From Octopus vulgaris (taxonomy: Eukaryota), in the NCBI GenBank assembly GCA_951406725.2, contig OX597814.1:17856001-17920000 (forward strand): a stretch of DNA of 64,000 nucleotides, in the 5' to 3' direction. Below the pieces are notes generated by a model. It ran no database searches. It was given only the letters and a program-made list of their open reading frames with translations, and was not told where the DNA came from. Within the stretch, counting starts at the first letter, position 1; every line of letters starts with the position of its first letter. This document shows, piece after piece, positions 1-64,000 of this stretch. Both the position numbers and the translations under genes were made by a program.

Positions 1-40
1 ACACGCACACACACACACGCACATACACACACACACACGA

Positions 41-385
41 CAAGTTTCTTTCAGATTCCATCTATCAAATCCACTCACAAGGCTTTGGTCGACCCGAGGC
101 TAAAGTAGACACACTTGTCGAAGGCGCTGCACAGTGAGACTGAACTCGGAACGATATGGGTGGGAACTCGTTGCGTTCTGAGTTCAAATTCCGCCGAGGT
201 CGACTTTGCCTTTCATCCTTTCGGGGTCGATAAATTAAGTACTAGTTACACACTGGGGTCGATGTAATCGACTTAATCCGTTTGTCTGTCCTTGTTTGTC
301 CCCTCTGTGTTTAGCCCCTTGTGGGCAATAAAGAATCAGATATGGGTGGGAAGGCAAACCTCCTACCACACAACTACGGCTGCAC
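41..385 (-). mobile_element. Diverged SINE family B head half, interrupted by a nested family C insertion
   Basis: Matches other family B copies (ccactcacaaggctttggtcg...actgaactcggaac...ctaccacaca); split at a duplicated GATATGGGTGGGAA. Confidence 0.8.
167..338 (+). mobile_element. 5'-truncated SINE family C nested in family B, with 14-bp TSD
   Basis: GATATGGGTGGGAA at 153-166 and 339-352. Body gagttcaaattccgccgaggtcgactttgcctttcatcctttcggggtcgataaattaagtac closely matches copies at 24453 and 57968. Confidence 0.9.
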
Positions 386-1380
386 CCATGTACATCTGTT
401 GTACACAATGTATTGAGTGCTTTCTCCCTTCGACTTACGAGTGAAAATTAACATGCTTACTAACATACATACACACACATACATGTGTGTGTGTGTGTGT
501 GCGAGCGCATAAGAGTGTACCTGTTTGAAAGAAAGGAGGAAACCAAGAGGTTTATATGTTTGTATGTCATCGGCCTCATTAATCTTCCAATGTTGTGATA
601 GGTGATTCAAGTCGGTCATATGCTAGTCTCTGGAGGACGTGAGTTCCATCTCTATCCTCCTGCATCCACACTTAGACACATATTTTTTAAACTGCTTTGT
701 ATATTTATATTTCCTTGTCTGTATATCTTATCCCTCTCTTCACCCTCTCTGTCACCCTCCCTTAGCACACCAATACTAAAGTGCATGTATGTATGAGTGT
801 ATATATATGAGCGTATTTGTGCGTGTCCTTCTGCCTTAATGCGTGTGTCTTTTTCCCCTTGAATGTGCGTGAGGTTGCGTGTGGTGACTAATTATCATAA
901 TCTTATGCTCAATATTTCTCATCAACATCTTCATAAACATCGACTTCGTCAACATTGTTGTTGCTGTCGTTGTTGTTGTCAGTCTTGTTAATACACCATG
1001 GAACAGGTCAGATGACACATTAATAAAACTGTAAAGCAGGTAAGTCATCGGCAGGGGTGGGTAGGGGGCGAATTTGGAATATATCTAGTATGGGTGTATT
1101 GGATTATCAGCGTAGTTCGGTCCAACCCTCCAGAATATATACTAGAATATATCTAATATGTGTGTATTATATGTTAACGAAAGACCTAAATTTCTAAGTA
1201 ACAGATATATATATATATATATATACTAATAACACTAATAATACTTGGATTATCAGCGTAGTTCGGTCCAACCCTCCAGAAGCTTGTATCGCAAGTTGGC
1301 ATCATTAATTGCCATAACAGAAGAGAATCTTTTATATGCATTTTCAAAACCTTTCCCGTAAACAAACTTAAAGGATATAT

Positions 1381-1682
1381 TCTTTTATTCTTTTATTATT
1401 TTACTTGTTTCAGTCTTTTGACTGCGAACGGCCATATTGGAGCATTGCCTTTAGTCGAACAAATCAACGTCAAGACTTATTCTTTGTAAGCTTAGTACTT
1501 ATTCTATCGGTATCTTTTGCCGAATTGCTAAGTTATGGGGACGTAAACATACCAATATCGGTTGTGAAGCGATGGTGAGAGGACAAAACACAGACACACA
1601 AATACATACATACATACATACATACATACATACATACATACATACATACATACATACATACATACATACATACATACATACA
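1381..1682 (-). mobile_element. SINE family B 3' half ending in a (TACA)n tract
   Basis: ttttacttgtttcagtc...ctattctatcggt-like...gacgtaaaca segment shared with full-length copies. Confidence 0.8.
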
Positions 1683-3105
1683 AAAAGGTCTCAGAACGTG
1701 TTTCCTTTTTATATTTCTACTGCATAATAAACAACGAAGAGAATGGGGTAAGATTTCAAATAGGAATGACAATGGACGTAAATAATGTCGTTCTCGCTGC
1801 TTCTTTCGCGCTAAAAGACAAAACATCACATGGTATAACGTCATCTTGTATTCTATCTTAATCAACTTTACGAAATCTGCGTACCCAAATTACTGGATGG
1901 CATGTGAAAACATGGCAGAGAATTAACAACAAAACTCTAAATATAACTTCATGCTATAATATATATATATATATACATAGAGAGAGAAAAAGAAACAGTG
2001 GAGAAGGGCAGAATGGGAGCGATAGGAGGGAGAAGAGACTTAAAGGCAGTGAGAAACGAGATCAACGATATCACAGTTTTAGCAGAAAGGAGTGATGACA
2101 CCATCCAGGAATTTAAGGCAAAATCTTTTTCTCTATAGAATTCCTAAATACTGACTTGCCTGTTTCGAGAGACATTTTTGATAAATAAATGTTTCCACTA
2201 CATGTATAGAGTACATTTTTTCCAGTTTGTTTTAAAATATGATTATGCAACAATTATAAACACAAACATACATACATACATACATACATACATACACATA
2301 TGTGTCTGTATATATATATATATATATATAAATATAACATACAGAAGTGAAAAGATGAGAGATAGGCAGACAGGAAGTTGGATATTCTATGATGTGAAAA
2401 TATCTGAAGGCAATGTTAGATAGGACAAAAGAAATTACAAGTGGTAGCTGGGTGCAAGAAATTATAAAAGGAAAAGTTTAGAAAATCAACAAACTACAAA
2501 AGCAAAAATGACAAGAGAAATAGTGAGGGGAGAGAGGGGTGGATATGTTTGTCTGCGTGTGTATATATATATATTTCATGGAAGAGAGTCTGCCTAGTGT
2601 GTGTGTATGTGTGTGTGAGAGAGAGAGAGGGAGAAATAAAGAGAGAGAGAGAGAGAAAGAAAGAGTTAAACAGTGTACGGTCAGAGATGATGTTACTGAT
2701 GCATACATTGGCTGCGAAAAACCACAGGAGTTTGAGCGTCGGACAGAATGCCTTGCGGTATTTGTTTCCATTCACTGTGCACGGAGTTCAAATCCTACCG
2801 AAGTGACCTTTTCCTTCCATCCTTTAAGAGCCGTTAAAAGAAATATCCCTACCCAATACGCAATGGATTTGTGGAACTGCAAGAAAGACGGACCAGGTGT
2901 CATGGTAGTCTTTGATTTTGATCCTTTACGTTTCTGAGTTCAAAACGTAAACTGTATCTCGGTTTCACACCACTATCTGGTAACTTGGATATCGTAACAG
3001 AGACCAATTGGGCCAAACCTGTAGTCTGAGTAACATCCCTCACAATATCCCGTAAAGGCTACTGACAGCAGCTTTCTTTCTTAACAAATAAATAAAAGAA
3101 AATAA

Positions 3106-3482
3106 TCTCTCTATATATAAACTGCAAAATGTCTGTCTGTGTTTGTGTGTGTGTATCCTTTATACAAATCCACAATTCTTCAGTTAGAGGGGTCGTACTG
3201 TCTATGGTCATTCAAAACCGTCCAAGGGTGGTCGTACATATCTTTACATTTCCCCAGTCACCCTGCAAAGCCATAAAATAAATCAATAAAAGTGACTCTT
3301 TTGTGAATTTTCTATCCAAAACCCAATCAAAATTCCCGAAACTTGATACGCTAATTGAATGCTAGCTAGCTGTATGTGATTGGTCGGAGATTTGGACAGT
3401 ACTCGCGTGTATGTGCGCATGCATGCAGCTGTATATGGATGCACTAGCACTATGACGCGGTGTTGCCGGGTCATAGTGCTAG
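3106..3482 (+). mobile_element. Non-autonomous Helitron-like element, 377 bp
   Basis: Starts A|TCTCTCTATATATAAA and ends CTAG|T with no TSD. Terminal hairpin ACTAGCACTATGAC (3443-3456) / GTCATAGTGCTAGT (3470-3483). Confidence 0.75.
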
Positions 3483-3638
3483 TAATTCTTTAATACGTCC
3501 CAAAATAAGGACGTTGAACGCTTTGTTATAAGGTACCTCAATGACACACTTCAGTTTCGTATAACTTGTTGATTCATCCTTTTTCGATTATTCTTGCTTT
3601 TTCGATTATTCCTTTTTCTTTTATGGCTATTGCAGTGA

Positions 3639-4022
3639 TGGAGGCGCAATGGCCCAGTGGTTAGGGCAGCGGACTCGCGGTCGTAGGATCGCGGTTTCGA
3701 TTCCCAGACCGGGCGTTGTGAGTGTTTATTGAGCGAAAACACCTAAAGTTCCACGAGGCTCCGGCAGGGGATGGTGGTGATCCCTGCTGTACTCTTTCAC
3801 CACAACTTTCTGTCACTCTTACTTCCTGTTTCTGTTGTACCTGTATTTCAAAGGGCCGGCCTTGTTACTCTCTGTGTCACGCTGAATATCCCCGAGAACT
3901 ACGTTAATGGTACACGTGTCTGTGGAGTGCTCAGCCACTTACACGTTAATTTCACGAGCAGGCTGTTCCGTTGATCGGATCAACCGAAACCCTCGTCGTC
4001 GTAACCGACGGAGTGCTTCCAC
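3639..4022 (+). mobile_element. Full-length tRNA-derived SINE family A with TSD
   Basis: Pol III A box TGGCCCAGTGG and B-box-like GGTTTCGATTCC; duplicated ATTGCAGTGAT at 3629-3639 and 4023-4033. Confidence 0.92.
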
Positions 4023-4921
4023 ATTGCAGTGATTCAGGTTCCTCGGAGCTGGCTACCTTCGCACATTCAACTCATTTATTTCTAATTCTTTCGTCCTCAG
4101 CCATATTATATCCACTAACCACTCACCGTGCGATGTACTGATCAGTAGTACACCCAGTCCCTACTTCGTAATGAATCAGTCTTCTGGAATTTTTCTCTCC
4201 CCTGTCCCTGCTCTTCTTGCAACCGTCGGTCATCTTATATCCACGAGGAACACTGACTGCATTCATCTCACATTTGTCGGAAGAGCCTGGGGAAGCCATA
4301 TATAGCCCGTTGCCCGTTGTAAAAGATTTGCGTGCGGGAGGGTAAGTAGGAGAAAGACAGAGTGAGAGGAGGGAAGAGGGGAGCAGGAATGAGAGGGAAG
4401 GAGAGAGAGAAAGAAAGAAAGAGAGAGAGAGAGTGAGAGAGTGAGAGATCTATAGTTTCAGTCAAAAATTTATTTGTGATTCGGTCAAAGAGCCAATCAT
4501 GTGATTCAAAATTCTTTATGAAATGACTTCAAGGGGAATTATGATTTGGTGGGTATTTCCTCTCACACACAAATAAATACATACTCACACACACACACAC
4601 ACACACACACATTTACGTATGTAATGGCGGATGCACTTACGACATGAAGCTTTGTTAAAAGTGGCTTTAAGAAGCCAAGAGTGTGACTCCTGCCATGAAG
4701 GAAGACATCGTTGGGGAGAAACAGATAAACACAGATCACTTAGAGAGACACTTTTAAAAGGAAAGATGTCTGAAAGCTAGAGGACGATTATGAAGTGTGC
4801 GTGTGTATGTATGAGAGCGCGTGTGTGTTTGTGTGTATTTGTGTGTATGTGTGTGCATGTGTGTGTGTTGGGATAGACAAAGAGAAAGACAAATCGGCAG
4901 AGAGAGAAGCACAAAAGAAAG

Positions 4922-5104
<183 letters not shown>

Positions 5105-5124
5105 TGTGTATATATATATATATG

Positions 5125-5180
<56 letters not shown>

Positions 5181-5251
5181 GGATTCTGAGAAGTGAAATG
5201 GAAGAAAAGAATATGAGAAAAAGGAAATATATAAAGCAAGAACTAGGAGAA

Positions 5252-5290
<39 letters not shown>

Positions 5291-6115
5291 GAGAAAAAGG
5301 AAAAAAAGAAAGAAAAAAGATAGACTAACAACAACAAATATATAAACATATAAATCAATGATGTTGAAAAAATATTTAAAAAAAAGTAGGTAAGCTACGA
5401 GAGAGAAAGAAAGGTTGGAAGAGATAGAAAAGACGTTACATTTAATTTCCGGTGTTTAATTAGGTTCTCGCTAGCTCCGTAACATTTTATAGTCCAGCCA
5501 GCTTCAGTTGTGGTCTACTGTAACCACACACAGATGCGCGCGCGCGTAGGCACGCAGGCAGGCAGGCACGCTGACGCGCACATATACGTATTAAAAAAGC
5601 ATGGGATGTAAAGAGAAACGAAAGCCAAAATGACAAAAAAGGGGAACGAAGAAGAGAAAAAGAGAAGGGAAGAAAAATCCTTGAGGAAAAAAAAGTAAAC
5701 TAGAAAAAAACCTACACACGTAGTGTGTCTCTGTGTGTATGTACACAGACACACTCATATACACACACACACACATATATATACACATACATACATATAA
5801 ACACATATATAAAATGGCGGTAGATATAAAAGAGGACATGGACGATACGAAAAACAAAAACAAAAGGAGGGAGAAAAATGTAACAAAAGAGGTTTTTATG
5901 TTTTTTTTTCTTTTTATTTAAAAAAAAAGAGGGAGATAAGGAACAACGAAATGAAAAAATAGGGAAACAAAATTGTATATAAAAGAACAAAAATGCGTAT
6001 AAGAGGTTTTTAAAAAGTGCAATCAGAAAAAAGTTCAGAAGCTAGATTAAAAACAAGGACTTGGAATGTAGCATATAATGGTGGTGTGTATATCTGTGTG
6101 TGCATATGTTTGAAC

Positions 6116-6186
<71 letters not shown>

Positions 6187-6469
6187 CACATACATGTATA
6201 ATTATATATATATATATATATGTATACATATATATGTATACATATATATATGCATACATAAACATATATATACATATACATATATACATATATATATATA
6301 TATTATATATATATATATATATACATATATATACATAGATGTATTCAAACATATTTATGTATGTATGTATGTATGTATGTGTGAATAAATATATATATAT
6401 ATATATACATGTATGTATGTATATATACATACACATATATATATATGCAAAAGCATATATGCACATATG

Positions 6470-6504
<35 letters not shown>

Positions 6505-6505
<1 letters not shown>

Positions 6506-6730
6506 TTAATCAAAAATAAAAGCAAATATATAAACAAAATTAACAAATGTCAAAACGATGTATACAGTAAATGAATTCGGTTGACGCTCAGTTTAAGATA
6601 GAAAAAGAGGGGGTGTGACGTTTCGGGTATGGCTCTTCGTCAGAAAGATGGAAGAAGAAAGGTCCGGAGAGGAGGAAAAGAACAGTCCGAGAAAAGTACG
6701 TGTGAGGTTATATGACTGAAGTGACCAGAT
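6505..6730 (-). mobile_element. Small microsatellite-flanked element with a hammerhead-like core at 6612-6648
   Basis: Reverse complement reads tcttt CTGACGA A GAGCCATACCC GAAA C GTC acacc; related to the elements at 60655 and 61355; stems partly decayed. Confidence 0.55.
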
Positions 6731-6759
6731 AGAGTCAGACAGGCGGATGGACGGACAGA

Positions 6760-7242
<483 letters not shown>

Positions 7243-7432
7243 CTAGTTAAAATCGAGGTGTATGAAAGTGAAACACAACACTTGATGGCCTGACAGTATA
7301 ACAGAAATCAACAGATGAACAATCTCTTGCATTTGTGAAGTGTTAATCAATAAAGAGAAGTTCACTGCTGTTTGATAATCCACAAATCGAAGAGTACCCG
7401 AATAGAGTAGCACTTTTAGCGTGGCGTAATAT

Positions 7433-7822
7433 TGGATTGGAAGCACTCCGTCGGTTACGACGATGAGGGTTCCGGTTGAGCCGAATCAACGGAACAGCCT
7501 GCTCGTGAAATTAACATGTAAGTGGCTGAGCACTCCACAGACACGTGCACCCTAAACGTAGTTCTCGGGGATATTCAGCGTGACACAGAGAGTGACAAGG
7601 CCGGCCCCTTGAAATACAGGTACAACAGAAACAGGAAGTAAGAGTGAGAGAAAGTTGTGGTGAAAGAGTACAGCAGGGATCACCACCATCCCCTGCTGGA
7701 GCCTCGTGGAGCTTTTATGTGTTTTCGCTCAATAAACACTCACAACGCCCGGTCTGGGAATCGAAACCGCGATCCTATGACCGCGAGTCCGCGGCCCTAA
7801 CCACTGGGCCATTGCGTCTCCA
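7433..7822 (-). mobile_element. Full-length SINE family A with 13-bp TSD
   Basis: Reverse complement of the 3639 copy; CGTGGCGTAATAT at 7420-7432 and 7823-7835. Confidence 0.92.
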
Positions 7823-7925
7823 CGTGGCGTAATATAATGATAATAATAATAATAAAACATGTATGGATCATATGGTCTTACTACTATGTTTCATTACAAG
7901 ATTCACCTGTGAGGTAACATGGTAC

Positions 7926-8131
7926 ATTGAATAATATAAAACGCGCCACACCCATAAGGTTATGCAGTACGTTGCAATAACCTCCCATGTCATCAGGCAA
8001 TCTCATGTGGGTCAAATTATTCGATATATTGTCAGGCTGGCAAGAAGTTTGTTTCCCAACCACAAGTTGTTGGGGGTCAATTTGTTCGACTAAGGGCATG
8101 GCCGCAGTCAAATGACTGAAACACGCTAGAG

Positions 8132-8184
<53 letters not shown>

Positions 8185-8847
8185 TAAATTAGCGATAAAA
8201 CCACTATTAGGCAAATCATACAATGAAAAACTTACGCCAATACATAAGATTATTTAATTTATATTATTTAAATATATAACAAAATTATTAAAAAATATAA
8301 CACTACGATCGTCTCATGGCTGCTCAATTCTTAAACTTTTCGAGTTACAGTCATTCATCAGGTGGTTTAAATATCTAAAATATAATCAATATTTTTAAGA
8401 TATAAATAATATATATATAATATAATAATTTTACTTATAATAAACTCTATTATCAAATATTCATTATATCCAAATCGACTATAATGTTAAATATTAATTT
8501 TAATAATATAATTGAATAATATAAAACGCGCCACAGCCATAACATTATGCAGTACGTTGCAATAACCTTCCATGTCATCAGGCAATCTCATGTGGGTCAA
8601 ATTATTCGATATATTGTCAGGCTGGCAAGAAGTTTGTTTCCCAACCACATGTTTGTGTCTATATTTGTCTCACCCATCCCGCCGTCGCTTGACAACCGAT
8701 GTTGCTGTGTTAACGCCCCCTTCAATTAGCGATTCGGCAAAAAGAAACCGATAGAATAGGTATTAGGCTTACAAAGAACAAGTTGCTGGGGGTCAATTTG
8801 TTCGACTAAGGGCATGGCCGCAGTCAAATGGCTGAAACACGTTAGAG

Positions 8848-8850
<3 letters not shown>
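7926..8850. repeat. Local duplication (copies start at 7926 and 8511); first copy lacks 131 bp
   Basis: attgaataatataaaacgcgccaca...gcagtcaaatg..tgaaacacg.tagagaat occurs twice; 8650-8780 is absent from the first copy. Confidence 0.9.
8301..8364 (-). ncRNA. Type I hammerhead-like motif with GAAA changed to GAGA, in a small AT-rich element next to (TA)n
   Basis: Reverse complement: CAC CTGATGA ATGACTG..CTCGA..TTGAG CAGCCAT GAGA CGATCG TA GTG. Stem I CAC/GTG, extended stem II, palindromic stem III ACGATCGT. Confidence 0.6.
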
Positions 8851-8916
<66 letters not shown>

Positions 8917-8997
8917 AAAATAAGCAACAAGGATATCCAGAGGTAATGCAGTACGATCGTTTCATGCGACCCCATTTAATTGAACAATGCAAACATT

Positions 8998-9128
8998 ACA
9001 AATCCACTCACAAGGCATCGCTCGGCCCGGGGCTATAGCAGAAGACACTAGCCCAAGATGCCATGCAGTGGGACTGAACCCGGAACCATGTGGCTGGTTA
9101 GCAAGCTACTTACCACACAGCCACTCCA
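8998..9128 (-). mobile_element. SINE family B head fragment
   Basis: caaatccactcacaaggc...gggactgaacccggaaccatgtgg...ctacttaccacacagccactcc. Confidence 0.85.
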
Positions 9129-9572
9129 CTCTATAGTCAATATTCGCTGAAAACTTATAGTTGTTTTTACGAAAATTTCGTTCGTCAATGATTCTTAACG
9201 TACGCAGTATACAGGCATTCACATACATAGTGAGATGTCTTGTAATGTTATGTTACTCTAATAGTAATATTCTTTCAAATTGTAGCTTTCTTGTGATTCT
9301 GTTGAAAGTGAATTTGTTCAGTGTACAACCTTCTAATCCGAAATTGCCTCTGCTGACATCTAAAATATCTAAATAAACTAAACATAAATAAATGAATAAA
9401 TGAAATACGATAAATTTGAAAAAACCAATATCGAGTGATTTTGCTCAACAGTTTTGTTTTTATTTATTTTTTTGTACTATTTACTGTTTCTTTTCGGCAA
9501 GCGTTTAGCATTTTCCCTCTCTATGCCTCTTTATGTAGTTTTATATTGTAGCTGTTCCTCTACTCGTCTCTC

Positions 9573-9629
<57 letters not shown>

Positions 9630-10381
9630 CTCTATCTCTCTCTCTCTCTCCCCTCTCTCTCTCTCTCTCTCTCATCTTGTAAGAATATTGTTTTATTCAA
9701 TCAATGAACCAATACCTCAATCAATGCATCGATATATCAATACATACGTGTTAATTTTAAAACCACAATCTTGGATCAAAATATTTGACGGATTTTGGTT
9801 AGTCTCATTCCGTACATACCTCTGTCCTAATATAACAAACTATATATTATAGATTTTAATATAGGTTTTCCTACACATCTACTTGTTGCAAACACCCTTT
9901 TACGCGGTTTTTGTAGAATCAAATACCTACAGTTTTAGACAGAAAAAAATTATTTCATATTTAAGTTTTGTATTATTTTTTTATCATTACCATTGCCATA
10001 CTATTGTTGCTTTCAAGACTTTGGAAATTTTTTCCTCTAGCATAGAAGAAGGAATGGCAAACTTTATCTTGTTGGGGGATTTTATCCTAGAACGTAAAGT
10101 CTGTTTCGTTACCACTATCACACCTTTATTGCATCCTCCCGTCTTTTGAGCCTACACTAACCACTAGCTTTTTTTTTCACCCAAGGACTTAAGGTGTCTA
10201 GAACCTCTCTGCCTATGTTTTTCCAAAGGCTTTTTGACTTGCAACACTTTACACCGAATTTTAACGATATCAGTTGTGGATTTCAGACGATCTTCAAACG
10301 TCAAGGGCGCCTCCTCTTCCTTCAGACCCAGAAAGCAAATGAACAAATCTCTCTCTCTCTCTCTCATTCTCTCAGTCTATA

Positions 10382-10458
<77 letters not shown>

Positions 10459-11035
10459 ACAAACATCTATAAACTTTGTCGAAAAACCAAGCTACCTACC
10501 ACATCAGTCTTTAGTCCCTTTTCATATAGGGTATACATCCGATATTATTGATCGTCGTCAGCTTATATCCATGTTTGTAGAACATCTTAGTTAAAAGATC
10601 TTGATCCTGGATTGCTTCTGTAATTTATATTTTCTTTTTTACTTTACATTAATTTCAGATTTTAGCCTCTGAGCTACAGATAGCTTTTTGCTTCTTGTTA
10701 TAATCCGATTTATTTACTCTTTCTGAGGGGAAACTTGACCGTGTGGGGATTTCGGTTCTAGCTTGTTTAGTATGTTTGTTTATTTATTACTGTGAAGTTT
10801 GCTTTTGTGTTTTCTTACCGTTTTCTTTTTCCTTTCCTTTCCTTTCGTTTCCTTGAAATCTTTAACCTTTCGTGTTTATGCTCAGTTTCCATTTTCGTTT
10901 GTTTGTATATTGTGTTTGCTTCTGAAATCTACGATTCTTCGATGCATTTCTTTGAACTTGTATGTGTATGGTGTCAGCGTCTTTGTTGTTGTTGCTCAAC
11001 ATTGTTTCTTATGTAAACATTTTCTCCGTCTCGTA

Positions 11036-11101
<66 letters not shown>

Positions 11102-12661
11102 TTTGCATATATACACACATACATACAAACATACATACATATCCATACATACACACATACATACATATCCATACATACACACATACATACATATCCATAC
11201 ATACACACATATATATATATACATATGTACATACATAAATATATATAACATTCATATATCCGTCTCGTACTACACACACACACTATTTGCATATATACAC
11301 ACATACATACATACACACATACATACGTATCCATACATACACACATACATACATATCCATACACACATACATATATATATATATATACATATGTACATAC
11401 ATAAATATATATAACATTCATATATATACATACATATATTTATATATACATACATAGTTAGAGTTTCATACTTTTCTTGGAGCAAAAGGACTAAGTTATT
11501 CAATGATTTAACACAAGATTCTTGCTATATTCCGTTTTCTATTTCGTCTTCGTTGTTGCTGTTGTTCCGCCGCTATTTTCCCACCATTCTTATACTACCA
11601 CTACCACCACCACCACAAACACCGCCACTCCCACCTCTTATTTTGCTGCTTTGATGTTTCCTATTCTTAGTTTTGTTCTTCTCCACTCAACTTTTTATCT
11701 TCCTTTGGCCGGATAAATACCGTAAGAGCTAAGCATTGAGGTCCTTTAAGCAAAGCGCTAAAGCATACAAACATTCATATTGTCATGTTCCCGTGGTAGA
11801 TACTATAAATAAATTGTGAGATCCAGTGCTTCCATTACGTGTCGAAATTGTGATGATTTTTGGTCGAAAAATGACGAGGAATTGAATAAGTCCGTGTCAA
11901 TTGTTTGTGTCTTTCACGTATTCTGTATGTTCCTTAGTTGACCCCTGTACCACATTGTATTGTTATAATATAATATATTTATCGCTACTGTTACAAGTAG
12001 ATTAGAGCAGGGTAGATTTGATCAAAAGCAGATACTTATCAAAATTGATTCAATAATCGTAGTGTATCAGTGTCCATATAGCTGAAGGTGACTTCTTTTT
12101 TTGAAAGCTATATTGTCTAAAGTAAGAAATGTTTGACAAATATTTCTTGCAGATCCAAAGGCCAGCTGAAGGTTTCCTTCGCTGTTTTGACGCAAATGAA
12201 ATGAAAGAGCTGATGGTCATAATTGAAATAGGATGCGTTATACGGATTACCGGAAACCCGACTCAGTGTTCATAATCATCGTAACTCTAGATAAATTTTT
12301 TTGAAATATTTTTCGCCATATGTCAGTTTATTACTGTGACTAAGCTCTAAGGCTTCATCTAAAAGAACACAAATAGCTAATGCTTGGTTGAAGAGAGAGT
12401 GAGGGAGTGAGAGATGGGGTGGTTATTGTACTGGAAAATTCTCTTTCTCTCCGAATTCATTGTCATCATCAATCCAGATGTCATGTTACGATTTGTTTCT
12501 CTAATAAATCTATGTCATCGCCTTTTCTATTATACTCCATTATTTCCATCCAATATGTCCAATGTGGGTTCACCGATGTTACGCATCTGGACATCTGTTG
12601 CTCTGTCTCTCTCTCTCACTCTCTCACCGACTATCTCACCCACTCATTCTCTCTTTATCCG

Positions 12662-12729
<68 letters not shown>

Positions 12730-13028
12730 GCTCTCTCTTTCTCTTACTTTCTCTCTCCGTATATAAAGGTATGTATAATTAATGTACATATTAAATAATA
12801 CATAATGAACACACACACACACATGATATGCAAGGTATATAGGTGTCTGTCTTGAAATCCATAGCTATTTACCAAACAATACAATAAAAGATACCACAAA
12901 TCTTATAAATTTTTTCATAATCCTAAATTCAAAGCCTCCTTAAGATAAAAAAAAAAAAAATAATAATATGTTACATAGATATAAAAAATGAATACATATA
13001 TGTGTGTGTGTTTGTGTGTGTGTAATAT

Positions 13029-13449
13029 ACTCTTTACTCTTTTACTCTTTTACTCGTTTCAGTCATTTGACTGTGGCCATGCTGGAGCACCGCCTTCTAG
13101 TCGAGCAAATCGACCCCGGGACTTATTCTTTTTGTAAGCCCAGTACTTATTCTATCGGTCTCTTTTGCCGAACCGCTAATTGACGGGGACGTAAACACAC
13201 CAACATCGGTTGTCAAGCAATGCTAGGGGGACAAACACAGGCACACAAACACACACACATATATATATATATATACGTATATACGACGGGCTTCTTTCAG
13301 TTTCCGTCTACCAAATCGACTCACAAGGCATTGGTCGGCCCGGGGCTATAGCAGGAGACATTTGCCCAAGATGCCACACAGTGGGACTGAACCCGGAACC
13401 ATGTGGTTGGTTAGCAAGCTACTTACCACACAGCCACTCCCGCGCCTAT
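13029..13449 (-). mobile_element. Full-length SINE family B (tRNA-like head, CORE-like segment, internal microsatellite, (GTAAAAGA)n tail)
   Basis: Minus strand begins ATAGGCGCGGGAGTGGCTGTGTGGTAAGT...GGTTCAGTCCC; more than 10 homologous copies in the window. The CORE-domain resemblance (CTTGGGCAA) is from recall. Confidence 0.92.
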
Positions 13450-13600
13450 GTATAATATGTATAATATTATGTAATATATACATATTATATATAGCATGTA
13501 TGTTTTATATAAATAGTATATATAGTATATATGATATTTATATAATATATATAACATTCTGTAACATACATTATATTTGTATGCGTGGAAGCGAAGAGAA

Positions 13601-13676
<76 letters not shown>

Positions 13677-14734
13677 GAAGAAAGAGAAACGTATACAATG
13701 GGAATCCACATCATGTCTGTTAATAGTTCACTCTTGATCATAAGTCCAGATGTTAAGGTCTTTTCCTCTACTAAATCATTCCAACATCACCTGTCCAGAT
13801 GCTGCGCTGTACTCTAGCCCAATATTGAACGTGTATTTAGCCTTGCTCCATATTTTATTCCTCTGTTATAATTAATTGATTCGTATCACAAGACCAGATG
13901 AAACAGCTACCAACTTCAACGCCAACAACAAAATCACATCATCATCATCACCATCATCATTATCAATAATAAATAAATAAGACTGCCATTGATTATGATG
14001 AGTCATTTCTGTTGCTCTCATATCCAGTATTGTCCATTCACATTTCTTCCTTCATCATGCACTTTTATCACCCAACACTTTCTCTCTTGTCCGCTCTACC
14101 TACTCCCTCTGTCTCTGTCCCTGTCTATCTGGCTGACATACACATTCTCCGTCTGTCTACCCCCCTCTTTCTCTCACACTTTCCCCCTTTTACTCGCTTG
14201 TTCTTTCTTTTTTCTCTCTAGTTCCTTCTAGTTCCATCATTTTCCATTTCAATCTGTCTAATTTCCTCAAAGCAAATTTGTTCTCTGTCTGTGGTATCTT
14301 TGTCGATACTAGAAGCAGACAGTGAAAAACTGACTGTACGGTTCTAGTTACATCGCGGCAAATCCCAGACATGTTTTCCTCGAACCATTTACTCAATTCG
14401 CTATCACTGTGTGATTTAACGATCGATCTTTTACGTAGTTGCTTGGTATGCCCGAAAAAGCAACCCTATAATCTTGAAAAAAAAAAAGGAAAAAAAAAAA
14501 AATTCAGGTTCTTTTTCGATGACACACTCTGAGGGGTACCGCAGTTATAAAGATGGAATGCTCATGAGTAGAATATATTCATCACATTTACTCATTGAGC
14601 GTTCATTCAGGAAAAATAAGAGCAACAATATTGTGAGTTACAGCTAATTCCTTGTTGCCTGATATTTTTATAGTCTAAATTAATAATGGTTTAAATGTTG
14701 GCAGAAGGCCAGCATTATGGAGGCCGGGGTAAGT

Positions 14735-15003
14735 TCATTACATCAACCCCAGTACTCAACTGGTATATATATATTATTAACTCCGAAAGGACAAAAGGCA
14801 AAGTCGAAACAGGAAGTAAGAGTGAGAGAAAGTTGGGGCGAAAGAGTACAACAGGGGTCGCCACCCTACCCTCCCTGCCGGAGCCTCGTGGAGCTTTGGG
14901 TGTTTTTGTTCAATAAACACACACAACGCCCGGTCTGGGAATCGAAACCTCGATCCTCCGACCGCGCGTCCGCAGCACTACCCACTAGGCCATTGCGCCT
15001 CCA
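14735..15003 (-). mobile_element. SINE family A 5' half (about 14807-15003) abutting a family C fragment
   Basis: Minus-strand head GGAGGCGCAATGGCCTAGTGG...GGTTTCGATTCCCAGACC, followed by a tcgactttgcctttt segment of family C. Confidence 0.75.
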
Positions 15004-16722
15004 CACCACCTCCAATAGTTGTTTGAAATTTAGGGAAAAGACTAGAAATTCTAAGAAGAGTAGGATTTGTCGATTACATCGACTCCCAGTTGGATGAAGA
15101 TTAAAGCTGACTTCGGTAAGATTTGAGCTCAGAACGTAAATTACTTGAAGAAATACCACAAGGAATTTTTCTCCTATGTTTTAACGATTCTACAAACTCA
15201 CCATCCTTGATGATGAGTTCTACCATAAGCGTATGTACACGTATTCAGTGGTGGGGGAAAAAATCAATTAAATCAACTTCAGTACTTGTCAAATATTTAT
15301 TTGATTCCCTTTGAAAAGACTTAAAGTAAAACGGATTCCTGTGGGATTTGAACTCAAAACATAAAGGGAACGTAACTGAATAACGTAGATGTTATACAGC
15401 GTTCGACCGATTCTGCCAGAATAGTAACAACGTTGTGTGCGTGCGTGTGTGTGTGCGTGAATTCCCAGCTGCGAGCTTGTCTCTTCCCATTTTTCCATTA
15501 TATATACATATATAAATATATGTCTGGCGCTTTATTGTCATGTCTGTTCCCGCAGAAACTCATGCGCTTCTTCGTGATTCGTCACACACACACACACACA
15601 CGTAGGCGCGCATGCGTAGGCGTGTCAGTATGTGGTTGTAGAGTGAGGATGTCAGAGTAAGTTAGATAATAAGACAAACACTTATACATGTATGCATACT
15701 TACACACATATCTAGATATCTATAGATCTTTTCGTACAATCTATGTAGCCATCATTCTTTGCACATATATCATTCACTGTACTTTTATAATTATCTATTC
15801 AAGACCATTTCGGTTGATAAATGGTCCACATGGCAGCTCTCCTTAATCAGACGTATGGCACGAAGGTAGCGAATCAAACATGTTACTGCAATTCACAGGT
15901 CCAGTACACCCGCATTTACAAAAGTAATAAATCTAGCGTTTCAGGTTTGACCATCGTTATAAACAACTATGACAATCTTATATTTATCAAGGACTTCATG
16001 TCCTGAAGATCTAGAATCTAGAACATTCTTGACGCCATTTTACTTCATTCTTCTCTTTACATTTTTATTATGCATATATCTAATCTGAGATAAAATTAAT
16101 GATTAGATTCAACACATAGGAAGATAATATACAATTTGCCAAGCCTACTAGGTTACATTTTACAATTTGCCAAGCCTATCATAGTTACATATAGTCGCCG
16201 TCCAATTCAATGTTCCCTTCAATTGTACAATGTCGTTGAACCATCTATGAGGAAGAAACAGTTCTGGCTTTGCCACGGGCTTAGAAGCTAATCGATAGCA
16301 CTAACAAAGTAACGCAAAAGCTCCTTCATGGTTGGAAGAAACTGCTACCACTCTATAAACTTCTGAGCACTACTATTTTTGGATAAGACCCAAACCAATA
16401 ATATTTTCAATCCGATGTATAAATTTATGAAATGTCATTAGAGCATACACTGAAAATATATCGTAAAGTCCCTGGCCCTACTTTATTTCTTTCTGCTGTC
16501 TAATATAGTATTTGTTGTATGGTATGATCATAAACAAGCTGCCATTTTCAGCGTACAGTCTAGCTGTTCACTTCAGTATAGCACATTGGCATTGCATTCT
16601 CTATGTTTCTGCTATTAAAATTTTACCCCTCTCCTTTCGATGTTCCTTTCGTACTTTTCTTATTTACTCTCCTACCCCATCTCCTTCTCCCCACGTGTGC
16701 ATACATAAATGCATACATAAAT

Positions 16723-16769
<47 letters not shown>

Positions 16770-17396
16770 CACATAAAATACATGTATACAAACATAATAC
16801 ATATCTTCATATACACCGACGCATAGACGCACTTTTGAACAATATAGTTGTATGCATCTATATACAGAACAACACACACGTATATAGACAATATTTATAC
16901 GTGTTTATACATAAAAGCAATACACACACACACACACATATATATACATACTGTTACACACATCTAACATAGATACAGACACATGTGCTTGTGCGCGCGT
17001 ATGAGGCAGAGTGTGTGTGTGTATATATGTGTGTTTGTGAGTAAGTGAGTAAATGCGCGTATACACGTAGAATGTTTTACATTCTCATACATACATTTTC
17101 ATGTATTCTCTTATCCAGCTCGTATTGAAGTCTGCAACACACAAGCCTAAGTGGAGCGCTGGTCTTAGAATTTATATCCACCATTAGATCCTGATATTTA
17201 TCGATATGCCTCCGGGGCATTACAGTGCGCAGGCATCCGCCGAACACCGCTATGCTCACGCATACACAATGTGACGTATGCATGCGCATCAATACTCACG
17301 CATTCCACAATTGCATACATGCTGCTCGCTCTCTTTCTATGTATAATATCTATGTGTACGTTGGCACGTACATACATACATATGTATATAAGTACT

Positions 17397-17460
<64 letters not shown>

Positions 17461-17799
17461 GTATGTGTGTGTTTGTGTACGTATGTATGTTTACATTGGA
17501 ATACAGAATTATAAGGATCAATAGTGTATAAGGAAGATGAGATATAAGAGGGGGAAGAGACGATAAAATAGTGCGTACGTTATTTACATTTGGTTCTGAT
17601 TCTATTTTAATTACATGGATACTTCAAGATCTCAGTCATCCCTGTACTCAATCAAGAAATAGTGACATACATCTACGAATACGGACGCACGCACTTGCTC
17701 TTTCAAATGCGTACAAATACACACATACATACATGCAAATATATGTATGTGTATTCATCTCTATGGATATACACACACACATATATACATACACACACG

Positions 17800-17860
<61 letters not shown>

Positions 17861-17969
17861 GTATATATAATGCATAAGATTATGTGAATATATGAGTACA
17901 CAAACATATAAACACATATGTATCGATGCATGTACACACGCATGTAATCACATACATAGATATGCAGAT

Positions 17970-18034
<65 letters not shown>

Positions 18035-18333
18035 TGAATGCGTACATATATATATATATATATTTACAGAAACGTACGTGCATACGCATACATAAATGCA
18101 TATATATATATATTCACATGCATGTCTAAAAACATACACACACATATACATATAAATACATATACATATAAATACATATACATATAAATACATATACATA
18201 TAAACACACTCATATTCTTTTACACTGTATAGCAGACTGTTCTTGCGAATGATCTCAGTCGCATCGCAGCAGATTTTCTAAGATTTTTCTAGCTCGTTGC
18301 TCAACCCTTCTCCACGGCGCACCAAGGTCGATC

Positions 18334-18367
<34 letters not shown>

Positions 18368-18469
18368 TACAAATACTTGCACACATGCGTACATACACTC
18401 ACTCACACTGAGTCGGCTAATGTGTGTCAGGATCAGAAATTACTATTGTTATTTAGTTTATAGTCAAGG

Positions 18470-18672
18470 TGGGGAGCAGGACAAATCGTTAAGCAAGCCG
18501 GACAACATGCATTTTGTCTGTCTGCACGTTCTGTGTCCAATTTCCGGCAAAGTCACCTTTGCCTTTCACTCTTCCAGGGTCGATGTAATAAGTACCACCT
18601 GTGCACTGGGGTCGATGAAATCGACTTACTTCTTCCTCCGAACCTGCTCGATTCGTACCAAAATTTGAAACC
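18470..18672 (+). mobile_element. Diverged SINE family C
   Basis: cctttgcctttcactcttccagggtcgatgtaataagtacc...ctggggtcgatgaaatcgactt. Confidence 0.7.
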
Positions 18673-18734
18673 AATACTACCATAGTAGTTTCAGAAAAAG
18701 CACAGTTTACATACTTGCATTGCCGGATCTTATT

Positions 18735-19528
18735 GTCTCCGTTACGAGGTCCTTAAATTTGTGTATTTTCTCCCGGTTTTCCTTTTCAAACATGGACAGA
18801 GGTTCACTGTTAAAACTAGTTTCACCTGTGCCTCTGAGAACCTAATTCCGGGTTGCGGTCATCAGTACATTGGACAAACGAGTTTAACTTTGAGAAAGAG
18901 AATCACTCTGCATAAAGAGCAAGTCCGTTTCCCGCAATACAGACAAATTCCTCTCGGTGAACACATAGAAAAATGTGCAGGTAACATCAAATCAAATTTC
19001 ACAGCCTTCCCTTTCTACCAGTGCAAAGACACAAACTCTCAACTAGAACGCTTAAATAAAGAAACCTTTTTCATTGAAAAATACAAAACGCGTCTTAATA
19101 TGCACGCATAATCAACTTTTATATTTTTACATATTACATCACTGTACATAAATCCCCTATTAAAAAAGGTCTTTTTTAAAAATAACTGTCTCTTTTCTGT
19201 ACACATATTTATTCCTCACCCATTTACCGAAACCTGAACAGTTATCTCCTTTACACACAACAATAACAATAATAACAACCAATTACCTCCTTTTATCTGT
19301 CTACTTGCGAAGTCATTCACTCGTGAATGTCATTACACACAACATGGACCGAATTTCTTCTTAAGAAAAAATATATATTCATATAAATTAAACGTTATAT
19401 CATGAATAGCGATAGCGAAACCGGTCGATATATTAAAAATTATATTAAACCCATGTAAGTGTGCGTATTTTCTTATATACATTACAAGTCACCACGTGGG
19501 GACAACCGAAATTCCTCTTTTCTGTTAC
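18735..19528 (+). mobile_element. Penelope-like retroelement 3' relic with GIY-YIG endonuclease remnant (ORF 18761-19111)
   Basis: FTCASENLI..GCGHQYIGQTSLTLRKRITLHK...EHIEKC...RLNKETFFIEKYKTRLN shows the YIGQT-R-R-H, E and LN hallmarks of PLE GIY-YIG domains; 3' region homologous to 51170-51545; ends at (TA)n. Confidence 0.85.
19396..19432 (+). ncRNA. Minimal type I hammerhead-like motif with variant core AUGAAUA (A3-U8)
   Basis: TATATC ATGAATA GC-GATA-GC GAAA CCGG TC GATATA: 6-bp stem I, 2-bp stem II with tetraloop, palindromic stem III ACCGGT, GUC triplet at 19424-19426. Confidence 0.65.
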
Positions 19529-19642
<114 letters not shown>

Positions 19643-19644
19643 GG

Positions 19645-19900
19645 TGTGTTGGGACGACTGATAAGTCAGTTGACGGGCACTTTTACTCAAAGAGTCCTTC
19701 ACAACTCTGTCCATGCGATTCACCTTAATCTCTGTCTGTGTGGAATAGAATAGCCCAAAGTGTGCTTGTTTTACCATTCCCACAGGCTTTCATTTTTGAT
19801 TTTTATCAGCATCACCACTTTCCTGTTGGTACACCACCAGGGGCTAGAGAGTAAGTTTCCGTTATGAGTTTCAGCCATACCTACGGGACTCAATAGAATA
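19645..19900 (-). mobile_element. Degenerate non-LTR retrotransposon fragment with restriction-like endonuclease region (R4/Dong-like)
   Basis: With one frameshift the minus strand reads [30 protein letters not shown], resembling the recalled ILWD-x-IHTDREIKANRPDIVV motif; adjoins (TA)n. Confidence 0.5.
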
Positions 19901-20273
19901 TGAAACTAAATTAAACTCTTCTAGAAATTTGAGGTTTTCTCCCATTATGAATGTGCGTCTGTGTGTGTTTGTGTGTGTCTGTATGTGTGTGTGTTTACGC
20001 ACAGACAATACCAATACTTACGAATGTATATTTATAAATTTTTATTGACAAATCTTCTTTTTGGCAATAATCAATATATCTTGTAGAATAAACTTCTTGT
20101 AATTTCTTATAATAAATCTTCCCTTTTATCGCACTTTGTAATTGATATACGGAAACATAACCTTACCACATATGCATATACACATAGTTCTCTTTCTATC
20201 TCTCTCTTTCTCACACACACACATACACATACGCTCACAGACATACACATATTTATATACATATATATATGTA

Positions 20274-20312
<39 letters not shown>

Positions 20313-20320
<8 letters not shown>

Positions 20321-20490
20321 ATTTTTTGCGTAATAAGATGTAAAAACCAAGGCTGTGTAGATATTAGAGCATTTATAGATAGAAGGTCTTACAGCTGTTT
20401 CTAGGATATTAATAATATTCCTTCATCGGAGACGGTGTGAGATGAAAAATTAAAGAGTGAGATGGAGGAAAGAAAATAGATGTAAGATAT
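20313..20490 (-). mobile_element. Small (TA)n-flanked element with a hammerhead-like motif at 20386-20433
   Basis: Reverse complement: GTCT CCGATGA AGGAATATT-ATT-AATATCCT A GAAA CAGCTG TA AGAC; same family as 55050-55230. Confidence 0.7.
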
Positions 20491-20497
20491 GTATGGG

Positions 20498-20559
<62 letters not shown>

Positions 20560-20560
<1 letters not shown>

Positions 20561-20790
20561 TATGCAACCGTTAATCTAGTCACGTTTTTTTTATTTTTCT
20601 CTCTCCGTTTTTCTTTTCTTCTCTTCAGCTGTTTTCTCTCTTCATTCTTTTCTGAAGAGTGTATGCTTGAAACGTCAATGATTTCATTTTTCCTGGGCCG
20701 ACAAACTAATACACCTTGTTTGTATTAGTATTCCTCACCTGTTTCTGTCTTTTTTTAAATTTTTATTTTTGTACAATTTCGAACTAAATG
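20560..20790 (+). mobile_element. Small (TA)n-flanked element with a degenerate hammerhead-like motif at 20642-20681
   Basis: TCATT cttttctga A GAGT-GTAT-GCTT GAAA C GTC AATGA; downstream actaatac segment shared with the 50379 and 61355 elements. Confidence 0.55.
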
Positions 20791-21519
20791 TATGTGTGTA
20801 TGTGCGTGTGCACGTGTGTGCGTTCGTACATGTGTGTCTTTATGTAAAAATATTGTGCTGGTTGGCATATTTTGTATCACCACGCTAACCCTAATCCACC
20901 ATTTTGGTTAATTTGACTCCAGTTTCATTTAGTTTTTGTATCCGAGTGCTCCTTATTAGATATGAGGAAAAATTATGGCTAGATCATATCATGATACGGC
21001 AACAACAGAATTATTATAAATATATGCAACAAATTTGGTGGAAGTATTGCGCCGGCTCCGAGTACAGTCGTACAAGCAGACAGCTACAAACATATTCACA
21101 CTCGCTCACACATATATACACATCAGCATATATTTATATATCACGGAAGAGAGAGATACGTGAAAGGATAACTGCAAATTGGCAAAAAAAGTTGTAAATA
21201 GTCGCGACTAAGTACTTCAGATATATTTCAAGAAGAACGATGCTCTTCTATCGCGAAATGTGTTTGAAGATTTTAAGTAGTTGTATAAAAACGAATAAAT
21301 CGTAACATTTGGACAAATATCTTAACTGAGGTGGAGAAGTAACAGAAAAAAAAAATCTTCAGTGGAAAAGTACAAAAGAAAATTGCTTATGCTCACGCCC
21401 TCTCACAAAAAAATCCTATATTATTATCATTATTCTAGTAGCTTCAGAAAAAGACACCTTTTACTTATTTGCATTATCAACATGTATTTGTGAACACACA
21501 CGCATATACATACCTACAT

Positions 21520-21622
<103 letters not shown>

Positions 21623-21774
21623 CACACACATATATATATGTTTGTATGTATGTATATATATATGTGTATGTATATGTATGTATATATGTATGTATATGTA
21701 TGTATATATATGTATGTATGTATATGTATGTATATATGTATATATATATATATGTATATATATGTGTGTGTATA

Positions 21775-21843
<69 letters not shown>

Positions 21844-22026
21844 GTGCACACATATTTACATGCATGCGTATATATAAACACCACGTACACGTACACATAT
21901 GCATATGTTCACTCTTGCATATATGTATGTATGTATGTATATATACGCAGATGCTTAATCTTAGTTGTTGAAATGAAGACATGTTAACATACAACCATTC
22001 AAATGCGCGTGTATGTGTGTATATGA

Positions 22027-22088
<62 letters not shown>

Positions 22089-22806
22089 AAGCGTGTATGT
22101 ATATGTCAGAAGAATGATAAAGCACAGAGAAAGAAGGAACGTGAATGAAACATTGACCTGTATACCTTTACAAGGAACCCATCCACTACCACTGCGGCTG
22201 CTACGGCTAATGCTGGAGAAATGCGCACCATGCAACAATTACCCAATGCACATTGTTAGATGAACAATAACATCTGAGAATTAGAAGAGGAAGAAGAAAA
22301 AAATGAACAGAAGAATATAGAAAACTATGTAGAAAAAAAAAAAATATATATATATATATATTTATATGTATACGACTGTATGAAAGAGACAATATGCGAG
22401 TGTGGGAATATGTAAAAGAGAAAAAGATGGAATATACATGAACAGTTTCGTATAGAATAAAAGAGAATTTGTGTGGTTAAAAGTAGAGATGAAGATGTGT
22501 TGAAGAACGTCTTGTAAATAGATCGAATGTTATATTGTGTAAGAACTGGTTCACAGAGTCAGACTCGGATATAATAGAACAAATAAATAAATGAATAAAT
22601 AAATAAATGAATAAATGGAATAGCAAAATGAGAAGAAAAAAAAAAATTATTGCTGGAATAGGGAATGCTTTTCGAGGTAAATACAGAAAATCTCTAAATG
22701 GATAAACGATAGAAAGACTGATAGATAGATAGATGGGAAGGTGTATATCAATAAATAAATATATAGAGAAATAATAGATAACATGAATGTGTGTATAATA
22801 TATATC

Positions 22807-22868
<62 letters not shown>

Positions 22869-22931
22869 GTATATATATATATATATATGTATATACATAC
22901 ATATATATATATACATATGTATATACATACA

Positions 22932-22997
<66 letters not shown>

Positions 22998-23052
22998 CAT
23001 ATGTATATACATACATGCATATATATACATACATATGTATATACATACATGC

Positions 23053-23090
<38 letters not shown>

Positions 23091-23197
23091 AAAATGCATG
23101 GTAAATAAACAACGACAGATAAAACGCAAACGCATACTGAGTGTTATCAACCAAATAGTAAGACTCAGTCTTGCACCATTAAAGATATGTATATGTA

Positions 23198-23267
<70 letters not shown>

Positions 23268-23573
23268 TGTAGGTATATGTATATATATTCATGTGTGTGT
23301 TTATGTTGAGATTATTGGATACGATGACTACACCAAGGGTATCACAGTTCCTATCAAGAATTACAAGTAATTTGAAAACTAAGGATGTCGTCATCAATTC
23401 GAAACTGAACATATCCATTATCAAAAACTGAAAAAAAGCGCTTGGTTACAAGCACTATACTAATCTGAGCGTGTCGCGACCCATTTGTCATGTTTTTGAG
23501 CAAAATATACACTATCGTTACCAATTTTCTCTTCATATAAGGACTTTAACCCCAGAAGTTCGTAATATAAAGT

Positions 23574-23935
23574 GTGGAGGCGCAATGGCCAAGTGGTTAG
23601 AGCAGCGGACTCGCGGTCGTAGGATCGCGGTTTCTATTCCCAGACCGGGCATTGTGAGTGTTTATTGAGCGAAAACACCTAAAGGCTCCTCCTGCAGGAG
23701 GTGGTGGTGAACCCTGCTGTACTCTTTCACCACAACTTTCTCTGTTTCTGTTGTACCTGTATTTCAAAGGGCCAGCCTTGTCACACTCTGTGTCACGCTG
23801 GATCTCCTCGAGAACTACGTTAAGGGTACACGTGTCTGTGGAGTGCTCAGCCACTTGCACGTTAATTCCACGAGCGAGCTGTTCAGTTGATCGTATCAGC
23901 TGGGACCCTCATCGTCGTAACCGACGGAGTGCTCC
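23574..23935 (+). mobile_element. Full-length SINE family A with 11-bp TSD
   Basis: TAATATAAAGT at 23563-23573 and 23936-23946; homologous to the 3639 copy. Confidence 0.92.
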
Positions 23936-24452
23936 TAATATAAAGTAAAGTGAACTGTTATGTTGCTTCTGCCTTCATTTCTAGTTAGCACTGCTTTCTG
24001 AAACAATTTTAGCACACGTCATGTATGTATGTATGTATGTATGTGTGAATGCATGCATGTAAGGTGCACTTTTCTGTCATGAACGACAGATGCAACGTTT
24101 TGCAGAACAACCTGCTCAGATGGTTCTTTTTGTAGTGATTGAATTAGTGTGATGTACATTAGTTCCCTTTCTTCATCAAATAAACTTTATCTGTACAGGT
24201 GCGCGGTGTGCTACACATCGTATGTCGATTTGATCGCGGAACGTTGTGAAATGTCCTATTTTCCTTTACAAATAGAACGCAGTGCCCGGCTCGGGGAGTC
24301 GAAACCCCAATCTTGCAATCATGAATCCGACATCCCTAACCACAAAGCCACGCGCCTCCACACACACACACACACACAGACACACACACACACACACATA
24401 CACACACACATACACACACACACACACACACATTAATATATATCAGATTTTT

Positions 24453-24883
24453 AGGCGGTGAGCTGGCAAAAACGTCAGCACGCCGGGCGAAATGCGTAGC
24501 CGTATTTCGTCTGCCGTTACGTTCTGAGTTCAAACTCCACCGATGGTCGACTTTGCCTTTCATCCTTTCGGGGTCGATTAAATAAGTACCAGTTACGCAC
24601 TGGGGACGATGTAATCGACTTAATCCTTTTGTCTGTCCTTGTTTGTCTCCTCTATGTTTAGCCCCTTGTGGGCAGTAAAGAACTAACAATCATTATTGGC
24701 AGGCCGGGAAAAATTCTTAGCGGTTTTTCGTCCGTCTGCACGTTCTGAATTCAAATTCTACCGTGGTCGACTTTGCCTTTCCACCTTACAGGGTCGAAAA
24801 AGTAAGCACCAGTTGAGCATTGTGGTCAATGTAACCGACTTAGCCCCTACCCTGGAGTTGCTAGTCTTGTGCTAAAATTTGAA

Positions 24884-24886
<3 letters not shown>
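24453..24886 (+). mobile_element. Two adjacent SINE family C copies (about 24453-24686 and 24697-24886)
   Basis: AGGCGGTGAGCTGGC head, GAGTTCAAA box and gtcgactttgcctttc core seen twice. Confidence 0.85.
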
Positions 24887-24951
<65 letters not shown>

Positions 24952-24954
24952 GTC

Positions 24955-24996
<42 letters not shown>

Positions 24997-25127
24997 ATTT
25001 TGGATAATTTCGGTTAGATATGAGAAATGGTAGAGAATCACCGTAAATAGATACATTAATGTATTTAGCGTAGTGTTTCTTCGATATTCCGTGATTTAAA
25101 TGCCATTTGAACAAACGCTGCATTTTT

Positions 25128-25300
25128 ATAAGTGATATTGTTGAATATTTATAAGCGAAATTCAATGAATTATCGATAAAATCGTTTATAAGCGACATTA
25201 TTTAATATCTTCAAGTGATATCATTAAATATCGATAAAATAAGTACAAGCGATATTATCAAACATATAAAAAGTGCTACAATATTAGATATCGATTAGAC
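25128..25300. repeat. Degenerate minisatellite with about 58-60 bp dimeric period
   Basis: AAG(C/T)G sub-units start at 25128, 25151, 25188, 25211, 25245 and 25269 (spacings 23, 37, 23, 34, 24). Confidence 0.6.
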
Positions 25301-25703
25301 AGGTAAAATATCGAGTGATTAAATATATTAAGATTTACATTTCTGTTTAAATGATTTGCAGGCTTTTTGTTACATATCTGCTCAATCCATTTAATTCTAG
25401 AAGCCTGATGCTTGTTTCTACACGCTTCTCATGTATTGGTTCCTCGGATATTGGTAAGCTGGGAGAATTGTTAGCACGTCGGACGAAAATGCTTAGCAGT
25501 ATTTATGCCGGCTTTATATTTTAGGTTCAAATCCTGCCAAAGGCGACTTTGTCTTTCATCCTTTTCGTTGTCGACAAAAAAGAAAATACCAGTTAAATAT
25601 CGGGGTCTATGTAATCGATTTACTCCCTATCGTCAAAATTGCTGGCCTTGTACCAAAATCAGAGTGATTTCTGGAGTGTGTTTTTTTTAAGCCCAGTGAC
25701 AGG

Positions 25704-26125
25704 CTCTTTCTCTTTTCTCTTTTACTAGTTTCAGTCATTTGACTGTGGCCATGCTGGAGCACCGCCTTTAATCGAGCAGATCGACCCCGGGACTTATTCT
25801 TTTGTAAGCCCAGTACTTATTCTATCGGTCTCTTTTGCCGAACCGCTAAGTAACGGGGACATAAACACACCAGCATCGGTTGTCAAGCAATGCTAGGGGG
25901 ACAAACACAGACACACAAACACACACACACGCATATATATACATATATACATATATACGACGGGCTTCTTTTCAGTTTCCGACTAACAAATCCACTCACA
26001 AGGCTTTGGTCGGCCCGAGGCTATAGTAGAAGACACTTTACCCAAGGTGCCACGCAGTGGGACTGAACCCGGAACCATGTGGTCGGTAAGCAAGCAACTT
26101 ACCACACAGCCACTCCTGCGCCTAT
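25704..26125 (-). mobile_element. Full-length SINE family B
   Basis: Closely matches the 13029, 32254 and 58506 copies. Confidence 0.92.
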
Positions 26126-26220
26126 GTGGGGTTTTTTTTTTAATGTTTACGCTTAGGTTAAGTCCGAATCAAACAGATCTTTTTATCATGGTCACTCTAT
26201 GATCGCACATCGAATTCGGT

Positions 26221-26391
26221 GATGACCCCCCCATTAATTGTTGATCCTTCTTTGGATGACCCCCCATTAATTGTTGATCCTTCTTTGGATGACCCCCCAT
26301 TAATTGTTGATCCTTCTTTGGATGACCCCCCATTAATTGTTGATCCTTCTTTGGATGACCCCCCATTAATTGTTGATCCTTCTTTGGATGA
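26221..26391. repeat. 33-bp minisatellite, 5 near-identical units
   Basis: Unit GATGACCCCCCATTAATTGTTGATCCTTCTTTG; the first unit has one extra C; no spacers. Confidence 0.97.
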
Positions 26392-26478
26392 ATAAATTAC
26401 CAATGCTGCATGTGCAATTTCACCCTTAGACAAGATGTGTGGATTTTCTCAGTTGCACACAAAGCTTTTGGTTTTCTC

Positions 26479-26833
26479 CTCTTTTACTCTTTTGTAAGCC
26501 TAGTTACATATTCTATCGGTCTCTTTTGCCGAACCGCTAAGTTACGGGGACGTAAACACACCAGCAACGGTTGTCAAGCGATGTTGGAGGGTGGGGGGAC
26601 AAACACAGAAAAAACATACACACACACATATATATATATATATATGTATACGACGGGCTACTTTCAGTTTCCGTCTACCAAATCCACTTACAAGGCTTTG
26701 GTCGCCTCGAGGCTATAGTAGAAGACTAATAGTAGAAGTCAGTCCCACTACGTGGCCCAAGGTGCCACGTAGTGGGACTGAACTCGGAACCATGTGGCTG
26801 GTAAGCAAGCTACTTACTACACAGCCACTCCTG
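26479..26833 (-). mobile_element. SINE family B with a deletion near the 3' end
   Basis: Tail cttttact joins directly to cttttgtaagcc; the remainder matches the family. Confidence 0.85.
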
Positions 26834-27381
26834 ATAATGTTCAACGTGTCTGTTCCGCGCAAGTGAGAACCTAAAAGATGGCAGCAAGACTTTGCGTTCG
26901 TGTGGGGTTGATATTACTTCTCCCCCAAGCAGTTTTCAGTTCGTTTGAAACTGTTTTTTTTTTACCTCAACACAAACATAATTTCTACTAGTGCAATTTA
27001 GCCAGAGCTATTCAGTATTATATCTCTTACGTACAGTTTATTTGTCATATACGCATTTTTCATTGAATTTTTTTTTCTTTTTAATTCAGGAAATTTAAAC
27101 TATGCTTAATTGACTTTGCAAAGAGCATATTTTAAAAACGATTATTTAACTCACCTTCATCCGCCCCAGCTCTATATTCTAACCCTAAACGCAGGAATGG
27201 AAGACACTAAAATAGATAATACTACTCATTCTATTTTTGTTCTACGTTCCGCTATGTTAAGGCCAATTGCTGAAACACTGTCAGTCATATAAATATTGAT
27301 TTATTATGTCAAAACCAAAGTAACTAAAGTGTGAGTTTCACTCTCTCCCTCCCTCTCTCTCACACACATAGAGAGTGAGAA

Positions 27382-27451
<70 letters not shown>

Positions 27452-27454
27452 ATT

Positions 27455-27520
<66 letters not shown>

Positions 27521-28733
27521 GATACTATTCATATTTATGAATGGACTAACACATTGGCATATTATGAATATATGTGTGTATATGTATTGGCACAACTATA
27601 CGTGATACATACTCATATGTATACGTCTATATATTTCCCTGTGTGTGTATATGTGCGTGTGTTGTGTTTATATTATGTGTGTGTGTGTGTGTGTGAATAT
27701 TTTGATAGTTTATATGTGTGAATGCATGTATGTCCATGCGCTGGTTGGTTTTGTATACAAAAATATATATCTATATTTACGCACGGTTGACCATGGTAAA
27801 GAGAAACAGACAACCAGCTGTTGTGTAAAGACTTATAAAGTTATATATGCTTTCTCTCTCTCTCTTTCTCATTTCACCTTTATTCACACACACTCGCACA
27901 CTCTGCTTTTGTCCTCCGTCACTTGTCATCCCTCCCCACCCCTGCTTTCCTCCATACTACCTCCTCTTTCTTCACGCCCCACCACATCATTCTGGTCATT
28001 TTTATTTATTTATTTATTTATTTTTGCATCAACAATAACCATAACTGACAAAAAAAGCATTTTATTTTGTCATTCACTGTTGTCGCGAAAGAAACCTTTC
28101 ACACCAACAAAACCATCAAAAAAACTAAAAACAACAACAACAAAAAAAATCCTACAGAAATATATAAAACAAACAAAGAACACTTGCTATGCTTTAGTTT
28201 GGTCTTCTAATATCTTTTTTTGTTTCTCTTTTTGTGTTTATTTCATATGATTCTTTTTTTTAGTCGTTTTTGTTATTGTGGTTTATCTGTTGTTTGATTT
28301 CATCTGTTGCGGAACTTCAAAGACACATCAGAGTTAGTTACCTATGTAAACAACCATGTAAAAGATTATATCAGATTTGTATCACATTTCTTGCTGTCTT
28401 TCCTTCTTTCTTCTTTGGTAATGAACTATTCAGTCAGCTTTTGAACTAACCTCACACACATACACACGCATGCGCGCGTTCACTAATAGGTGGCAGATTC
28501 GGTAAAGCGTCAGATCTTGAGCCATTTGCAAATGTCCCTTTAGGCTCATAGTTCAAATCTCGGCCAAGTTGACTTTGTTATTTTTCTTTATATCGTGGAC
28601 AAGTACTAAAGTACTGGAGTCGGTAAGATAATGATGGCAAAGACTTTGAAATGGTTTATGAGTGTGTTTTGCAAGATTCCTGTGTGAAATCATGTATTGC
28701 AACTAGCGCAATTTCTAAATCACTTATGTTAAA

Positions 28734-28839
<106 letters not shown>

Positions 28840-28864
28840 GTCTGTCTGTCAGTCCGTTTATCTG

Positions 28865-28930
<66 letters not shown>

Positions 28931-28948
28931 CCTATCTATATATATATG

Positions 28949-28982
<34 letters not shown>

Positions 28983-29502
28983 CGCGCATATATACACACG
29001 AAGACTTCAACAGCACTAGAACACACACACACACACACACAGGTATGCAATAAGATTTAGTAGCAGTGAACTCTCGACCACAATGTTGTGGCTTCGATTC
29101 CTAAATCAAGTGCCTTATTGTGTCCTTGGGCGAAGTTCTCCGTTTTACTTAGTAGAAAATGAATTGCATACGACACAGAGCAGCAACAGGAATACTATTG
29201 GCTCCAAATCTTAATGAATAAGCGTCGAAGGATTTTTGCTTCCCAATTACATGGTTTGTAGTTCAGTTCCATTGTGTGACATCTAGAGCAAGTGACTTCA
29301 AATATAATATCGTGGTTTTCGTTCCTAAATCAAATGCTGCATTGTGTTATTAAGTGAGGCACATGGTTTCACGAGACATCAGGGTCATTCAGGTGAAAAT
29401 ACGTTGCATACGTTACAACATGTTACTACTCTATGAAGACCAAATTTCGCAAATGAAGGATGCCAAAGGTCTTTCATGGTTGTTACATTCATGGAAAGTT
29501 TT

Positions 29503-29915
29503 AACTCTTTTATCTTTTATCTTTTACTCGTTTTCGTCATTTGACTGCGGCCAGGCTAGGGGCACCGCCTTGAAGGGTTTTAGTAAAAAACAATTCGACC
29601 CCAGGACCTTATTTTTTAAGCCTAGTACTTATTCTATCGGTTTCTTTTTTGTAAACCGTTAGGTTATGGGGGCGTGAACACCGGTTGTCAAGCGGTGGTG
29701 GGAGACAAACATCCCTACACACCCACACACACACACACCGACACCCACACACATATATATTCGACGGGCTTCTTTCAGTTTCCATTTACTAAATTCACTC
29801 ACAAGGTTTGGTCAGCCCGATGCTAAATCTGGAGAAACTTGCTCAAGGTACCATGCAGTCAGACTGAACCCGGAAGTATGTGGCTGGAAACCAAGCTTCT
29901 AACCACACAACCGCT
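29503..29915 (-). mobile_element. Diverged SINE family B
   Basis: gtcatttgactgcggcc...cgacgggcttctttcagtttcc...gactgaacccggaa...aaccacaca. Confidence 0.8.
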
Positions 29916-30152
29916 TGCAGAGTTTTAGCTAAGATAGTGCACGTCTGTTTTTGCAATCAGTTCCGGTTGTTTTCTGCTTCAAATTTCCTCTATGACAGTA
30001 GACTGTTGCAAGCGTGACAATCATGCTTAGAAACTATTGATGAATCGACTATCAATATCGGAGATGGGTGTTCAGCTTGTGGAGCAAACTGTACTACATG
30101 CTTGTTGAATGAAATTATATAGCGTTGTGTATTTATTTCAAAGACATACCCA

Positions 30153-30608
<456 letters not shown>

Positions 30609-31194
30609 GTGTATCTTTTGCATAGTTTTCAGGCTGAATGTGTCACAGAAAATGTAATGCAAAGTTGAGCCTGTTGAATTCCAAGCGTGACTTATATGAT
30701 GAGTGTTATTGAAGATCATTTTATTCTTTTTGCACAGTTTCTTTGTATTATCGAGATATGATGTAGTGTGGGGGTAACGGGAAATTTGGACGCTATTACT
30801 AGCCTTTCGCGGTTTTACGTAGATGCTTCCTCACTGCCGTGCACTGGAGGTGAACTGATTTAATAAACTAAAACATTTTCAATACATATTTGTAACTTTG
30901 TTACTACCGTGTGTGTGTGTGTGTGTGTGAGCGCGAGCGTGTTATTTGTTCAACGATTCATACACATACATTTTATATGGCATTGCACGCATAAGGCCTC
31001 ACATATATTCGGAGTTGGACGCAAGATTTAATCTTTAATGAAGGTTGGAAATAATTTTGATTTAATAATTAATCAATTATAAAAAATGATACTAATAAAC
31101 GATGAAATACATGAGGTATGTTTACCAATAACCCTATGTGTGCTTTCTGTGTGCGTGTGCGAATGTTTATGCGTTTGTATGCGCTTATATCATA

Positions 31195-31236
<42 letters not shown>

Positions 31237-32253
31237 TTGAAAGGCCGATCTTGGGTTTGTCGCACATTACTTAGTGTCTATGTATACATATACAGAATAA
31301 AAGCATACATAAAGAAGCATATACACATCTGGAAATCACTGTGTGTGTGTGTGTGTCTGTGTCTGTGTGTGTGTGTGTGTGTATGTGACTGTGTGAGTCT
31401 AGGCTTGAACGTGTATTCACGTGTTTATTATATCTTATTTCATACCTTTAAAACCCCCGTTTTAAGTCCGTGTTCCGACAGTATCTTGTTACCAGAGGTC
31501 TCTACAGCGACCATCACTCATATTGTCACGTATCTTTTCATGTTGGAAATTTCTAACGTACCCCCTCGGTGACAGCCCCCTCTCACAATCACTAGGTCTC
31601 AATCGCCGTAAATACTCTGGCTGACCTCTACCCTGACCCGACAGTCAGCACCAACATAAGAAAACTGTTACTATTACCGCCACCCGCGTGCATAAACACA
31701 CCTTGTTACCTTCAACACCATCTAACAACTCTATGTATAATTACTTAGCTCCAGGTACTTGTTAACGTTTCCAAATAAAATAAACAAAAGATCACAAAAA
31801 TAATAAAGGAATACAAGGCTATATGATCCAAGATATTGTTATATGTCTGTGTGCATGTGTGTGTGTAGTTATGTGTGTATACATCTATATATATATGTAT
31901 GCGGCTGCGGTCATATGAATTATTATACAAACGCAACGAACAAAGCAAAATAGAAAAGAGAAAAGAACGCCTGGGTGATGAGATCACAGTTATAATTATT
32001 AAAGTCAGATTCAAAGAAATGAGTATAGTTAAGGACTATGACGTTTCGGACTTTCTCCTTTGTCACTTAGAGTTTAGTGTTCGAAGAGAGAAGAGGCCAG
32101 TTGCAGAATGGGGAGGAAGAAATAAAATTAGAATGCGACAGGCAAAAAATTTTCGTGAACATTGTGTATATGCTGTCTGTAATATAAGTATAAGTACATC
32201 TCTCTCTCTCCCTCTCTCTCTATATATCAATATATATATATATATATATATAT

Positions 32254-32657
32254 ACTCTTTTACTCTTTTACTTGTTTCAGTCATTTGACTGCGGCCATGC
32301 TGGAGCACCGCCTTTAATCGAGCAACTCGACCCCGGGACTTATTCTTTTGTAAGCCCAGTACTTATTTTATCGGTCTCTTTTACCGAACCGCTAAGTAAC
32401 GGGGACATAAACACACCAGCATCGGTTGTCAAGCAATGCTAGTGGGACAAATACAGACACACAAACACACACACGCACATATATATACATATATACGACG
32501 GGCTTCTTTCAGTTTCCGTCTACCAAATCTACTCACAAGGCATTGGTCGGCCCGAGGCAATAGTAGAGGACACTTGCCCAAGGTGCCACGCAGTGGGACT
32601 GAACCCGGAATCATGTGGTTGGTAAACAAGCTACTTACCACACAGCCACTCCTGAGC

Positions 32658-32660
<3 letters not shown>
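32254..32660 (-). mobile_element. Full-length SINE family B within (TA)n
   Basis: Matches the family throughout; (TA)n on both sides. Confidence 0.92.
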
Positions 32661-32705
<45 letters not shown>

Positions 32706-33128
32706 TATATATCTATTCGTGTCCAGATATTGAGTTCTTTATTCCATTTTTCCTAATTCCACGCTGAATATGTGCGTAAATAAATGTACGTGCAATAGTG
32801 TTTTCGTTTGTGTTTCTGGATGTGCGTATGTGTGTTACAATATAACGCTCGTTAAACATTTTGCGAGTATATGGAGACCTGTAAAATATAGACATAAAAT
32901 CATAAATTAACATTGAAATAAATAAACAAATATATGTATAAAACTAAGATAATTTTTAATATGTAAATCGAATGTCTGTAAGTCTTAATATCAGCCTATC
33001 TGTATATATTTATGGTTACAGTTCGCGCTTGTGTTTCAGCGTGGATGCATATCTCAGTTATCTTGTTTATGTTCTGTGTATGCATATATACATACGCACG
33101 TGTGTGCGTTTGTGCATATATATTTATA

Positions 33129-33161
<33 letters not shown>

Positions 33162-33186
33162 TTATACATATATATATATACACACA

Positions 33187-33232
<46 letters not shown>

Positions 33233-33434
33233 GTATATATGTATCTATGTATACACCCACAAGTGTACACACGTATACATATGTATGTATGTATATACAT
33301 AAGTGTTTCTATAAGCACGTGTGTATGTTAGTATAACATTTCATATTACAATATGTGTAGCATTTTGTTTATTTACATTTAGATGCACGCACATATACAC
33401 GTGTGGCTGTTATAATACATACATACATACATAC

Positions 33435-33537
<103 letters not shown>

Positions 33538-33663
33538 TGTATGTATATATGTATATGTAAACATTTCAAGAACGCTGTAATATACATACTCCAACACCAC
33601 CCATATACATTGTATATATATTGTATATATATATATATATGTGTGTGTGTATATATGTATATG

Positions 33664-33699
<36 letters not shown>

Positions 33700-33797
33700 C
33701 ATATAAACATGAATATATATATATATATATGTATACATCCACACAGATAAACATACACATGCTTAAATGTATATGTACATATATGCGTGTGTGTATG

Positions 33798-33913
<116 letters not shown>

Positions 33914-35134
33914 TACACACACACACAAACACTTACATAAATACATATACACACGTACCCGCATTTATGCTTATATATATAGATAGTTGAAATAACGTGG
34001 CGCACATATCTTTATGTGTGTGTTTGCGTACTTTTGAGATTCTTTAACAACACTCACTGCCCCTATCTCTATTTCTAAGTATAGATGTATGCTCCGCTAC
34101 GTGATCGGCTGTGCGCACATTTCGAGCTTCGCTTTTGCGCGCGATTTCCTACGCGATTTCTCTTTATGGGTGTGTGTATGTTGTGTCTGTGTGATGGTTA
34201 GCATGGGTATAATTGTATGTATCTGTGTTTATCACAACGAACGTATAAGCATAGGTGATACCACGCAATATAATCTGCTTGGATGTGTCCCAGTTTTCCA
34301 ATAAATCATACAGATACGGCTATAACAATGTTAGTACTCTCTGGCGTGTTCTAAATTTAAAAAAAAAAAGGAACCCACACATGTATACGTATATATACAT
34401 AACATACATACATACATATATGTACACACACACTGACACACACACATATATAGATATACATACATACGTACATATATATATATATATATATATACATACA
34501 TATATATATACATATATATATATAGGTATATATGATACATGCATACATACATATATATATATATGTGTGTGTACATATATATATATACATATATATATGT
34601 ATATACATACATATATATATATATACACACACACATATATATAGGTATATATTATACATACATATGCGTGTGTGTGTGTGTGTGTATATATGTACGGATA
34701 TATACATAATACATATATTGTTATGTATATATTGTTGTTTGTATATGTGTGTGTGTGTATGTATAATACATGCCTGTTTATACATGTATATTAACAATGT
34801 GTGAGTGATTGTGAGTGTATTTGTGTGTGTGTGGGGGGGTGCGTTTGTTTGCGTGTGTGTGTGTGTGTATGTGTGTGTGTTTGTGTGTGCAACACAAAAT
34901 AAATAAATAAGGTAATATATAAATGAATAAACAAATTTGCCGAAGATGGCTAGAATCAAGCTAGCTCAAGAGCTTAAATTTCATACAAGATATCCTATGG
35001 GCACATAAATAGTAGCTGTCGAATTATCTGTCTAGATGATATCCACACTTTAAATGATCTGTGGCGGTGCTTTCTTTCACAATGATGATATCACATCGAC
35101 AGTATGCATATGTATAACAAATATGAATACACCA

Positions 35135-35179
<45 letters not shown>

Positions 35180-35181
35180 TG

Positions 35182-35216
<35 letters not shown>

Positions 35217-35416
35217 GAGTATGTGTGTGTATGTGTGTGTGCAATATTATGCTTATATTTTTTATCTATACATAAACACATATAATACACACATTACGCG
35301 CATACATTTACATGCATCTGTGTATATGTTTGCTATGTACGTACACACACACACACATATAAGCATATACATGCACATACACACATAAATGTATGTATAT
35401 ATATATATACATACAT

Positions 35417-35459
<43 letters not shown>

Positions 35460-35578
35460 CACACATTCACAGATATTTATTTACATCTGTGTGTATACAC
35501 ATACATATTTATATACACTCACATTTGTATACACACATGTAAACACACAGACACACACATATATGTATGCACACATGT

Positions 35579-35611
<33 letters not shown>

Positions 35612-35744
35612 AATGTATGCATATATATATACACACACATACAAATATATGTATATGTACACACACATATATACATATGTATTTGCACCCACACACCCGC
35701 ACCCATACACATATACGTATGTATATACATATACACATTACATG

Positions 35745-35791
<47 letters not shown>

Positions 35792-36113
35792 GTGTCTGTA
35801 TTTGCGTGTGAATGGTATGTGTGACTTGTATGAATGCATACTGGTCGGCGCTGCGTGAATTCGCTATATAAACTGTGAAGAGGCGGGTGTCAAAATTCAG
35901 TCGAGTAACACCACCCACTTGCCACCGTGCCGCTGTTCCACCATCACTCATCCACCCCCCCGCTTCTTATCATACATCTTCTCATCGATTTCCCATCAAC
36001 ACCTAAAGCACACATGTTGATGTCATTCGTAGAAGTGTACACACATGTTTGTGTGCGCGCGTATTGGTTACCTTGTGTTGTGTGTCTGCATGTGGTGTGT
36101 ACGTGCGGCGTAT

Positions 36114-36314
36114 TACTCTTTTACTCTTTACTCTTTTTACTTGTTTCAGTCATTTGACTGCGGCCATGCTGGAGCACCGCCTTTAGTCTAGCAAATCGAC
36201 CCCAGGACTTATTCTATCGGTCGCTTTTGCCGAACCGCTAAGTTACGCGGACGTATACACACAAGCATCGTTTGTCAAGCGATGTTGGGGGGACAAACAC
36301 AGACACACAAACAT

Positions 36315-36385
<71 letters not shown>

Positions 36386-36393
36386 TACATATA
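36114..36393 (-). mobile_element. SINE family B 3' half
   Basis: (CTCTTTTA)3 tail followed by cttgtttcagtcatttgactgcggccatgctggagc. Confidence 0.88.
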
Positions 36394-37398
36394 TGTGTGT
36401 CTGTCTTCTACGATTTAGATTCCTAACTGCTCCCACATTTTGCGGTGCAGTTTAACCAAAAGCGGGTATCTTATAGTCGTGATTCATACCACACACTGTT
36501 CACCCTTAATTCACGTACAAAACATTAACACAAACACTTCATAACATTTCAATGGCTCAGTGGATCGCTCACTACCGTAGGATTTATTTTCACCTGTTGT
36601 GGTGTTGCTGGTTTTGTTCCAATCCAACCTTTAGGGTGCAAATTTAAAGGAATTTCAGAAATAAGAATTACAATTTTTATGTAGTATATATCAGACTACA
36701 TTGTCTAAGGCACACAAGTAACCAGGAACTCGCTGCATATCCGATTGTGCACCCGTGCATCAGTTTCAGGCAATTGTATCTGTTTTTAATAATTGTTGTA
36801 ATGGCATAAGGCCTTAAATTAGAGGGACGGGTGAGTTAATTACTGAGGGGGTTAGTTTATATCCATGATTTCACTATTTGGCCGCTTCTTCATTTTTTTT
36901 TTTTACCCCAGTGGGATGAAAGTAAAGTTGACGTAAAGTATCGAAAGAAATGCCGCTAAACTTTATTTGCTTTCTTTATTTATTTATGTATTTATTTATT
37001 TATTTTGAGGATTTAATGAGTCTACTAACTCACCGCCTTGCCAATATAGTTAATTGTTCGGCATTTAATTTTAATTTTGCATTTTTCGCTCCATAATCAC
37101 GTTTGCTCAGTATTCCTTATATCGTATTAAGGGAAGCAAACTTCATAATCAGTAAGCAAAGAGAGTTACTTCCCTTATATAATAGCAAAAAAATGCATTA
37201 AAAATGGAAAAAAATGATGGTAATTTTTTTAAAAATCGTAGACTCATCGTAGACGCACGCTAATACCTTGAAGGGCTCGATATGAATCACGACTATAAGA
37301 TACCCGCTTTTGGTTAAACTGCACCGCAAAATGTGGGAGTAGTTAGGAATCTAAATCGTAGGAAACAGACACACAACTTCTCTTTTATATATAAAGAT
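36394..37398. repeat. 95-bp inverted repeat (36394-36488 / 37281-37375) made of two Helitron-like 5' fragments
   Basis: Arms are reverse complements at 92 of 95 positions by manual comparison. The right copy continues to a minus-strand A|TCTTTATATATAAAAG start, like the 3106 element. Confidence 0.88.
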
Positions 37399-38408
37399 AT
37401 ATATATATATGAATCGAGACAACGATGAATTCACTCGTGGGGTCATTCAATTGCCTAGAAATAGCATCAGCCAAATATCTACCATATACCTCTATCACTT
37501 AAAAAAAAAGAAAAATTAAGGACTCTTTGGATGATATCGTCCGTCGTGATCTACGTAAAAAAAAAAAGTGCGGACACGGTTAGAAAACATTTCATCATGT
37601 CTTCTCCATAACGTTATTAGCAATTTTCTTGATTGAGGAATCTCTAAGAAATGCTAAATTTTTGTAGCGCTTTTATGGACCCACTTCTGTAATCTTCATC
37701 TCAGAAGGAGGTGATTGTAAAATGAATGGTAAACAATAGGAACATATTCTTAGATGGAATTCAATGTTGTATTGTTATGTTCGAAACCTTCCGTTTTAAA
37801 CTTTGCCTCTTGTCAGTGTCAATGACATAAATACCAGTATTGCTAGAAATAACTGCTAAAATCCCTTAAATCTCTTTTATTATTCTAAAAGTTGTATATA
37901 TTGGAAATCTTTAATCAAAAGGTCAGCTTGGTTCAGATTGACCTGGGTCTAAACAACAACTGGTAAAAAAAAAAGAAGGATTATTCTTTACCAAAGGGTC
38001 TTTTGCACTCTCAAAATCGTCGGCTTGCCCCTATTCACACTTCTGGCCTGCCTGGCAGGGACACGAAATGAGTTGCTTTGTGTATGCCTTTTTTTTTCAG
38101 CAGTCAGAAAAATCTGACCTACCTATATAATTATTCACTGTGGATCAATAAAGAGATAATAGAATCTCTTACACGAATCATTTGTAATTATTGATTAAGC
38201 ATTTCATTTGTATTTATTGATTCAGCATTTCATTGCCTTTGAAAATCCTTAATTGTGATTCGTCTATTCTGTTTACCAAATTAACATATTAAAATGACAT
38301 TTTTTTTTCCGTTTTCAGTTAACCTAAATTTTCCTTAAAACAATCATAACTTATATTTTATTTTCTTTCTCCCCCTTTTCTTTTTTTTTTTTTTTTACTT
38401 ACATGTAG

Positions 38409-38432
38409 CGTACCAGGCCAGTAGTTACGCAG
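38409..38432 (+). CDS. Lhx1/5: Candidate 24-nt phase 1-1 microexon of Lhx1/5, encoding x-YQASSYA-G
   Basis: T-rich tract with no AG between 38319 and the acceptor, acceptor TAG 38406-38408, exon CGTACCAGGCCAGTAGTTACGCAG, consensus donor CAG|GTAAGT at 38433. Read in phase 1 it is stop-free and joins the next exon in frame (G+GT = Gly, then SDIDDD). Confidence 0.65.
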
Positions 38433-38698
38433 GTAAGTCTGGCGCGTGTTCCTTTTCTACTTAACGTATACCTTTTCATCATTTTTTCCCCTGCTGTTGA
38501 AAACAATCGTTACCGGGTGAATCTTGTCTGGTGTATTAAAAGACTCGGTCCTTAAACTATCTGATATTGATGTTTCATATTTGGTTCTTGAAGATTTATT
38601 AATATTTTCACTGAATCGTTGTAACCGAGAGGGCACTAGATGGCCAGCCTTAAACAAGTCAGTAGATGGAACTTTGTTATCAGTGTTTCACCTTTGTA

Positions 38699-39046
38699 AA
38701 AGTAAAAGTAAAGACCCCCTTCGGTCATGAATGACCATGGGATTGCACCTAGAAAGTTACCCTCCTAGACACAAGTCCGGGCACGGTTGTTTATGGAAGG
38801 CCAGCAGTCGCCCATGCATACCAGCCTCCCCTCTCCACGCCACCAGTGTTATCCAAGGGAAAGACAACAGTCGATACAGCTTGGCACCAGTGACGTCGCA
38901 ACTCATTTCTACAGCTGAGTGAACTGGAGCAACGTGAAATAAAGTGCCTTGCTCAAGAACACAACACCCAGCCCGGTCCGGGATTCGAGCTCACAACCTC
39001 ACGATCGTAAGCTCGACGCTCTAACCACTGAGCCATGCGCCTTCAC
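38699..39046 (-). mobile_element. tRNA-derived SINE family D with (TTTTAC)n tail and about 12-bp flanking duplication
   Basis: Minus strand GAAGGCGCATGGCTCAGTGGTTAGAGCG...GAGCTCGAATCCC...CTTGAGCAAGGCACTT; TTCACCTTTGTA at 38687-38698 and 39042-39053 (overlapping the head). Confidence 0.88.
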
Positions 39047-39332
39047 CTTTGTAGACTACATTATATACAGCACTGAATTCACTCAAATTTGGAACTAATT
39101 TATTTTAAGTGTAAATAGGTAGAATAAATAAAAAGCAAAATAAAAATCAGGGTAGTCAACAGGAGAAAGAATTTGCAATGATAAGAATATAATTCATATC
39201 AAGAGTAAGGATAGGTGAATAAAAGGGCTTTATCAGTCTGATTCCAACAAGGTGTTACGAGGATTTTACCTGAAGTTTTGGATAAACTACCCAACTGGTA
39301 ACGGGTCACGCTAGATATATAAATACTCAATA

Positions 39333-39715
39333 CAGTACAGTGGTTAGTCGACCATTGTACTTGCTGTGATGTACAGAGCGTATATAGTGGAAAATTAAGA
39401 TAAACACCAATATAAATATTGAGTTCTTACATATATTTCCCCACTCCAGTTATTTGGAACTCGGTATTGGATGTTCCAAGTGTATTTGGATGACTATGCA
39501 CAATCAACAGAATGCAATGAATCCATAGCGGTTAGAGGTTTTTAAAATGCACTCGGAAAAATCCACTGCTGAGTTCCAAATAACAACAATGGTGAAACAT
39601 ACGTAGGAAGTAAATATTTATGCTGGTGTTTATCTTAATTTTCCATATACATAGGCTCTGTATATCACAGCTAATAACACTACTGAATACAGTGGTCGAA
39701 TTAACTATTGTACTG
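39333..39715. mobile_element. Fold-back / MITE-like element with imperfect inverted arms of about 155-170 bp
   Basis: Termini TA|CAGTACA ... TGTACTG. Exact inverted blocks include tggaaaattaagataaacacca / tggtgtttatcttaattttcca and gttatttggaactc / gagttccaaataac; spacer about 60 nt. Confidence 0.8.
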
Positions 39716-39794
39716 GAAGCTGACAGGATGACGATAGTCTACACAGAGTTCTAAACGTTTACAGTAGCAGTCATTCATCTAAGTGTACACACAA

Positions 39795-39885
<91 letters not shown>

Positions 39886-40287
39886 CGTGTGTTCTTTTCA
39901 ATCATATTTTTAATAAGAAATTGAGGTACGTTGTCCACGAATTGTTTAGTTTAACTTTCTTCAAAATGATGGATTCAGCATAGACTATTTATTTCCCTCA
40001 TACATATCTTTTAATCCAATATTTCCTCGCTATTATTTATAGATTTATCTACTTCGAGTTCAGCCGTTAAAAACGAGTTATATTTATTTTTCTCAACTGG
40101 TTAATCAGTATGTTTCCCTTCAAATTCTCTCTTATTTTCATTCACTCTCTCTCTCTCTCTCTCTTTACCTCACTATTAAATTTTCCAAGAGTCTCGTTTT
40201 CCTTCACTTTGTTTTTTTTTATATTTATTTGTTGTTATTGTTGCTTTGTTTACATACCTATTTTTTTTTCTGTCTGTCTCTCGCTAG

Positions 40288-40871
40288 GTTCAGATATTGA
40301 TGATGACGTCGATCTGGATAGCAGTTTAGACAACACAGGCAACGTATCAGACAGAGATTTCAGCATGGATGGAGACAACAGTCGGGATAGTAAAGAAAAT
40401 GTCGGTCCGCCTTGCCTAGGTAATAACAGTATTATGAACAATACCTGCAACACTAACAGCAATTCGTCGATGGCGCCCAATTCCGTTTCGTCCAACATTG
40501 GCAGCCCAGACGATGTGAAAGACGATACAATTATTAACTTTTCAAACAGTGTTGATAGTCTTTCAAATTCGGGGACATTACCCATAAACAAAAATAACAA
40601 CAGCAATGCTAATGGGACCACGAACATTATTACTAATAACATCACGAACAAAAACAATAACACAGTCAAGGACAACAGCAAAGACTCTACGAACATTTCA
40701 GCAGATCACTCCGAAAGCAACATGGGTGCTAAACGACGGGGACCACGTACGACCATCAAAGCGAAACAATTAGAAACACTAAAAGCGGCTTTCGCTGCCA
40801 CCCCTAAGCCAACACGGCATATAAGGGAACAACTGGCACAAGAAACGGGGTTGAACATGCGTGTTATTCAG
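40288..40871 (+). CDS. Lhx1/5: Internal coding exon of a LIM-homeobox gene of the Lhx1/5 (Lim1) family: acidic/Asn-rich linker plus homeodomain residues 1-46
   Basis: Translation ends [49 protein letters not shown], the Lhx1/5 homeodomain as I recall it. Polypyrimidine tract and acceptor ...tctcgctag (AG 40286-40287, phase 1). Donor CAG|GTGAGG at 40872, the usual LIM-HD intron position just before VWFQN. 584 nt, no stops. Confidence 0.95.
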
Positions 40872-42885
40872 GTGAGGAACCTTTTTATATTAAACATGTA
40901 TTGGCAATATTTCTGTATTTTAGGTTCGACCAAGAAACAAAGTTTGCTTCTGTAAGTGTGAACAAAACATTGTCGAGTAAATCGACTCATTTGGTATATT
41001 ACAGGTATTTTTATATGATGTGTGTCATGAAAAGGAACAGAGTTTAGATTGTGATTAATTTTAAATCTCATGACGGGATAAAACTACAAGATTTGCCTAC
41101 ACCCATACCTCTACACCTGCCAGAATAAAGCTATGAGAATAAAGCCACGAGTAAATTTTAAGTTTGTTGGTGAATTGGTACAATTGTCAGTCCCTGGGAG
41201 AAAAATGGCTGGCGACATTTTGTTCCAGTTTTTACATTCTGAGTTCAAATCTAGTCAGAGTGAGCTTTGCATTTTGAGATAGATAAAACGAAGTACCAGC
41301 TACATGCTAAGGTCGGTGATGGTAGTGACTAATCCTCTTGCTTCAAAATTACTGGATTCCTGTAGTTCAGTAAAAAAACAAAAAAAAAACAACAGTAAAT
41401 AATTGTTCCAAATTTCGTTACAGTGCTAGTAATTTTGGAGGAGTGAGAGTCAATTACATCAGGTCTAATCCTTGACTGTTGCTTTATTTTATCAACCTCG
41501 ATGGGATGAAAGACAAAGTTGACCTCGGCGGGGTTTGAATTCATGAGTCGGAAGAAATGCCACTAGATAATGATCTTAACAATATCGTGCGACTTCAAAC
41601 TGAGCCACGGTTCACTTTACTTGCTTTTCATCGTCCATAGAGTACCAAACTCGTGCTGGAATAATTTCAGTTATATACAGTACTTACTACTTCTTCTTGG
41701 TCATTTTGGTTAAGTTAGAAAATCAGGAACCTTGCATTACTTTACGTACTGAGCTAAATTTTCTTTCTAGTATAAACTCTGAGCTGTATTCATCCAGGGT
41801 CGATAAGATAGGAAATACTGAATTACGCTTACTTGTTACATATTATATGTACACTAGGGATATTAGATGAAGAATATGTCTGATGTTAGAACTCAAAATT
41901 CAAATCATAGAGAGAGAAAGAAAACAAATATAAAAGTTATATATTTAAGTGTTCAATCAACTCTGCCAACTCACTAAGATTATAGACGTAAGTATTAAGT
42001 ATTTGTGGTGATATGTACAGAGTTTTTAAGAGCAAAATACACTATATTATATGCGGTATTCATGATGATACGTGCTTAACAAATATTACATCCTCAAACT
42101 CCTAAATACGGTCTTGTTTCAGTTCAAATCTACTAAGAGTCGATTAATATTTCATAATTTTGGAGCTTCCAAATGTTATGTGTCAATACAGTATCAATTT
42201 TGTGTCAAACATCCAATTCCAGAAGTTTTCGAAAAATAAGAGTTTCATGCTTTAACACACCCGCACAAATACATACATACATGGACTTCAGTACGTGTTA
42301 TTGTATATTATATATATATGTCTGAATATAAATGTGTACGCAAGCACACAAACACTCTCATACAAATATATATATATACAAAACATAATAAACATAAGTA
42401 CGTATAAAGACATGGCTACTTAAATTTTATGTACTTGCAGATAACTACGGAGCTATATGTATAAATGCCTAAATAATACACACAAAGTTTGATATATAAA
42501 CGGGCGTATATACACACCCATTTGTATTTATAAATGTATGCATGTATGTAGCTTCGGTGTGTTTCGGTTTGGCCAGTAGCATGTATTTGAGTAACACAAA
42601 GACAAACGTATCAAACACCATACAAAATTAATTCTTGATTTATTCAAATTATCCCGCATCAGTCGAGACTAACATCATATGAGAAGGGGAGAAAATCTCG
42701 AAAATAAGCATTTATCCAAAACTGACATGCCATTAAAAAAATAGGACGGGCTTATTGCCAGGGGGATAAGAGAATAAGTGGGGAGTTCTGTTTCTACCTT
42801 GATAGGCGTTCTCAAGTAAGTATGCTCGCGTTTGTGCGCGCACGCGTGAATATGTGTATGTGTAAATCTATGTGTGTGTACACTC

Positions 42886-42920
<35 letters not shown>

Positions 42921-43024
42921 GATATTGTTTCCTTCACATTTTCAAAACAAACATATTTATAGTCCTACATTACTTATTGAGTTATTTTAAAAACGTTTGT
43001 TGGTTTCAGTCATTAAGAAAACAT

Positions 43025-43160
<136 letters not shown>

Positions 43161-43229
43161 TATAGATATATAGATATAGATAGATAGATATAGATAGATA
43201 TAAATATATATATAGATAGATAGATAGAT

Positions 43230-43305
<76 letters not shown>

Positions 43306-43906
43306 TTATCTCTATATATATGCACACACACACACACACACATTCACTCATACAGTCATAAACGAATATAAACATACATGTTAGCTACTGGGTTCTGGAT
43401 ATCATAGGTGCAGAAGTTCCATTAAACACCAGGGGACTATTTTATGAAAGAAATAAGATATGAAAAGAGGGTGGGTAAAAAGAATGCAGGCATAGCTTTA
43501 GGAAGTAGGAAAAAAAATGGAAGGGAGAGATGTCAAGGAGGAAGCAAGGGAATATTAAATGGATGGGGTAGAATACATACACCTCATTCAAGATCTATCC
43601 CTTGCCATCGTCACCCCATTTCCCATGAAATAAGCCTCTTGGTACAGAGCTCTTAGATACGCCGCAGTTGGTCTTAGTTTTATCAGCAAATATACATTTG
43701 CAAACATAGCGATCAGCGCAATGCACGGTGTCACTTCACTCAAAAGAAGACCTCGCAAAAATGCTCACACACATGCTCAACATATCTTATACAAACACTG
43801 ACACACTCTCACACGCACACTCAAACTTTGTACGCATTTACACTCCTACGCATAAGCACACACTTGCACAAAAATCATACATACATACACACTTATATAT
43901 GATATG

Positions 43907-43968
<62 letters not shown>

Positions 43969-44451
43969 GTCCTTTGTTTATATATATATATATATATATA
44001 TATAGTTATGACTTTGCTTTCAAATATTCCTTGTGTGTGAATACAATACGACTTCTGGTTGTGCGTGCTTACATACATCAGTGAAAGTGAATATATATGC
44101 TTATGTGTGTGTGAAACTAAATTTCTGAATGTAACTTACTTGATCGAATACTCCAGCCAGTGACCGGTAAACTTACCTTTCGATTGTCCAACACCGATTT
44201 CGTAGTTCATAGGTATAATTATTTTCAATCTATGTACATTTCCTGTGATTTGGGAGAGAGAGGAATGGTCTCTTATATCAAAGCTAGTATTTGACTGATA
44301 CTCCTCTTTATAGAGCTCGCAGATATGAAAAAGCAAAATTGACCTCGAAAAAATTGAAATGTAAACGAAAAGAGCCGGAAAAAATATCGCACATTATTTT
44401 GTTCGGCTCTCCGATGAGTTTGCTTTTCAACTGTCCTTGATATTTAATAAC

Positions 44452-44655
44452 GGTTTCAAATTTTAATACAAGGCCAGAAATTTTGAGGGAAGCGGTTAAT
44501 TCGATTACATTGACCTCAGCACTCAAGTACTTATTTTATCGTCCCTAAAAGTTAAAGTCGACATCGGCAGAAATTGAACTTAAAACGTAAAGGCGGATGA
44601 AATGCTGCTAAGCAATTTGTCCGGCGCGTTATCGATTCACCTAGCTCGCCGCCTT
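44452..44655 (-). mobile_element. Diverged SINE family C; other decayed copies at about 2742, 15060, 25455, 28490, 36860, 41210, 41405, 44700, 46533, 46948 and 54248
   Basis: Recurrent acaaggccagcaa...tcgattacat.gacc...aaagtcgac...tgaact...agctcgccgcctt motifs. Confidence 0.75.
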
Positions 44656-45967
44656 TCTTCAATATTTAAAAATAATAACGTGGTGCAAATGTTGAAACAA
44701 TTTTAGATGTTAGTCGATTATATCGATCCTAGAACATGAATGGCACTTAATTTTAGTGACCCTTTTCTCACAAACGCCGATGGACATCAGTGTGATTTGA
44801 ACTCACAACTTAAATAACCGGAACATATATCGGAAAGCATTTGACTTAACGCTCTAAACAGTCTGCCAATCCACTACCCTTAATAATTATTAATGATTAT
44901 TATTATTGTCATATCTTTTATTGGCCACAAGGGGTGATAATAATAATGAAGATATTGATATACGAGGGAGTTTAGTTTAACAATAGGCAGCAATAGTAAC
45001 AAAAATTAAGTCCCTTGGTGAGATAGTTAATCCCTGAAGTGCCTGTATTGTATTTGGCATGTACCGACACTTGTCTCGCTGCACATGTACACACTTCTTC
45101 AGTTCTCACGCTCTCCAGAGCATTCGTAAGTCAATACATTTGATCAAATGATGGTTATGGTTGGGTTACATGAAGGAGCTGGGCACAAACAAAGCTTGTA
45201 TGCATATATATGTATGCATTTACACACGCAGACGCACACATACACCCGCGAACGTGAGTGTGGTGTTTGTGTGAATGGAAATGGTTACATATTTATGTGA
45301 GTTTATATGCTGTTGTGTATACGCGATACTCATTTCTTATAAACATAGTTATCTCAGCATGTCTTTGTGAACACAAGTATCTCATTGCATATCAGAATAT
45401 TTGTATATATGTATATTAGGATTAGATCCCCCCCTGTCTTTCTCTCTCTGTACACACACACACACACACAAATTTGTGTATATATATTCATATGGATGTC
45501 ATCGTCTGCGCGCCTTCCTCTATGTTAACGGAATAAAGAGATTGTTTGTTCTAATAAAATATCAATATTTCTGTATACCATTGTGTTATTGATTTTATAA
45601 ACCGTTTCTTAATTAGTCTTCAAGTGTATTTAGAAACCAAATTTAAGTGATATATTTGCATATATCGCTTGAGGGCTTATCTAGTTTCCGTGTCTGTGTG
45701 TTTGCATATACATTAATCTGCTGATCCGCATGTTTTGTAAATATTTCGACACATCTCTCCAACACTTTCTTTCTAGTTAAGTATATTTCAACACACAGGA
45801 TTTTGTACTTAAAACCTCTACTATCAAAACTAATATAGTACATATTATCTCTAAAAAAAAAAAAACTTCCAAGTTTCATCAGACACTCAGATAATATATT
45901 TAATAATATATCATCCGAAATTCCATTTTCCGAAAACATTCCTGCTTTTTTAAAATCATCATCATCA

Positions 45968-46294
45968 TTATTACTTCCGCCTTAGCGAAAGGTGGAGGTA
46001 TTGTTTTCAGTTCGTTTGCTTGTCCGTGGACAAGATATCTCAAGAAAGGTTGGATGAATTCGGATGAAACTTTCATGGATGTTTGGCCTCGTGACTGGCA
46101 CGAACTGATTAGATTTTGGGATCAATCTGATACCGAACAAGGATTCTGAATTATTTTTCTTGTACTTTTACTTAATTTTTGTGAGCTGTCGGTTTCATTT
46201 TTAGTATTCTCGTTTGTGAGAGCAGTCGAGTTTATTTCAGATATTCTCATTTTAAAAATCATCTTGGCGGAGGTTTGCGCTCTCTGAATGGTCT

Positions 46295-46298
<4 letters not shown>
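45968..46298 (+). mobile_element. Helentron-associated non-autonomous element (DINE-1/HINE-like)
   Basis: 5' TTATTACTTCCGCC with nearby inverted GGTGGAGGTA, short GTTT/GCTT repeat, 3' TTGGCGGAGGT followed by a decayed stem-loop GCGCTCTCTGAATG and T-rich end. Confidence 0.7.
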
Positions 46299-46534
<236 letters not shown>

Positions 46535-47515
46535 GGCGGTGAACTGGCCTTAATCGTTACCACGTTTGGAGAGATGCTTTGCGGTATTGAGTTCAAATTC
46601 CGCCGAGGTTGACCATGCCTTTCAACTTTTCGGGGTCGATCAATTAAGTACCAGTCACACACTGGAGTCGATGTAATGGACTAGTTTCCCCGCTCAAAAA
46701 AAAAATAAATAAAATAAATAAATAAATAAATAAGGCCTTGTGCTTCGTGTAGAAAGGTTTATTATTATCATTTGTAGTTGACTAAAATCCCAAACGAAGA
46801 TTAAGAGTCATTATCATTTTTCCTTCTAAAATACATCTCGCTGAAATATTGCTTTCAAACTTTAACACAAGGCCAGCAATTTCAGTGAATCTGGTAAGTC
46901 TATGAAAGGCCAAGTTGTCTTCGGCAGAAACATCTCTGAAACAATGATTTAAAATTTTGGTAACAGGCCAGCAATTTTTCGGGGGAAGAAAAAGTCAACT
47001 ACCTTGACTCCATTGCTCTTCCTTTACTTATTTTATTGACCCTTGGAAGATGAAAGGCAACGTCGACCCCAGCGTCATTTGAACTCAGAGCGTAAAGTCG
47101 GAATAAACGCTCTAAACATTTTGTCCAACGCAGTAATGATTCTGCCAGCTCGCTACCATATTTCCCTGAAATATTAATGTATATTATTAAGACTATTTTG
47201 TCTGTCGTTTCCTTTCAACCACCAACATATAAGGAGATGGAACACTATACAAAAACACCACGTTGTCCCGCCCAATTATAAATCAATGCAAACTCTATGG
47301 ATTCCTTAAACACTTTGATGGATATATAATTTTATACTAATATTATTATGCATTGACTAGTGTTGCTTTCATTTCTATCAATCATCAGTTTATTATTACT
47401 ATGAATACTATTCTTTATAATATAAAGAACATATTTTCTTATATTTATTTTATTTGTGCATCCAAACTAAATTCCCTCCATAGCACCACAATCCTCATCT
47501 TATACACGTACACAC

Positions 47516-47558
<43 letters not shown>

Positions 47559-48348
47559 TACATATATCTGTGTGTGCGTTTTCCTTTTAATTTCATCCTC
47601 TATTCAAACATCACATTTCTTATCTTTTCCATCAGTCCTTATTCTTTCTTTGATTCTTCTTTTTATGTTTTTACCACTCTTCATACATTGTTTTTTTTTT
47701 CTTTTATTTATCTCTATTTCTATATTGTCCCTTGTTGACCTTTACAAACCTTATCACAACACACTTATTTGCCCCATAATTCTTGTTTATGTTCTTAACC
47801 TTTTAGATCTCTCGCACTTCAAGTGAAAAAACAAAACAAAAACACACACAGTCTGTATTTTTTTCCAACACATCTTTGCCAACTTTATATTTTTACCATC
47901 TTTACTCTTCCTTCCTCTACTCTCCTCATTCAATCCATCACTTACTCTCCTCTTTTATACCGTCTGTATCTCCACTTTCCACAGTGAATCCATGTCTTAC
48001 TCTCTTCTCAGAATCTGCTTTTATCTAAGTTTTCCTCTCAATTCATTTCATTACCCTCCTTCATTCTATACACTTATACAACCAGTGCAAACGCTGACCG
48101 AAGCACAAACGCACTTGCTGTCTGGATTTATGAACGAGAGAGAGAGAGAGAGACAATTACTCAGCATATATATTAGGTCGCCATTTCTCTTTTTCCTTGT
48201 TTCAGTCGTAGGGATGCGGCCATGCTGGTGCATCGCTTTGTTTCTTTCTAGTTTAGTTGCTGTTGAAACCTGCTGCTATACTCAACCACTTCGTATAGTT
48301 ACTCTCTTTTGATTTCCTTGCGACTAATATACATTCATACATATACGC

Positions 48349-48420
<72 letters not shown>

Positions 48421-48593
48421 ATGTGTATGTATGTGTGGATATATATATATGTGGATATATATATATATATATGGATATATATATATATATATATATGTAT
48501 GTATATATATATGTATATATGTATGTATATATATATGTATATATGTATGTATATATATATGGATATATATATGTATATATATGTATATATATA

Positions 48594-48661
<68 letters not shown>

Positions 48662-48809
48662 TACACTCTCATATATATATATAAAGAGAGAGAGAGAGAG
48701 AGAAAGAGATGTACATATAGATTCATTTATACGTATATATGGAATCATATATATATATATATATATAGCTATGTATATATATTTGTGTATATATATGTAT
48801 ATATATGCA

Positions 48810-48854
<45 letters not shown>

Positions 48855-49222
48855 AAAGTGTATCCTCTTCTAACGTCTCATTTCATGTAAAATAAAATAA
48901 ACATAAAGAAGTCAAATAAACACATGAATAACACAGGGGAGAAAGAAAATGTCGATTGAATAGGAATGAATGCAGTTTCTGACATTGAATTGTTCACGGT
49001 TCACTGGCTGCATAATACAGGTAAGAGGGGCATCTCCTACTCCACAGTATTTCCCTATTCAGCCGTGTCGTAGGCGTGTAAAGGTAGCAGAAGGCTTTAG
49101 ACAGTTGGCTGAGCTTTTAACAATCATCTGTTGTATGTCAAGAAAAAAAAAAGGGGAGGCGCGATTGCTCATTAACCATCGACTGAACAATATATATGTG
49201 TGTCTGTGCAAACACACACACA

Positions 49223-49372
<150 letters not shown>

Positions 49373-50245
49373 TTCAAACTTTCATACTTGTAAAATCACG
49401 TATGCCTTTATTACGAATGCGTATATTCGAACAAAGCACTGTGTGTATATGTGTGAGTGTGTTGTGCGCGCGTGTGTGGTGTGAGCATGTAAGTATATGA
49501 TTTGTAAAATTATGAATGGGGTGTGAGGTGATGTTTATATATGATTTTGTTTACGAAAAAATGTGTACTCAATACATGATTTAGAGTTCATATTTAGTTC
49601 GATACAACTGATGATGCACATTGCACCCGAGTGCAGTTTTTCGTGTAATTCGTGTAATTAATACACGTACACTTACATACGCACATTTACACACACGCAC
49701 ACAAACACACACAAACATGTGTACATATATACACTCACACAAATACATTTGTAGGGGCAAAAGAAAGAAAGTGTACTCAATAACATGTTATGTACTAAAT
49801 TATTTATTACGTAAATTTAGTTGTACTCATGGTTTGGGGACGCCATTATGAAGAGAAGATTTTTCTGGGCGTATTCAACGGAAGCTTTATCTCCAGGATA
49901 AATCTTTTTGCAGCTTTCCGCAAAGAAGAAAAGGTACTCAATGCTGGTTGTCTCATCTAGATCTAGACCTATACATTGTAATGAACGTCATATATCTGTG
50001 TATCTATGGAAATGCATGAATTCAATAGATTCATACGTATATTTACACACACAAACATACACATGTTCTAGAAACTACAATACATATGATGGGATTATCG
50101 TACGTAAACTTGAAAACACACTGAAACAATTGATTATGGATCTGGCATGCATTCTAAAAAATTGCGTGTATGTAGAAAGTTTATATGTGTGTGTTTTGTG
50201 GTGCGCACACCCATATATATATATATATATAAATATATGTTCCCT

Positions 50246-50299
<54 letters not shown>

Positions 50300-50337
50300 G
50301 TATATATACATACATACATACCATACGTACAGAAAGG

Positions 50338-50378
<41 letters not shown>

Positions 50379-50381
<3 letters not shown>

Positions 50382-50510
50382 CCTTTCTATGGAAGAGCCT
50401 AGGCCCGAAACGTTAAAGACTTTTTCAATTCCCGAGCGTTAAACTAATACATCTGTTTGTTGTCTACACCACCTCCCTTCGTCTTTTACTTTTATGTAAC
50501 TTCTCCCTAT
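50379..50510 (+). mobile_element. Small (TA)n-flanked element with a degenerate hammerhead-like motif at 50383-50418
   Basis: CTTT CTATGGA A GAGC-CTAG-GCCC GAAA C GTT AAAG; core mutated. Confidence 0.55.
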
Positions 50511-50581
50511 ATATATATATATGGGTGTGCGCGCCACACACACACACACACATAAACTTTCTACATACACGTAATTGTGTG

Positions 50582-51545
<964 letters not shown>

Positions 51546-51827
51546 CATATATATATGTATATATGTATACATATATATATATATGTATACATATATATAT
51601 ATATATGTGTAGCTTTTGGTAGATCAACTTAATTGAATATAATTTAATTTAATTAGGCTGGTTTGCCATTAAAAACATCGAAACAATGCATTGTCTAAAG
51701 ATGAATAGGGTAAATGTTTTTTTAAATTTTCCTTTAATTTCTGAATTACTACTACTTGGCGCTTTGAGTCCTGGCTGCTCTTTCTAGTGGGTCGAATGGC
51801 CTATTTGAGGCCGTTCCTCAATTGTTG

Positions 51828-51901
<74 letters not shown>

Positions 51902-52652
51902 GTGTGTGTGTCTGTGTATTAAGAGAGCTTCTTTTCACACAGCCACTCCTGTGCTTGTGAGTGTGTATACACACACACCAACGTGCATACATACCATTTT
52001 AAAGAATATGACCACTCACATATGCTTACCTGCAAAGGTGCTCGGCCATATATGATTCCATATTGTCGTATAGTCATGCCTTTAGAAGTACGAGTTTGTT
52101 TCAGTGTACAGACATGAAAATGGCTATAACCTCATGCCTACATGTGTATGCTATGTAATTTATGCAACATTGACAAGCTATCATACGAGTGAGTTTTTAA
52201 ATTTATGTATTGTAATCTCGTGACACCATGGGAGATTTCCAGAACTTTCATGTGCTTACTCTGCAAAAAACCTTTGCTATTCGCTTAATGCTTTGGTGAA
52301 TGTTTGATAGAAATGTGTAAGTCCATTGAGTAACTACTATAGCATTCTCAGTTAATAACATATTTCTATATATTCATTTTATTTTATACATTTACGCATA
52401 CTTTTATTTACATCTTGAATAGGCTGTCTCCCGTTTGTGAATTAAAACGCATCTACCAGCATCTGTGTGTGTGTGCTTGTGTGTGTGCTTGTGTGTGTGT
52501 GCGTGTGCACTTGAGTGTGTATGTATGTATATATCCGTTTAAAAGTAAATATACAAGGGAATACAATTGTAGGAGGAGATTTAACTCATGTGGAATAATT
52601 AGAAGTTTGAAAATACAGAGTCAGTTAGCTGAGCGTAGATTATTTAAATGTT

Positions 52653-52739
<87 letters not shown>

Positions 52740-53541
52740 ACATATATATATATATATATATGCATATACATTTGTGCATATATATATATATGGGTATGTG
52801 TGTGTATAAATATGCATGTGTTTATATATGTATACATATATATGTATGTTTGTGTGTATATATATATGTAGGTATGGTGATGCAAATAGTCACTCTGTTG
52901 CTTCTGCTAAACAGGAATAAAGATGTATGTGTGTGTGAGTTTGAGTGTGTGTGTGTGTATGCATCAATATATATATATATAAGCTAATAGTGAATTAATG
53001 AAGCAAATGGGATAGTTGCTGAATATATACCTACACACAAAAACCATGTTTGTATTTGTGCGTGTATGTGTTTGCGCGCGTGTTTTGTATGTGTGTATAC
53101 ACACAGAAAGGCGTGTATGTTATGGGCAAGTAATATTCAACAGCTATCCTAGTTGCTTCATTAGTTCACTTTAATTCTATTTACTATTGTCCCAACAGTT
53201 CTACATTTTGACACTTTTGTTGTTGTTTATTCGTTATATTTATTATTCTTAGCTTTGTCGTTGTTATTACTAACGCCCAATATTTATTTTTATTTTCATT
53301 TGTTTATTTTTTTATTTTTATTCCTTCTTAGATTTTCATCTTTTCTGAATCTAACTTTTTTCATAACAATGTTCGTCTTTTTCGTCACATACTGAGAATT
53401 GTATATAAACTCACTCTGTAACACACATACACACACACACACACACACACGCAGAAAAACATACATGCACGAAATATATTAACAGAGAAACGATAAAATA
53501 TATTAACACAGAAGCAATCAAATCTTGCGTATGCAGACATA

Positions 53542-53980
53542 TTGGGTTGTCCGGAAAGTTCGTGCCGATTTTTGAAGGAAAGACAAAGATCAATAAATAC
53601 TTGTGGTTACATTTTTAATCAACCAAATATGAACCATTTTGTTGCACAATGCGTCTCGATCGTTCCTTTAACTTGAAAATACCCTCTTCCCAGAATTGAG
53701 GTGGTTTCATGGCAAAGAATTCATCAAGGTATCTTTTTACATCATCCAAGGAATTGAAATTTTTACCATTAAGACTATTCAGCAGAGACCTGAATAAGTG
53801 GAAATCCGAAGGAGCAATATCTGGGGAATATGGAGGCTGGAGTAACACATCTTAGCTGAGCTGCAGCAATTTTTGTCTGGTACCCAACGTATCAAGTACC
53901 AAAAATGAATTTTCTTATCTTCCATTTTAAAAGGTTACAGAATTAACACAGGTTATATGAACATAAAAATTTGATTTACG
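53542..53980 (-). mobile_element. Internally deleted mariner (DD34D) transposon relic
   Basis: TA|TTGGGTTGTCCGGAAAGTTCGTGCCGATTT terminal repeat; C-terminal QPPYSPDIAPSDFHLFRSL...NGSYLVD*; N-terminal MEDKKIHFWYLIRW (ATG at 53925) joined near 53883 to TRQKLLQL. Second TIR not seen. Confidence 0.9.
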
Positions 53981-55049
53981 TGACAAAGAGTTAAAGTCTA
54001 AAATTCAGTTGGTTTTCTTCTTCTGCAAGTGATGGTTTCTGATGGCACTAAATATAATATAACAGTACGACCATAATGTATAACTTTCTTCCGAAGGCTA
54101 GTGTCAGATACGTTAGACTTATCGTCTTTCTTGCTGCAAGCCAAATTTTTTCCACTAATTAATTATATATGCTGAAATGACTTGAGCTGTGAATTAAAAT
54201 GAAACGGCTGGTTAAAATATATCCTTCTCCTTTTATTGTAAATATTGATTTCAAATTTTAGCACAAGGCCAGCAAGTTCTATGGAAAAGGGTAAGCCGAT
54301 TACATCGACCCCCTCCCTAACCCACCATCAACACCAGTATTCAACAGGTACTTATTTTATCAATCAAGAAAGGATGAGCTGATGAATTGCATTGACGACT
54401 CCGGTGGAATTTGAACTCAGAATGTAAAGACGGACGAAATGCCGCTAAGCAATTTGTTCGGTGGGCTAACGATTCCGCTAGCTCGTCACTTTCGTTGTAA
54501 AATATTGCCCTCAATATATTCTTGCCTTAGCTTCAGCGGAATGTGTTTTAAGTTCAGCTACTAAAGTATAAAAACTGCATGGTTCATTAAGAGATCAAGC
54601 TGATCTCGATAGATACATATATACAGCTACAAGCCATTGAACGCAGACAGAAAATATGTAAGAGAATCCAGAAGTCATGCATACCGTAGTTGCATATACG
54701 TGCATATAAATATGGAAGTATCTCTTCCTCTCTTCCTGTTTTCAATTTAACCATACTAATATACTCCCTATTTCTAGGTCATTTTAAATACAAATCTTGA
54801 CTCAGCAGCACTGTATACAAATTCCCTACTGGGAATTACCAAGTTAAAAAATCTGCTGAATCTCACTTATAAGGTAATCTTACGTTGCTTATAAACTCTA
54901 TATTTGGAAGGACTCATATTAAACTCTGTTGGACTTTTGGATTTTACTCAAAGGATATTGGAATATTGCATATATACCATTATGCCTATAAAACGGATTT
55001 ACAAATTCAATACCCATACATATCTTACACTATTTTCTTTCCTCCACTT

Positions 55050-55230
55050 CACTCTGTATTTTGTATCACATCGAAACTAACTATGACTTAATGTTTCCTC
55101 CCACACCGTCTCCGATGAAGTGATATTATTAATTAATATCCTAGAAACAGCTGTAAGACCTTTTATCTATAAATGCTCTAATATCTATACAGCCTTGGTT
55201 TTCTATCTTATTACGGAAAAAAAATTCTGA
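55050..55230 (+). mobile_element. Small element with a hammerhead-like motif at 55108-55159
   Basis: GTCT CCGATGA AGTGATATT-ATTAATT-AATATCCT A GAAA CAGCTG TA AGAC; inverted homologue at 20313-20490. Confidence 0.7.
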
Positions 55231-55483
55231 TATGGAAGTATATTTATCAGTAGGAATACGAGTACTTGTATGTCACGTATTTGTATGACAATACTTTAAG
55301 AAGTATACAAAGCTATACTTACTATGCCACGTGTGCTTGTACACACGCATCTGTACGCATACATATACATATGCATGCATGTTTACACACACGTCCACCC
55401 TGTTAAAGTTTACATTCATCTTTGAGAAATCGGGTGAGGAAATCAGATAACACACATATTCATATATATACATACATACATAC

Positions 55484-55626
<143 letters not shown>

Positions 55627-56020
55627 ATATACTTACATACATGCACTTACATATACATAAGAAACACATATACGTACTAGTACACCAACAAACAAACACA
55701 CATGCGTATATATTAAATACAGAGATAGTATAAACTGTATCGATTAGGCAGGAACTAACCTCTCAAAGGAGAGGTCCCTGTCTTTGAAATAACTTAACTG
55801 ACTGGTTGGCTAGTTGTTTTAGCGGAAATAGACTATTCACGTCGATTGTCCATTTCACTTGTGGTAACTTCCCAAGAAAAAAAAAAATGAATAGAAGAAC
55901 TAAGAGAAAGCAACAGAAAACGCGAAATTCGTTTCAAGCATTATTTCCGTTCCTGTCATCAAGGAATGATTGCAAAAATCATTCAATTACATATTGTTCT
56001 TGTATATTTTTTGTGTTTGG

Positions 56021-56078
<58 letters not shown>

Positions 56079-56156
56079 GTATTTCCTGTCAGACCATCTG
56101 TGATCAGTAAACTCCTATAAATTATCTCCTTTCTTTAAAGCAACAAATTCATATAA

Positions 56157-56197
<41 letters not shown>

Positions 56198-57812
56198 CGT
56201 GCGTGCGCTTGTATGTATGTATGTACTTATATATAAACCATAATAAAGTTCGTGTATTTTTATGGTTTTCTGCGCGAAAATATCAAAGGTATCCCCATTA
56301 AAAAGCAAGAAAGTGTGTGAGCGTGTATGTGTGCGTATGTATGTGTGCCTGTGTGTGTGTGTGTGTGTGCATGTGTATGTGTGCCTCTGTGTGCATGTAT
56401 GTGTGTGTGTGTGTGTGTGTGCCTGCGTATATGTGCCTGTGTGTGTGCGTGGGCGTTTGGTAAGTATACTATTAATCTGACACTTCCACCTCGGCTTCAC
56501 GTCCACGAAAGATCCCCACCGAATTCACTCGAATTAACATCCGGCATCAAACAATTCTATGGATTTAACGATATCCGTACTAAAAAAATATTAATAAAAC
56601 AACGTACGCTCACACCACAAGCATGTGCACGCGAGCACACACACACACATACTTTATGCCGGTATTTTAAATGTGAATATATATAAGAACTTATAAAAAA
56701 GCTGGTATATCCGAGTGATCAAAAATGTACGTTCTGTGGCTAAGTAGTCCTGAGTTTGCTTCTAGATCACTTGGGAAAGTGAGCTTAATTCTAGCCTTTA
56801 AGAGGACAAATGCTTTGTGTTATCTCAAAGATAGAAACTATACTTAAAGCCATCGCACATCGTTCATATAGGTGTATATATTTATATATACATTTTGAAA
56901 AATACCTCTTCTTTTTGAATTTAATATAAGCACCGATGGAGAAAGAGTGAAGACAAATACGTCCTCCGATTGCTTTTTAGTTGTTTCAAATGTACTTTGA
57001 AAATATGTCTTACCTTACGTTTCTTAACTAATTAACAATGTACTCGTATTATTTTTGCGTTCTTTTCGAGAGTGCTTTGGCTTTTTGCATTTTATATTTT
57101 GTACTTTATGCTATGTATTATATAATAAAAGGTGTAGTTATAATTTACATATTTGTAAATAGCTGCCTTCGAAAATTTCTAACATTATTTTTCAAACGAT
57201 TTTTGAATTTTTATTGTTGTTCTTTCACCCCAGTTTAGCGCATCTATGATAACAAACTTTATAGCTTGACTATCCTGTATAATTTCTATATGTAAAGATA
57301 CCCAAGAACGCCTATTTCACTGTGGGATGTGGTCTGAGAGAGATTTGCTTGATATTTCTAGCAGAATGCGTAACTACACAGAAGCTCACTCTTGACTAAT
57401 GCGTGATGTTGCCAAGTCCGAATCCACTATTATTTCGAAGTTTTCCAGCCGTAACCACCTAATACATCGAGTAGTATATTATTCAATGTTATCTTCATTT
57501 CTTTATTTGTTTGCTAATTCTACGAATCGAATGACCTTACAACAGTTCTCCTCGACCCATGTTATATTCTGTTTAAGAAGTCATATTTCAATGATCAGCC
57601 TCAACTGTAATCACACGACATCAATAAAGAGTTCTGCTTTAGAGTGAAAGAGGGAACGGTACCTCTCTCTCTATAGTTACTTGGCCTGCAAGAAATAGCA
57701 GTGATATTCCAAATTGTTGTCTTCAAAGAAGAAAGAACATATCTGATAATTTCGTCGAAGAAGCACTATATCTCAAATATTTAAATGGGTTAGTCACCGA
57801 TGGATCATCCTT

Positions 57813-57880
57813 GATCAATACTGGCCTTCGATTAGTACTGACCTTGGGTTAGTACTGACCTTGGATCAGTACTAACCTTT
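57813..57880. repeat. 17-bp tandem repeat, 4 degenerate units
   Basis: gatcaatactggccttc / gattagtactgaccttg / ggttagtactgaccttg / gatcagtactaaccttt. Confidence 0.8.
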
Positions 57881-57967
57881 GATTCAACACTAGAGACAAC
57901 ACACCACCAAAAGTTCTCTTAAACTGCATACACAATACAATCGGCAAATATATATATAACATTATTA

Positions 57968-58498
57968 AGGCGGCGAGCTGGCAGAAACGTTAGCGCGCCG
58001 GGCGAAATGCTTAGCGGTATTTCGTCTGCCGCTACGTTCTGAGTTCAAATTCCGCCGAGGTCGACTTTGCCTTTCATCCTTTCGGGGTCGATAAATTAAG
58101 TACCAGTTACGCAGTTGTCCCCTTGTGGGTAATAAAGAAATAGGTATTTCGTCTGTCGTTGCGTTGTGAGTTCAAATTCCGCCGAGGTCGACTTTGCCTT
58201 TCATCCTTTCGGGGTCGATGAATAAAGTACCAGTTTCGCACTGGGGTCGAGGTAATCGACTTAATACCTATGTCTGTCCTTGTTTGTCCCCTCTGTGTTT
58301 AGCCCCTTGTGGGTAATAAAGAAATAGGTATTTCGTCTGTCGTTCAAATTCCGCCGAGGTCGACTTTGCCTTTCATCCTTTCGGGATTGATAAATTAAGT
58401 ACCAGTTACGCACTGCGGTCGATGTAATCGACTTAATCCCTTTGTCTGTCCTTGTCTGTCCCCTCTATGTTTAGCCCCTTGTGGGCAATAAAGAAATA
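57968..58498 (+). mobile_element. Head-to-tail trimer of SINE family C
   Basis: One head (AGGCGGCGAGCTGGCAGAAAC); units 2 and 3 restart at GGTATTTCGTCTG (58143, 58327), each after an AATAAAGAAATA tail. Confidence 0.92.
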
Positions 58499-58505
58499 TA
58501 TATTA

Positions 58506-58733
58506 TATTCTTTTATTCTCTTTTACTTGTTTCAGTCATTTGACTGCGGCCATGCTGGAGCACCGCCTTTAGTCGAGCAAATCGACCCCGGGACTTATTC
58601 TTTGTAAGCCCAGTACTTATTCTATCGGTCTCTTTTGCTGAGTCGCTAAGTGACGGGGACGTAAACACACCCGCATCGGTTGTCAAGCAATGCTAGGGAG
58701 ACAAACACAGACACACAAACACATACACACACA

Positions 58734-58815
<82 letters not shown>

Positions 58816-58981
58816 TACGACAGGCTTCTTTCAGTTTCCATCTACCAAATCCACTCACAAAGCATTGGTCGGCCCGGGGCTACAGCAGAAGACACTTACC
58901 CAAGATGCCACGCAGTGGGACTGAACCCGGAACCATGTGGTTGGTTAGCAAGCTACTTACCACACAGCCACTCCTGCGCCT
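58506..58981 (-). mobile_element. Full-length SINE family B, tail-to-tail with the family C trimer
   Basis: Matches the family throughout. Confidence 0.92.
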
Positions 58982-59499
58982 TATTTATAGATTATATACT
59001 TATTTATAGATTATATACTTATAGATTATATACTTATGTATTTGATTCACATGAATTAACCGGAGGATATAGAAAAATTACGTGTCTAGTACACGACGCT
59101 TTGAGATTGAACGTATGGCCTCGTTTTTCCGAAGCAAACCTTTTAACTATTCAGCCATATTACGCCTATTGTTGCCAGAATAGCTGGTTAAAGGCAGAAG
59201 GGAGGGGGAGATAATCCAAATGCCGGGATATTACCATGGCTACTACTACTACTACTACTACTACTGTTTTTAGCAAAACGCTTTTCCATTCAGTAACAAT
59301 CACCATAATCATGACTATCGACATAAGGACCACTTTTGCTATTCTCCTAAGAATAGTGAGGGGAAAAAAAAATGAAACAAAAATAACATAATGATATGAA
59401 CCATATCAGTAACAGCATCGATCCACCGACACCGTTGTCAACAACCACAACGACTACAACAATAACAACAATGATAGGCGCAGCACTGACAGTGACACC

Positions 59500-59532
<33 letters not shown>

Positions 59533-59643
59533 GCGTATAAAAAAACAATTAAGATTATAAAAAATGAGGCCAAGATTGCTACTGTGACGACCTCAACTGC
59601 TGCTTGGAATCGCAAGAAGAACAAGAACGATATTAATAATAAA

Positions 59644-59687
<44 letters not shown>

Positions 59688-60247
59688 ACGATGGTTAATA
59701 TTAACGATAATATTTATTCGTCAAAACAATAACAAAATGCCCAAAGAATAAATACATAAAAACAAAAGAACAACAAAAAAAAAAAACGTGTAGAGCGAAA
59801 AAAAAAAAAAAAAGGAAAGCAAAGTTGTAACTTGAAAAGTCGAACAGTGATTTTGAATGGTCCTTGATAAAAAGAATACCCCAGGTTTGCGACAAAAGAG
59901 TTTCTCACCCGACCACCAACAACCCGACACACCACTAACAACAACATCAACCTTATCACACACTCTTTCAGAATTTCTCTTCTCTTTATCTTGTCTCTCT
60001 TGTTCTCTCTTTCTTTTTTTTTTCGTGCTCTCTCGCTTATTCTTTTTTTTTTTTCTCTTCTTTCTATCATTCAAATCAGAAAGCTGACATGAAAACGAAA
60101 ATTTGACAAGTGCTAAAGCTTTTGAACACTTCAATCTTTTTTTTTAATTTTTTTACTTTCTTTCTTCTCTTGATAAGGCGACAACCCGACTTTTTTCTTA
60201 AGTTTACCGAATAGCTGTGTGTGGCATATATCCTTTTCATATTTGAC

Positions 60248-60290
<43 letters not shown>

Positions 60291-60300
60291 TATATATAAA

Positions 60301-60337
<37 letters not shown>

Positions 60338-60346
60338 AGTGTGTGT

Positions 60347-60400
<54 letters not shown>

Positions 60401-60586
60401 GTTTCTGTTTATACAGGTGAGTGTTTGTGTGTGTGAGTGTGTGTGTGCGTATGTGTGTTTAAGGAAGAAATAGCTCTTTTTATTCTTAAGAGTATATATT
60501 TTTTATACACAGGGCGAAAATACGGTATTTCGGGTTAAGAATTTACAATAATTTTGTTAAAAACCATTATTACATACACACACACA

Positions 60587-60654
<68 letters not shown>

Positions 60655-60655
<1 letters not shown>

Positions 60656-60875
60656 TAGGATATATGGGTATTATATGTGACCTCGTCTGTACCACTAGCG
60701 ATTTTTCCCCTTGTCTTCCCTTCTCGGGATCTTTCCTTCTCCTATGTTTCCGACGAAGAGCTCCGCTCGAAACGTCAAACCCTCCTTCTTCTCTTCTTTC
60801 CTGAGCGTCCAATAATACTTTATTTGTTCCACGTCCTTACGTTGTTGTGTTTTTTTTGTTTTCTTGTTCGGGTTA

Positions 60876-60880
<5 letters not shown>
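60655..60880 (+). mobile_element. Small microsatellite-flanked element with a hammerhead-like motif at 60746-60780
   Basis: GTTT CCGACGA A GAGC-TCC-GCTC GAAA C GTC AAAC. Confidence 0.7.
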
Positions 60881-60910
<30 letters not shown>

Positions 60911-61285
60911 GCACACACGCACAGATATATGTGCTAAGCTCTATGTATATTTTGTCAGGTATTCATTCATATATCACAGTCTACATTTATTCTCCGATTC
61001 ATTTAAATACTTAATTCATACTGCTGCACCCCGTCTCTAGATTTCTTTCTTCCCTTCTGTGCAGAGGTATATGCATAGTTAACACATTACAACACATACA
61101 GATAATCAGACAAGTTAGTAAAAAGTGGAAAAACAGGTAACAAGCAACACTAGGTTGGTTCCTTCCTCTTAGCTTACATTTTCTTGTTTTAATATATGCT
61201 TTCATATGAATTTAAAAAGTCGAGGTATGATACGTATAGCTTGAAGCTAATTTTCTTCCTATGCCACGATCCCTGGATCTAAACA

Positions 61286-61354
<69 letters not shown>

Positions 61355-61356
<2 letters not shown>

Positions 61357-61557
61357 CGGAAAGCTTTATGAAAATAAACAAAAGACGAAGGCAGGTGGAG
61401 TACAAACAAACAATTGTATTAGTATGGCGCTCAGGAATAGAAATAAAACAAGTCTTTTACGTTTCGAGCCTACGCTCTTCAACAGAAAGATACACAGAAA
61501 AGAAACACGGAGAGAAACAAGGAGAGAAAAAAATGCGTGCAGAAGTTAGCGATTCAA
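61355..61557 (-). mobile_element. Small microsatellite-flanked element with a hammerhead-like motif at 61453-61490
   Basis: Reverse complement: TCTTT CTGTTGA A GAGC-GTAG-GCTC GAAA C GTA AAAGA. Confidence 0.65.
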
Positions 61558-61565
61558 TACATACA

Positions 61566-61599
<34 letters not shown>

Positions 61600-61936
61600 C
61601 ATACATACATACATACATACATACATACATACATACATACATACATACATACATACATCCATACATACATACATACACACACACATACATACATACATAC
61701 ATACATACATACATACATACATACATACATACATACATACATACATACATAAGAAGGGGAATATTCCTTGTGTTGCATGTCTTGTACTCTGTTTTTTCGT
61801 TTTTTGAAAAAAAGTTCGTTTCCTTGTTTTTGTTTTTGTGTTTTCGTTTCTCATTGTGTTCAACGTTTTTTTGATGTCCTGTACCCATATAGATCTAGGT
61901 ATGTACATATAATTTATGTATATATGCATATATTTA

Positions 61937-61981
<45 letters not shown>

Positions 61982-62518
61982 CTAATGTAGGATAAAAATT
62001 TTTCGAAAAAAAATTTTTGGGGATGGCAAGCATATCAAAAAATACCTTTAAAGGTTAAATTTATAAATAACTTACAAAATAGGGGCAAAAGAAAAATTCT
62101 AATGCCAAATATGCCGAATATCGCACGAATCATTAAGCCACAATCGGACCGATATAATGCAGGCAATCATACATACATACATTCGAACACACACATTTAG
62201 ATGCATGCATATACATATAATTACATCTATATTCTTTGCGCTTTTGTAATACACACACACACTAAATTCAGAAATACATCGATTATAGGACTATATAGAT
62301 TTTGTTTTGCTTTGTTTCTTTTGTTTCTGGTTTCAACATTTTCCATCCACTTCTTTCTTTAGCCTTTGTTTCATGTGTCACTACAAATGTGGTCCGTATG
62401 GCAGGCAGCTTAGCTTGTTTTAAAAAAAGCAAGCTTGTTTGTGTGACCTGGACATCAACCATTACCAGCATTGCTTTCAACAGCCACTAAAAATCATTGC
62501 TACAGATACCACTATTAA

Positions 62519-62541
62519 CTGCTGCTGCTGCTACTACTACA

Positions 62542-62608
<67 letters not shown>

Positions 62609-62633
62609 CTGCTGCTGCTACTGCTGCTACTAC
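62519..62633. repeat. (GCT)n(ACT)n compound microsatellite
   Basis: Directly visible; gives poly-Tyr and poly-Thr ORF artefacts. Confidence 0.95.
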
Positions 62634-63079
62634 CTGTCAATGCCATTCCTCAATGAAAATCCACTTAATTCTAGCTTTGTCAAATAGTTGAACGCATGAA
62701 GAGCCAATACTAAATCATATCGATGAAAACACACACACACACTCACACACACACATGCGCGTGTGTGTGCCAGATAAAATACAATTCAAATTGGTCTGAA
62801 TCGGTAAAACTTGGAATATTTTGAAAAAAGCGAAAGAACGAGCGCTGTGAAACTGGTGTGCGAAATAGAGAATCTAACGTTTCGGAAAGAGTTCTTCATT
62901 TTAACGATGACAGCAAAGAAATAAAAGGAAAATAAAGTTTCACACCATGAAAAGGACTCTGTCCGAAACATTGGATAATCCACTCTCCACAAAATATCCC
63001 TGCATATGTTGTGTGTGTGTGCGTGTGTGTGTAGCTAATCAAATATATTTTTGAGACAGAATATCTATATTTATGCTCA

Positions 63080-63215
63080 ACAACATGGTTCCGGGTTCAT
63101 TCCTACTGCGTGGCACCTTGGGCAAGTGTCTTCTACTATGGCCTCGGGCCGACCAAAACCTTGTGAGTGAATTTTGTGAACGGAAACTGAAAGAAGTCCG
63201 TCGTATATATATATA

Positions 63216-63246
<31 letters not shown>

Positions 63247-63506
63247 AAATATGTATATATATATATATGTATGTATGTATGTATGTGTGTGTATATGTTT
63301 GTGTCTGTGTTTGTCCCTCCAACATCGCTTGACAACCGATGGTGGTGTGTTTACGTCCCCGTGACGTAGCGATTCGGCAAAAAAGATTGATAGAATAAGT
63401 AATAGGCTTACAAAGAATTAAGTCCTGGGGTCGATTTGCTCGACTAAAAGGCGGTGCTCTAGCATGGTCGCAGTCAAATGACTGAAACGAGTAAAAGTGT
63501 AAAAGG
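63080..63506 (+). mobile_element. SINE family B in sense orientation, lacking the first part of the head
   Basis: Begins at acatggttccgggttca, missing GTGGCTGTGTGGTAAGT; ends gagtaaaagtgtaaaag. Confidence 0.9.
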
Positions 63507-64000
63507 GTATATATTACGTTTCTAATTTAGCTTCAAATTTTCATTTTCAGTAATATTTATCATGTTTTGTACTATTAGCTTTACCATTTGCCTTATCGAA
63601 TAAGTTATACGTAGTGGTCTGTTACTATCTTTTGTTGATGTTATGAAGAGGATGTAGCTCTATAGCTGAAGTCATGAGTTAAATAAAGCTTAACGCTTCC
63701 AAGAGTTGTGTACTGTTAAGCATTTCCTGTTTATTTTGGCAGCCATCAGTGTTGTTCAAATGATAAACCTGTTGATCCATCATTTCTCTGTGCTATAAGA
63801 GATCGCAACAAATGGTGAACTTTCAGTATGATATACATACAAGCATTCTTCGAAATAATAAACACACTTGAAGTTATGACATCATCGGTGAACATTTGCT
63901 TGAGAGAAGAGAGATCAAGGGAGAAATACTCAGGTAGAAGGAATGAATAAGATGGATTAAGAGAATGAGAGACAAACACAAAACACAAAGACGAATAGAT

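Follow-up and report, generated by a model that had tools for sequence, protein, structure and literature searches.

The window, a stretch of 64,000 nucleotides of Octopus vulgaris DNA, contains a hammerhead motif of a Penelope-like element (PLE) in which the tertiary pair between bases 3 and 8 reads A3-U8 in place of C3-G8. In hammerheads, the general acid owes its positioning to this pair. Judged by comparison of the genomic copies, A3-U8 is the state of the family to which the motif belongs rather than a product of decay. We consider it probable that the A3-U8 motif is a slow self-cleaving ribozyme, which would cut after C19426 upon dimer pairing through ACCGGU, probably with help from a protein. 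More tentatively, and with somewhat less than an even chance, it may be the first natural, catalytically active hammerhead with a purine at position 3 and a pyrimidine at position 8 on the scale of a family, in a Penelope clade that flipped the pair repeatedly (U-A, A-U and U•G), perhaps owing to a fold propped by the element's protein.

The motif and its host element

All parts of the motif lie on the + strand. The 5′ strand of stem I, TATATC (19396–19401), is followed by the core ATGAATA (19402–19408), read as A3-U4-G5-A6-A7-U8-A9 with A3 at 19402 and U8 at 19407, and by stem II, GC-GATA-GC (19409–19416), which has 2 bp (GC/GC) and a 4-nt loop and is placed by sequence. Positions 19417–19426 hold G12-A13-A14-A15.1 (GAAA, 19417–19420), the palindrome ACCGGT (19420–19425), which is the predicted intermolecular helix III, and the GUC triplet. 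The 3′ strand of stem I, GATATA (19427–19432), closes the motif, and both strands of this stem are placed by sequence and covariation. From hammerhead numbering, position 19426 is C17, the predicted site of cleavage. Checked letter by letter, every piece at 19396–19432 reads as in the original prediction, and the distance of 285 nt from the stop of the GIY-YIG ORF (the TAA ends at 19111) was likewise correct.

U4-G5-A6, A9, G12-A13-A14, A15.1-U16.1 and the NUH triplet are all present, and bases 3 and 8 are able to form a Watson-Crick pair (A-U). The literal core C3-U4-G5-A6-N7-G8-A9 is absent, A3 and U8 being found family-wide, and the unpaired base between 9 and 10.1 is absent as well, G10.1 following directly after A9. 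The pattern ATGANTA-N6-12-GAAACCRGTC has two matches in the window (the 19396 and 51445 sites) and none in 100 shuffles. An Rfam search of 19340–19480 gave no hammerhead even at E 10, as anticipated for a core that CUGANGA and Rfam searches would miss; for the whole window, the 150 of 513 Rfam matches listed were microsatellite-driven miRNA matches only. No alternative letter was found at 19402 or 19407 in aligned contigs at least 80% alike from four runs with three organism codes, one run of which may be the source of the genome. On the 3′ side of the motif, GTAAGT (19453–19465, donor at about 19456) looks like a 5′ splice site, for which a search up to the ORF start gave no clear acceptor and the aligned contigs of the four runs gave no spliced joint.

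The window copy runs from 18774 to about 19530, is 5′-truncated and has a single motif. It comprises the 3′ end of a PLE ORF with the GIY-YIG endonuclease (18774–19111, + strand, stop at 19109–19111; blastn 89% to L091 from 18774) and a 3′ pseudo-LTR with tail and a (TA)n microsatellite at its end (19112–19530, + strand), which is common to relatives and where the blastn match to L135 ends at 19530. The ORF fragment is 86% identical to residues 521–635 of the protein P0001 (tblastn); the fragment alone gave no Pfam match. The proposed Penelope linkage is confirmed by P0001, which is open over 635 aa with matches to RVT_1 (E 1e-6) and GIY-YIG (E 2e-6) and shows the single ORF with RT and C-terminal GIY-YIG of EN+ Penelope-like elements. 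P0001 has a C-x4-C-xx-C linker before GIY-YIG, and the copies end in (TA)n. A Zn-finger-like CX2-5CxxC linker before GIY-YIG and a (TA)n insertion bias are given as traits of Neptune PLEs in the accessible text of PMC8557442; the linker also occurs in Nematis. By its linker and (TA)n traits, the element is a putative Neptune-type PLE. When the window's own genome (2.8 Gb) was searched at the DNA level, 1,994 candidates were obtained, with 86–91% identity in the 40 that were scored, and the closest named eukaryotic protein relatives are those of bivalves, at about 45%.

The motif lies downstream of the stop in some copies and upstream of the ORF start in others; its occurrence on either side of the ORF, if in different copies, makes it a component of the pseudo-LTR. 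Of 30 loci that contain the ORF start, at least 7 (L135, L136, L137, L139, L142, L150 and L151) have the motif at a distance of about 145 nt before a conserved ATG. The AUG of the core was considered as the ORF start and ruled out, as copies with a 5′ end have this separate conserved ATG past the cut site. Inverted copies also occur (L098 and L099). The window copy itself, a truncated relic with one motif, is probably inert in place, selection having acted on master elements. Near the end of its tail it carries the palindrome CCACGTGG (19491–19500), a near-copy of which stands just before the start codon in L135; these two palindromes could pair and may mark the start of reverse transcription. 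Elsewhere in the window, an exon at 40071–40955 has a homeodomain match (PF00046, E 4e-11), which probably places the relics within or close to a homeobox gene.

The second relic in the window is older (50737–51511, + strand) and consists of an endonuclease fragment with frameshifts and a pseudo-LTR (blastn 70% to L101; tblastn 64% to P0001). It contains a decayed hammerhead copy at 51445–51476 (+ strand). The ATGATTA core and the different stem I that had been described here were found, the latter of 3 bp, with TGTC/GACA in its subfamily; that description fell short in that decay goes beyond stem I, the palindrome now reading ACCAGT and stem II being lost (ATGAAACGC). Because the copy is decayed, the site is weak as stand-alone evidence.

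A3-U8 across the genome

A3-U8 adjoining GAAACCGGTC gave 1,163 exact genomic matches (control 27), and all 3/8 states with a stem II ending in GC gave 2,355, copy counts behind which stand few independent events. Matches with A3 and a base 8 other than U adjoining the same sequence numbered 139 (control 35), many of which were misaligned in register or belong to the U3•G8 family, and those with U8 and a base 3 other than A numbered 800 (control 86). About 96 of the 100 listed among these 800 had the appearance of a C3-U8 family; this was rejected, the sequences being antisense to the RT coding region of a LINE and devoid of the stems. The LINE in question (L102:2150-4150, G000:C1) is young, with copies 97–99% identical and a nearly open RT frame, and its antisense, by mimicking a hammerhead core, constitutes a false-positive trap for motif searches.

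A core-blind sample, anchored only upstream and on GAAACC with positions 3-9 ignored, had A3 in 97 and U8 in 94 of the 100 sequences listed (of 710 matches, read by eye), and neither a change of both bases nor C3-G8 in any of them. Variation at 3 and 8 in this sample is similar to that at neighbouring core positions, which is consistent with decay after insertion. In script tallies, the window's family had A3-U8 at 32 of 33 sites (a 34th row was without core coverage) and a second, older family had it at all 33 (35 rows minus 2 duplicates), both sets having been collected by similarity across 300–550 nt, the motif included; for 30 anchored copies the tally was 28, counting one with a deletion in stem II. 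The protein of the second A3-U8 family is 47–54% identical to P0001. Across these A3-U8 lineages, about 50% identical in protein, U4, G5, A6, A9, G12-A14 and the NUH triplet are invariant. The expectation that AUGANUA would prove to be the consensus therefore held, the family state being AUGAWUA and not CUGANGA.

Stem I was expected to covary, and three of its five pairs are indeed altered on both sides, with a score of 0.286 against at most 0.119 in slid controls for 7 hand-picked A3-U8 representatives, changes that amount to a few events and not to independent samples. The pair count was limited to these 7 because automatic cross-family alignments mis-registered the U3 families. Among 124 fetched A3-U8 sites, stem I occurs as ATATC/GATAT, GTATC/GATAC, TGTC/GACA and GAGTC/GACTC. 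Pair 2.3/1.3 is A-U in 63 and G-C in 42 of these sites, pair 2.4/1.4 is U-A in 95 and A-U in 15, and pair 2.5/1.5 is A-U in 51 and G-C in 18, with A·A in 38, where stem I is incomplete in the oldest subfamily. Between the main A3-U8 lineages the flanks turn over, with the core remaining fixed; clustering by flanks divided old copies too finely, and the subfamilies were taken from the sequence listing. Stem II (2 bp GC/GC, with G10.1-C11.1) is invariant and thus offers no covariation support. In older families (e.g. L043:1494-1531), stem II reads GCGAAGC or GCGAAAGC, which we take to be unusually stable mini-hairpins of single-stranded DNA.

The double-hammerhead dimer is the predicted MFE structure in 5 of the 7 other A3-U8 copies folded, L038 and L268 preferring other folds. 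For the window copy, the double hammerhead is predicted at -17.5 kcal/mol versus -21.2 for a misfold, which is favoured by a private change and by the UCAUGA palindrome that A3 creates. All main A3-U8 subfamilies have TCATGA, and the AUG formed by A3-U4-G5 precedes the cut as well as the ORF start. Both observations would fit a selection of A3 for a second function, either as an upstream AUG that dampens translation until cleavage or as a TCATGA site in DNA or RNA, with U8 following to keep the core pair. We regard this as very improbable, considering that the ORF has its own conserved start some 145 nt downstream, that the short uORFs vary in length and frame among subfamilies, that further ATGs are found upstream on both sides of the cut, and that the U3 families manage without AUG or TCATGA.

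The 3-8 pair in related families

Covariation at 3/8, as predicted, was found between families, with A-U, U-A, U•G and C-G states. U3-A8 is the state of a sister family (55–63% protein identity), within which a U3•G8 subgroup is nested; a further family is U3•G8, and in an outgroup family U3-A8 goes together with a longer and bulged stem I. Searches for U3 with G8 or C8 gave 315 matches (control 24), almost all U3•G8 among the matches listed. Canonical C3-G8 hammerheads of type I occur in retrozyme-like tandem repeats of about 360 bp (L073-L079, G000:C1:20002278-20004542); these have the same ACCGGT palindrome as the PLE motifs, so that heterodimers are conceivable. Among the families found, none with multiple copies has an unpairable 3/8 state, and U3-U8 occurs in one old single copy (L163/L310).

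In the protein tree, the second A3-U8 family joins the U3 families (99/98), and a single clade of all A3-U8 copies and P0003 was rejected (p-AU 0.017) in a test that involved old, frameshifted copies and in which P0003 was included after an earlier tree had been seen. Since the two A3-U8 lineages are not one clade and the outgroup has U3-A8, either A3-U8 was gained twice, or a gain was followed by a reversal, or pLTR modules were exchanged. These results are relevant to the possibility that a single AT-biased decay by drift in a master element was subsequently copied, the 3-8 complementarity being coincidental. Such an origin would accord with the AT-rich genome, with copy numbers that go back to few masters and with the U3-U8 copy, but we consider it improbable, as the states of all multi-copy families are pairable, A3-U8 is found in two lineages outside a single clade, covariation in stem I accompanies turnover of the flanks, and the apparent C3-U8 family proved to be LINE antisense. 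The proposal that the shared double change preserves a 3-8 pair, and so represents a natural core variant, is instead supported by the family-wide A3-U8, the compensatory changes in stem I and the pairable relatives.

Several relatives depart from the hammerhead outside the 3-8 pair. Some U3-A8/U3•G8 subgroups (L039, L031, L044, L047, L049 and L051) are without base 1.1 and have U2.1 unpaired, yet were amplified. A U3•G8 PLE family (L300-L309, L315-L316; e.g. L300:3546-3583) has GC-AAT-GC as stem II, and its likely stem I strand is separated from C17 by three extra bases; from its sequence, it may be a variant that is broken or has a shifted cleavage site. The L235-L262 repeats (e.g. L242), about 60 of 100 listed matches, have TTGAAGA, 4 nt replacing stem II and the same GAAACCGGTC, and one copy weakly matches PLE protein (E 2e-4); this family resembles a minizyme. 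In scans for outgroups from other species, metagenomes gave 2 distant loci, of which L295, the one inspected, is without the motif, and genome contigs gave none; the pattern scan of viral contigs gave 0 matches.

Catalysis and comparison with known hammerheads

In a slow dimer ribozyme, as we favour it, the two pseudo-LTR motifs of a more-than-unit master transcript would pair through ACCGGU and the A3-U8 tertiary pair would form in the active fold. Cleavage after C17 would be slow and probably aided by the element's protein, and would trim the precursor RNA at a point some 145 nt before the ORF begins. Counting against catalysis are the 2-bp stem II, the missing 9/10.1 base typical of PLE motifs, the broken stem I junction in amplified sisters (part of the U3-A8 family and two U3•G8 groups) and the 4-nt loop II in another. 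The motif could alternatively be a hammerhead-derived fold with negligible catalysis, kept as a signal for RNA dimerisation or protein binding (stem I, GAAA and ACCGGU). That GAAACCGGTC is common to all families, despite the broken stem I junction or loop II in amplified sisters, would suit such a signal, whereas the fixation of U4, G5, A6, A9, G12-A14 and the NUH triplet across lineages about 50% identical would not, and we know of no role of the 3/8 pair outside the catalytic fold. In the available sections of Frangieh et al. 2024 (PMC11167929), mutants of the Anolis PLE hammerhead are unaffected in insertion in vitro, for which cleavage is thus dispensable. A scan that covered all double mutants of a type III hammerhead (PMC9901934), in its accessible part, describes only the G3-C8 swap as rescued and other doubles in the region as low, which by implication includes A3-U8; the same wording leaves the natural U3-A8 unrescued too. 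Taken together, we judge retention as a mere dimerisation or binding signal to be rather unlikely.

The persistence of A3-U8 across about 50% protein divergence, together with the compensatory stem changes, provides evolutionary evidence that the 3-8 geometry is more important than the identity of the two bases. It bears on whether the weak Penelope hammerheads act in vivo, as a dispensable motif should lose its tertiary pair when both bases undergo transversion. Assays could draw on the A-U, U-A and U•G sister families as a natural series. Search descriptors should permit NUGANNA with 3-8 pairing and, if the more tentative reading given at the outset is true, Penelope elements listed as hammerhead-free may have such cores that CUGANGA searches overlook.

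Lünse, Weinberg and Breaker reportedly described in 2017 small PLE hammerheads with a reduced helix III that cleave as dimers, in a large collection that may contain A3-U8 variants. The octopus motif shares their reduced helix III, its own dimer being a prediction. Przybilski and Hammann are said to have found in 2007 that any Watson-Crick 3-8 pair was active in two type III ribozymes, one of which preferred Y3-R8, and engineered A3-U8 was reportedly cleavage-competent in a context-dependent manner. Full-text searches of literature other than these two studies found no natural A3-U8 swap.

The published natural swaps that we found, in the accessible parts of PMC3088659 and PMC4209133, keep a pyrimidine at position 3. 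Natural U3-A8 hammerheads are described by Perreault et al. 2011 (PMC3088659), who call a 2-bp stem II common. The octopus motif resembles these in its natural compensatory 3-8 change and differs in having purine 3/pyrimidine 8 at family scale, the available text naming only U3-A8. The PAc hammerhead of Anolis Poseidon requires 3-8 pairing and cleaves only with protein, according to the available sections of Frangieh et al. 2024 (PMC11167929). It is likewise a pLTR hammerhead near the ORF start, with a genomic tail beyond the cut site and AT-rich insertion, but belongs to a different PLE clade, has the canonical C3-G8 and contains the ORF start inside the motif, while the octopus ORF begins about 145 nt downstream of the cut.

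There is also a close resemblance to the metazoan PLE minimal hammerheads of Cervera and De la Peña 2014 (PMC4209133), which, in the accessible portions of that study, show no activity as monomers and low activity as dimers. Like these, the octopus motif is of type I, is located in the pLTR and has a short stem I and a small palindromic helix III, with a putative G10.1-C11.1 pair, a predicted dimer, mostly single copies at truncated elements and 3/8 covariation. Unlike these, it has a 2-bp stem II, no extra 9/10.1 base, and A3-U8 instead of C3-G8 or U3-A8; their Fig. S3, as available, shows 56 motifs, not one of which starts with A3. The same portions report a U3-A8 variant in the Cercyon elements of Schistosoma mansoni and 3/8 covariation as known. 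As covariation at 3/8 in Penelope hammerheads was thus already known in the form of U3-A8, it is the purine-3/pyrimidine-8 orientation alone that is new in the octopus family.

Follow-up and report, generated by a model that had tools for sequence, protein, structure and literature searches.

A 24-nt cassette microexon behind the second LIM domain of octopus Lhx1/5, likely conserved within and restricted to cephalopods

Does a 24-nt segment buried in a long intron of an octopus LIM-homeodomain gene serve as an exon and, if it does, how is it used, how far is it conserved and what would its inclusion change in the protein? The window analyzed here, a 64,000-nt stretch of Octopus vulgaris DNA, holds this segment, the homeobox exon of the gene and the intron that separates them:

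40288–40871, plus strand: homeobox exon, 584 nt, starting in phase 1 and ending in phase 0, present in every isoform seen
38433–40287, plus strand: intron between the microexon and the homeobox exon, 1855 nt, defined by a transcript joint

The homeobox exon encodes the conserved acidic motif, the Asn/Ser-rich linker and homeodomain helices 1–2 of Lhx1/5. It matches the Pfam Homeodomain family (E 9.9e-11) over the first 45 of 57 positions and is 100% identical to the O. vulgaris Lhx1-like protein P0001 (CAI9714823.1); its best named matches are Lhx1 and Lhx5, which places the gene in the Lhx1/5 LIM-homeodomain subfamily. LIM domains were found in proteins P0002 and P0123, and their exons lie outside the window: motif scans and tblastn detected neither LIM exons nor the WFQN exon within it, so the flanking introns must exceed about 38 kb and about 23 kb. 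The 64 kb thus contain just two exons of the gene, with positions 1–38408 and 40872–64000 free of others. Rfam returned no matches across the window. An abundant interspersed repeat occupies about 38705–39046 of the 1855-nt intron, with thousands of matching contigs in all four sequencing runs considered below; a comparison of the window with itself (E 1e-5) showed it to be single there. A tandem array at about 26172–26396 comprises some five 33-nt units, which translate to an 11-residue repeat.

The microexon and the signals that surround it are as follows:

38409–38432, plus strand: 24-nt cassette microexon, phase 1-1, from its downstream joint in runs X6 and X14 and from protein isoforms
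38319–38406, plus strand: AG-free zone of 88 nt upstream of the microexon, from the sequence
38319 and 38347, plus strand: branch-point-like candidates TTAAC and TAAC, respectively, inside the AG-free zone, from the sequence
38361–38396, plus strand: unbroken polypyrimidine tract of 36 nt, its end 10 nt short of the acceptor AG
38406–38408, plus strand: 3′ splice site TAG, from the sequence, a contig start at 38409 and the 8-residue gain in proteins
38433–38438, plus strand: 5′ splice site GTAAGT (consensus CAG/GTAAGT), from the sequence and a GT..AG joint

An earlier note, made from the letters of this DNA, had described an AG-free stretch of about 88 nt, a TAG acceptor, a 24-nt exon and a CAG/GTAAGT donor, all of which are confirmed in the sequence. 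Its account of the coding phase is likewise upheld: the exon fits the phase-1 start of the homeobox exon and reads (A)YQASSYA(G) without stops, and use of the AGs inside it would leave 16, 11 or 8 nt. Inclusion inserts AYQASSYA between ...HSKFS and GSDIDDD... in the protein. When both strands of the window were scanned for an AG-free stretch of at least 40 nt, a pyrimidine content of at least 70%, a GTRAG donor and an exon length of 3–51 nt, six candidates passed; only 38409–38432 is both 3–27 nt long and frame-keeping, and its pyrimidine fraction (0.87) is the highest of the six. The 88-nt AG-free zone by itself is unremarkable and not beyond chance: among the gaps separating the 3039 plus-strand AGs of the window, 105 are at least 88 nt long, and the homeobox exon, the single other exon available for comparison in the window, has an AG-free zone of 94 nt. 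Another frame-keeping candidate (11671–11721, plus strand; 51 nt, open in phase 1, with a 151-nt AG-free zone and a GTAAGA donor) was set aside as probably due to chance, being absent at this junction from the retrieved cephalopod-clade proteins.

Transcript evidence was sought in four runs, representing four studies, out of 24 listed; they were searched as Logan contigs and taken by guess to be RNA. A search for the junction had been proposed in the earlier note, and a joint from 38432 to 40288 with GT..AG ends is present in X6 and X14, two of the four runs and from two studies, and absent in X1 and X4. In these latter runs, the contigs carrying the homeobox exon extend 230 and 706 nt upstream of it, with zero depth on the microexon and on the intron bin before 40288; X1 and X4 thus appear to skip the microexon, a reading made from depth, as the upstream contig letters were not displayed. 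The start at 38409 was deduced from the length of the contig side and from bin depth, and the proteins gain exactly 8 residues; the upstream junction is evidenced by the proteins alone. Contigs of this kind record presence only, with rare variants dropped, and neither inclusion levels nor tissues are readable from them. The runs show that either form can be the assembled one.

Among the protein models, AYQASSYA is included in O. vulgaris CAI9714823.1, and CAI9714822.1 (P0121) lacks exactly these eight residues. The microexon is present in P0001, P0002 and P0191 and skipped in P0121 and P0123; the pairs P0001/P0121 and P0124/P0123 each differ by exactly 8 amino acids at this site. An identical AYQASSYA occurs in Argonauta hians GAB1597523.1, and a MetaClust entry starts with the same peptide. 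In the O. bimaculoides RefSeq annotation, the gene is split into separate fragments, and those seen do not carry the microexon. Alternative forms were added to the O. vulgaris genome annotation through PASA updates using RNA-seq and Iso-Seq (PMC10700109), and CAI9714823.1 and CAI9714822.1 presumably derive from this annotation, to judge from a matching 225-Mb scaffold. The microexon is therefore not hidden or missed by annotation, as had been supposed, because the gene models of O. vulgaris and Argonauta already contain it. What does stand, on the junction and the isoform pairs, is that Lhx1/5 has a real, frame-preserving microexon, included or skipped, in the stretch that separates its LIM domains from its homeodomain. 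At 24 nt (within the limits of 3–27 nt), with canonical splice sites, inclusion in transcripts and alternative skipping, it belongs to the microexon class.

Turning to its distribution, nine Logan proteins from a divergent relative cluster with the Argonauta protein. Four of the nine (13 contigs) carry a counterpart peptide, AYQSGSFA, and five (28 contigs) skip it; two of them, P0124 and P0123, are identical save for the eight residues. The Octopus and Argonauta peptide and that of the relative share 5 of 8 residues plus a Y/F exchange, with Y-Q, S and the aromatic-Ala end kept. This is no better than the background of the linker, in which Octopus and Argonauta share 144 of 147 positions and either shares 107 of 145 (74%) with the relative. 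A tree of the shared region (16 rows) united Octopus, Argonauta and the divergent relative in a clade (support 100/100) and set the relative outside Octopus plus Argonauta with moderate support (86/79). A first tree, in which the relative grouped with Argonauta, was rejected since its Octopus row carried a different C-terminal isoform. The relative, represented by protein sequences, is likely a decapodiform; protein searches retrieved no named squid, cuttlefish or Nautilus orthologs. The insert is absent from all 41 non-cephalopod mollusc proteins retrieved, a set that includes isoforms and close kin and consists of gene models of a kind that can miss microexons. A degenerate scan for the exon plus donor of metagenome contigs returned a sole match (L001), which was discarded as chance: it has no pyrimidine tract and sits in an apparently bacterial coding region. 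Conservation in related species, on which the earlier note had staked its exon, is borne out by the identical peptide in Argonauta and the counterpart in the relative. Together, these comparisons suggest that the cassette microexon is likely conserved within, and restricted to, cephalopods. Octopuses and decapodiforms are estimated to have split about 275 Mya (PMC9068888); should the relative prove to be a decapodiform, inclusion and skipping would have been retained side by side for that long.

A second conserved alternative event of this gene lies outside the window, where three C-terminal ends follow ...HPG (P0001, P0002, P0121 and P0123–P0131). The short end of 22 residues shows no difference among Octopus, Argonauta and the divergent relative and did not appear in any other mollusc row of the alignment; the long, ancestral-type end has visibly diverged between P0121 and P0127. 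This event may outrank the microexon in interest.

Within the protein, the insert is placed after the last helix of LIM2: similarity to the solved LIM pairs of Lhx3 and Lhx4 stops at residue 123, and the insert starts at 125. It carries no charge and sits beyond the folded domains, leaving both intact. Its inclusion changes the spacing between the last zinc-ligand motif of LIM2 (CKxDY) and the acidic motif SDx[ED][DE] from 7 to 15 residues. Of the 41 mollusc proteins from outside the cephalopods, 39 have a spacing of 7–8 residues, the other two, both from Littorina, having 11; it is also 7–8 in six of seven further proteins (from a brachiopod, a phoronid, two annelids and two others, with a nemertean at 18). 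In AlphaFold models, the end helix of LIM2 spans residues 115–127 with the insert versus 115–120 without it (pLDDT near 50), and the linker is disordered (pLDDT below 50). When LIM1-2 and the acidic linker peptide were modeled as a complex, the score was 0.12. Length changes at the junction of LIM2 and linker also occur elsewhere (P0153, P0180, P0047, P0199/P0200, P0206/P0201, P0208/P0182): relative lengths are +4 in Littorina, +11 in the nemertean Tubulanus, about +14 in the onychophoran Euperipatoides and +1 in oysters, mussels and scallops, and isoform pairs differing by 1 residue were found in amphioxus and scorpion. Small splice variants may have arisen at this junction repeatedly.

The features of the locus invite comparison with neural microexons of the SRRM/eMIC program, to which the earlier note had linked it. 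Targets of SRRM3/4 are 3–27 nt long, with a strong donor and a long pyrimidine tract away from the AG (10.1101/2024.09.17.613571). The octopus exon shares this size, frame preservation, the CAG/GTAAGT donor (judged by consensus) and a displaced tract, 36 nt long and 10 nt off the AG; it lacks the nearby UGC and the CUAAY branch point that are enriched in fly eMIC exons (10.1101/2021.02.24.432780). From the tract to the AG there is one UCUC and no UGC; the closest TGC begins 175 nt upstream of the exon, in keeping with the earlier observation that no UGC lies directly upstream, and no CUAAY, Rbfox or QKI motif occurs within 300 nt on either side, just scattered YCAY. At 88 nt, moreover, the AG-free zone falls short of the 94 nt found for the homeobox exon. 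In its available text, the vertebrate study reports UGC in just 79% of one SRRM3/4-dependent class and 74% of another and does not treat it as strictly required (10.1101/2024.09.17.613571); since roughly one in four vertebrate targets lacks the motif, the octopus exon could be under eMIC control even without it. In the journal version of the fly study (PMC8797185), cephalopods are named in references only. A neuron-specific microexon under the Srrm234 eMIC program, a reading in which the regulator differs and the protein effect may not, is therefore a serious but unlikely account: the link is weak, the eMIC or neural reading is unsupported, and we do not assign the exon to that program.

Of the remaining explanations, a tolerated, loosely controlled exon would owe its partial inclusion to strong splice signals, its eight small residues mattering little in a disordered linker. 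The low pLDDT of that linker, the conservation of the peptide at about the linker background and the junction length variants in several phyla, the 1-residue pairs of amphioxus and scorpion included, are consistent with this. Against it stand the equal length, position and alternative status of the exon in a relative whose linker has diverged by 26%, the conserved Y-Q, S and aromatic-Ala end, the alteration of a spacing that nearly all the mollusc proteins (39 of 41) hold at 7–8 residues, and the variation between runs in the assembled form; we judge it improbable, a shade more so than eMIC control. The possibility of a pseudo-exon, a chance pattern never spliced in, might draw on the frequency of equally long AG-free runs in an AT-rich, repeat-rich window and on the guessed RNA nature of the four runs, but is refuted by the GT..AG joint in two runs and by the peptide, which two genera have in their gene models and a third lineage in its Logan proteins, and retains only a vanishing probability. 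We instead favor, with a probability of roughly 0.5, a 24-nt cassette exon of octopus Lhx1/5, placed after LIM2 and with both forms present also in the divergent, likely decapodiform relative, that acts as a regulated spacer retuning partner contacts or activity rather than DNA binding. Under this proposal, the exon would have been gained in the cephalopod lineage within the intron after the LIM2 exon, and its recognition would rely on a consensus donor and, close to the end of an intron of more than 38 kb, on a long pyrimidine tract, with inclusion probably depending on the sample. The insert may extend the end helix of LIM2, as the low-confidence model suggests, and the spacer could change the way in which partners or kinases engage the LIM pair and the acidic segment, both folded domains staying intact.

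Small in-frame inserts that toggle transcription factors are known from other families. The MEF2 beta exon also encodes 8 amino acids; its insert is acidic and activating, whereas that of Lhx1/5 is uncharged. The closest published case is that of the squid Pax-6 splice variants (PMC3942700), which likewise add in-frame exons to a developmental homeobox factor and are, in the available text, described as having been acquired in coleoids and as missing from a bivalve. The squid Pax-6 exons encode 20 and 40 amino acids and have measured expression patterns (PMC3942700), whereas the Lhx1/5 microexon encodes 8, lies after LIM2 and is known from sequence. Pax6(5a), with 14 amino acids, is a similarly small in-frame toggle, but sits inside a DNA-binding domain, unlike the Lhx1/5 insert outside the folded domains (PMC3942700). 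Lhx9a/b, like Lhx1/5, is a LIM-homeodomain factor diversified by alternative splicing; there, as described in the accessible text, homeodomain helix 3 is lost and the C-terminus changed, whereas the Lhx1/5 isoforms keep both domains (PMC9310833).

A literature search outside subscription papers found no published description of the microexon, its conservation or its regulation. In its available text, a review on how the coleoid brain develops names Lhx solely in a reference to Lhx2/9 (PMC11191162), and the main text of an O. bimaculoides preprint (10.64898/2026.09.05.749416) contains no occurrence of "Lhx", its supplements being a place where the exon may be listed. With the class of event well known and the exon already in gene models, the surprise is modest.

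LIM-homeodomain factors, acting in complexes linked by Ldb, determine neuron subtypes (PMC9310833). A more ambitious and, in our estimation, doubtful extension is that a microexon without UGC arose in the coleoid ancestor and doubles a spacing kept at 7–8 residues across lophotrochozoans, and that octopus and squid neurons switch it by cell type, changing the partner complexes of Lhx1/5 and so building splicing control into the LIM code of cephalopod brains. As an octopus microexon without UGC, the exon would offer a test case for eMIC dependence. As a lineage-restricted, conserved on/off insert beside partner-binding domains, it would provide a concrete and cheap test of splicing-based diversification of cephalopod developmental regulators, a route proposed for squid Pax-6.

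Follow-up and report, generated by a model that had tools for sequence, protein, structure and literature searches.

Five decayed hammerhead-bearing elements in an Octopus vulgaris contig, probably end pieces of Penelope-like elements

Five short elements carrying hammerhead motifs were found in a 64,000-nucleotide stretch of the Octopus vulgaris genome (contig OX597814.1, positions 17,856,001 to 17,920,000; here called the window). With a probability of about 0.7, they are decayed solo pseudo-LTRs (pLTRs) or heavily 5'-truncated 3'-terminal pieces from at least two subfamilies of EN+ Penelope-like elements (PLEs), most likely of the Neptune type, each with the minimal type I hammerhead of PLEs. 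Elements of this kind have already been published, and the extra A in their ribozymes is a trait of the PLE minimal hammerhead, so that it is a family hallmark and not an oddity. The PLE reading was adopted because two endonuclease-bearing PLE ends with hammerhead-like motifs (PLE1 and PLE2) lie in the window, because the ribozyme of a further locus, L012, stands behind a PLE endonuclease frame, and because the five elements have a polar structure ending in (TA)n. An earlier sequence-only reading of this DNA had suggested mobilization by Penelope-type enzymes, and that link is supported by these observations and by the match to the published PLE minimal hammerhead.

Table 1. Coordinates of the five copies, their ribozymes and associated features in the window
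Feature	Position	Strand	Description
Copy a, subfamily A	6504..6761	-	Core start 6643; 3' end at (TA)n
Copy b, subfamily B	20558..20786	+	Core start 20647; damaged 9-nt core
Copy c, subfamily B	50380..50507	+	Core start 50387; damaged core
Copy d, subfamily A	60655..60879	+	Pyrimidine-rich leader, minimal hammerhead, 3' tail of ~104 nt
Copy d hammerhead, best preserved of the five	60746..60780	+	Core start 60750
(TA)n at 3' junction of copy d, presumed target	60880..60909		
Copy e, subfamily B	61355..61557	-	5' flank (ATGT)n, 3' flank (TA)n
Copy e hammerhead	61453..61490	-	Core start 61485; stem I 5 bp, stem II 4 bp
(TA)n at 3' junction of copy e, presumed target	61289..61354		
Possible sixth copy, heavily decayed, uncertain	62868-62910	-	Stems not intact; pyrimidine-rich leader; 18 bits, E 0.011
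PLE1, 5'-truncated PLE end	18776..19528	+	GIY-YIG frame (stop 19109-19111) and 3' UTR; ends at (TA)n
PLE1 hammerhead-like motif	19396..19432	+	Stem I 6 bp, core ATGAATA (A3-U8 pair), stem II 2 bp, C17
PLE2, family of PLE1	50724..51546	+	Decayed linker, GIY-YIG frame and 3' UTR; (TA)n at both ends
PLE2 hammerhead-like motif, decayed	51445..51476	+	Core ATGATTA (A3-U8), stem I 3 bp, stem II damaged

The five elements were confirmed at the positions and on the strands at which they had first been noticed, and the size of ~200 bp given for them agrees with measured lengths of 128-258 bp. As had been noted, all five share an extra A between positions 9 and 10.1, the GAAA box and an ACGT palindrome. 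The quoted stem II loops (TCC, GTAG, CTAG and GTAT) and cores (CTGACGA, CCGACGA, CTGTTGA and CTATGGA) are correct. Position 17 is a non-G (UH) in every copy. The first core box (CUGANGA) is canonical in one copy, carries one change in two and two or more changes in the other two. The columns of the alignment that lack variation are those of the core, GAAA and ACGT block. The G10.1-C11.1 pair is G-C in four copies and G-U in copy b. Helix I has 4-5 bp in four copies (in one of them only with a shifted register) and is broken in copy a. No copy combines a perfect core with intact stems; both stems are intact in copies d and e, each of which has a changed core. The extra nucleotide after A9 had been set beside a viroid hammerhead and read as part of a new family; the nucleotide itself was seen throughout, but the framing was dropped, since it is a published trait of PLE minimal hammerheads (PMC4209133).

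The hammerhead of copy d consists of a 4-bp stem I, a core with U4C (CCGACGA), the extra A, a 4-bp stem II with a 3-nt loop, and then GAAA, ACGT and C17. Position 17 is C60776, and the cut is predicted after 60776. Copy e has U at core position 6, a GTAG loop on stem II and A17. Copy a, first described as the most decayed element, deserves that description for its stems (two of five pairs in stem I, two of four in stem II) but not for its core, which is the only canonical one; the most damaged core is that of copy b, which also has two G-U pairs in stem II. Copy c is cut off 8 nt upstream of the core. In subfamily B, A at core position 6 is absent from all three cores (the register of copy b being uncertain), and these cores are mutually unlike (CTGTTGA, CTATGGA and the 9-nt form). 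A second conserved block (CYGAGCG-like, then AATAC) was observed 20-30 nt past position 17 in all copies of both subfamilies, for example at 60802-60808. In copy d this block is able to base-pair with either the leader or stem II. One fold of copy d showed the CYGAGCG motif extending helix I distally, but the extension was inconsistent in other folds.

Pairwise matches split the copies into two groups, 6643/60750 (A) and 20647/50387/61485 (B), and the single family first proposed was accordingly replaced by two subfamilies. The 3' tails have 52-69 of 90 positions in common between copies (58-77% identity), and there is no sign of a young burst. Four of the five copies end in (TA)n at 94-114 nt past position 17; the fifth, copy b, ends at ~110 nt in a degenerate (ATGT)/(GT) run that is not a perfect (TA)n. 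Leader length ranges from 8 to 118 nt (72-118 nt in four copies), giving a fixed 3' end and a variable 5' end. As a baseline, when non-repeat positions are drawn at random, 15% have (TA)5 within 120 nt on a given side, and the chance that at least four of five copies end at (TA)n, at any distance up to 120 nt, is ~0.002; a scripted P of 4e-5 for the same ends used a 70-120-nt range chosen after the fact. On the 5' side, simple repeats lie within 120 nt of all five copies. The preference for simple repeats that had been proposed is supported. Copy b has (TA)n at its 5' side, copy c has (TA)n on both sides, and copy d has (TA)n/(GT)n on one side and (TA)n on the other. Target-site duplications are unreadable inside microsatellites.

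Copies d and e are convergent but separate insertions. A single inverted PLE unit made of both was considered and rejected: they belong to different subfamilies, and 470 bp of other sequence lie between their (TA)n runs. Copy c is bracketed by a 69-bp inverted duplication (93% identity; 50160-50227 and 50508-50576); near 50331-50341 there is another short stretch that matches the start of copy c in inverted orientation. The duplication could have arisen during insertion or from a fold-back in the assembly.

Both a nucleotide profile and a covariance model were derived from the copies; run over the whole window, they recovered these five and the weak candidate at 62868-62910(-). A hammerhead descriptor was written after the motifs had been seen, and 60 local (block-wise) dinucleotide shuffles of the window served as background. 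The strict form gave three matches against a shuffle mean of 0.017, and the relaxed form five against 0.23. The strict matches were 60750, 61485 and a motif at 19402, so that two of the five copies pass the strict form. The relaxed form added 50387, bringing the copies to three, and 45762, probably a chance match. Copies 6643 and 20647 pass neither form. In Rfam, no hammerhead family reached the gathering score in the whole window or E<=10 in 60600-61600; the matches obtained were microsatellite-driven miRNA and similar families only.

The stems had been described as covarying. This was not sustained: in an alignment of six sequences (the five copies and L012), which placed copy 20647 outside the register of the sequence-only reading, the observed values were reached by 52-185 of 500 shuffles. 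By hand, in that register, stem I has two compensatory changes and stem II none, and the TCATT/AATGA pairing of stem I requires a 9-nt core instead of a 7-nt one. Covariation is thus not significant in these six sequences. Local folding stability did not exceed that of shuffles (z from -1.8 to 1.7). Copy d and L012, as monomers, have as their lowest-energy structure an inactive rod in which the core is paired with the ACGU region; the rod lies below the open form by 5.0 kcal/mol in copy d and by 2.4 kcal/mol in copy e. Chance open frames spanning copies e and d were used in protein searches for further copies and for the state of core position 6; these returned nothing and are not evidence either way.

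None of the five copies has coding sequence attached, and no parent frame for them was found in the window. PLE1 and PLE2, the two endonuclease-bearing ends, are not of the same family as the five. Both share 66-69% identity with P0001, a protein with RT, GIY-YIG and a C-x4-C-x2-C linker as in Neptune/Nematis elements, and they are ~70% identical to each other in the coding part. Motif and context would place them as Neptune-like. Their hammerhead-like motifs stand 263-291 nt after the stop codon, and the (TA)n terminus follows about 74-103 nt after the motif. The palindrome of helix III is ACCGGT in PLE1, with ACCAGT as its counterpart in PLE2, and stem I of PLE2 has one compensatory change relative to PLE1. 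The A3-U8 core of these motifs is the best lead from this window, with two copies, one of them decayed, and a 2-bp stem II. Natural U3-A8 cores are in print (PMC4209133, PMC3088659); a natural A3-U8 core was not found in the hammerhead literature searched, which did not include Lunse et al. The tails of the five copies showed no similarity to those of PLE1 and PLE2 (z from -1.6 to 1.0). We rejected an element with PLE2 for its body and copy c for its upstream pLTR, the ribozymes and tails of the two being unrelated. A copy of a SINE-like repeat lies directly 5' of PLE1 (18467-18669).

The remaining locus, L012, came from a scan of prokaryotic genome contigs with an 18-base stem II/helix III pattern. 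The scan gave 27 loci, close to the ~35 expected by chance, and L012 was the only one with a PLE tblastn match; the other 26, with no PLE match and no similarity beyond the pattern, were set aside. In its hammerhead, L012 shares the CCGACGA core with copy d; position 17 is C, and the 3-bp stem I shows two compensatory changes. Neither core, C17 nor stem I was fixed by the scan pattern. The motif follows, at a distance of 99 nt, a frame that has a C-x4-C-x2-C linker and GIY-YIG (Pfam 23.6 bits, cut-off 22.6). Likeness to the five copies is confined to the ribozyme. The sequence-only reading had called for a check of linkage to PLE RT or GIY-YIG frames: none of the five copies is so linked; in L012 a ribozyme of their type is. 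The contig is filed as a bacterial MAG, and at 1480-2610 (-) it contains a decayed PLE end as well as an (ATAC)n run. L012 is probably animal DNA inside a binned genome.

The observed anatomy suggests, by analogy with other PLEs, how the copies may have arisen. The GIY-YIG endonuclease would nick (TA)n DNA, a step modeled on PMC8557442, which discusses how Neptune and Naiad elements favor microsatellites, and on PLE1 and PLE2. The reverse transcriptase would then start at a fixed site on uncleaved RNA, ~90-115 nt 3' of the cut site, and so produce fixed 3' ends (after PMC11167929). In the Anolis PLE, the only one to have been reconstituted in vitro, the reverse transcriptase begins at an internal site of the RNA, 111-118 nt into the frame, and the hammerhead cut site is at +26 (PMC11167929); by our own subtraction the start is 85-92 nt past the cut site. 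A comparable start here, near the observed 94-114 nt, would explain whole, uncut ribozymes in the genome. Synthesis would end 8-120 nt upstream of the core, either through truncation or on reaching the transcript's 5' end, and leave a non-coding insert of 130-260 bp. The copies have drifted since insertion.

The ribozyme of the Anolis PLE cuts only with the protein present (PMC11167929). As published for other PLEs, the parent ribozyme would cut after position 17 only as an ACGU-paired dimer or with the help of the PLE protein. The hammerheads at the present loci are probably inactive: activity is unlikely because helix III needs a partner, because copies on the same strand are 10-55 kb apart, and because the copy d monomer prefers the rod. 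U4C and changes at A6 are reported to lower hammerhead activity but not always to abolish it (PMC3088659). The motif at 60750 would be the best candidate for residual activity.

In place of pieces of ordinary PLEs, the copies could belong to a pLTR-derived non-autonomous family, a unit of ~200-230 bp with fixed ends that is transcribed alone and copied in trans by PLE protein, its fold perhaps serving in subfamily B as a non-catalytic recognition signal. We rate this as rather unlikely. Copies b and e do have almost identical starting points (p about 0.04) and the copies are of similar length; the shared start is compatible with non-autonomy. The leaders of 72-118 nt in four copies fit a defined unit as well as they fit random truncation, and none of the five reaches coding sequence, as against both members of the PLE1/PLE2 family. 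The loss of A6 throughout subfamily B (copy b register uncertain), the finding that cleavage is dispensable for insertion of the Anolis PLE in vitro (PMC11167929) and the report of non-autonomous PLE derivatives (PMC8557442) point the same way. However, three subfamily B copies are too few, and their cores differ from one another as expected of drift. Copy c is truncated just above the core, the divergence of the tails speaks against a young burst, and a parent with a long UTR like that of PLE1 and PLE2 (about 260-290 nt) would yield short non-coding copies by truncation alone. A narrower proposal is that subfamily B only is such a unit, with fixed ends and a fold kept while the catalytic core (A6) was lost, the ribozyme having become a recognition signal for the PLE RT and internal initiation having raised its number to ~five per 64 kb, while PLE1 and PLE2 carry a natural A3-U8 core; this we hold to be unlikely. 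The separate non-autonomous family of the sequence-only reading is not needed to account for the five, which 5'-truncated or solo pLTR pieces of ordinary PLEs explain.

Retrozymes had also been mentioned. On a retrozyme reading the copies would be monomeric remnants of non-LTR retrozymes, which multiply via small circular RNAs that canonical type I hammerheads cleave. The lengths of the copies overlap with the 150-450 bp range of retrozyme monomers (PMC7229834), and retrozymes, for which an origin from pLTRs has been argued, are also found as monomers (bioRxiv 10.64898/2026.07.22.740005). But no tandem arrays of the elements were found within the 64-kb window, the ends are not at the cleavage site, and the ribozyme is the minimal PLE form, with neither a capped helix III nor a 6-bp helix I and with no Rfam hammerhead match. 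This origin is therefore highly improbable. An ordinary short interspersed repeat that resembles a hammerhead by chance is scarcely credible. It would accord with the lack of significance in covariation and folding stability, with the two copies that fail the descriptor and with the 26 prokaryotic loci that have the 18-base pattern and no nearby PLE frame. It is opposed by descriptor matches far above those of shuffles, by the invariant columns, and by the presence of the same motif behind the PLE endonuclease of L012 as well as in Neptune elements already published. A tRNA-type SINE was rejected: simple patterns for internal Pol III A and B boxes, applied to the sense strand, matched in none of the five copies. 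A Naiad origin is unsupported as well; in term searches of the PMC8557442 supplement the 3' end of Naiad_Obim was unlike the five.

The window is AT-rich and crowded with microsatellites, with 12.7% of it in perfect runs. It contains a LIM-class homeobox exon at 40728-40877 (+), after an Asn/Ser-rich linker, with Lhx4 as the best PDB match; we take the exon to be Lhx1/5-like. An abundant repeat family of ~ten copies (70-96% identity) has two ~165-bp arms split by an internal microsatellite (13060-13446, 25724-26123, 30155-30599, 32273-32658, 58516-58979, 63078-63488 and others). A SINE-like family of ~170 bp occurs at 168-343, 24436-24883, 57950-58503, 46588-46682 and elsewhere, locally in tandem at 58170-58498, and a ~385-bp family (85-95% identity) at 3634-4021, 7438-7823, 14806-15006 and 23571-23939.

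PLE minimal hammerheads occur in thousands of copies across many animal genomes. The value of the present motifs for annotation lies in that Rfam misses them and that they mark non-coding PLE ends that may go unclassified in repeat catalogues. Should 5-7 motifs per 64 kb prove typical of the whole genome, there would be enough copies to test selection for cleavage against selection for the fold in PLE hammerheads, and also to test an origin of solo pLTRs by internal initiation at the transcript 5' end. The literature searched contained no paper on cephalopod hammerheads, nor any description of these families in connection with Octopus, Penelope and microsatellites; Repbase, Dfam or Lunse et al. 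may list them. The O. vulgaris repeat paper (PMC13282606) reports many Penelope families, with no mention of ribozymes or hammerheads in the portions covered here.

Among known systems, non-LTR retrozymes resemble the five copies in being non-coding, ~200 bp long, PLE-related and equipped with a type I hammerhead, but they are defined by tandem arrays and circular RNAs (PMC7229834; bioRxiv 10.64898/2026.07.22.740005), and this window holds no tandem array. The Naiad PLEs of Octopus share the preference for insertion into (TA)n; unlike the five, they are without canonical hammerheads according to the retrieved entries of the PMC8557442 supplement, and their 3' end differs as described. Poseidon of Anolis carolinensis (PMC11167929) is alike in its fixed 3' end ~90 nt past the cut site, its AT-rich target and the uncleaved ribozyme in its inserts. 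It differs in belonging to another clade, in a frame that begins inside stem II and in an AC-rich start site, as against the U-rich tails found here. The Neptune/Nematis EN+ PLEs (PMC8557442) share 5' truncation, microsatellite bias and a hammerhead near the 3' end. Their linker, C-x2-5-C-x2-C before a C-terminal GIY-YIG, is present in P0001 and L012 and decayed in PLE2; with no RT attached to the five, their clade assignment rests on this linker motif in their neighbors.

The closest counterpart is the PLE minimal hammerhead of Cervera and de la Pena (PMC4209133). The traits listed there for PLE pseudo-LTRs are a nucleotide between 9 and 10.1, G10.1-C11.1, a palindromic 15.2-16.2 and a short helix I. 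Most such hammerheads are described as single motifs, probably from truncated PLEs, and as highly variable. The 56 motifs listed include no cephalopod, molluscs being represented by Lottia and Crassostrea. Where they differ, the cores of the present copies deviate (U4C; non-A at 6), and the five have no parent frame. Otherwise the two agree in type I topology, a helix I of 3-5 bp, the extra base after A9, G10.1-C11.1, a 4-bp helix II, a helix III reduced to ACGU and a U-rich leader. They further share GAAA, H17, mostly single dispersed motifs with high variability, and some pairs that lie 100-700 bp apart on opposite strands. The Acropora Neptune motif of the same paper (Fig. S3/Table S1), in which the GAAA position was restored by hand, has the same plan as copy d.
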